In this document: positions 1 to 32,000 of the stretch, piece by piece
How positions within the stretch are numbered: position 1 is the stretch's first letter
How the letters are laid out: each line of letters starts with the position of its first letter
Source: Candidatus Saccharimonas aalborgensis
GTDB taxonomy: Bacteria; Patescibacteriota; Saccharimonadia; Saccharimonadales; Saccharimonadaceae
Direction: 5' to 3'
DNA length: 32,000 bases
Assembly (NCBI RefSeq): GCF_000392435.1
Contig: NC_021219.1
Span: 90,001 to 122,000, forward strand
The notes under the pieces: model-generated
Told to the model about the DNA's origin: nothing
Databases searched by the model: none
What the model saw: the letters and a program-made list of their open reading frames with translations, nothing else
Made by a program: the position numbers and the translations under genes

Positions 1-419
1 CTCGCCACAATAATGCAATCTCGGCGCGTTAAAAGCGCACTTGTCGCCGCGTGGCGCAAACGATCGATTTCTTCATTGATGGCCGAATCTTTTTCGATGT
101 ACGTGTCACTGCTCGCAATATATGCCTCGGGCTGATAATAATCAAAGTAACTGACAAAATAATGCACTTCGTTATCAGGGAAAAACTGCTTGAACTCACT
201 AAATAATTGCGCTGCAAGCGTCTTGTTGTGGGCCAATACTAGTATCGGTACATTTCGCTTGGCAATGATATTTGCCATGGTGAAAGTTTTGCCACTCCCC
301 GTCACACCGAGTAGGGTTTGTTGACGCGTTCCTGCGTCGAGTCCGGCCAGCAATTGAGTAATAGCCGTCGGCTGATCCCCAGTCGGTTTATAGGGCGAAG
401 AAAGCTGAAATATATCCAC
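1..419 (-). CDS. uvrB: Excinuclease ABC subunit B (UvrB), N-terminal ~139 codons; gene runs off the left edge of the window
   Basis: Own translation of the minus strand from GTG (417-419): [111 protein letters not shown]... Walker A GSGKT and the YFVSY(F/Y)DYYQPEAY block are diagnostic of UvrB. It is absent from the ORF track because it has no stop in the window. The listed ORF 29..217 is a wrong frame of this gene. Confidence 0.9.
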
Positions 420-442
420 TCAACTATTATACGCGATCGAGC

Positions 443-1228
443 TTACTTGTAGTGAGCACTACGGAGAATATCGTAGGCCTTGTTCATGTCACTTGTGTTC
501 AGGCTGTCAAACGCAGCAGTTTTCGTATCGTATTTTGGTAAACTCGATGTTCCACCAAATCCTACCGAGCTAAATGAAAGCTGGCCATGTGCGCCATTAC
601 CATAATCCAGTTTCTTACCGCTAATGAGTGGCGTATACCCAAATCCACAGTTCTGCGTTTCGCCCAAGTTTGTTAGTTCTTTTGCAGTAGTAAGGTACAT
701 CCCTGCATGGTATTTTCCATCAATACCCTTGCTTACTACTCGAACGGCGTACGCTCTGTCATCTGACCATTCATCCGCATAGCCCGTTAGCTTCGTCGTA
801 TACACCGACATCACTGAGAGGGGCGATTTATCTTCATCTGAGCATACGCCGCCAATACCGCTAATCCCTGATTCTAGACCCAACACTTTTGTGCCAGTTT
901 CGTTTCGTATTTCAAGACGATCTATCTTGTACTCTCCTGATAACCGTCCGTCTGTAGGCTGCCCAAGATCAACCACCTTCCAGGTGTCCGGCATAGTGAA
1001 GCAGAGCTGCTCATACGTAGCGCAATATTCTTTCGAAACAACAGTAGTTTTTACTTCGTCCGATTTTGTTGTGTTTGAAACTGTATTTGTTTGTGTGGTT
1101 GATTGTTTGACGATGAAGTTTTGGTAAAATACCACACCGAGTGCCGCCACAAGCGCAACCACAAGGCCGACGATTATGATGACGTGTGCGCTACCGTGTT
1201 GGTCATATCTATTGCTCATTTCACTCAT
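443..1228 (-). CDS. Hypothetical single-pass membrane-anchored protein (261 aa)
   Basis: ATG ORF with AGGA just upstream. One N-terminal hydrophobic helix (HVIIIVGLVVALVAALGVVFY), then a Thr/Ser-rich linker and a Cys-containing globular part. Lies 23 nt upstream of uvrB on the same strand. No family recognised. Confidence 0.6.
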   Translation of the reverse strand: MSEMSNRYDQHGSAHVIIIVGLVVALVAALGVVFYQNFIVKQSTTQTNTVSNTTKSDEVKTTVVSKEYCATYEQLCFTMPDTWKVVDLGQPTDGRLSGEYKIDRLEIRNETGTKVLGLESGISGIGGVCSDEDKSPLSVMSVYTTKLTGYADEWSDDRAYAVRVVSKGIDGKYHAGMYLTTAKELTNLGETQNCGFGYTPLISGKKLDYGNGAHGQLSFSSVGFGGTSSLPKYDTKTAAFDSLNTSDMNKAYDILRSAHYK

Positions 1229-1281
1229 GTATCCTATTTATGCTTTTACCATTAGTATACTCTTCGTAATAATGATTACAA

Positions 1282-1902
1282 TTATCCTCTCCGTTTGGTA
1301 TGAATTTCATCGGGAGCTATCTCGTCGCGTGCATAATCAACATCATGAAAATCAGCGTAATGTTTATCGAGCGCCTCTACTACTTTTGATACGAGTCGTT
1401 TTGGATCGGTATCGTATATGACATCCTTTGCTCCTGGAGCTTCGATATATTTGAGAAGCGTTGCGGCATAATCAGCAAGTCCACCGCTGCCGAGCAAAAT
1501 ACCGCATACCTTTCGACTTTCGAGGGCGGTCGCAAACTCGTGCAAGCTTCCCATACGACCACCGACGGTGATAACCGCATCCGCGCTACGCACGAGATGT
1601 ACATCACGACCGACGTATTCCATACTGGTAAAGTTGATGTAGTCAAACTCTTTGGTAGGTAGCCGATAGGTAGCGACGTGTTCTCGGTATGAGCTTGCTG
1701 GTGAAAAGCCGATCGATACACCTTTGGAGTTTTTTACGCTAAAAAAACCTTGCGCCGCATAATGCGGTAACCCCACCGTTGCGCCAGTTAGGAGTGTCTT
1801 ACCCGCCTTTGCAATTTCAGCACCGAGCGCATACGCCAGGTCATGTGCTTCTTTAACTGTCTCGCCAGAGGCTGCCCCCGACACGCATATTTGGTATTTC
1901 AT
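1282..1902 (-). CDS. LOG/SLOG-type Rossmann-fold nucleotide-binding protein (TIGR00725-like, lysine-decarboxylase-like family)
   Basis: 206 aa. N-terminal 'ICVSGAASG', 'LLTGATVG', and a 'VGGRMGSLHEF' block resembling the LOG-family PGGxGTxxE motif. Its start overlaps the upstream kinase stop by 4 nt (1899-1902). Confidence 0.65.
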   Translation of the reverse strand: MKYQICVSGAASGETVKEAHDLAYALGAEIAKAGKTLLTGATVGLPHYAAQGFFSVKNSKGVSIGFSPASSYREHVATYRLPTKEFDYINFTSMEYVGRDVHLVRSADAVITVGGRMGSLHEFATALESRKVCGILLGSGGLADYAATLLKYIEAPGAKDVIYDTDPKRLVSKVVEALDKHYADFHDVDYARDEIAPDEIHTKRRG

Positions 1903-3395
1903 CCGTGAATCTCCTCTGCCTTATACCACTCAGGTGCTTTTGCTATATATTCCTCAACCTCTTTTGGACGCAATAATCCGGCTTGTGCTCCTAGTTGCTG
2001 AACAACACTCATACTATTGATCGGTGCCCACGTCAGTGCGGTCTCAATTGTCTCGCCTCGTGCGAGAGCTGCAACAATAGTCGATGCAAAGGCATCACCA
2101 GCGCCAGTTCGATCATATGGCGGAGCGGGATCAGGATAGTTTGGAATCTTGTAGAGTTTCCCGTCATGCGATGCATATGACCCATTGGGACCATCGGTGA
2201 TAACAACGATAGCCGGGCCCAACGCGTGCAGACCATCTGACAGCTCGCGGAGAGACTCATAAGACTTCCCCGTGACGTCAACCGCTTCTTCACGGTTCAT
2301 CACGACAATATGCGCCCTTTTGTACAACGCGGCTAATTTCTTGGCACCCCACTTGAAGTGAAATGTGCCTGGCTGAAACGCTAACTTTACATCAGGATGC
2401 TTCTCGAGGTACTCGAGCAAATCTTGGTGCAACGGCCAACTATCAGGGCTTATGAGTGATAGGTATATCCAGTCAGGCGTCGTAATCGGCTCGCGCCAGC
2501 GATATTGGTAGGCCTCATTTTTAACCAGAATTGTACGGTCAGCCCCATACCGTAGTACATAGTAGGTGCTACTCGGAGTATTCTTTTGTACGATTAACGG
2601 TTTTGTGTCGATGGATTCATGAGCAAGATAGATGAGCGAATCCTTGCCTACTTGATCATCACCAAGCCAGCTCATCAGTCCCACTCTCAACCCTAGCCGA
2701 GCGCACGAAACGGCAGCGTTTGGTGATGGCCCGACACTGCGCACGATATCAGCCCGTTCATAGGGCGGTTTACTGCCAAAAGGAATCCGCAACCACTGTT
2801 TGTCATCATTGTCTTTCTCAATGCTCGCTTCTTCCTCGAGTAGCTTAATGAACACGTCAGTAAAGATATCACCCACGCACAGAATATACGGGGCTTGTTT
2901 ACTTTTCTTCTCAAAAACCTTCTGCTCGTGATAGTCACCCATATCACACGCGCTAAGGCCTCCTTGAGAGACGAGTTCGTTGATCGCAACCTCGTCGTCA
3001 CCATCAGCCGCCACATAGCGCGCCGCAAGGCCATGTTGTAATTGGCACTGGAGATGTTTGTTTGTACGGAGTTCAAACGTCTGTGAGGTATTTTCGAGTA
3101 CATCGTCGTGATTAAAGGAAATTGGTTTGCCCTCTAGTATGAGCCCGACATCGTCACTGAACGAGAATAGCTCGCGGTTGGCCGCATGGGCATTGAGCGC
3201 TTTGTACAACTCAAGTGCCGTAGTGTCAGCCGGATCAAGACCGATGGAACGCATAATATGGTGAGCGCGAGCCGTAATGTCGGCGATATAGGCAACGTCA
3301 ACACCACGGTGACCCGTCATGCTTTCTAGTTGTCGAAGTGATGAACTAAACAGTGGTTCATGCGCATCGAGAAGTTGCTTCAAAAACTTTGCCAT
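1899..3395 (-). CDS. PfkB-family carbohydrate/nucleoside kinase with an unassigned ~165-aa N-terminal domain (498 aa)
   Basis: The C-terminal ~330 aa carry PfkB hallmarks: 'ILCVGDIFTDVF' N-terminal strand, 'GPSPNAAV' sugar-binding-type motif, and the signature 'DRTGAGDAFASTIVAAL'. Residues 1-165 resemble nothing I recognise. Confidence 0.8.
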   Translation of the reverse strand: MAKFLKQLLDAHEPLFSSSLRQLESMTGHRGVDVAYIADITARAHHIMRSIGLDPADTTALELYKALNAHAANRELFSFSDDVGLILEGKPISFNHDDVLENTSQTFELRTNKHLQCQLQHGLAARYVAADGDDEVAINELVSQGGLSACDMGDYHEQKVFEKKSKQAPYILCVGDIFTDVFIKLLEEEASIEKDNDDKQWLRIPFGSKPPYERADIVRSVGPSPNAAVSCARLGLRVGLMSWLGDDQVGKDSLIYLAHESIDTKPLIVQKNTPSSTYYVLRYGADRTILVKNEAYQYRWREPITTPDWIYLSLISPDSWPLHQDLLEYLEKHPDVKLAFQPGTFHFKWGAKKLAALYKRAHIVVMNREEAVDVTGKSYESLRELSDGLHALGPAIVVITDGPNGSYASHDGKLYKIPNYPDPAPPYDRTGAGDAFASTIVAALARGETIETALTWAPINSMSVVQQLGAQAGLLRPKEVEEYIAKAPEWYKAEEIHG

Positions 3396-3397
3396 AG

Positions 3398-4381
3398 CTA
3401 CTCTTTACTCCGTTGATTAAGGGGCTTTTCGTGAATCGGCATTTCGTGCAGTGTGCTATGCTTGTGCAAAATACCAGCCTTGGCGCCTATCTTTGTCACG
3501 ACCGATGTCGAATTTGCGCTCGCAAATACGATTGACTCGCGCAAGCTTTTGCCCTGTGCCCACTGACTCAAAAAACCACTCGCAAAGGCGTCACCGGCGC
3601 CAGTTCGATCAACCACCGGCACATCCTCATACATACCAGCTCGTACTATCGTCTTGCCGTCAGTGGCTACCACACCGTTTGGTCCATCGCTCACGATAGC
3701 CACTGGTACATAATTGAGAGCATGAAGCGCTAGCTCCTCACAGGTCTCACCTGAAACCAGCATTTGCATCTCCTCTTTGTTTGTGCAAAGCACATCGACA
3801 CCGTCAAGGAGGGCTACGAGTTTGTCATGTTCGGCAAGCTCGGGACCGGCGGGGTTGAGCATCACTTTGACATTGTGTTTTTCGGCCATATCGACTATCT
3901 CACGGAGCAATGGCAACCCTCCATCCCCAAGACTTGTTGGGTAAATCCAGTCATAGTCACCAATCACGTCAAGGTTGAAGTTATGCCGACCCGTGCGACC
4001 AAATGCTCGGCCACGGTGATTGAGAATCGTTCGTTCACCGTTTGTAGCAATCATAATGACCGAGTAGCCTGACTGAAAGTCACGTGCCTGTACTACATGT
4101 GTCGTGTTGACCCCCTCGTTATCGAGGTCCTGGAGGATCGACTGGCTCGCAGGGTCTTCGCCCAGCCCCCACAAATACGCACTCTCCAGTCCTTGACGAG
4201 CGAATGTCACCGCCACATTCGTCGCATTGCCACCCGTGCAAAAATGAACATCCTCGACTTCCATCTTGAGACCAAGGGGCAAATGAGTATACATATGTTT
4301 ACCCTCTTTGTGCGGATCAAACTCATCACTCTTAAGGAACACATCTTGCGTACCCTTACCGATTGCAAGTATTTTCACCAC
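3398..4381 (-). CDS. PfkB-family sugar kinase (ribokinase/phosphofructokinase-B-like), ~327 aa
   Basis: 'KILAIGKGTQDVFL' N-terminal strand, 'GGNATNVAV' and the signature 'DRTGAGDAFASGFL'. The track ORF extends to ATG 4435, which would overlap the aldolase gene by 53 nt. GTG at 4379-4381 gives the family-typical N-terminus (M)VKILAIG, sits 1 nt after the aldolase stop (4383-4385) and has GGAAAGG upstream, so I prefer it. Confidence 0.8.
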   Translation of the reverse strand: MVKILAIGKGTQDVFLKSDEFDPHKEGKHMYTHLPLGLKMEVEDVHFCTGGNATNVAVTFARQGLESAYLWGLGEDPASQSILQDLDNEGVNTTHVVQARDFQSGYSVIMIATNGERTILNHRGRAFGRTGRHNFNLDVIGDYDWIYPTSLGDGGLPLLREIVDMAEKHNVKVMLNPAGPELAEHDKLVALLDGVDVLCTNKEEMQMLVSGETCEELALHALNYVPVAIVSDGPNGVVATDGKTIVRAGMYEDVPVVDRTGAGDAFASGFLSQWAQGKSLRESIVFASANSTSVVTKIGAKAGILHKHSTLHEMPIHEKPLNQRSKE

Positions 4382-4382
4382 G

Positions 4383-5294
4383 TCAGCGTACAGCCTTTCC
4401 AGTACTCCCAAAGGCGGCAATCTTTTCCTCGACAACTGCCTGAACTGCCTCGTAGACTGTCGGCATCAGTTTCACGACGGCATACTCATCGGGGTTTTCC
4501 TGTAACACTTTGACAAGCGTATCGCGGAATACTATCCGCATATCAGTATTGATATTGATCTTGCTAACACCCGCTTTGCTGGCTTCCTCGAAGTAATTCA
4601 GAGGTGTGCCTGATCCTCCATGCAAGCTAATTTGGCAGTCAATTGTCTCTCTAATGCGAGCCAGCAACTCGAGATCGAGTTGTTTTGGCACATCATATTT
4701 GCCATGCAAATTGCCTATGGCTGCCGCGAAGGTATCAATTCCTGTCGCATCGACAAACGCCTTGGCGGTTTCAGGTGTTGAGAAGGTTTTTTTGATTTCT
4801 TCGTAATCAATTCCCTCGTGGTGGACATTGCTCCCGCCCGCAAAATAGTGTGGCTCACTCTCAACGAGTGCCCCCGTGAACTTTGCATATTCCACGACTT
4901 CACGAGTTTTTTGTATGATTTCTTCTTCGGATGCATCGTGATTTGCCTGGGAGATATCAATGTGGATGAATTCAAACCCAGCGTCAATTGCCCGCTTACA
5001 GGCCTCGACCGAGGGACTATGGTCGAGGTTTATGTAGATTTCTATGCCATACTCGTCTCGATAGTTATCAACCATATCGCGAATATTCTCGAGACCAAGT
5101 GCCTCAACTTCACCATGGCTGACTTCGACGAGTACGGGAGCCGTGAGTTTTTGGGCTGCTCGACAGACAGCGATCAGTGTTTCTTGGTTATCAATATTAA
5201 ACGCGCCGACCGCAAATCCCTGCTGACGACTTCGCTGCATCAAATGCCGTGCACGAATCGTCCGATCACGGATTTCGCTGATTGTCAGTCCCAT
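4383..5294 (-). CDS. fba: Class II fructose-/ketose-bisphosphate aldolase
   Basis: 303 aa. 'GFAVGAFNIDNQETL', 'INLDHS', 'SLHGGSG' and 'KININTD' are typical of class II (metal-dependent) FBA/tagatose-bisphosphate aldolases. Confidence 0.9.
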   Translation of the reverse strand: MGLTISEIRDRTIRARHLMQRSRQQGFAVGAFNIDNQETLIAVCRAAQKLTAPVLVEVSHGEVEALGLENIRDMVDNYRDEYGIEIYINLDHSPSVEACKRAIDAGFEFIHIDISQANHDASEEEIIQKTREVVEYAKFTGALVESEPHYFAGGSNVHHEGIDYEEIKKTFSTPETAKAFVDATGIDTFAAAIGNLHGKYDVPKQLDLELLARIRETIDCQISLHGGSGTPLNYFEEASKAGVSKININTDMRIVFRDTLVKVLQENPDEYAVVKLMPTVYEAVQAVVEEKIAAFGSTGKAVR

Positions 5295-5301
5295 TGTCTC
5301 G

Positions 5302-5310
5302 CCCCCCCCC
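5302..5310 (-). repeat. Homopolymer G9 (C9 on the plus strand) occupying the Shine-Dalgarno position of fba
   Basis: Plus strand reads ...ctcg ccccccccc tgtag... On the minus strand the G9 run ends 7 nt before the fba ATG (5292-5294). Confidence 0.9.
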
Positions 5311-5414
5311 TGTAGAAGTTGTTATGCTTATCTGTTATATAGTATACCACCCGCATCCCACAATTAAACCATTGATTTGTACATAAAATGTAAGAAATTA
5401 CTACACCGCATTGA

Positions 5415-6686
5415 TCATGATTGAGCACGTATAATTCGATCTACACTAGGAAGAAACTTCTTAGGAGCAGATATATGCGTGTGCCGCGGCTGAGTAGAGG
5501 CGTGAGCTATGATGGCGTCAATGGCCGCGCAGACTTCTGGGATAGTGACATCCCGAGCACCCTCGACGAGCGTTTCGATCGAAACTGGCGCCCAGCCAAG
5601 TTCAAGCGTATCCATGTGCAGTGCGCTTCGCTCCTCGATACCATCGAGCGTGCGCAGTAACATACCGAGATGCCCCGCACGTTTTGCGTCGAGTAAGGCA
5701 GGCAAGTATCCCGCCGAATCGACTTCAAATAATTGCCGTTGCAGGCGTCGGATGGGGCGCACGTTTTTTGCACTCGCCTCAGTGTATGCCAAAAGTGTCT
5801 GCGCTCCAGGTGCCGTAGTTTCGGACAACAGCAGGCTACTGCCATAGGCGAGCCCGCGTTTCTCACGTATCTCTTGACTCAGCCAACGTTCCATGGCATC
5901 CATAGCAATTCGATAGGCAGGGTCATACGAAAAGAACATTTCTTCTAGCTCGCGAGAGAGTGGCAGGCTTTCGGTTAAGTAAGCGCTTTCCCCTCGAGGC
6001 AAGATAAGTCCACTCGATGCCGTATTGATACGTACATTCAACGCTCTTCTCTTTTTGTCAGTCGTATCCCCTAGTGGGGCATCGAAATATTGCTCAACTG
6101 ACTCAACTACCTCTTCGTGCGAGAATGCACCTACTGCCACCACTGCCATAGCGCGCACCCGGTAGTAACGAGACCAGAAGTCTCGCAACATGTCGGCAGA
6201 GAACATTGGCTGGCGATAGCCTATGATCGGCCGCGCGACCGAACTACCAAAGAGCGCATACGAAGCCGCCATATCATGCTTAGTCTCAGGGGTCAACGAA
6301 CTCAGTCTCTCTTCTTCGATGATCGACATTTCTTTTGCAACGGCATCGACAGGAAACGTAGGATGGAGCATTACCTGGCTTAGATAGCGCATCAACGGGT
6401 CGAGGCGCTCACCCTGCGCATGATAGGCAGTTTGGACATTGGTAGTATACGCGTTTGTTGTAAAACCATGTGCATCGACAAAATGCTCCGCTGCCTCAGC
6501 ATCGATAAATTCATCTGTTCCAAGATGAAGCGCGTGCTCAAGCGCATGCGCCTTGCCGGCATCTCGTTTCGGTCCTTCAAGTCCCCCTATACCTACGTGG
6601 ACATGGACAAGACCAGTGTGAGCACCAGGCATGTGATCGGTATAAACAGTGAGGCCGTTTTGGAGGCGGCTTGACTCAATAGACAT
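5415..6686 (-). CDS. M16 (pitrilysin/insulinase) family zinc peptidase
   Basis: 423 aa. Inverted zinc motif HxxEH present ('AHALEHALHLGTDEF'), with two-domain M16 length and organisation. Confidence 0.8.
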   Translation of the reverse strand: MSIESSRLQNGLTVYTDHMPGAHTGLVHVHVGIGGLEGPKRDAGKAHALEHALHLGTDEFIDAEAAEHFVDAHGFTTNAYTTNVQTAYHAQGERLDPLMRYLSQVMLHPTFPVDAVAKEMSIIEEERLSSLTPETKHDMAASYALFGSSVARPIIGYRQPMFSADMLRDFWSRYYRVRAMAVVAVGAFSHEEVVESVEQYFDAPLGDTTDKKRRALNVRINTASSGLILPRGESAYLTESLPLSRELEEMFFSYDPAYRIAMDAMERWLSQEIREKRGLAYGSSLLLSETTAPGAQTLLAYTEASAKNVRPIRRLQRQLFEVDSAGYLPALLDAKRAGHLGMLLRTLDGIEERSALHMDTLELGWAPVSIETLVEGARDVTIPEVCAAIDAIIAHASTQPRHTHISAPKKFLPSVDRIIRAQS

Positions 6687-6763
6687 ATCCCCACTATAAG
6701 AGATGAGACGTCACATGCAAGCATGGGCGGATTAGCACTGAAAACGAGAGGACGCCCGACAGG

Positions 6764-7762
6764 TTAATACCCGGGTTTGTACTGCGGTCGTGAGTGAACA
6801 AATTGCTTCACACGGTCGGTAATTGCGTTATCATCGAGACCAAAATGCGCCAATACCTCTAGCGGTGCACCGGACTCGCCATAGCGATCTTGCATACCAA
6901 TCCGCAACAGCGGTGCCGGCATTTCGTCGCATAGTAGCTCGGCGACAGCACCGCCAAGTCCACCAGCAGCCTGCGCGTCCTCGCACGTGACCGCACGTCC
7001 AGTTTTTTTGACACTCACAATCAGTGTGTTACGATCGAGCGGTTTTATTGTCGGCACATGCACTACTTCGGCAGAAATCCCGCTACGGAGTAGTTTTTCT
7101 GCTGCACGAAGCGCAAACGGCGTTTCAATTCCCGTCGAAAAGAGCGTGACATCGGTTCCTTCTCTCAACACATATGCTTTACCAAGTTCAAACGGCGAAT
7201 CAGACGTACTAAAGATCGGTGTTTTCTCACGTGCGATGCGGAGATAAGAGGGGCTTGGACTTTCAGCAAGAGCACGAGTTGCTTTCTCGGCTTCGATGCT
7301 ATCGCCTGGACAGACCACAACCATATTGGGCATAACTCTCATAAGGGCGATATCTTCAAACATTTGATGCGTCGCGCCGTCGGGGCCTACCGTCGAACCA
7401 CTGTGAGCACCTACTATTTTCACCGGCAAATCGTTGAGTGCTGCGGTTGTCTTGATTTGCTCCCAGTTACGCCCAGGGCTAAAGGCTGCATAGCTGGCAG
7501 CAAACGGTATTTTGCCAGCACGAGCAAGTCCGGCCGCAACTGTCGCAAGGTTTTGCTCGGCAATACCAATCTCGATATATCTGTCGGGAAAGGCTTCGGC
7601 AAAGAGATGCATCTGCACGCTCTCAACGAGATCTGCACACAAACCGACCACCGCAGAATTCGACTCGCCCGCCGCTTTGAGACCCCGTCCAAACCCTGCC
7701 CTAGTAGGCTCACTATCTGGCATTTCATTGTATATATTCTCGTTTAGTGGGTAATTGCTCAT
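6764..7762 (-). CDS. Transketolase, C-terminal (pyrimidine-binding) subunit
   Basis: 332 aa. 'IEIGIAEQNLATVAAGLARAGKIPFAASYAAF' and 'GPDGATHQMFEDIALMR' are typical of the split-transketolase B subunit. Confidence 0.9.
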   Translation of the reverse strand: MSNYPLNENIYNEMPDSEPTRAGFGRGLKAAGESNSAVVGLCADLVESVQMHLFAEAFPDRYIEIGIAEQNLATVAAGLARAGKIPFAASYAAFSPGRNWEQIKTTAALNDLPVKIVGAHSGSTVGPDGATHQMFEDIALMRVMPNMVVVCPGDSIEAEKATRALAESPSPSYLRIAREKTPIFSTSDSPFELGKAYVLREGTDVTLFSTGIETPFALRAAEKLLRSGISAEVVHVPTIKPLDRNTLIVSVKKTGRAVTCEDAQAAGGLGGAVAELLCDEMPAPLLRIGMQDRYGESGAPLEVLAHFGLDDNAITDRVKQFVHSRPQYKPGY

Positions 7763-7971
7763 CGGTCCGATCCTCTCGATAGTCTATAAAATGCTACGAT
7801 AGCAAGCAGCAACGAAGCGAATAAGCCGCCGCCATGTATTGTGCGCAGCGTCTCATCATGTGATGCCTGTATTTGCGAGACTTGTATCGACAAGAGAGCA
7901 TATACAAAGTAGGCTGCGATCACTACTGCGATACCAGCTATCAGGATGTCGATTGTGCGCGACGCTTTCAT
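7759..7971 (-). CDS. Small two-TM membrane protein (70 aa) between the transketolase halves
   Basis: The ATG (7969-7971) overlaps the TAA of the upstream transketolase subunit (TAATG). Its stop overlaps the ATG of the downstream subunit (ATGA, 7759-7762). Two hydrophobic helices: IDILIAGIAVVIAAYFVYALLSI and LFASLLLAIVAFYRL. Confidence 0.6.
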   Translation of the reverse strand: MKASRTIDILIAGIAVVIAAYFVYALLSIQVSQIQASHDETLRTIHGGGLFASLLLAIVAFYRLSRGSDR

Positions 7972-8831
7972 TACTCATGCTCCCCGCGGATTCGACCACC
8001 CATGGTACGAAGCTCTTTGAGCGCCTCTTTGGCTTGATCTTTGTTGGGCGGAATGCCGTGCCACTTGTAGTTATACTCCATGAAGTCGACATTTTTCCCA
8101 GGGATAGTGTGCGTAATGATGACACTCGGACGATTTTCAATTGCCTTTGCCATACCGACCGCGTCGATAATGCTTTCGACGTTGTGGCCATCGATCTCTT
8201 GGACATGCCAGCCAAAACTCTCCCACTTACCACGCAAATCTTCAAGCGGCATGACGTCTTCAGTCGGGCCATCGATCTGGATATTGTTACGATCGACAAA
8301 TACGATAAGTTGCGATAACTTATATTTTCCCGCGAACAGAGCTGATTCCCAGATGTTGCCCTCATCGAGTTCACCATCACCCGTCACGACATAGACCCAA
8401 CGATGATGTTGATGATCGAGATACTGAAGTGCATACGCATACCCAGCACCCTGGCCGATACCGCAGCCGAGCGGCCCGCTTGTGTTCTCTAGTCCAGGCA
8501 ATTTAGTTCGCTCAGGATGACCCTGAAGTCTCGTGCCAAGTCGGCGCAGCGTCATCAGCTCATCGACCGGGAAGTAGCCTCGATGCGCCATCACCGCATA
8601 TTGTACGGGCACACAGTGTCCGTTGCTAAGCATAAATATATCTCTGTCAGGATCGTCAGGACGAGCCGGATCGATATTCATGGCGTCAAAATAAAGTGCC
8701 GTTACGAGATCAGCTAACCCCAGGGGACCCGCCGAGTGACCGCTCCCCGCGTGTTCGAGCATACGCACGATATCTTTTCGCACTTCATTTGCTTTGGTCT
8801 CTAGTTGTGTAATCGTCAATCGCCCACTCAT
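7971..8831 (-). CDS. Transketolase, N-terminal (thiamine-diphosphate-binding) subunit
   Basis: 286 aa. 'GSGHSAGPLGLADLVTALYF', 'GHPE' and 'GDGELDEGNIWE' are typical of the split-transketolase A subunit. Confidence 0.9.
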   Translation of the reverse strand: MSGRLTITQLETKANEVRKDIVRMLEHAGSGHSAGPLGLADLVTALYFDAMNIDPARPDDPDRDIFMLSNGHCVPVQYAVMAHRGYFPVDELMTLRRLGTRLQGHPERTKLPGLENTSGPLGCGIGQGAGYAYALQYLDHQHHRWVYVVTGDGELDEGNIWESALFAGKYKLSQLIVFVDRNNIQIDGPTEDVMPLEDLRGKWESFGWHVQEIDGHNVESIIDAVGMAKAIENRPSVIITHTIPGKNVDFMEYNYKWHGIPPNKDQAKEALKELRTMGGRIRGEHE

Positions 8832-8840
8832 GCTACTTCC

Positions 8841-9485
8841 TTAAATCACACTATGTTTATTCATTTCACTTTCAAGCTGCGCATAGACTGCTGCCGGATC
8901 AGTGGCCTTATTGATCGCTCCGCCGACGTTCAACACATCAACAGTACCCTGAGCCAAACTAAAAGCGTTTTCAACGTTGACGCCGCCGTCCCACCCTACT
9001 TCTACTTCAGGATGGATCATGCGGATAAGCCGGACCTTCTCCAGCTGCATCAGGCTAGCAGTACCCCCGTAATACCCGAGGTTTCCGCAAAACACGAGGA
9101 CGTGATCGGCCGCTTCAATATAGCCCCTGACGGTATTTGGTACCGTCGGCTTGAGAAGCGCGACACCGGCTTTGATACCAGCCGCTTTTAGTAATTGCAG
9201 ACTTGGCGTGAGGTCTTCCTGTGCTTCAGCATGAAATATGACCGTGTGGGGCTTTAGCTCGATCAATGCCTGCACATACTGGCTCGGGTTTGCTACCATG
9301 GCGTGCACATCGACTTCCCACTCTTGCGGCCACCACAATTGATTGACACCAACAGTAAAAGAGGGCGCAAACTGGCCGTCCGTCAGGTCAATATGGACAC
9401 GTTTTGCAAACGGATGGAGCCGCTCCACAGTTGTGCGATACTCATCTTCGGTTTCACATAAAAGAGCGGGTGCTATCACAGCCAT
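8841..9485 (-). CDS. rpe: Ribulose-phosphate 3-epimerase family protein
   Basis: 214 aa. Block-by-block collinear with Rpe: 'IAPALL', 'HIDLTDGQFAPSFT', 'VDVHAMV', 'VIFHAEA', 'GIKAGVAL', 'VGWDGGVNVEN', 'NVGGAI'. Somewhat divergent. Confidence 0.8.
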   Translation of the reverse strand: MAVIAPALLCETEDEYRTTVERLHPFAKRVHIDLTDGQFAPSFTVGVNQLWWPQEWEVDVHAMVANPSQYVQALIELKPHTVIFHAEAQEDLTPSLQLLKAAGIKAGVALLKPTVPNTVRGYIEAADHVLVFCGNLGYYGGTASLMQLEKVRLIRMIHPEVEVGWDGGVNVENAFSLAQGTVDVLNVGGAINKATDPAAVYAQLESEMNKHSVI

Positions 9486-9487
9486 GA

Positions 9488-9949
9488 CTAAAACACATCC
9501 AACTCTGCATTTCGCCGCTTATATCGGGCTGCGCCAGCAAATGGTGTTGTCAGCCATTCGTCGATCACTTCTTTCCATAGTTCTAGATCATCGCCCGGCG
9601 CATCAAGCACCCGTGCGGGCAAGCAAAGGACGTTGCTATCGTTATCGTTACGGCATTCGTGAGCTTCAAACGTATCCCATATCACTGCTGCTCGGATACC
9701 ACGGAAACGGTTGGCTGCCATCGCCATACCCTGTCCGCCGGTGCAAATCAAGATTGCCCTGGGGTCGTCCTCTTCGACCTCGCCCAGCACTTTTGTGGCC
9801 GCCATCTGCGCAAATTGCGGGAAATCATCCTGCGGATCGAGTTCCTTATCACCGACATCTTCCCATGTATAGCCGCGCTTGGTGAGGTACGCTTCGACTT
9901 TCTCCTTGAGATAAAAGCCGCCATGATCGGCACCGAGAAACAATTTCAT
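9488..9949 (-). CDS. rpiB: Ribose-5-phosphate isomerase B (RpiB/LacAB family)
   Basis: 153 aa. 'MKLFLGADHGGFYLKEKV' and 'ILICTGGQGMAMAANRFRGIRAAV' are typical of RpiB. Confidence 0.9.
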   Translation of the reverse strand: MKLFLGADHGGFYLKEKVEAYLTKRGYTWEDVGDKELDPQDDFPQFAQMAATKVLGEVEEDDPRAILICTGGQGMAMAANRFRGIRAAVIWDTFEAHECRNDNDSNVLCLPARVLDAPGDDLELWKEVIDEWLTTPFAGAARYKRRNAELDVF

Positions 9950-10006
9950 ACTGCTAAGTATAAGCGGTATTATGCTCTCTGTAAAGTGCAGGATGAGATT
10001 TTACTA

Positions 10007-10034
10007 TTGACTTATATGTTACTTAGGATATAAC
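10007..10034 (+). promoter_or_regulatory. Candidate sigma70-type promoter (TTGACT - 16 nt - TATAAC)
   Basis: TTGACT at 10007-10012 and TATAAC at 10029-10034, in the rpiB/pilin intergenic gap. Followed by a small hairpin GCGCA-CTTC-TGCGC (10051-10064) and the SD/ATG of the 35-codon ORF. Confidence 0.35.
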
Positions 10035-10097
10035 GAGTATGCTCAGATGAGCGCACTTCTGCGCACACCAGTGCACCTACCCCTGAGGAGAGTTGTT

Positions 10098-10205
10098 ATG
10101 AACAAGTCTTTCGCCATTGCCATGTTCGTGGCCGTGTTCGTCGCACCGGCGGCAGTCCAGACCGCCATCAACCTGCTCGACGAGCGCGGGTATCATCCAC
10201 GATGA
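10098..10205 (+). CDS. Candidate 35-aa hydrophobic small protein
   Basis: Own translation: MNKSFAIAMFVAVFVAPAAVQTAINLLDERGYHPR*. A GAGGAG SD (10085-10090) lies 7 nt upstream of the ATG. Codons are strongly G/C-ending, unlike the neighbouring genes. Too short for the supplied ORF track. Confidence 0.3.
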   Translation: MNKSFAIAMFVAVFVAPAAVQTAINLLDERGYHPR

Positions 10206-10235
10206 CAGGAGTAGGGGAGATTATTTAGTCAGGGA

Positions 10236-10751
10236 TTACGAATCGAGTACCCATGGGTACCAAGAGCCATTATTCGTGAACCCGGTATACTGTACAGTTG
10301 AGGTGGTACCCACGATTCCACTATCTAAGCACAGTTGGGGTGCCGTTGTAGAACCGGAGTATGCGGAAATCTGATCTGTTGACGAGAGATATTTTATAAT
10401 AGTACTTGACTTGACTCTTGCAACTAAACTGTATGTAGTTCCAGCGTTATCAACGCAGTAGAATATTGTTGCACCAACCGGATTTACTCCGTATGTTTGT
10501 TTATTAATGTGTACTCCAATTGCTTTAAATTCGGCAACTGTTGGAAAGCGGCGATTATCTGTCCAGTGTAGTTTGGTTTGTGTAGCAATATTTGCTATAT
10601 CATGGCGCACAGCACTATCTTGTGCGTGCTGGATAATTCCACTATAGCTAACGACGGAGATTACCGTTAGTATTGCGATCACACCAATCACAACCAGTAT
10701 CTCTACTATCGTGAAACCACTTACACAACTGGGTTGATACCTTACGTGCAT
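10236..10751 (-). CDS. Type IV pilin / pseudopilin (prepilin-type N-terminal cleavage/methylation domain)
   Basis: 171 aa. Class III signal 'MHVRYQPSCVSG|FTIVEILVVIGVIAILTVISV' (G-1, F+1, E+5). Two C-terminal Cys (FYCVD ... QLCLD) consistent with a disulfide-bonded D-region. The ATG lies 2 nt after the gap stop. Confidence 0.8.
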   Translation of the reverse strand: MHVRYQPSCVSGFTIVEILVVIGVIAILTVISVVSYSGIIQHAQDSAVRHDIANIATQTKLHWTDNRRFPTVAEFKAIGVHINKQTYGVNPVGATIFYCVDNAGTTYSLVARVKSSTIIKYLSSTDQISAYSGSTTAPQLCLDSGIVGTTSTVQYTGFTNNGSWYPWVLDS

Positions 10752-10753
10752 AC

Positions 10754-11788
10754 TTATTGGCCGCCTGCCACTACCTTTCCGGCATCAGCGACTAGTTCAA
10801 CAAGACGGTTTGAGTATCCCCACTCATTGTCATACCACGCCACAACTTTGACGAGATTTCCCCCGACGACATTGGTGAGTGGCAGATCAACGATAGAACT
10901 ATGGCTATTGCCTTTGAAATCTGTGCTTACTAATTCCTCGGCCGTAACATCAAGAATACCCTGATAAAACGGTGTCGCAGCAGCTTCTCTAAAGGCACTG
11001 TTGACTTCATCAACTGTCACATTCCGCTTAACGAGTACCACAAAATCACTCATGCTCACTACTGGTGTCGGGACGCGTACTGACAAACCACCGAATTTTC
11101 CCTCGAGTGCCGGTAAGGCTTTTGCCGCAGCGATGGAGGCACCGGTCGTTGTCGGAACAATGTTCTCGGCTGCCGCACGTGCCTCACGAAGATCTTTTGC
11201 GGGAGCATCTTGAAGCCGCTGGCTCGCAGTATAACTATGAACCGTTGTCATCATAGCTTTTTCGATACCAAACGCCTTCTCGAGCACCGCCATCACTGGG
11301 GTGATACAGTTTGTCGTACACGATGCATTTGAGATCACGGCGGTAGAATGCTCAATCTGATCTTCATTTACGCCGAGGACAATGGTATCGGCCCCCTCGC
11401 CCTTCGCCGGTGCCGAAATGACTACCTTTTTTGCACCGGCATCGATATGCGCTTGAGCCTTGGCCGGATCAACAAAAAATCCCGTCGACTCGATCACGAC
11501 ATCGATGTTATGATCGCGCCATGGAAGGGCTGAGGGTTCTTTCTCCGCCAACACCGCGATATGTTGCCCATCAACGATGATACCCGTTTCGTCGTGTCCT
11601 ACCTCGTGAGCGTAGGTTCCGTACGATGAATCATGTTTGAGAAGATGTGCTAGTGTCCTCGTATCGGTAAGGTCGTTGATCGCCACAACTTCCACGTCAT
11701 CACGCTCAAAGGCGATTTTAAATGCGTTTCGACCTATCCTCCCGAATCCGTTGATTGCCACTCTCACTTTGCCCATAGTGTTCCTCAT
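10754..11788 (-). CDS. gap: Type I glyceraldehyde-3-phosphate dehydrogenase
   Basis: 344 aa. 'VAINGFGRIGRNAF', the active site 'SNASCTTNC' and 'WYDNEWGYS'. Confidence 0.95.
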   Translation of the reverse strand: MRNTMGKVRVAINGFGRIGRNAFKIAFERDDVEVVAINDLTDTRTLAHLLKHDSSYGTYAHEVGHDETGIIVDGQHIAVLAEKEPSALPWRDHNIDVVIESTGFFVDPAKAQAHIDAGAKKVVISAPAKGEGADTIVLGVNEDQIEHSTAVISNASCTTNCITPVMAVLEKAFGIEKAMMTTVHSYTASQRLQDAPAKDLREARAAAENIVPTTTGASIAAAKALPALEGKFGGLSVRVPTPVVSMSDFVVLVKRNVTVDEVNSAFREAAATPFYQGILDVTAEELVSTDFKGNSHSSIVDLPLTNVVGGNLVKVVAWYDNEWGYSNRLVELVADAGKVVAGGQ

Positions 11789-11921
11789 TGTTTTAGCATT
11801 AGCTCTATTATCTCATAGTATATCGCACCGATTCCATTCCTAGTAGATTGACATTAGTTATGTTTGGTTTTCTAATGGTAAGTTCAATCGTCTTTTAGTA
11901 TTTTTCTGTATACTTAGTAGT

Positions 11922-13454
11922 ATGGATACGAGCGAGGTGTTGCGGGCGGCCAAAGGACAATATGGCAAACAGCAACTTCTTGTGCTCTCTCGCGCTATTG
12001 ATTACGCGGCAGAAGTCCACAAGGGCCAACGACGAAAGAGTGGTGAGCCCTATATCACTCACCCGCTGTCTGTGGCGGTGCTCCTGATCGAATGGGGCAT
12101 GGATGTCGATTCAGTCATTGCCGGTATCCTCCATGACACCGTCGAAGACACTACTGCCACACTCGAACAAATCGAGCACTCGTTTGGAAAAGACGTCGCT
12201 TTTTTGGTTGACGGCGTGACAAAGGTAAGCCAGGCTCGTGCCGGTATGCAAAGCCTCGAAAATTACCTACCGCAAACTCGTGATAATCTCACCAAACTTC
12301 TCATCGCCGTTGGTCAAGATGTCCGTGTTATCATCATCAAACTTGCCGACCGACTGCACAATATGAAAACTCTACAGTATAAGAGTCAGGAGAAGCAAAA
12401 AAAGATCGCACGTGAAACGATCGAGGTATTTGCACCACTTGCTGACCGACTCAATATGGGTCGAGTCCGCGTTCAACTGGAAGAGCTTAGTTTTCGCTAC
12501 CTGTGGCCAAAAGAATTTGAGACTACGAAGCAGCTGATGGACAGTCGATTGAGTAAGAGTAAGAAAAAACTTGAGAGCGTGCGTCGAGAGGTCGATGCTT
12601 ACCTTACAAAAGAAAAAATCCCTCACTCGATAGACGGCCGTGTCAAGAGCGTCTATAGCCTCTACAAAAAACTCAAGCGAGTACCAAACATTGATGATAT
12701 TTATGACCTCATGGCGTTACGAATTGTCGTCGATGATTTGGCAACGTGCTACCTTGTGCTTGGTGAACTCCATAGCCTCTACGAGCCAATGGTAGATCGT
12801 ATCAAAGATTATATTGCCAAACCAAAACCAAACGGCTACCAATCACTCCATACAACAATTATCACCAAAAACGGTCAGCATGTTGAGTTTCAGGTGCGCA
12901 CACGGGAAATGCATGAATACGCTGAGCGTGGGTTGGCGGCAAGTTTTCACTACAACGAACAAAAATTAACAGAGGCCTATATCCGTGGTAACATGGCCGA
13001 GTTGCCGGCCGATCTCCACTGGATTGCCGATCTGCAAAACGCTGCCGCTCAGATAAATGAGGGTAAGGAGTTCGACGTCGAAAATCTCAAAGTCGATTTG
13101 TTTGGTGATCGTATTTTTGTGTTTTCGCCAAAAGGTGATATTTATGATCTGCCAGATGGAGCTTTTCCACTAGATTATGCTTACAGAGTACACTCCGACC
13201 TGGCGGCGCGCGCAAGTGGTTTTATGATCAATGGCAAGATGGAGCCCTTTAGCCATCAGCTTCAGCATGGTGATGTGGTGGAGATTTTGACAAGCAAGGG
13301 CGCGAAACCACGTCCCGACTGGCAACAGTACGTACTTACTAGTCATGCCCGCATGAAATTACGCGCCCAACTACGAAAAGGGGGTGTATTGGGACGTATC
13401 TCAAACGCCGCCTCGATTCTTCACCGCAAGATGCGCAAAAACAAACGATCGTAG
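11922..13454 (+). CDS. rel: Bifunctional (p)ppGpp synthetase/hydrolase, short Rel/SpoT homologue (HD + synthetase + TGS only)
   Basis: 510 aa. HD hydrolase motif 'HPLSVAVLL...GILHDTVEDT'; synthetase 'RVKSVYSLYKKL', 'DRIKDYIAKPKPNGYQSLHTTI' (RxKD type) and 'EFQVRTREMH'; TGS 'IFVFSPKGDIYDLPDGAFPLDYAYRVHSD'. The protein ends about 40 aa after the TGS domain. Confidence 0.9.
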   Translation: MDTSEVLRAAKGQYGKQQLLVLSRAIDYAAEVHKGQRRKSGEPYITHPLSVAVLLIEWGMDVDSVIAGILHDTVEDTTATLEQIEHSFGKDVAFLVDGVTKVSQARAGMQSLENYLPQTRDNLTKLLIAVGQDVRVIIIKLADRLHNMKTLQYKSQEKQKKIARETIEVFAPLADRLNMGRVRVQLEELSFRYLWPKEFETTKQLMDSRLSKSKKKLESVRREVDAYLTKEKIPHSIDGRVKSVYSLYKKLKRVPNIDDIYDLMALRIVVDDLATCYLVLGELHSLYEPMVDRIKDYIAKPKPNGYQSLHTTIITKNGQHVEFQVRTREMHEYAERGLAASFHYNEQKLTEAYIRGNMAELPADLHWIADLQNAAAQINEGKEFDVENLKVDLFGDRIFVFSPKGDIYDLPDGAFPLDYAYRVHSDLAARASGFMINGKMEPFSHQLQHGDVVEILTSKGAKPRPDWQQYVLTSHARMKLRAQLRKGGVLGRISNAASILHRKMRKNKRS

Positions 13455-13985
13455 TTACTTATTGTTATAGCGCTCAATGCACTCAACAATAATGCGCTTG
13501 GCTTCCTCGACATCTCCCCAGCCAATCACTCGAGTACTACCAGGCTTCTTCAGATCTTTGTAGTGCGTGAAGTGATGCTCGATTTGCTGTTTCCAGCGTT
13601 CACCTAAATCTTCGACGCTACGATACTGATCACCCGTTTGTCGATCGTCGGCAGGACAGACGACAACCTTGTCATCGACTTCACCATCATCCTCAAACTT
13701 TAGAACACCGAGGATCCGCGCTTCGAGCCAGATGCCCGTGACGAGCGGCTCGTGACAGACGATCAGTGTATCAAGCTCATCGCCATCCTCATCGAGTGTT
13801 TGTGGGATAAACCCATAGTTGACTGGTTTGGCAAAAATTTGTGGCTCAACACGATCAAGGGTAAACGCTGCACGCTCACGATCCCATTCAATTTTTAATG
13901 TTGACCCCTCGGGAATCTCAACTACCGTATTAACAACGCCATTATCGACATCTCCCGGGAGAAGCACCTGATTGAAATCAGCCAT
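13455..13985 (-). CDS. ppa: Family I inorganic pyrophosphatase
   Basis: 'VNTVVEIPEGSTLKIEWD', 'YGFIPQTLDEDGDELD' and 'DDKVV'. The track ORF starts at 14087, but ATG 13983-13985 has an AAAGGAAAAAAA leader and gives the canonical ~176-aa length. The longer form would overlap the divergent PLD gene. Confidence 0.9.
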   Translation of the reverse strand: MADFNQVLLPGDVDNGVVNTVVEIPEGSTLKIEWDRERAAFTLDRVEPQIFAKPVNYGFIPQTLDEDGDELDTLIVCHEPLVTGIWLEARILGVLKFEDDGEVDDKVVVCPADDRQTGDQYRSVEDLGERWKQQIEHHFTHYKDLKKPGSTRVIGWGDVEEAKRIIVECIERYNNK

Positions 13986-14063
13986 TTTTTTCCTTTCGCT
14001 TAACAAACTGTGTTTTAGTGTACCAGCTTTGAGCGTGCTAGGGTATACTGAGACGATAGAACT

Positions 14064-15074
14064 ATGCCGTCTTCTCACCCTTCGCATCTCTTAACTGCCG
14101 CAGACTATATCGCCGACGTTACGTCGTCGATCAACCGCGCAAAAACGCGCATAGCAGTTGTAGCGACAACCTTGCATGCCGACGACCCGCTAGCTGAAGC
14201 ATTGGTCGATGCACTCTGTGCAGCCGCAACTCGAGGTCTCACGGTATCAGTCTGTATCGATGCCTACACCTATATTGAGCCAAAAGAGTTTTTATTGAAG
14301 TCTCCGCGCCGCCACCCAAAACGCGCCTATCGAGCCCTCAAGGTTGAGCGCCGGCTAAAAAAGCAAGGTGTCGATTTTCACTGGCTTGGCCGTACCACTA
14401 ACTTTGCCCTGACGGGTCGAACTCATAGTAAATGGACTATTGTCGATGACTGCGTCTATAGTTTTGGTGGCGTCAACCTGGATCGTGCCAGTTTTGCAAA
14501 TACTGACTATATGCTCAAGATGGTCGATGCCGTGTTTGCCGATGCCCTCTACAGCGAACACCTCGACCTCATTCGTGCTGATCGCTCAGGGCGAGCCAGC
14601 AAGAGCAGGACCCTCACCGTCAGTCCATCGATGACCGTTCTCCTCGATGGAGGGATGCCTGGCAACTCACTTATTTATCGCCGTGCCTGTAGTTTGGCCA
14701 AACAAGCTAACGAGATAACGCTCGTATCGCAATTTTGTCCTACCGGTAAGTTAGGTCGCATCTTAAAGCGAAAAAAAGCTACTCTGTATTTTAATCATTG
14801 GCGTGAGGCCGAGGTGCTCAACAAAGTTCTCATTCAGGTAAGCATGTTGTTTACACGCCACAAGACCCTGTACCAAAGAGAGCAGTACTTGCATGCAAAA
14901 TGTATAATTTTTACTATGTCAAACGGAAGCAAGGTCGCGCTTAGCAGCTCGCATAATTTTGTATATGGCGGCGTGCTGCTCGGTACCCGGGAAATTGCTC
15001 TTGAAACAACTGATCGAACCGTCATCCAACAGCTTGAGTCGTTCATCACCCATCACGTTGCCGGCCGCGACTGA
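14064..15074 (+). CDS. Phospholipase D / cardiolipin-synthase-like family protein (two PLD repeats)
   Basis: 336 aa. The first HKD motif is intact: 'HSKWTIVDDCVYSFGGVNL'. The second is degenerate: 'HAKCIIFTMSNGSKVALSSSHN' (Asp replaced by Thr). Confidence 0.75.
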   Translation: MPSSHPSHLLTAADYIADVTSSINRAKTRIAVVATTLHADDPLAEALVDALCAAATRGLTVSVCIDAYTYIEPKEFLLKSPRRHPKRAYRALKVERRLKKQGVDFHWLGRTTNFALTGRTHSKWTIVDDCVYSFGGVNLDRASFANTDYMLKMVDAVFADALYSEHLDLIRADRSGRASKSRTLTVSPSMTVLLDGGMPGNSLIYRRACSLAKQANEITLVSQFCPTGKLGRILKRKKATLYFNHWREAEVLNKVLIQVSMLFTRHKTLYQREQYLHAKCIIFTMSNGSKVALSSSHNFVYGGVLLGTREIALETTDRTVIQQLESFITHHVAGRD

Positions 15075-15090
15075 ATGATACAATGACAGT

Positions 15091-15786
15091 ATGTTAATTA
15101 TCGGTCATCGCGGAGCAAAAGGTCTCGCACCCGAAAATACGCTTGCCGCATTGCAGGCTGGAGTCGATGCTGGTGCCGACATGCTTGAATGTGACGTACG
15201 GCTGACAAAAGATAACCAGTTGGTTATCATTCACGATTCTCGTTTGATGCGTACACACCGCCAGCTCGTTGCCGTGAGCGGACTTACCCTTGCTGAGCTA
15301 CAGGAGCGAACTCCCGACATGCCAGTTCCAACGCTCAGAGAAGCACTCGATGCTTATTTTGGGAAAATCATACTCAATATTGAAATCAAAAGCCGCGGAG
15401 CAGGCAAAGCAGTCGTGGCGCTCCTCGCAAAAGACTACATAACACGACCTCAGGACTGGGACACTATCCTCCTGTCTTCTTTCCACGTGGGTGAACTTCG
15501 CTCGATACGCCGCGCATCACAGCGAGCCAATATTGCACTACTCCACCGAGAAAACCCCTTTACCTTCATTGCTTTTGAACGCAGTTTACGACTTTCGGCA
15601 GTCGGTTTTCATCGATTGACCATAAACTCATTCGCCCTCGATATTGCTCATCGAATCGGGTTATTTACCTATGTCTATACCGTCAACCGGCCCGAGGCCG
15701 CCCTGCGACTCGAAGCCCAAGGGGTGGATGGTATCGTTACCAACTATCCCGATATACTTGTTGAGGTATTAAACAATTCAAACTAG
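15091..15786 (+). CDS. Glycerophosphodiester phosphodiesterase (GDPD family)
   Basis: 231 aa. 'IIGHRGAKGLAPENTLAA', 'ECDVRLTKDNQLVIIHD' and 'NIEIK' are GDPD hallmarks. Confidence 0.85.
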   Translation: MLIIGHRGAKGLAPENTLAALQAGVDAGADMLECDVRLTKDNQLVIIHDSRLMRTHRQLVAVSGLTLAELQERTPDMPVPTLREALDAYFGKIILNIEIKSRGAGKAVVALLAKDYITRPQDWDTILLSSFHVGELRSIRRASQRANIALLHRENPFTFIAFERSLRLSAVGFHRLTINSFALDIAHRIGLFTYVYTVNRPEAALRLEAQGVDGIVTNYPDILVEVLNNSN

Positions 15787-16739
15787 TTTTTTGCGGATGA
15801 TAGAGCATCGAGATATTCTCGAATATTGAGGGCAGCCGTGGCTCCTTCACCAACCGCACTGGCTACTTGCATTGTCGCCCCACTGCGAACATCGCCGCTG
15901 GCAAAGATACCGGGTACGGCCGTCTCGAGATGTTCATTGGTGATGATATGCCCGATCGGGTCAAGTTCAACCCCGCTCCCAACCAAAAACTCTGTGTTCG
16001 GTTTGAGACCAATGAATACAAAGGTACCGTCGACCTGTAGCTCATCAGACTGACCCGCAGAGACTGTACGAACAGTCATTGCCTTGGTTTCGCTATCAAC
16101 GCTAATCTCAGTTGGTACCGTTTGTAAATGAATGGTAACCTTACCAGCATCAACGTACTTCTGCAATTCATCTTGCAATACCTGGCTCGCTTTGACCGTA
16201 CTACGTACCAACAGATCTATGTGACTCGCAAACCGAGTCAGAAAGATTGCTTCCTGCACGCCAGAGTTGCCACCGCCGACCACTACGAGCCGCTTATCAC
16301 GATAAAACGCGCCATCACAGGTTGCGCAGTAGTGCACGCCGCGTCCATAATACTCAGCTTCACCCGGAATCCCCAATTTGTTGTAGTCACTTCCTGTTGC
16401 AATCAGTACGCTCTGTGCTTTGACCTCTTCACCATCAACTGTCAACACAATGCCGTCTTGGCCACGACGCACCGCAGATACGTCACCGTACTTGATGACT
16501 GCGCCGAAGCGCTCGGCTTGTTTTTGCAGATTATCTGCCAAGGTCAGCCCTTCAATGCCATCGGGAAACCCAGGGTAATTGTCGACTTTATCGGTGATCG
16601 CTGCAAGTCCACCCACAACTGCCTTTTCGTACAATACTGTCTCGATGTCCTCACGTGTCGTATAAATTGCGGCAGCGAGAGCACTCGGCCCGGCACCGAT
16701 CATCACAACATCATGGATAGTTTCATCGGTCATCATCAC
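15783..16739 (-). CDS. trxB: Thioredoxin-disulfide reductase
   Basis: 318 aa. 'VVMIGAGPSALAAAIY', redox-active 'CATCDG', 'VVGGGNSGVQEA' and 'GIFASGD'. Confidence 0.9.
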   Translation of the reverse strand: MMMTDETIHDVVMIGAGPSALAAAIYTTREDIETVLYEKAVVGGLAAITDKVDNYPGFPDGIEGLTLADNLQKQAERFGAVIKYGDVSAVRRGQDGIVLTVDGEEVKAQSVLIATGSDYNKLGIPGEAEYYGRGVHYCATCDGAFYRDKRLVVVGGGNSGVQEAIFLTRFASHIDLLVRSTVKASQVLQDELQKYVDAGKVTIHLQTVPTEISVDSETKAMTVRTVSAGQSDELQVDGTFVFIGLKPNTEFLVGSGVELDPIGHIITNEHLETAVPGIFASGDVRSGATMQVASAVGEGATAALNIREYLDALSSAKN

Positions 16740-16748
16740 CCTCCTTAC

Positions 16749-17276
16749 TTATTGTCCCAGCCCCTGAAATAGCTCCATCGGATAGGTTGGCGGCGTTATT
16801 TCAGCCGCCGCAGGTATTGCCATCACAATAAATTTGAGTGGTGTGTTTGGCGGAATAACTTCATTACCCTGTTGGTCTTTTGTCCCCTGTTCTTTATACC
16901 CCTTATCTGAGGGGATGGTCAGCTCCCGCACGCCGCCGAGACGCATTCCCTTCATGCCTTCTTTCCAACCCTGGATTAAACTACTTGTTGCCAGGCCATC
17001 AATGGCAAGCGGTGACTTCAATTTGCCCGAGGCTGGGTCGATTGATTGCTCTTGGATTGTGCCACGCGGTAACCACAGAATATAGTAGGCGGCAAACTTC
17101 GTGGTATCCGTCACTTCCTCGCCGTCGCCGACAATAAGGTCTTGTGTCTGTAGTGTTTTATTGTTGCTTTCGATATCGTAGACACCAACTCTTGAGCCAA
17201 ACTGACTAAATGTCGAATAATATTTTGCCGAAAGTTCATCTGCCTGTGCAGCTTTCTGGGCCTGATATACTTTCAC
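16749..17276 (-). CDS. FKBP-type peptidyl-prolyl cis-trans isomerase domain protein
   Basis: 175 aa from GTG 17274-17276. 'LIVGDGEEV', 'YILWLPRGTIQEQS', 'LIQGWKEGMKGMRLGGVRELTIPSDKGYKEQG' and 'IPPNTPLKFIV' are typical of FKBP domains. The frame is open for 14 more codons upstream with no start codon. Confidence 0.8.
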   Translation of the reverse strand: MKVYQAQKAAQADELSAKYYSTFSQFGSRVGVYDIESNNKTLQTQDLIVGDGEEVTDTTKFAAYYILWLPRGTIQEQSIDPASGKLKSPLAIDGLATSSLIQGWKEGMKGMRLGGVRELTIPSDKGYKEQGTKDQQGNEVIPPNTPLKFIVMAIPAAAEITPPTYPMELFQGLGQ

Positions 17277-17434
17277 TTTTGCTTGGTAATCATTTTGTAC
17301 CTTTTGAGTCTTGCCGCATCATCTGATTGATTTTTTGTCGTCAATATCAGTGCCGCAAATGACCCAATCGTCCCCACAACGGTGACGATTAAAATAATCA
17401 TAATGCCTAGTCGCTGGCTCTTTGTTGTTGCCAC
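17273..17434 (-). CDS. 53-aa membrane-anchor ORF, possibly the detached 5' part of the FKBP gene
   Basis: GTG 17432-17434 with AAAGGGA 5 nt upstream. Translation: (M)ATTKSQRLGIMIILIVTVVGTIGSFAALILTTKNQSDDAARLKRYKMITKQK*. The TGA (17273-17275) overlaps the GTG of the FKBP ORF (GTGA). Confidence 0.4.
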   Translation of the reverse strand: MATTKSQRLGIMIILIVTVVGTIGSFAALILTTKNQSDDAARLKRYKMITKQK

Positions 17435-17476
17435 ATCTGTCCCTTTCGTTTGTTGAGCTCGTTTTAGTATAGCAAA

Positions 17477-18673
17477 TTAGCGACGTTTTTTCACCTTGAT
17501 CGTAGGGGCAAAGTAATCGTCTTCGTAGACTTTTGCAGCTCGCCAGGCCCCCAGTGAGGTACCAAGCGGTAACACCTCACTGTATCCGACGAGATCAGCA
17601 ACTCGACGGATTAGTCCACCAATCCACCCACAAAATCGAAGCCAGCGCCACTCAACAATTGCCCACCTAGCTCCAACCGGTATAGCCTGCACCGGCAAAA
17701 TAGCCTTATACGGCTTCATTGGTCGTCCAGATGTCTGCCTCTTTAGATTACGCGCAACAGTTCGCGCATCATGAATTGCCGTCTGGGCAAGACCAGTGAA
17801 CGGTGTTGCCGCATTGTCACCGATGACATAGATATCCTTATTTGCCTGCAAATATTGATCAACTTCGACGCGACCATTTTTTGCCAGTCGAAACACCGAT
17901 GGATTGTTAGCAAAAAATGGATGATTCGTTACTCCAGAGGTCCAAATGACGGTATGACTATCGATCGAAGCACCGCTCACAATTAATTCATGAGCCGTCT
18001 CCCTTTCGACTTTTTTACCGGTTTCTACACGCACACCAAGTTTCTTTAGACGTCGCGTTACCCTACGACTTGTCTGCTCTGATAGCCGAGGTAAGATTCG
18101 CGGCATCGCTTCTACCAGGCGAATATTTACCGTACGTTCTCTGATATGATACCGCTTCATGAGTCGCTTCAGATACGTTCCCATCGCCGCCGATAATTCA
18201 ACGCCGGTTGGACCGCCACCGATAATAATGTAGTTTTTATCGAGATGATGATTCTCGGCGATGTCAATCGAAAGCCGTCGTTTTAACCGCTTGATCTCTT
18301 CTTCGGACTTAATGCCGTAGGCGTAGGTCTCTAGTCCTGGGATACCAAAATAGGTTGTCACGACACCAATCGCAATAATACACACTTCATAATGATAAGA
18401 GGTTCCCGACTCACCGCCGACAACTTTCTGCTCTACATCGATCGATGTGATAGTGTCGATATACACTTCGACATTACTACTCTCGGCGAAAATCTCGCCC
18501 AATGGAGCCCAAGATTCAAGATGACTATGTCCAGTAGCGGAGCTATATAAGGTTGGGTAATACTGAAACTCTGTGCTATCTGAAATAAGCGTGATGTGAT
18601 TGCGGCTATCTTTTGACAACTCAAGTGCTGCCTTGATACCACCGAATCCGCCGCCAACAATTATAATATTCAT
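17477..18673 (-). CDS. ndh: Type II NADH dehydrogenase (NDH-2, FAD-dependent pyridine nucleotide-disulfide oxidoreductase)
   Basis: 398 aa. Two dinucleotide folds, 'IIIVGGGFGGIKAA' and 'IIIGGGPTGVELSA'; 'YVIGDNA'; length and order typical of NDH-2. Confidence 0.85.
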   Translation of the reverse strand: MNIIIVGGGFGGIKAALELSKDSRNHITLISDSTEFQYYPTLYSSATGHSHLESWAPLGEIFAESSNVEVYIDTITSIDVEQKVVGGESGTSYHYEVCIIAIGVVTTYFGIPGLETYAYGIKSEEEIKRLKRRLSIDIAENHHLDKNYIIIGGGPTGVELSAAMGTYLKRLMKRYHIRERTVNIRLVEAMPRILPRLSEQTSRRVTRRLKKLGVRVETGKKVERETAHELIVSGASIDSHTVIWTSGVTNHPFFANNPSVFRLAKNGRVEVDQYLQANKDIYVIGDNAATPFTGLAQTAIHDARTVARNLKRQTSGRPMKPYKAILPVQAIPVGARWAIVEWRWLRFCGWIGGLIRRVADLVGYSEVLPLGTSLGAWRAAKVYEDDYFAPTIKVKKRR

Positions 18674-18715
18674 CGCTACTTACAAAAAACGTACTATTAT
18701 TTTTTTCACTGGTAG

Positions 18716-18721
18716 TATAAT
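18716..18721 (+). promoter_or_regulatory. Candidate -10 box (TATAAT) for cydA in the ndh/cydA divergent region
   Basis: A perfect TATAAT lies ~40 nt upstream of the cydA ATG in a 78-87 nt AT-rich divergent intergenic region. No convincing -35. Confidence 0.3.
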
Positions 18722-18760
18722 AGCAGATGAAAGCATAAGCGTAAAAGGAAATTGGTCACT

Positions 18761-20023
18761 ATGGATGGATTCTTAGCAGCGCGTTCACTGATTGGACATT
18801 CGCTTGCATTTCATATTTTGATCGTTGCGCTCTCCATCGGCCTCCCGGTGCTGCTTAGTTTATTTGAGTGGTACGCGTGGCGCAAAAATAGCGAACGTCT
18901 CAGAGCATTTGTGCGACTGCTCGCGAAATGGACCGCCGTGTTTGTGATCGGTGGTATTTTCACCGGAACAATCATTGCACTTCAAATGTCAACGCTTTGG
19001 GCCCCATTTATGAATGAAGTACGTCCGACTGTCGGGAAGTTCTTTCAGCTCGAGGGCTACATGTTTCTTATTGAGGCAGCGTTCTTGTCATGGTATCTCG
19101 GTACGATGAAGCAAACTGGCACGCTCCGTCATTTTTTGATAAGCATTCCTATTAGTATCGGTTCTATAGGTTCGGCATTTTTCATTACTGCAGTTAACGC
19201 GTTCATGAATAACTCGACAGCGACATTGACGTCGACAACTATCAATGAGGTGTCCCACTCAGTTGCATCCTATATTTTTGCGACAACGTTATTAGTGCTC
19301 GCGTATGTTGTGTGGCGCAATCTCCACAAACAGCCTGCTTCTACGAAAACATTTCTAAATTGGACCATCAAGCGGCTCGTCGCTGTTTCAGCTATTTTAC
19401 TGGTAACACTCGCATTGTTAGGTCATCAATCTGCCGTCAATATTGCCGAGACACAGCCCGCCAAACTCGCCGCCATCGAGCTACTCGACAAAACACAGTC
19501 AAACGCACCGCTCCGTATCGGTGGTGACATCGATGCCAACGGTAAAGCCGAGGGAGGTATTGTACTACCCGGTATGCTGAGCCTCCTCGCAGGATATTCA
19601 ACTGCCTATGAGGTAAAAGGGCTAGACCAGGTACCGCGCTACCAATGGCCCCCGCTCATTGTCCATCTCTTATTCGATACAAAGATGGCACTTGTTGGCC
19701 TCTCGTCACTTCTCGTTCTTGGTGCGATATTCTTTCTGTGGCGCAAGGGGTCGTTTCCTCGCTGGTTTAGCATCACCTTTATCCCTCTTAGTGTCGTCGG
19801 AATGATTATGATGGAGTTAGGCTGGTTTATCACTGAACTCGGGCGTCAAACCTGGACTGTTGCCGGAAAACAAACTACCGCAGCAGCCTTTACGCATGGT
19901 GCAACTATCGGCAACAGTCTGTTTATCTTTATCCTCCTCTTTGCTGTGCTTAGCTGTGCAACCGCTTTCGCACTCGCTTATACGACTAGGCATTGGCGCG
20001 CCACGGAGAAAACATCATGGTAG
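18761..20023 (+). CDS. cydA: Cytochrome bd-type quinol oxidase subunit I (CydA), short Q-loop form
   Basis: 'LAFHILIVALSIGLP' (N-terminal His), 'NIAETQPAKLAAIE' and 'GWFITELGRQTWTV' correspond to the conserved CydA blocks (QPxKLAAxE, GWxxxExGRQPW). The track ORF begins at TTG 18752. ATG 18761 is preferred because AAAGGAA lies 11 nt upstream. Confidence 0.85.
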   Translation: MDGFLAARSLIGHSLAFHILIVALSIGLPVLLSLFEWYAWRKNSERLRAFVRLLAKWTAVFVIGGIFTGTIIALQMSTLWAPFMNEVRPTVGKFFQLEGYMFLIEAAFLSWYLGTMKQTGTLRHFLISIPISIGSIGSAFFITAVNAFMNNSTATLTSTTINEVSHSVASYIFATTLLVLAYVVWRNLHKQPASTKTFLNWTIKRLVAVSAILLVTLALLGHQSAVNIAETQPAKLAAIELLDKTQSNAPLRIGGDIDANGKAEGGIVLPGMLSLLAGYSTAYEVKGLDQVPRYQWPPLIVHLLFDTKMALVGLSSLLVLGAIFFLWRKGSFPRWFSITFIPLSVVGMIMMELGWFITELGRQTWTVAGKQTTAAAFTHGATIGNSLFIFILLFAVLSCATAFALAYTTRHWRATEKTSW

Positions 20024-20547
20024 AAACACTTTACATCCTCATACTTATTCCGGTGCTTTTGTACCTATTCTTTTCGGTGTTGGAGATTTGGCTGGTATAT
20101 CGGATTGCACTGCGCAATCACAGTCGATCCTTATTATTTATCCAGGGTTCAACCGAGCTTACTCATACACTGCTCGTATTTGCTTATGCGCAGTTTATGG
20201 TGACGTTTTCGAGTCTCCTCATAGATATTGGTGGCGAGCTCTATTGGCCGATCGCGCTACTTATGGCAACCCTATTACTTCGCGGCTCTACCTACCTTTT
20301 GCTCTTTTATCGTGAGCGGCCGCCGCGCTGGATGTATCTTGTACTCCTCGGCACCTACCTCGTGGGGGTTACTTCACTTGTCTGGGCGCTATTGATTGTT
20401 ATTCCCGCTATCGCAACAAAGGGCTTCATACCCGACACCACCAACATCGATCTCGTACTCACCGTTGGCTTACCTGCACTCGCCTTTGTCATGATCCCGA
20501 TCATTGCTGTTTACAAGAGTGCTTTTGCCGCTCTTCGTAAAAAATGA
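20017..20547 (+). CDS. Polytopic membrane protein (176 aa, ~5 TM) coupled to cydA, in the position normally held by cydB
   Basis: ATG 20017-20019 is preceded by GGAG (20005-20008) and overlaps the cydA end (stop 20021-20023). About five hydrophobic helices. It is half the length of a canonical CydB (~330-380 aa) and I recognise no CydB motifs. Confidence 0.55.
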   Translation: MVETLYILILIPVLLYLFFSVLEIWLVYRIALRNHSRSLLFIQGSTELTHTLLVFAYAQFMVTFSSLLIDIGGELYWPIALLMATLLLRGSTYLLLFYRERPPRWMYLVLLGTYLVGVTSLVWALLIVIPAIATKGFIPDTTNIDLVLTVGLPALAFVMIPIIAVYKSAFAALRKK

Positions 20548-20560
20548 TCATATATTAACT

Positions 20561-20589
20561 TTGACTTTTTGTACACTTAAGATTATGAT
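20561..20589 (+). promoter_or_regulatory. Strong sigma70-type promoter (TTGACT - 17 nt - TATGAT)
   Basis: TTGACT at 20561-20566 and TATGAT at 20584-20589 with a 17-nt spacer, plus a second TATAAT at 20595-20600. Followed by the hairpin CTCATC-AGCC-GATGAG (20601-20616). Confidence 0.5.
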
Positions 20590-20643
20590 TATCATATAAT
20601 CTCATCAGCCGATGAGGTTATCTCGAGAGAGGAGTGTCATAGC

Positions 20644-20847
20644 ATGGCAGACTGTTACTATCACGGTTACTCAGGCGGTCCCGGGAGGTGTATACACTGC
20701 GACAGGGAACAGCAGGCCAATCTGGAACCTGGCACCCTGGATGGTTACGACCAAGAGGTCACCACTCACGACTGGCGACATGGTCGGATTGGTCGGATCG
20801 GCCAACCCGGCATTCCGCCCCAGCCCAACACCCCGCCTTCTCGTTAA
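20644..20847 (+). CDS. Candidate 67-aa Cys/His- and Pro-rich small protein (alternatively part of a structured RNA)
   Basis: A GAGAGAGGAG SD (20625-20634) lies 9 nt before the ATG. Translation: MADCYYHGYSGGPGRCIHCDREQQANLEPGTLDGYDQEVTTHDWRHGRIGRIGQPGIPPQPNTPPSR*. The terminator lies 26 nt after the stop. The region is markedly more GC-rich than its flanks, and the other two plus frames are also open here, so coding is not certain. Confidence 0.3.
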   Translation: MADCYYHGYSGGPGRCIHCDREQQANLEPGTLDGYDQEVTTHDWRHGRIGRIGQPGIPPQPNTPPSR

Positions 20848-20873
20848 CCCCGCACCGGCACATCCCCAAAGAA

Positions 20874-20906
20874 GGGGCTTCGCGAACGATGCGGGGCCCC
20901 TTTTTT
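20874..20906. terminator. Rho-independent terminator, plausibly bidirectional
   Basis: GGGGCTTCGC-GAACGAT-GCGGGGCCCC: a 10-bp stem including two G-U pairs, with a 7-nt loop, followed by TTTTTT (20901-20906). On the minus strand the same stem follows the ABC exporter stop (20915-20917) and is followed by TTCTTT. Confidence 0.8.
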
Positions 20907-20914
20907 AATTTCGT

Positions 20915-22696
20915 CTACGCGGCGATATCAAACTCTGCTAGTTTCTTTTTGGCGGCCTCAGAGGTGCCAAGTTGGAGCGCAAGGAGTTGACCGTAAATAC
21001 CCTTTGTCTTACTCAACTGAGCGGGAGTACCGATCTCATCCACCTTGCCATTCTTGAGTGTGACGATCATATCTACCTCTGCAATGGTACTAAGACGGTG
21101 CGCGATCACTAGCGTTGTGCGATCTTTCATCAGTCTATCGAGCGCTTGCTGCACCTCGTGTTCGGCACGACTATCAAGACTGCTGGTGGCTTCATCGAGA
21201 ATGAGAATCGGAGCGTCTTTGAGCAAAGCACGCGCGATCGAAATACGCTGTTTTTGACCGCCACTCAATTTGATACCACGCTCACCTATTTCAGTGTCGT
21301 AGCCATTCGGAAATGCTGAGATGAAATCATGCGCGTTAGCAGCCTTGGCCGCTTTTTCAATTTCTTTATCGGTTGCATCAGGTTTCGCATACGAAATATT
21401 CTCACGCACCGTTCCACTAAATAACGCCGCATCCTGAAATACCGTTGCAATATTCTTTCGCAAGCTGTGACGCGACACCATACTAATGTCTTGTCCGTCG
21501 ATCACGACGCGTCCTGCAGTGGGTTGGTAGAGCCCCATCAGAAGATTTGAGATCGTCGACTTACCACCTCCAGACTCACCGACAAGTGCCAGCTTCGTCC
21601 CGGGTTCAATCGAAAAACTGATATTTTTTAGTACCTGATTTCCCTTAGCTCCATACGAAAAATTAACTCCCCTATACTCAATCGCCGCCTTTTGGATCAG
21701 TAGCTCCGCGCTACTTGCTTCCGGCTCGGGCGATTCCTGAAGTGCCGCCAAGTAATCACGACTATTCGCCACGGCGCGCTGATAGCTGTCTACAAAGAAG
21801 CTAAGACCGTTGAGCGGCATACTTGCCTGCTGAATCAAAACAACGAGCATGGCGATATCACCAACCGAAAGCTGTCCCTGTCCAGCCAAATAAAAAATCA
21901 CGAGCAGACTCAGCGCACGAATAATGCCAAAGATCATGCCCCTCCAAAAATTCATCGTATGCCAGAACCGTGACTGCTCTCTGGTGAGAGCGATCATACT
22001 GCTAACCTCACCATCAAAAAGTGCGTATTCGCGTCGTTCCGTCACAAAACTTTTGACAAGCCGGATCTGCCCAACCACTTCCGCAAAGCGACCGCTCGCA
22101 GTATCAAAATGTTGGTTTTTTTGTTTCTCGAGTTCCTGCCACTTTCCACTTGTGCGTGCTGTCAGATAGAGATTCGCGGGTATCAGTATGGCGAATAGTA
22201 TCGCTAATTGCCATCCATAAAATGCCAATACCGCCAGTGTTAATGTCGTGGTCAGTAACATCTGCAGTAGGTTGTTTGAGAAAAACTGAAAGAAATTGGT
22301 AATATCTGTGATCGCTCGGCTGAGTCGATTAATGATTTTACCTGTCACTTCATTGTCAAAATAGTGCTGAGGAAGTGTCAAAAGATGACGATAGTATGCC
22401 GATGAAAGCTGGTGGCGAGCACGAATTGCCAACTGATCACCCACATACCCACTCACATCAGTAATAAGCGCGCTGAGAAGTGCAACACCAGCCAATGCGC
22501 TCCCGAACCAAATGATATGATTCCAGTCAAAAGCGACATGATGTGCGTTGATAGCTACCACCCAATCAGTTGCAAGTTTGATGACATACGGCGGCACAAA
22601 GGAAAGCAGCGAGCTAATTAACGCTAAGGAGCCGATGACAACCATATAGCGTCCGAGTCCAGTGGTGAAGCCAAAGATTGTTCGAATTGATTTCAT
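20915..22696 (-). CDS. ABC exporter, fused permease/ATPase (MsbA/multidrug-exporter type)
   Basis: 593 aa. N-terminal six-helix TMD, Walker A 'GESGGGKST', signature 'LSGGQKQR', Walker B 'ILILDEATS', H-loop 'IAHRL'. Confidence 0.9.
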   Translation of the reverse strand: MKSIRTIFGFTTGLGRYMVVIGSLALISSLLSFVPPYVIKLATDWVVAINAHHVAFDWNHIIWFGSALAGVALLSALITDVSGYVGDQLAIRARHQLSSAYYRHLLTLPQHYFDNEVTGKIINRLSRAITDITNFFQFFSNNLLQMLLTTTLTLAVLAFYGWQLAILFAILIPANLYLTARTSGKWQELEKQKNQHFDTASGRFAEVVGQIRLVKSFVTERREYALFDGEVSSMIALTREQSRFWHTMNFWRGMIFGIIRALSLLVIFYLAGQGQLSVGDIAMLVVLIQQASMPLNGLSFFVDSYQRAVANSRDYLAALQESPEPEASSAELLIQKAAIEYRGVNFSYGAKGNQVLKNISFSIEPGTKLALVGESGGGKSTISNLLMGLYQPTAGRVVIDGQDISMVSRHSLRKNIATVFQDAALFSGTVRENISYAKPDATDKEIEKAAKAANAHDFISAFPNGYDTEIGERGIKLSGGQKQRISIARALLKDAPILILDEATSSLDSRAEHEVQQALDRLMKDRTTLVIAHRLSTIAEVDMIVTLKNGKVDEIGTPAQLSKTKGIYGQLLALQLGTSEAAKKKLAEFDIAA

Positions 22697-22767
22697 CTGA
22701 CTAGTATACTATGAAATACCTATTTGCCGAGACTCGTGCAGCCGCTACTAGCGTCAATACGCCACTT

Positions 22768-24261
22768 TTACTGACTCACTTCACATAGTTTCCGAAAAAT
22801 CTCGACCATAGCGAGAGTATCGAGTGCACAATACTCACGCAGCTCGTCAAATACCACACGTCGCTCACACTCATCCATAGATAACGAAAGTACCGCCTCC
22901 ATCCACCGCTTCTGGGCAACTGCACCATCAGCAATCGCCATGTTTCGATAGGAAAGCTCAGGGACGAGTGCCGGTAGAACCTTTTTTATGCTCGCGCTTC
23001 CGCCTAACTGAATATCAGCATAATAACCTTTATAGAAAAGTTCTATTGGGTCGCGCATTCGTTCGTTAAGAGCCAAAAGGTCTGCACTATACTCTGACAC
23101 CAGGCGCGCCATCGTTTCATTGCAGCGCTGCTCAAAACCCATACTCCACGCTACAATAGAGCCGTTATTACCAATTGACGAAAGTAGGTGTGGCACCAAC
23201 TGCCCAGCCGGCATATCGGCCATCTCGTGTAAATACATCGCATGCCGAACCTCACTATCAGGAGAATCAAGCACATGGAGTGAATATTGAAACGGTACTT
23301 GTTCATACGGTTTCACGCCATCATAAGGAGGCACAACACCAGCTGCTGTTTCGTAATCGAGAAAATACAGCGGGTACTCAAGCGTAGAGAGCCACTCGCG
23401 AATCTTTTGTTTATCGATGTTTATGCCGCCCGCTTTTGCTGCTTCGATGTGCGCGACAAGGGCTGGCCGCTCGACAAGGTGCGGTGGAATATCTGCGAGC
23501 TTTGAAATGCCCAATTCTTCACAAGTCGCAAGCAACGCCGGGCTAATAAGCACACTGCTGTAGATCGAGTCCTCACCGCTAGGCCAGAGTGTTTGATGGA
23601 TCTCTAGCCAGCCTCTTAGACCTTGTCTACTCGCAAGCGACGGTGAAGGATCGGGCATTGTCGGACGGAGCACTGTGGCAAGCGCATGCGCAGCAGCGGT
23701 CGCAGTAGAGACCTCCAGCGCTCTCACTTTTTCGGTCACGTCAGTAACGCTACTTAGTTCCAGTGGATCAATATCACCATGACGCACAAAGGAAGGATTG
23801 ACGTGAATCACCGATATATTTCGCGCCTCGTAACCGGCGCCTTCCAAGACAAACAACTGAAATGCTAGATCATAAAGGTGTTCGGGCTTGACGCGCGTGC
23901 TTGATTTTATCTCGTACAGATCAACAACATTCTGGTCAACGACATCAACAATATCACAAATGAACGTAAACGGACCATGCTCAAACCGACCCTGAAAAAT
24001 CGTCCGTGCTCCACCATCTAGTGCCTCCCTGGTGCGCTCAGTAAGTGTACGATACGACGACCAGTTGCTAAACCCAAGGTCAACCGCGCCCGCAAAGCGC
24101 TGCTCAACAAGAGGCTCAAAAGCACTTCCCGCGTCGAATCGTTGTTGCTGCTGAGCGGTCAGAGGAGGCAGACGTTCCAGCTGATGCTTTTTGAGCCACA
24201 ACCAAGCGGGATGCACACGAGACAACATATAATCGGACTTTGTGATGGACACCTCTGACAT
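22768..24261 (-). CDS. DUF2779-like protein: N-terminal PD-(D/E)xK nuclease-like fold plus C-terminal RNase-H-like region
   Basis: 497 aa. 'ICDIVD...(10 aa)...DLYEIKSS' fits D...ExK. 'YFLDYETAAGVVPPYDGVKPYEQVPFQYSLHV' matches the block I remember as characteristic of DUF2779 (FxDFE(T/S)...P..G..PYQQIPFQ.S.H). Confidence 0.7.
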   Translation of the reverse strand: MSEVSITKSDYMLSRVHPAWLWLKKHQLERLPPLTAQQQQRFDAGSAFEPLVEQRFAGAVDLGFSNWSSYRTLTERTREALDGGARTIFQGRFEHGPFTFICDIVDVVDQNVVDLYEIKSSTRVKPEHLYDLAFQLFVLEGAGYEARNISVIHVNPSFVRHGDIDPLELSSVTDVTEKVRALEVSTATAAAHALATVLRPTMPDPSPSLASRQGLRGWLEIHQTLWPSGEDSIYSSVLISPALLATCEELGISKLADIPPHLVERPALVAHIEAAKAGGINIDKQKIREWLSTLEYPLYFLDYETAAGVVPPYDGVKPYEQVPFQYSLHVLDSPDSEVRHAMYLHEMADMPAGQLVPHLLSSIGNNGSIVAWSMGFEQRCNETMARLVSEYSADLLALNERMRDPIELFYKGYYADIQLGGSASIKKVLPALVPELSYRNMAIADGAVAQKRWMEAVLSLSMDECERRVVFDELREYCALDTLAMVEIFRKLCEVSQ

Positions 24262-24279
24262 GCCCTCAGTATAGCAAAT

Positions 24280-24816
24280 CTAGCAGGCAGCGATCAGCGC
24301 ACTCACAGTAGCGTCGATTTTTTTGGAGACAGCTTCGTCATCCTGAACTGCTCCATCGACTGCGAGATCTTGCATAAATTGTAAGCCGGCTATTGGCTCA
24401 ATAAGCTTCATGTGCAACACTTCATTCATCAACTCTAGATGTTGATAGGCATGCTTTGCAGCATAAAATCCGTAGCCGACAAATGCCACAGGCTTACCCT
24501 CCCACTCTTTATAAATCCAGTCGATCGCGTTTTTCTGAACACCACTTAGGCTATGGTTGTATTCTGGCGAAACCAATACCACGCCATCAGCTTCTTTTAC
24601 CATCGTCGTCCACTGTAATACTGATTGATGTTCTGGACTAAATCCCTCCATAGAAGGTGGTAGGGCGCTGTCAAAAAAAGGTAACGCTAACTTACTGAGA
24701 TCGGCGACAGATACTACTGCGTCTTTTTCTTGCAATTTCTTAACTACATACGGTACCACCTGTTGACCCGCGCTATTTGGTCGTACGCTCCCTGTTACAA
24801 CGACTATTTTTACCAT
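24280..24816 (-). CDS. NAD(P)H-dependent FMN reductase family oxidoreductase
   Basis: 178 aa. 'KIVVVTGSVRPNSAG' and 'VLVSPEYNHSLSGVQKNAIDW' are typical of the flavodoxin-like FMN_red family. Confidence 0.8.
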   Translation of the reverse strand: MVKIVVVTGSVRPNSAGQQVVPYVVKKLQEKDAVVSVADLSKLALPFFDSALPPSMEGFSPEHQSVLQWTTMVKEADGVVLVSPEYNHSLSGVQKNAIDWIYKEWEGKPVAFVGYGFYAAKHAYQHLELMNEVLHMKLIEPIAGLQFMQDLAVDGAVQDDEAVSKKIDATVSALIAAC

Positions 24817-24873
24817 ATATCCCCCTTCGCCTTACAATAGTTGATACATCGCCATCATTGCTATACTGTTCTT

Positions 24874-25164
24874 ATGGCCTTTAATCATTATGCAAAGATT
24901 GCTCGAATCATCAATAGTCTCGCCTCATCATGGATCGTCGTACGCATTGACAAACCAACCACTGCAAAAAAATTCAATGGCGGGCAAGCATATTATGATC
25001 ACTATTACAGAGTGTACGACGGTCAACACCGCCCCATACCCTATTGCAAATTTCAGCAACTAGAGCGCTTTGCCCGCGTTATGCAGCTCGACATTAATGA
25101 GATACCTGTAGTTGACGAAGGCGCTTTAACGGCGATCAAAATGAATAGGTCATCAGACGATTGA
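24874..25164 (+). CDS. Hypothetical protein (96 aa)
   Basis: ORF with ATG at 24874. The track ORF begins at TTG 24841, which coincides with a possible -35 box. TATACT (24862-24867) lies 6 nt upstream of the ATG. No family recognised. The 3' end overlaps the convergent GNAT gene by 29 nt. Confidence 0.35.
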   Translation: MAFNHYAKIARIINSLASSWIVVRIDKPTTAKKFNGGQAYYDHYYRVYDGQHRPIPYCKFQQLERFARVMQLDINEIPVVDEGALTAIKMNRSSDD

Positions 25165-25609
25165 CATCGTCAGTCTCATCGTGTTCTCTAAATCCGTTCG
25201 CTTCATAAAAACCGACAGCTTCTGGCAGTGACTCAAGTTTACAGATACTTGCCCCACTCGACTTCATATGATCAAGGATGAACCCGAGCATGTGTGTACC
25301 GACATGTTGACGCCGTACATCGGGGTCCACCGCCAAACCATGGAGCCAAGCTTCAGACTGTCCTCTGCCCCCAGTATAATAATTTGCCAAGCCTACTACT
25401 CTTTGCCCCATGATTCCGGCAACGGCAGCATTCCCATGACGGAAATGTCGTAGGATCTCATTTGCGTGTCGAAGCGACGGTAAACCCGGTCGAGGTACGC
25501 CATGTATTGCATCATACACTCTCAATCCCTCTCGTATGAAGTGAAAATCACCACTCGAAGGAAGTAGTGATCTTGGCACTACGATTGGTCTGATTTCGAG
25601 TGCGCGCAA
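25136..25609 (-). CDS. GNAT-family N-acetyltransferase
   Basis: 157 aa. 'LHGLAVDPDVRRQHVGTHMLGFI' (Q/RxxGxG/A-type acetyl-CoA loop) and 'FYEANGFRE'. The TTG start directly abuts the pheT stop. A GTG 10 codons downstream is an alternative start. Confidence 0.75.
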   Translation of the reverse strand: MRALEIRPIVVPRSLLPSSGDFHFIREGLRVYDAIHGVPRPGLPSLRHANEILRHFRHGNAAVAGIMGQRVVGLANYYTGGRGQSEAWLHGLAVDPDVRRQHVGTHMLGFILDHMKSSGASICKLESLPEAVGFYEANGFREHDETDDVNRLMTYSF

Positions 25610-28126
25610 TTAAACCCGTTCCGCGGCAAGCTCATCTTTTGCACAACTGGCGATGTGATCCATGACGGGATTTATCGTTTGATCCGTAAGCGTCTTGTCA
25701 TAACTGGTAAAAGTAATGTGGAGTGTTGTTGTCTTTTTGTCAGTATTGTCCTCTGCACTATAGACGGCAACCGGCTCAAGACGAATATCAATTCCCGCCA
25801 TTTTCTCCGTTGCCGCACTCCAAACACAGTGAAATATTTTTTCATACGGCACCGAGAAAGCGGTTTTCAGGGAGATGTCTTGTGATGTTGATGGATAACG
25901 GGACAAAGGTTGATAGTTGTTACGCTTTAGCTCAACAGCATTGGCGATTCCTGCTAACTCTAGCGTCATTGCCGCAGTATAGTCTGGTAGTTTAAACGCC
26001 TTCCTCACCGACTGCTTTAGTTCACCTACTATGCCAATATATTCACCTTGCCTGCTCTCGATCCTCGCGCTACGAGCTGGGGCAAATACCGTCGCGGCAT
26101 GTATGCCATCAGCATTGTCAATTGGTATTAGTTTGAGTGTAAGACCGAGGTCTTTTGCCAATTGAGAAACGAGTCGACGCATCATATAGTATGCCGCTCC
26201 CTGACGAGGCTTTTTGCTAGCATATACAGCATCTACAAACTCAGGCTCACTAGGAAGCCCATTATCGTCTGCCAGATGAGACACTTTGTCGTGGCCTTTA
26301 CCAATTTCAAACAGCACAAACTCATCATAGCTATTTTTTATGTTGGCATGCACCTTGTCCAACAAGCTAGGCAGTACTGACAACCGATATAAATGGAGAT
26401 CGGGGCTGATGGCGTTTCCAAGACGAAATGCTCGAGAGGCATCCTGCTCGGCTTTTTTCATAACTTGCTCGTGCACAAAACTGTATGTTAGTACTTCATT
26501 CGCTCCGGCGCGCGCCAGACTCTGACGAATACGCTGTTTGAGTACCCTATTTTTGTTGCGCGTGGCAACACCGCCAGCACGTTTGGGTAATTCGCGGGGC
26601 AAGGCATCAAAACCATACAACCGCCCAACTTCCTCTACAACATCCTCGGGAACCTCTATGTCCATTCGCCAGTAAGGCGGCAAAACGACAATAGCATCAT
26701 CGCCATCATCTGACACCTCGTCATCACAGCGCATCTCAACATTTGAAAGAAGTGTCGTAATTTGCGGTTTAGCCAGTGAAAGTCCTAGGCGATTATTGAT
26801 AAATGAGGGAGTAATAACTACCGCCTTGGACGGGGTGATGGTTTGGCCAGCATCAACTACTTCGGTTGCCTGAGCCCCACCTGCCACGTCGATTATGGAC
26901 ATCATCAGCAGGTTGAGCACATACGGATTTTGCTGTGGTGACTGACCTTTATTGAAGCGAGTCAGCGCGTCGGAAAAAACCCCATGTCGCATGCTCGACT
27001 TGCGGACCGTATACATATCAAAGGTGGCTACTTCAAGCACAATAGAAGTCGTCGTATCGCTCACTTCGCTATTGCTACCGCCCATGATACCCGCCAAACC
27101 GACAGGACCCTCTTGATCTGCAATGACAATATCATCGCTACCGAGCTCATACGTTTTTCCGTTGAGAAGCGTCACCTTCTCACCACTATTTGCCATGCGT
27201 GCGCTAAGCGCGTGACCTCGCAATTTATCATAGTCATATGCATGGGTGGGCTGAGCGGTAAGTAGCATGACATAATTTGTCACGTCAACAATATTGTTAA
27301 TCGCCTTACTACCAAGTCGTATCAATTCGCACTGTAGCCAAAGCGGACTTGGTTTTACCTCGATACCACTAAACCCAACCGCCATAAAACGTGGTACTTG
27401 GGTGAGCGCTTGATTTGTGACTGTCAGCTCAAAGCTATTTGCTGATAAAAATGATGGAAGGGTCGTATACCACTCTGGGCTGTGAAACGGTTGCCCGGTG
27501 ATCCCAGCAATTTCACGTGCCACACCCAACTGACCGAAACAATCAGGGCGATGAGTAAACATTTTATTCTCAATATCAATAATAGTGTCGTCTAACCCCA
27601 TTGCCTCAGCAAAATCCTGACCAGTCGCAAGTCCTCTTGCGCCAATGTGCGGCGGCATGTCTTCTTCGCGAAGTTCAATAATTCCGTTGTGGTCACTATT
27701 GATAGCCAGCTCATCACCCGCTCCCAGCATTCCATTGCTCATGACGCCACGAATTTCTCGCGGCTCAAGTACAAAGGGTTTGGCATCGGCATAGCTAGCC
27801 GGGACAGTTGTGTGTGGCGGCAACCATACTGCCCACATATTGGCGTGAACATTCGGTGCACCGCATACGACCTGGACGTACCCATCAACATCGCGGTCAA
27901 CATCACGTACTGATTGGCCATCATCGATTTTGCACACACTTAGTTTGTCGGCATTTGGATGCTTTTCGCAGGAAACTACTTTTACGATCGTAATATTTTT
28001 GTATCGTACGCCTAGTTCGGTCACTTCCTCAACGCCGCCAAGCTGATTGTTTATCGTCGCAACAAGTTCATCAACTAGTATGTTGATGGAAGTAAACTGT
28101 TTAATGAGGTTGAGGCTTACTTTCAT
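25610..28126 (-). CDS. pheT: Phenylalanine--tRNA ligase beta subunit
   Basis: 838 aa. N-terminal tRNA-binding domain 'VVSCEKHPNADKLSVCKIDDG', B3/4 and B5 regions, and a C-terminal anticodon-binding-like domain. Length and order are typical of bacterial PheT. Confidence 0.95.
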   Translation of the reverse strand: MKVSLNLIKQFTSINILVDELVATINNQLGGVEEVTELGVRYKNITIVKVVSCEKHPNADKLSVCKIDDGQSVRDVDRDVDGYVQVVCGAPNVHANMWAVWLPPHTTVPASYADAKPFVLEPREIRGVMSNGMLGAGDELAINSDHNGIIELREEDMPPHIGARGLATGQDFAEAMGLDDTIIDIENKMFTHRPDCFGQLGVAREIAGITGQPFHSPEWYTTLPSFLSANSFELTVTNQALTQVPRFMAVGFSGIEVKPSPLWLQCELIRLGSKAINNIVDVTNYVMLLTAQPTHAYDYDKLRGHALSARMANSGEKVTLLNGKTYELGSDDIVIADQEGPVGLAGIMGGSNSEVSDTTTSIVLEVATFDMYTVRKSSMRHGVFSDALTRFNKGQSPQQNPYVLNLLMMSIIDVAGGAQATEVVDAGQTITPSKAVVITPSFINNRLGLSLAKPQITTLLSNVEMRCDDEVSDDGDDAIVVLPPYWRMDIEVPEDVVEEVGRLYGFDALPRELPKRAGGVATRNKNRVLKQRIRQSLARAGANEVLTYSFVHEQVMKKAEQDASRAFRLGNAISPDLHLYRLSVLPSLLDKVHANIKNSYDEFVLFEIGKGHDKVSHLADDNGLPSEPEFVDAVYASKKPRQGAAYYMMRRLVSQLAKDLGLTLKLIPIDNADGIHAATVFAPARSARIESRQGEYIGIVGELKQSVRKAFKLPDYTAAMTLELAGIANAVELKRNNYQPLSRYPSTSQDISLKTAFSVPYEKIFHCVWSAATEKMAGIDIRLEPVAVYSAEDNTDKKTTTLHITFTSYDKTLTDQTINPVMDHIASCAKDELAAERV

Positions 28127-28671
28127 TGGTATGCTCCTATAGCGATTGCGGCCACCAGTGGAAATGTCTTGTATTCCTGCTGGTGGCTTGCTGAGCCAAA
28201 ATGACCGTCTTGTTTGATAATGAGTGTCCCTCCTAGTTTATCAAATGCCAACCGACCTTGGGTATCATCGCATTTCCACGGATCATTGGTGGAGTTAATC
28301 ATATAGTAGTCTGCCAGTGGTGCCAGCTTCTGCCAATCATAGTGCGGCTGAAGAACTGGCTCACGACCCATATCAATTTCTGTATAGAAGCCGGCGATGA
28401 GCAGCGCGCGAGCAATTTTTTGACCTGATACTTCGAGGATACTGAGAATGAATGGCGCACCGGCAGAGTGTCCGATCAGAACTGTTTCTTCATTCAGATC
28501 AAGCGTCGGTAATACCTGACTTACCATCTCAGCAATCGGCTGCTGATTCATTTGCGGCAAATTGGGTACCGAGACGGTATAGCCCGCTTTTTCCATCTGT
28601 TGCTTTACCCACGGAAACCACTGGTCGTCAGGCGACTCACCAGTACCATGAAAAATAATTGCGTTTTTCAC
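28123..28671 (-). CDS. Alpha/beta serine hydrolase, YdeN/RBBP9-like (PF06821-type)
   Basis: 182 aa. 'IIFHGTGESPDDQWFPWVK', nucleophile elbow 'LIGHSAG', 'NDPW' and 'QDGHFG'. ATGA overlaps at both ends (28668-28671 and 28123-28126). Confidence 0.8.
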   Translation of the reverse strand: MKNAIIFHGTGESPDDQWFPWVKQQMEKAGYTVSVPNLPQMNQQPIAEMVSQVLPTLDLNEETVLIGHSAGAPFILSILEVSGQKIARALLIAGFYTEIDMGREPVLQPHYDWQKLAPLADYYMINSTNDPWKCDDTQGRLAFDKLGGTLIIKQDGHFGSASHQQEYKTFPLVAAIAIGAYQ

Positions 28672-29132
28672 CCCACTATCTCCTCATCCGATACACCTTG
28701 CATAGCATCGTTAATCTTCTCACGATGACGATAAAACGCCAGCGGCAGCAACTCTTCGATACTGCGTACCTCAACAGAGCCATGGCTATCGACGATAATT
28801 CGTGCTTGCGGGACATAATCATGAAAAATCTGACGACATTTACCACACATATTGGCAACAACATACTCTCCGGCGGTATTGCGTCGCACCGCTACCACTG
28901 TTTGCACCGCATAATTTTCGCGGTTCATAGCATGCGTCAGTGCCGAAACTTCTGCACAAATTGAGCCAGAAAAATGATCAAAATTAAGTCCCATGATGAT
29001 ATGCCCATCAGCCATGCGCAGCGCTGCTGCAACTGTATGCAGCGGTTTGCGATACTTCTGTTCCAAGTGACGACGGGCAAGTGTAATCAGCTCGTTGTCT
29101 TGCTCGTTTAGTGCATGTTCATATTGCTCCAT
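28668..29132 (-). CDS. Cytidine/blasticidin-S deaminase-like zinc deaminase
   Basis: 154 aa. 'GLNFDHFSGSICAEVSAL' (CAE with the catalytic Glu), 'MCGKCRQIF' (CxxC zinc ligands) and 'IEELLPLAF'. Collinear with homotetrameric Cdd. The HF(S/T)G..CAE block resembles blasticidin-S deaminase as I recall it. Confidence 0.8.
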   Translation of the reverse strand: MEQYEHALNEQDNELITLARRHLEQKYRKPLHTVAAALRMADGHIIMGLNFDHFSGSICAEVSALTHAMNRENYAVQTVVAVRRNTAGEYVVANMCGKCRQIFHDYVPQARIIVDSHGSVEVRSIEELLPLAFYRHREKINDAMQGVSDEEIVG

Positions 29133-29143
29133 GGTACGTGTTC

Positions 29144-29686
29144 CTACCTCACTATCTCAGCGAGCAGTTCCGGAAACTCGCGCATGACCATTCCATCCGA
29201 TTGCATACCAAAATGATTTTTATTCTCAAGGCTGATCAGCCGCCCGCCCAGATGCTCGGCATTATACTGAGCTGCCACATAGGGCACCCACTCATCATCG
29301 CGAGAATGTAATAAAACGATGTCAGCGCAATTATGCCGAATAGTCTCAAAGTCATAGGCACCCGAATAAAAATCCCCACCTGCTGCATCCACAAGGTGCG
29401 CACCGTTTGTGGCAACGAGGATAACCCGCTTAACTGGGCGGTCTGGTTGTTCGAGCCAGCGCAGTGCAGCCATCCCGCCGCGCGAGTGTCCGACCAGTAT
29501 TGTTTCCTCATCAGGATGGACGGCATCAATATCGGCAAGCCAATCGGCGATACGAGGCACTTCTTCGGTAGTCAATGCGGGCACATTGCACTCAATAGTT
29601 CGCGCGGTACACTCGGCTTTGATCCATGGATACCACGCATCATCCGCTGTTTTATTTTTTCCGTGGAGTAGTACAACACGCGTCAT
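29144..29686 (-). CDS. Alpha/beta serine hydrolase, YdeN/RBBP9-like (second paralogue)
   Basis: 180 aa. 'VLLHGKNKTADDAWYPWIK', 'LVGHSRGG', 'RDDEW' and 'NKNHFG', the same motif order as 28123..28671. The ATG overlaps the pheS stop (ATGA, 29683-29686). Confidence 0.8.
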   Translation of the reverse strand: MTRVVLLHGKNKTADDAWYPWIKAECTARTIECNVPALTTEEVPRIADWLADIDAVHPDEETILVGHSRGGMAALRWLEQPDRPVKRVILVATNGAHLVDAAGGDFYSGAYDFETIRHNCADIVLLHSRDDEWVPYVAAQYNAEHLGGRLISLENKNHFGMQSDGMVMREFPELLAEIVR

Positions 29687-30726
29687 GCGCTAAATTGCCT
29701 CAAGAAATCTAGTTTACCCGACTCGAGATGACGGATGTCCTCTATCTGGTATTTCATCATCACAAGTCGATCAATCCCACAACCGAACGCAAATCCCGTG
29801 TAAATCGTTGGGTCAATGTCAGCTTCTTTCAAAACGTTCGGATGAATCATACCGCAACCAAGCAGCTCAATCCACCCAGATTGGCTACAGATGTTGCAGC
29901 CCTGCTTGTCGCAAAAAGGACAGCTGAGCGCAAACTCAAAACTGGGTTCCGTAAACGGAAAATAAAAGGGGTTAACTCGCACTTCAAGCTGCCTGCCATA
30001 ATACTCTTCGAGGAAGGCCTGAAGCGTGGCGATCAGCATACCCGCATGAACACCCTTTGCCACGTACACCCCCTCAACCTGATAAAAGGTGTGCTCGTGT
30101 CGGGCATCAAGGTCTTCGTTGCGAAATGTTCTGTCGGGCACTATGACAGCGATGGGCTGGTTATTTTCGAGATTGTCATGATATTTCCTCATGACACGAT
30201 TTTGCATTGTACTGGTATGGGCGGGTGCAATCAGCGGATCGCCGCTCGCATCTGTCTCTACTGTCATGAAAGTATCCCAGTCATCCCTGGCAGGATGGCC
30301 TTTGGGAAAGTTTAGGCTCTCAAACATATGGTACTGGTCATCGATTTCACGAGACTCTTCGGTCACGAACCCCATGCGATTGAATATGTCGCTAATTGTT
30401 TCGATTTCATTCATCAGCGGATGAATTGTTCCTTGATCACTAGGCAATAGCGCAGGCATTGCTGCATTTACATCAAACGGTGCCGTGATATCAATCGCTG
30501 GCAGTTCTTTTGCACTAAGTTGTTCTTGGCGTTTCGCCACGGCGCGCGCAATTGTTTCTTTTAGCTCATTTACTTTCTGGCCAAATTCTTTTCGCTCATC
30601 AACAGCAAGCGTCGGAATACTCGCGTACAATTCTCGAAACTCCTTGCTTTTTAAGATGTCTGCGGGAGTATCAGAGGCCGCAATCCGCGACTCAAGTTCA
30701 ACTTTAAGAGAAGCAATATCGATCAT
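29683..30726 (-). CDS. pheS: Phenylalanine--tRNA ligase alpha subunit
   Basis: 347 aa. N-terminal coiled-coil; class II core 'HPARDDWDTF', 'RTFRNEDLDARHEHTFYQVEG' and 'GFAFGCGIDRLVM'. Confidence 0.95.
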   Translation of the reverse strand: MIDIASLKVELESRIAASDTPADILKSKEFRELYASIPTLAVDERKEFGQKVNELKETIARAVAKRQEQLSAKELPAIDITAPFDVNAAMPALLPSDQGTIHPLMNEIETISDIFNRMGFVTEESREIDDQYHMFESLNFPKGHPARDDWDTFMTVETDASGDPLIAPAHTSTMQNRVMRKYHDNLENNQPIAVIVPDRTFRNEDLDARHEHTFYQVEGVYVAKGVHAGMLIATLQAFLEEYYGRQLEVRVNPFYFPFTEPSFEFALSCPFCDKQGCNICSQSGWIELLGCGMIHPNVLKEADIDPTIYTGFAFGCGIDRLVMMKYQIEDIRHLESGKLDFLRQFSA

Positions 30727-30747
30727 TACCTCTTTAGTATACTACGA

Positions 30748-31005
30748 TTATGAGTTGACGCGGACTACAAAATAGATAAATACTGCTACCGCTGCCAAAA
30801 AGATAGTTGCCCACACTCCGGCCAGACTTGTTGTATGCTTGGTACCTTTCATATACTCTGCGTCTTCTACACCATCAATTGCAGTATACGCAGTCGACGG
30901 ATCACCTTCATCTTTGGCACGAGCAGCTGCCTTTGCACGCAAGTCTGCGGCAATTCGTTGTTGCAATTCGGAACGTGCTTGCGTTTGTTCAATATATCTT
31001 CCCAT
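30748..31005 (-). CDS. Hypothetical tail-anchored small membrane protein (85 aa)
   Basis: ATG ORF 21 nt upstream of pheS on the same strand. Charged Ala/Arg/Lys-rich N-terminal half and a single C-terminal helix (LAGVWATIFLAAVAVFIYFVV). No family recognised. Confidence 0.45.
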   Translation of the reverse strand: MGRYIEQTQARSELQQRIAADLRAKAAARAKDEGDPSTAYTAIDGVEDAEYMKGTKHTTSLAGVWATIFLAAVAVFIYFVVRVNS

Positions 31006-31036
31006 GCGTGACTTGTATTATACCATGAGCTCATTA

Positions 31037-31045
31037 TGCTATAAT
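31037..31045 (+). promoter_or_regulatory. Extended -10 promoter element (TGcTATAAT) for the MIP channel gene
   Basis: TGCTATAAT at 31037-31045. AGGAGG at 31064-31069 lies 7 nt before ATG 31077. Confidence 0.4.
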
Positions 31046-31076
31046 AGCTGCATATTCACGATAAGGAGGGAATATA

Positions 31077-32000
31077 ATGGCTACCAAGAAAGCCGCTTCT
31101 ACCAAAAAAGCGACCGTCAAAAAGCCGGCCGTCGCAGCCAAAACTACAAAAACAAAAGTAACTGTCAAACCATTGGCAAAAGAAGTTACGCACCCAGCAA
31201 AATCAGTTGCGCACCCTACGGTTCGCGTCAAACGTGAAAGGACGAACCTTGCGCTTCCTGGCAACGTTGTCAACATCGTTTTTGCTGAGCTGATCGGTAC
31301 GTTTGTACTGACATTGGTTGCGCTGCTTGCGGCACAAACTGTCGATGTGCTCTATGTCGGCCTCACGTTAGTGGTACTGGTTCTGGCCATTGGCGCAATT
31401 TCAGGTGCACATGTCAATCCAGCCGTTACCTTTGCACAGTGGACAATGCGCCGCCTCAAGGGTGTACTCGTGCCATTTTACTGGGGAGCTCAATTCCTCG
31501 GGAGCATGCTGGCCGTTATTGTGATGAACCTCGTTGCAGGCGGCACACTCAAGCTCGATTTCAGTCATATGGGCTGGAATGTGTTTGATTGGTCAGTCTT
31601 CGGTATTGAACTCACTGCAACTGCTATCTTTGTCTTCGGACTGAGCGCAGTATTGAGTCGCCGAGATCTTGCAAATACCAGCCGCGCACTCGGCGTAGGA
31701 CTCTCGCTTATGGTTGGTCTTGTCGTTGGCGGTGGTCTTGTCAGTACCCTGCAAACCAACGTGCAAAAATCACTTGCTAATTCGAGCATTACGTCTCCAG
31801 ACCAGATACCGCACGCCTTGCGTGTAACAAATGCCACACTCAACCCGGCGGTAGCACTTGCGGTAACTGAGCGCCCAGATAGCGCCTTCAGCCGTGCCGG
31901 TGATACCAAGAATGACAAACAATACTCTCGACTAAGTATTGAGGTTATCACTGCAACGCTCGTAGGAGCTGCCTTAGGAGGCAACCTCTACTTGCTTCTC
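31077..32000 (+). CDS. MIP-family channel (aquaporin/glycerol-facilitator-like), divergent; 3' end beyond the window
   Basis: Own translation, 308 codons with no stop: MATKKAASTKKATVKKPAVAAKTTKTKVTVKP...NIVFAELIGTFVLTLVALL...ISGAHVNPAVTFAQW...YWGAQFLGSMLAV...FGIELTATAIFVFGL...ATLNPAVALAV... Two NPA boxes (31416-31424 and 31842-31850). It is absent from the ORF track because it is open at the window edge. Confidence 0.85.
   Translation, partial: MATKKAASTKKATVKKPAVAAKTTKTKVTVKPLAKEVTHPAKSVAHPTVRVKRERTNLALPGNVVNIVFAELIGTFVLTLVALLAAQTVDVLYVGLTLVVLVLAIGAISGAHVNPAVTFAQWTMRRLKGVLVPFYWGAQFLGSMLAVIVMNLVAGGTLKLDFSHMGWNVFDWSVFGIELTATAIFVFGLSAVLSRRDLANTSRALGVGLSLMVGLVVGGGLVSTLQTNVQKSLANSSITSPDQIPHALRVTNATLNPAVALAVTERPDSAFSRAGDTKNDKQYSRLSIEVITATLVGAALGGNLYLLL

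What the first reader, a model, noticed from the sequence alone, without database searches (positions are those of the whole stretch)
20561..20906. GC-rich orphan transcription unit with a strong promoter and terminator: 67-aa Cys/His/Pro-rich protein or unannotated structured RNA
**Location**
- The unit lies between the cydA partner gene and the convergent ABC exporter.

**Signals, in order**
- A near-consensus promoter: TTGACT, 17 nt, TATGAT.
- A 5' hairpin CTCATC-AGCC-GATGAG.
- An SD (GAGAGAGGAG) and an ATG.
- About 200 nt that are visibly more G+C-rich than the surrounding DNA.
- A 10-bp-stem, T6 terminator.

**Why coding is uncertain**
- All three plus-strand frames are open across the GC-rich part (track ORFs 20612..20908, 20644..20847, 20688..20990). 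No minus frame is open. That is unexpected by chance for this genome.

**Internal structure**
- Long-range complementarity: GGCGG-TC-CCGGG (20674-20685) with CCCGG-CATT-CCGCC (20806-20819).
- A perfect 10-nt palindrome GTGTATACAC (20688-20697).
- A tandem GGTCGGAT(T/C) repeat (20782-20799), which encodes GRIGRIG in the SD-linked frame.

**If it is a protein**
- The SD-linked frame gives a protein with a C4/H7/C16/H18/C19 cluster and a Pro-rich tail. I recognise no family.

**Inference**
- It is either a novel small metal-binding protein, a structured ncRNA, or a fragment acquired from a high-GC donor.
Basis: seen in the sequence. Interest (0 to 1): 0.65.

Follow-up and report, generated by a model that had tools for sequence, protein, structure and literature searches.

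The report
Small zinc-knuckle protein gene cassette
The GC-rich orphan unit is a real, strongly conserved gene for a 67-residue, probably zinc-binding protein of an undescribed family shared by Saccharibacteria and large phage-like genomes; it is not a structured RNA, and it was inserted in this lineage as a self-contained promoter-gene-terminator cassette.

Summary
The protein-versus-RNA question is settled for protein.

- **Coding evidence.** A 96%-identical strain (L014) has 18 substitutions in the ORF. Sixteen fall on codon position 3 of the 67-aa frame (dN/dS 0.03). Distant homologues keep MADCYYHGYSGGPG unchanged with saturated synonymous sites.
- **No RNA evidence.** Rfam finds nothing. 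Without the terminator the RNA folds no better than shuffles. The palindrome and the two open off-frames are lost in the close strain.
- **The family.** There are 63 representatives at 50% identity among 1.84 billion proteins. They are 48-121 aa long, with one of 307 aa. D3, C4, H7, G8, Y9, S10, C16 and C19 are invariant and start at the N-terminus; the tails vary. No Pfam, NCBIfam or PHROG family matches.
- **Where it occurs.** Members are orphan genes in Saccharibacteria chromosomes or sit in phage-like arrays of small genes, three times inside tRNA arrays.
- **Insertion.** Related Saccharibacteria have no intergenic space at this site, so window 20548-20914 is a lineage-specific insertion.
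- **Function (inferred).** A zinc-stabilised docking module. The partner is unknown.

Interest is moderate to low.

The parts
20548..20914 (+). The whole inserted cassette: promoter, 5' UTR, 67-aa gene and terminator. It lies between the stop of the cydA-partner gene (20547) and the stop of the convergent ABC exporter (20915).
   Evidence: In relatives L023, L024 and L025 the two convergent stops are between 4 nt overlapping and 8 nt apart, and there is no small gene. The cassette is present in the window, L022 (CP065017.1) and L014. It has no terminal repeats or target-site duplication.
20561..20589 (+). Sigma-70-type promoter: TTGACT, 17 nt, TATGAT.
   Evidence: 10 of 12 consensus matches. 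The hexamers and their spacing are identical in L022 and L014. It lies in a 33% GC stretch. Activity was not tested.
20596..20621 (+). 5'-proximal stem-loop of the predicted mRNA (arms 20596-20606 and 20611-20621, loop AGCC). It probably stabilises the transcript.
   Evidence: In L022 the 20600 T>C change turns a U-G pair into C-G. The role is inferred.
20626..20635 (+). Shine-Dalgarno sequence GAGAGAGGAG (core AGGAG at 20630-20634), 9 nt before the ATG.
   Evidence: Read from the sequence. Invariant in the three strains.
20644..20847 (+). Coding sequence of the 67-aa protein MADCYYHGYSGGPGRCIHCDREQQANLEPGTLDGYDQEVTTHDWRHGRIGRIGQPGIPPQPNTPPSR.
   Evidence: Against L014, 16 of 18 substitutions are at codon position 3 (P = 1.7e-6) and dN/dS is 0.029. 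Homologues were found.
20644..20709 (+). Conserved N-terminal module (codons 1-22). The putative metal ligands are C4, H7, C16 and C19. D3, G8, Y9 and S10 are invariant, and Y5, G11, P13, G14 and E22 are nearly invariant.
   Evidence: Alignment A2 of 52 sequences. Amino acids are unchanged while synonymous sites are saturated, and the Ser codon switches between TCN and AGY. AlphaFold2 on the trimmed sequence gives a beta hairpin (residues 3-4 and 8-9) plus a helix (17-24) at pLDDT 73.
20868..20906 (.). Intrinsic terminator: a G+C-rich hairpin followed by T6. An A-rich run on its 5' side suggests it also terminates the convergent ABC exporter transcript.
   Evidence: 17 pairs, 8 of them G-C; I1. 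No substitutions relative to L014. Bidirectional use is inferred.

Best explanation
The unit is a monocistronic protein-coding cassette. A sigma-70-type promoter drives an mRNA that has a 5' stem-loop and a good Shine-Dalgarno sequence and ends at a strong intrinsic terminator.

**Product.** It encodes a 67-residue protein of an undescribed family. The first 22 residues, M-A-D-C-Y-Y-H-G-Y-S-G-G-P-G-x-C-x-x-C-x-x-E, most likely fold around one metal ion. The C4-x2-H7 knuckle lies in a beta hairpin, and C16-x2-C19 sits at the start of a short helix. This is a treble-clef or A20-like arrangement. The rest of the protein is a variable, largely disordered Gly/Pro/Arg-rich tail.

**Proposed mechanism (inferred).** The invariant N-terminal knuckle is a small rigid docking surface for a conserved macromolecular partner, either protein or nucleic acid. 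The tail is dispensable or tunes specificity.

**Origin.** The family is shared between Saccharibacteria chromosomes and large phage-like genomes. In this lineage the whole cassette was inserted between two convergent housekeeping genes, in the manner of a phage moron.

**Shown:** it is coding, it is under purifying selection, the family exists with its invariant residues, and the cassette is an insertion.

**Inferred, with my rough odds:** metal binding about 0.7; a docking or regulatory role about 0.35; phage origin of the cassette about 0.4.
For: **Coding**
- Against the 96%-identical strain L014, 16 of 18 substitutions fall on codon position 3 of the 67-aa frame (P = 1.7e-6). Only two residues change, and dN/dS is 0.029, as low as in the flanking housekeeping genes (0.03-0.11).
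- Against distant homologues, the first 13 codons show up to 10 synonymous and 0 non-synonymous differences, with TCN/AGY serine switches.

**Family**
- 52 clusters at 90% identity and 63 representatives at 50% identity among 1.84 billion proteins.
- The motif always starts at residue 1-2 of the mature reading frame.
- D3, C4, H7, G8, Y9, S10, C16 and C19 are invariant.

**Fold**
- The trimmed AlphaFold2 model has pLDDT 73, with a hairpin plus a helix that starts at the CxxC.
- The best PDB sequence match is the Rabex-5 A20 zinc finger (E = 0.14; hhalign probability 58%).

**Stand-alone function**
- No neighbouring gene family is shared among about 15 independent loci.

**Phage link**
- L006 and L007 come from IMG/VR.
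- L001 carries an endolysin and a dNMP kinase.
- L006, L009/L010 and L018 have the gene inside tRNA arrays, and in L009 a tmRNA gene follows it directly.
- L027 is an array of more than 30 small same-strand ORFs.

**Insertion**
- Synteny TrxR-FKBP-ndh-cydA-partner, then the convergent ABC exporter, is kept in L023, L024 and L025, with no more than 8 nt between the convergent stops and no small gene.

**Signals**
-.
Against: - No transcript, peptide or metal measurement exists.
- The full-length AlphaFold2 model is poor (pLDDT 58), and Foldseek finds no structural neighbour.
- The A20 resemblance is below significance, and no Pfam zinc-finger model is matched.
- Predicted Cys/His knuckles in very small proteins do not always bind zinc (PMC11241148).
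- No partner, and so no pathway, can be named.
- The cassette has no terminal repeats, and its non-coding parts match no other locus, so the insertion route and donor are unknown.
- Isolate phages (INPHARED) hold no homologue.
Confidence: 0.8

Rival explanations
1. The unit makes a structured non-coding RNA (or a dual-function RNA). The GC-rich body folds through the long-range GGCGG..CCGGG / CCCGG..CCGCC pairing, and the ORF is incidental.
For: The unit has its own promoter and terminator.
Against: - No Rfam family matches, even at E up to 10.
- Without the terminator, z is +0.54 for the ORF and -0.24 for the UTR plus ORF. Homologues range from -1.8 to +1.0.
- Substitutions follow the codon phase, not base pairs.
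- One arm of the pairing is the GGPG codons; the other lies in the non-conserved tail.
- The palindrome is broken in L014.
- Homologues share protein sequence but not nucleotide sequence beyond the first 14 codons or so.
Confidence: 0.02
2. The product is a ribosomally synthesised, post-translationally modified peptide precursor. The invariant N-terminal 22 residues would be a leader recognised by a maturase, the variable C-terminus would be the core peptide, and a neighbouring ABC transporter would export it.
For: The N-terminus is invariant and the C-terminus hypervariable. An ABC exporter lies next to the gene in the window, and MacB/FtsX-type ABC systems lie next to it in L004 and L026.
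Against: - No modifying enzyme (radical SAM, YcaO, LanM or similar) and no peptidase-domain exporter lies near any of about 15 independent loci, and no neighbour family is shared.
- The window's ABC exporter was at this site before the insertion, in relatives that lack the small gene.
- About half of the loci are phage-like arrays of small genes.
- The tails are hydrophilic and low in complexity, some ending in K/R runs, and some members carry a second zinc ribbon.
Confidence: 0.05
3. The segment is a decaying remnant of foreign DNA (a pseudogene or junk insertion) with no function in this genome.
For: - It is a lineage-specific insertion.
- It has the highest GC in the window.
- GC3 is 0.60 against 0.44-0.54 in the neighbours.
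- It is not among the genes on record for the CP065017.1 locus (L022).
Against: - dN/dS is 0.029 between two strains that both carry it.
- The reading frame, Shine-Dalgarno sequence, promoter and terminator are intact in three strains.
- The family is conserved.
Confidence: 0.03
4. A second, overlapping gene is encoded in one of the other open plus-strand frames (20612-20908 or 20688-20990).
For: Both off-frames are open, which is expected in only 0.2% of synonymous recodings.
Against: In L014 each off-frame gains a stop and shows 17 and 16 amino-acid differences. Most homologues have stops in both off-frames. Neither frame matches a Pfam family.
Confidence: 0.01

Closest known systems
A20-type zinc finger (Pfam PF01754), as in Rabex-5 (PDB 2fid, 2c7m)
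   Same: Both have a short knuckle, then an aromatic/Gly/Pro loop, then G-x-C-x-x-C at the start of an acidic helix. Rabex-5 reads GYYGNPAWQGFCSKCWREE and this family reads GYSGGPG-x-CxxCxxE. It is the best PDB sequence match (E = 0.14), with hhalign probability 58%. The predicted hairpin plus helix is consistent with it.
   Different: The second ligand is His, not Cys. The spacer is 8 residues, not 11. No family member matches the Pfam model even at E up to 10. A20 fingers are eukaryotic ubiquitin-binding modules (my own knowledge), and no ubiquitin-like partner is evident here. This is a resemblance, not membership.
Zinc-finger micro-proteins of prokaryotes (for example the Haloferax volcanii C(P)XCG proteins HVO_2753 and HVO_0758)
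   Same: Both are under 70 aa, are encoded as stand-alone genes, have four Cys/His ligands in two knuckles, have no enzymatic domain, and presumably act by binding a partner (PMC11241148 and PMC10716476).
   Different: There is no sequence relationship. The motif here is C-x2-H ... C-x2-C at the extreme N-terminus, not two C(P)XCG motifs. This family is confined to Saccharibacteria and phage-like contigs. Metal content is untested, and in that class it is not always zinc.
Phage morons and the promoter-early stem-loop (PeSL) cassettes of T4-type phages
   Same: In both, a small ORF of unknown function carries its own strong sigma-70-type promoter and stem-loop terminator, lies between unrelated genes, and is absent from close relatives at the same site (PMC2839356; here). 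Family members also sit in phage-like plastic regions.
   Different: This copy is in a bacterial chromosome among housekeeping genes, with no prophage around it. Its non-coding parts are not repeated elsewhere in the window or in other loci, so PeSL-type recombination is not shown.
RiPP precursor peptides
   Same: Both have an invariant N-terminal segment followed by a hypervariable C-terminal segment, and some copies lie next to ABC transporters.
   Different: There is no maturase or conserved neighbour, the invariant segment looks like a metal site and not a leader helix, and many copies are in phage gene arrays.

Membership tests
Unnamed 'MADCYYHGYSGGPG' small-protein family (defined here) | The N-terminal motif M(A)DC[YFL][YFWH]HGYSGGPG-x-C-x-x-C-x-x-E starts at residue 1-2. 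| tested here: met
   The window protein carries every invariant residue (D3, C4, H7, G8, Y9, S10, C16, C19) in alignment A2. Its close 99%-identical relative P0001 scores E = 2.2e-37 against the profile.
Unnamed 'MADCYYHGYSGGPG' small-protein family (defined here) | Short single-module protein (about 48-121 aa) with a variable hydrophilic tail. | tested here: met
   It is 67 aa with a Gly/Pro/Arg-rich tail. Its closest subgroup shares EVTTHDWRHGR.
A20-type zinc finger (PF01754) | Four Cys ligands spaced C-x2-4-C-x11-C-x2-C. | tested here: not met
   The motif is C-x2-H-x8-C-x2-C in all 52 sequences.
A20-type zinc finger (PF01754) | A significant match to the family profile. | tested here: not met
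   There is no zf-A20 hit for any of the 52 members at E up to 10. The PDB profile search gives E = 0.14 for Rabex-5. The hhalign probability is 58%.
A20-type zinc finger (PF01754) | Treble-clef-like fold with the last two ligands at the N-terminus of a helix. | tested here: inconclusive
   The trimmed AlphaFold2 model (pLDDT 73) has a hairpin at 3-4/8-9 and a helix at 17-24. Foldseek returns no neighbour.
Zinc-binding micro-proteins (functional class) | Binds one Zn(II) stoichiometrically through the four conserved Cys/His residues. | not testable with these tools
   This needs purified protein with ICP-MS or ESI-MS. AlphaFold2 cannot decide it (PMC11241148).
Structured non-coding RNA (any Rfam family or a new one) | A covariance-model match, or folding energy beyond shuffles, or compensatory base changes. 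| tested here: not met
   Rfam finds nothing at gathering score, and the only match at E up to 10 is a terminator-like hit (E = 4.6). z is +0.54 for the ORF and -0.24 for the UTR plus ORF. Substitutions are codon-phased.
RiPP precursor | Encoded next to a cognate modifying enzyme and/or a dedicated peptidase-exporter. | tested here: not met
   No such gene appears at any locus, and no neighbour family is shared. The window's ABC exporter has no peptidase domain and predates the insertion.
Phage moron / PeSL-type cassette | A small ORF flanked by its own promoter and terminator, present or absent between close relatives at one site. | tested here: met
   Signals by consensus scan and site comparison. 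Promoter and terminator activity were not measured.
Phage moron / PeSL-type cassette | Resides in a phage or prophage genome. | tested here: not met
   The window carries glycolysis and pentose-phosphate genes, RelA/SpoT, PheRS, cydA and ndh, with no phage genes. Other family members do sit in phage-like contigs.

The most novel reading that the evidence does not exclude
The family is a phage-derived effector that some Saccharibacteria have domesticated. Its invariant N-terminal metal knuckle would dock onto a component of the translation or tRNA machinery. This is suggested by three independent phage-like genomes that keep the gene inside their tRNA arrays, one of them directly next to a tmRNA gene. 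Alternatively it would dock onto a ubiquitin-like or Pup-like modifier, as an A20-like finger might. Either way it would be a new class of bacterial or phage micro-protein regulator in an ultra-small episymbiotic lineage.
Probability: 0.12. Interest if true: 0.6.

Novelty: new member of a known kind. Interest (0 to 1): 0.35.

Why it matters
**What the result settles.** The result turns an ambiguous 'RNA or protein?' orphan into a defined gene. It also defines a small, previously unnamed protein family with an unusually rigid N-terminal Cys/His motif.

**Why the family is of some interest.**
- It is patchy and shared between Saccharibacteria (CPR/Patescibacteria) and large phage-like genomes.
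- This copy arrived as a complete promoter-gene-terminator cassette.
- Saccharibacteria have tiny genomes with few accessory genes. A selected, well-signalled micro-protein acquired horizontally is therefore a reasonable candidate for phage-host or symbiont-host interaction studies.
- It is also a worked example of a real small gene that is not among the genes on record for the closest complete genome.

**Limits.** Uncharacterised small Cys/His proteins are common, and nothing here points to a new mechanism.

Tried and rejected
**RNA and tRNA searches**
- Rfam at gathering score on the whole window, and at E up to 10 on 20450-21000, gave only a terminator-like ctRNA hit at E = 4.6.
- ARAGORN found no tRNA or tmRNA in the window.
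- Folding z-scores with and without the terminator show no excess structure in the body.

**Protein-family searches on the ORF or on all 52 members**
- Pfam, NCBIfam and PHROGs gave nothing meaningful.
- Single weak hits (Fin, B-box, DZR, HMBD, RMF, C2HC) are isolated, fall below the cut-offs, and mostly lie in members' tails.

**Structure**
- The full-length AlphaFold2 model was too poor to use (pLDDT 58).
- Foldseek against the PDB found nothing for either model.

**Searches for a conserved neighbour or a donor**
- An all-against-all comparison of ORFs from all loci found no shared neighbour.
- A search for terminal repeats or a target-site duplication at the cassette ends found none.
- The cassette's non-coding parts matched nothing in other loci or elsewhere in the window.
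- A tblastn search of isolate phages and a blastn search of plasmids found no match.

**Other checks**
- The overlapping-gene idea for the other open frames was rejected using L014.
- A recent high-GC donor is not established. GC3 is 0.60 against 0.44-0.54 over only 68 codons, and homologues track the GC of their own genomes.
- Literature searches found no description of this family.

Full report
**1. The observation**

- The promoter is TTGACT (20561-20566), 17 nt, TATGAT (20584-20589), with 10 of 12 consensus matches.
- The 5' hairpin extends to arms 20596-20606 and 20611-20621.
- The Shine-Dalgarno sequence GAGAGAGGAG (20626-20635) lies 9 nt before the ATG at 20644.
- A 17-pair hairpin followed by T6 lies at 20868-20906.
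- G+C is 0.605 over 20644-20906, against a window mean of 0.488. The richest 250-nt stretch of the whole window starts at 20650.
- The complementary blocks, the 10-nt palindrome and the 9-nt tandem repeat are also present.
- All three plus-strand frames are open, and this is rare. It occurs in 0.2% of synonymous recodings of the same protein with this genome's codon usage, and in 1 of 726 windows inside local genes.

**2. Protein or RNA**

The evidence points to protein.
- A metagenome contig (L014, WBZP01002644.1) is 95.8% identical to window 15655-22978.
- Within 20548-20914 it differs by 18 substitutions, all inside the ORF. Sixteen fall on codon position 3 of the 67-aa frame (P = 1.7e-6), and only G30S and D33G change the protein.
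- dN/dS is 0.029, as low as for TrxR, ndh, cydA and the ABC exporter next to it (0.03-0.11).
- In the two other open frames the same substitutions give 17 and 16 amino-acid changes and introduce stop codons. The 'three open frames' are therefore a peculiarity of this strain and not an overlapping gene.
- Across distant homologues the first 13 codons (MADCYYHGYSGGP) show up to 10 synonymous and 0 non-synonymous differences, and the serine codon switches between TCN and AGY.

The RNA reading fails each test.
- Rfam gives nothing.
- With the terminator removed, folding is no better than shuffles: z = +0.54 for the ORF and -0.24 for the UTR plus ORF. Homologues range from -1.8 to +1.0.
- The palindrome is broken in L014.
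- One arm of the long-range pairing is simply the GGPG codons.

**3. The family**

- The 67-aa product has homologues: 4 in the first search, 52 clusters with a profile, and 63 representatives at 50% identity out of 1.84 billion proteins.
- They are 48-121 aa long, with one of 307 aa.
- The conserved module always starts at the first or second residue: M(A)DCYYHGYSGGPG-x-C-x-x-C-x-x-E. D3, C4, H7, G8, Y9, S10, C16 and C19 are invariant, and Y5, G11, P13, G14 and E22 are nearly so.
- What follows is a charged stretch and a variable tail. Some tails end in K/R runs, and a few members add a second Cys-rich ribbon.
- The window's subgroup shares EVTTHDWRHGR.
- No Pfam, NCBIfam or PHROG family matches. 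Sources name the proteins only 'hypothetical protein'.

**4. Fold and likely chemistry (inferred)**

- C-x2-H ... C-x2-C with invariant glycines is the pattern of a single tetrahedral metal site.
- AlphaFold2 on the first 35 residues gives pLDDT 73, with a beta hairpin carrying C4 and H7 and a helix beginning at C16/C19. The full-length model is poor.
- The best sequence match among solved structures is the A20 zinc finger of Rabex-5 (GYYGNPAWQGFCSKCWREE against GYSGGPG-x-CxxCxxE). It is not significant: E = 0.14 and hhalign probability 58%.
- The ligand set and spacing differ from A20, and Foldseek finds nothing.
- Zinc binding is therefore likely but unproven. Comparable predicted fingers in micro-proteins are sometimes metal-free or bind another metal (PMC11241148).

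**5. Where the gene lives**

- The window is ordinary Saccharibacteria chromosome. It carries glycolysis and pentose-phosphate genes, RelA/SpoT, pyrophosphatase, PheRS, ndh and cydA.
- It is 99.6% identical over 16018-24541 to L022, a stretch of CP065017.1, 'Candidatus Saccharibacteria bacterium'.
- Other cellular copies are in Saccharimonadia or Saccharibacteria MAGs (L004, L005, L008) and in chromosome-like contexts (L002, L003, L026).
- About half of the loci look like phage:
  - L006 and L007 are IMG/VR contigs.
  - L001 has an endolysin and a dNMP kinase.
  - L011 and L027 are long runs of small same-strand ORFs.
  - In L006, L009/L010 and L018 the gene sits inside tRNA arrays. In L009 a tmRNA gene starts 7 nt after it.
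- No neighbouring gene family is shared among about 15 independent loci, so the protein seems to act on its own.

**6. The cassette is an insertion**

- Three related genomes (L023; L024 = CP064995.1; L025), 63-70% identical in DNA, keep the order TrxR-FKBP-ndh-cydA-175-aa partner, then the convergent ABC exporter. Their two stop codons are between 4 nt overlapping and 8 nt apart, and there is no small gene.
- In the window's lineage, 367 nt (20548-20914) lie between those stops. They bring a promoter, the gene and a terminator that probably now serves both convergent transcripts.
- No terminal repeats or target duplication are visible. The non-coding parts match nothing else. Isolate phages and plasmids have no match.
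- The architecture resembles a phage moron or the promoter/stem-loop cassettes that shuffle small ORFs in T4-type phages (PMC2839356), but that route is not demonstrated here.
- The GC excess is partly amino-acid composition: GC1 and GC2 are 0.65 and 0.53. It is partly GC3: 0.60 against 0.44-0.54. Over only 68 codons this is a weak sign of foreign origin.

**7. Mechanism and verdict**

- Best-supported reading: a well-expressed micro-protein whose invariant N-terminal metal knuckle docks on a conserved partner. The tail is variable.
- The family moves between Saccharibacteria and their (probable) phages.
- Coding status, selection, family and insertion are shown. Metal binding, the docking role and phage origin are inferred.
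- Rivals carry little weight: ncRNA, RiPP precursor, decaying fragment and overlapping gene.
- It is a new member of the broad class of small Cys/His proteins. It is worth recording and annotating, but it does not point to a new mechanism.

Noticed in passing
L006 4001-4210; L009 5001-5198 (tmRNA 5205-5597); L010 2314-2511; L018 5001-5177: In three independent phage-like contigs the family gene lies inside tRNA gene arrays: 15, 11 and 9 tRNA or tmRNA genes within 8-10 kb. In L009/L010 a tmRNA gene follows it directly. This may hint at a translation-related role, or it may only reflect that these regions collect small accessory ORFs.
   Followed up: partly
window 22768-24261 (minus strand); the gap in L014 corresponds to window 22979-24219: The DUF2779 gene (with a weak Cas4-like nuclease hit) is missing from the 96%-identical strain L014. 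In relatives L024 and L025 its place is taken by an M48 peptidase, with an additional 88-aa ORF in L024 (L023 shows a different arrangement there). The stretch downstream of the cyd genes therefore varies in gene content.
   Followed up: partly
window 18752-20547: cydA (cytochrome bd subunit I, 423 aa) is followed by a 175-184-aa membrane protein with no Pfam match, not by a canonical CydB. That protein is conserved at 55-68% identity across many Saccharibacteria and overlaps the end of cydA. It may be a non-canonical partner subunit.
   Followed up: no
L022 4526-6751 (CP065017.1), equivalent to window 20915-22696: The ABC exporter ORF is intact in the window (593 aa). In L022 (CP065017.1), the 99.6%-identical genome, it is split into two open stretches of about 470 and 221 aa. 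Neither it nor the 67-aa gene is among the genes on record there. This suggests a frameshift or an assembly error in that record.
   Followed up: partly
window 20694-20790: All 18 differences from L014 in the cassette cluster in 97 nt in the middle of the ORF (dS 0.46, against 0.09-0.31 in neighbouring genes). The first 50 nt of the ORF, the last 57 nt and the terminator are identical. This may be a recombination tract from a divergent allele.
   Followed up: partly
window 20584-20600; L014 about 4940-4960; L022 about 4580: L014 has a 6-nt duplication (ATTATC) just after the -10 hexamer. L022 (CP065017.1) has T>C at 20600, which turns a U-G pair of the 5' hairpin into C-G and destroys an alternative TATAAT. 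Both changes leave TTGACT-17-TATGAT intact.
   Followed up: yes
L004 4301-6414; L026 1686-3730: MacB/FtsX-type ABC transporter pairs lie next to the family gene in two chromosomal loci, and a different ABC exporter lies next to it in the window. This is probably coincidence, because the window's exporter predates the insertion, but it was not tested statistically.
   Followed up: no
P0032, P0066, P0085; L018 5001-5177: Some family members carry a second Cys-rich module after the N-terminal knuckle. In P0032, P0066 and P0085 it reads LPAGSPM(H/Y)(Y/F)(Y/D).x.CGE...LPE...C. In the L018 member it is a C2HC-like finger, with Pfam E = 2.5e-4, below the cut-off.
   Followed up: no
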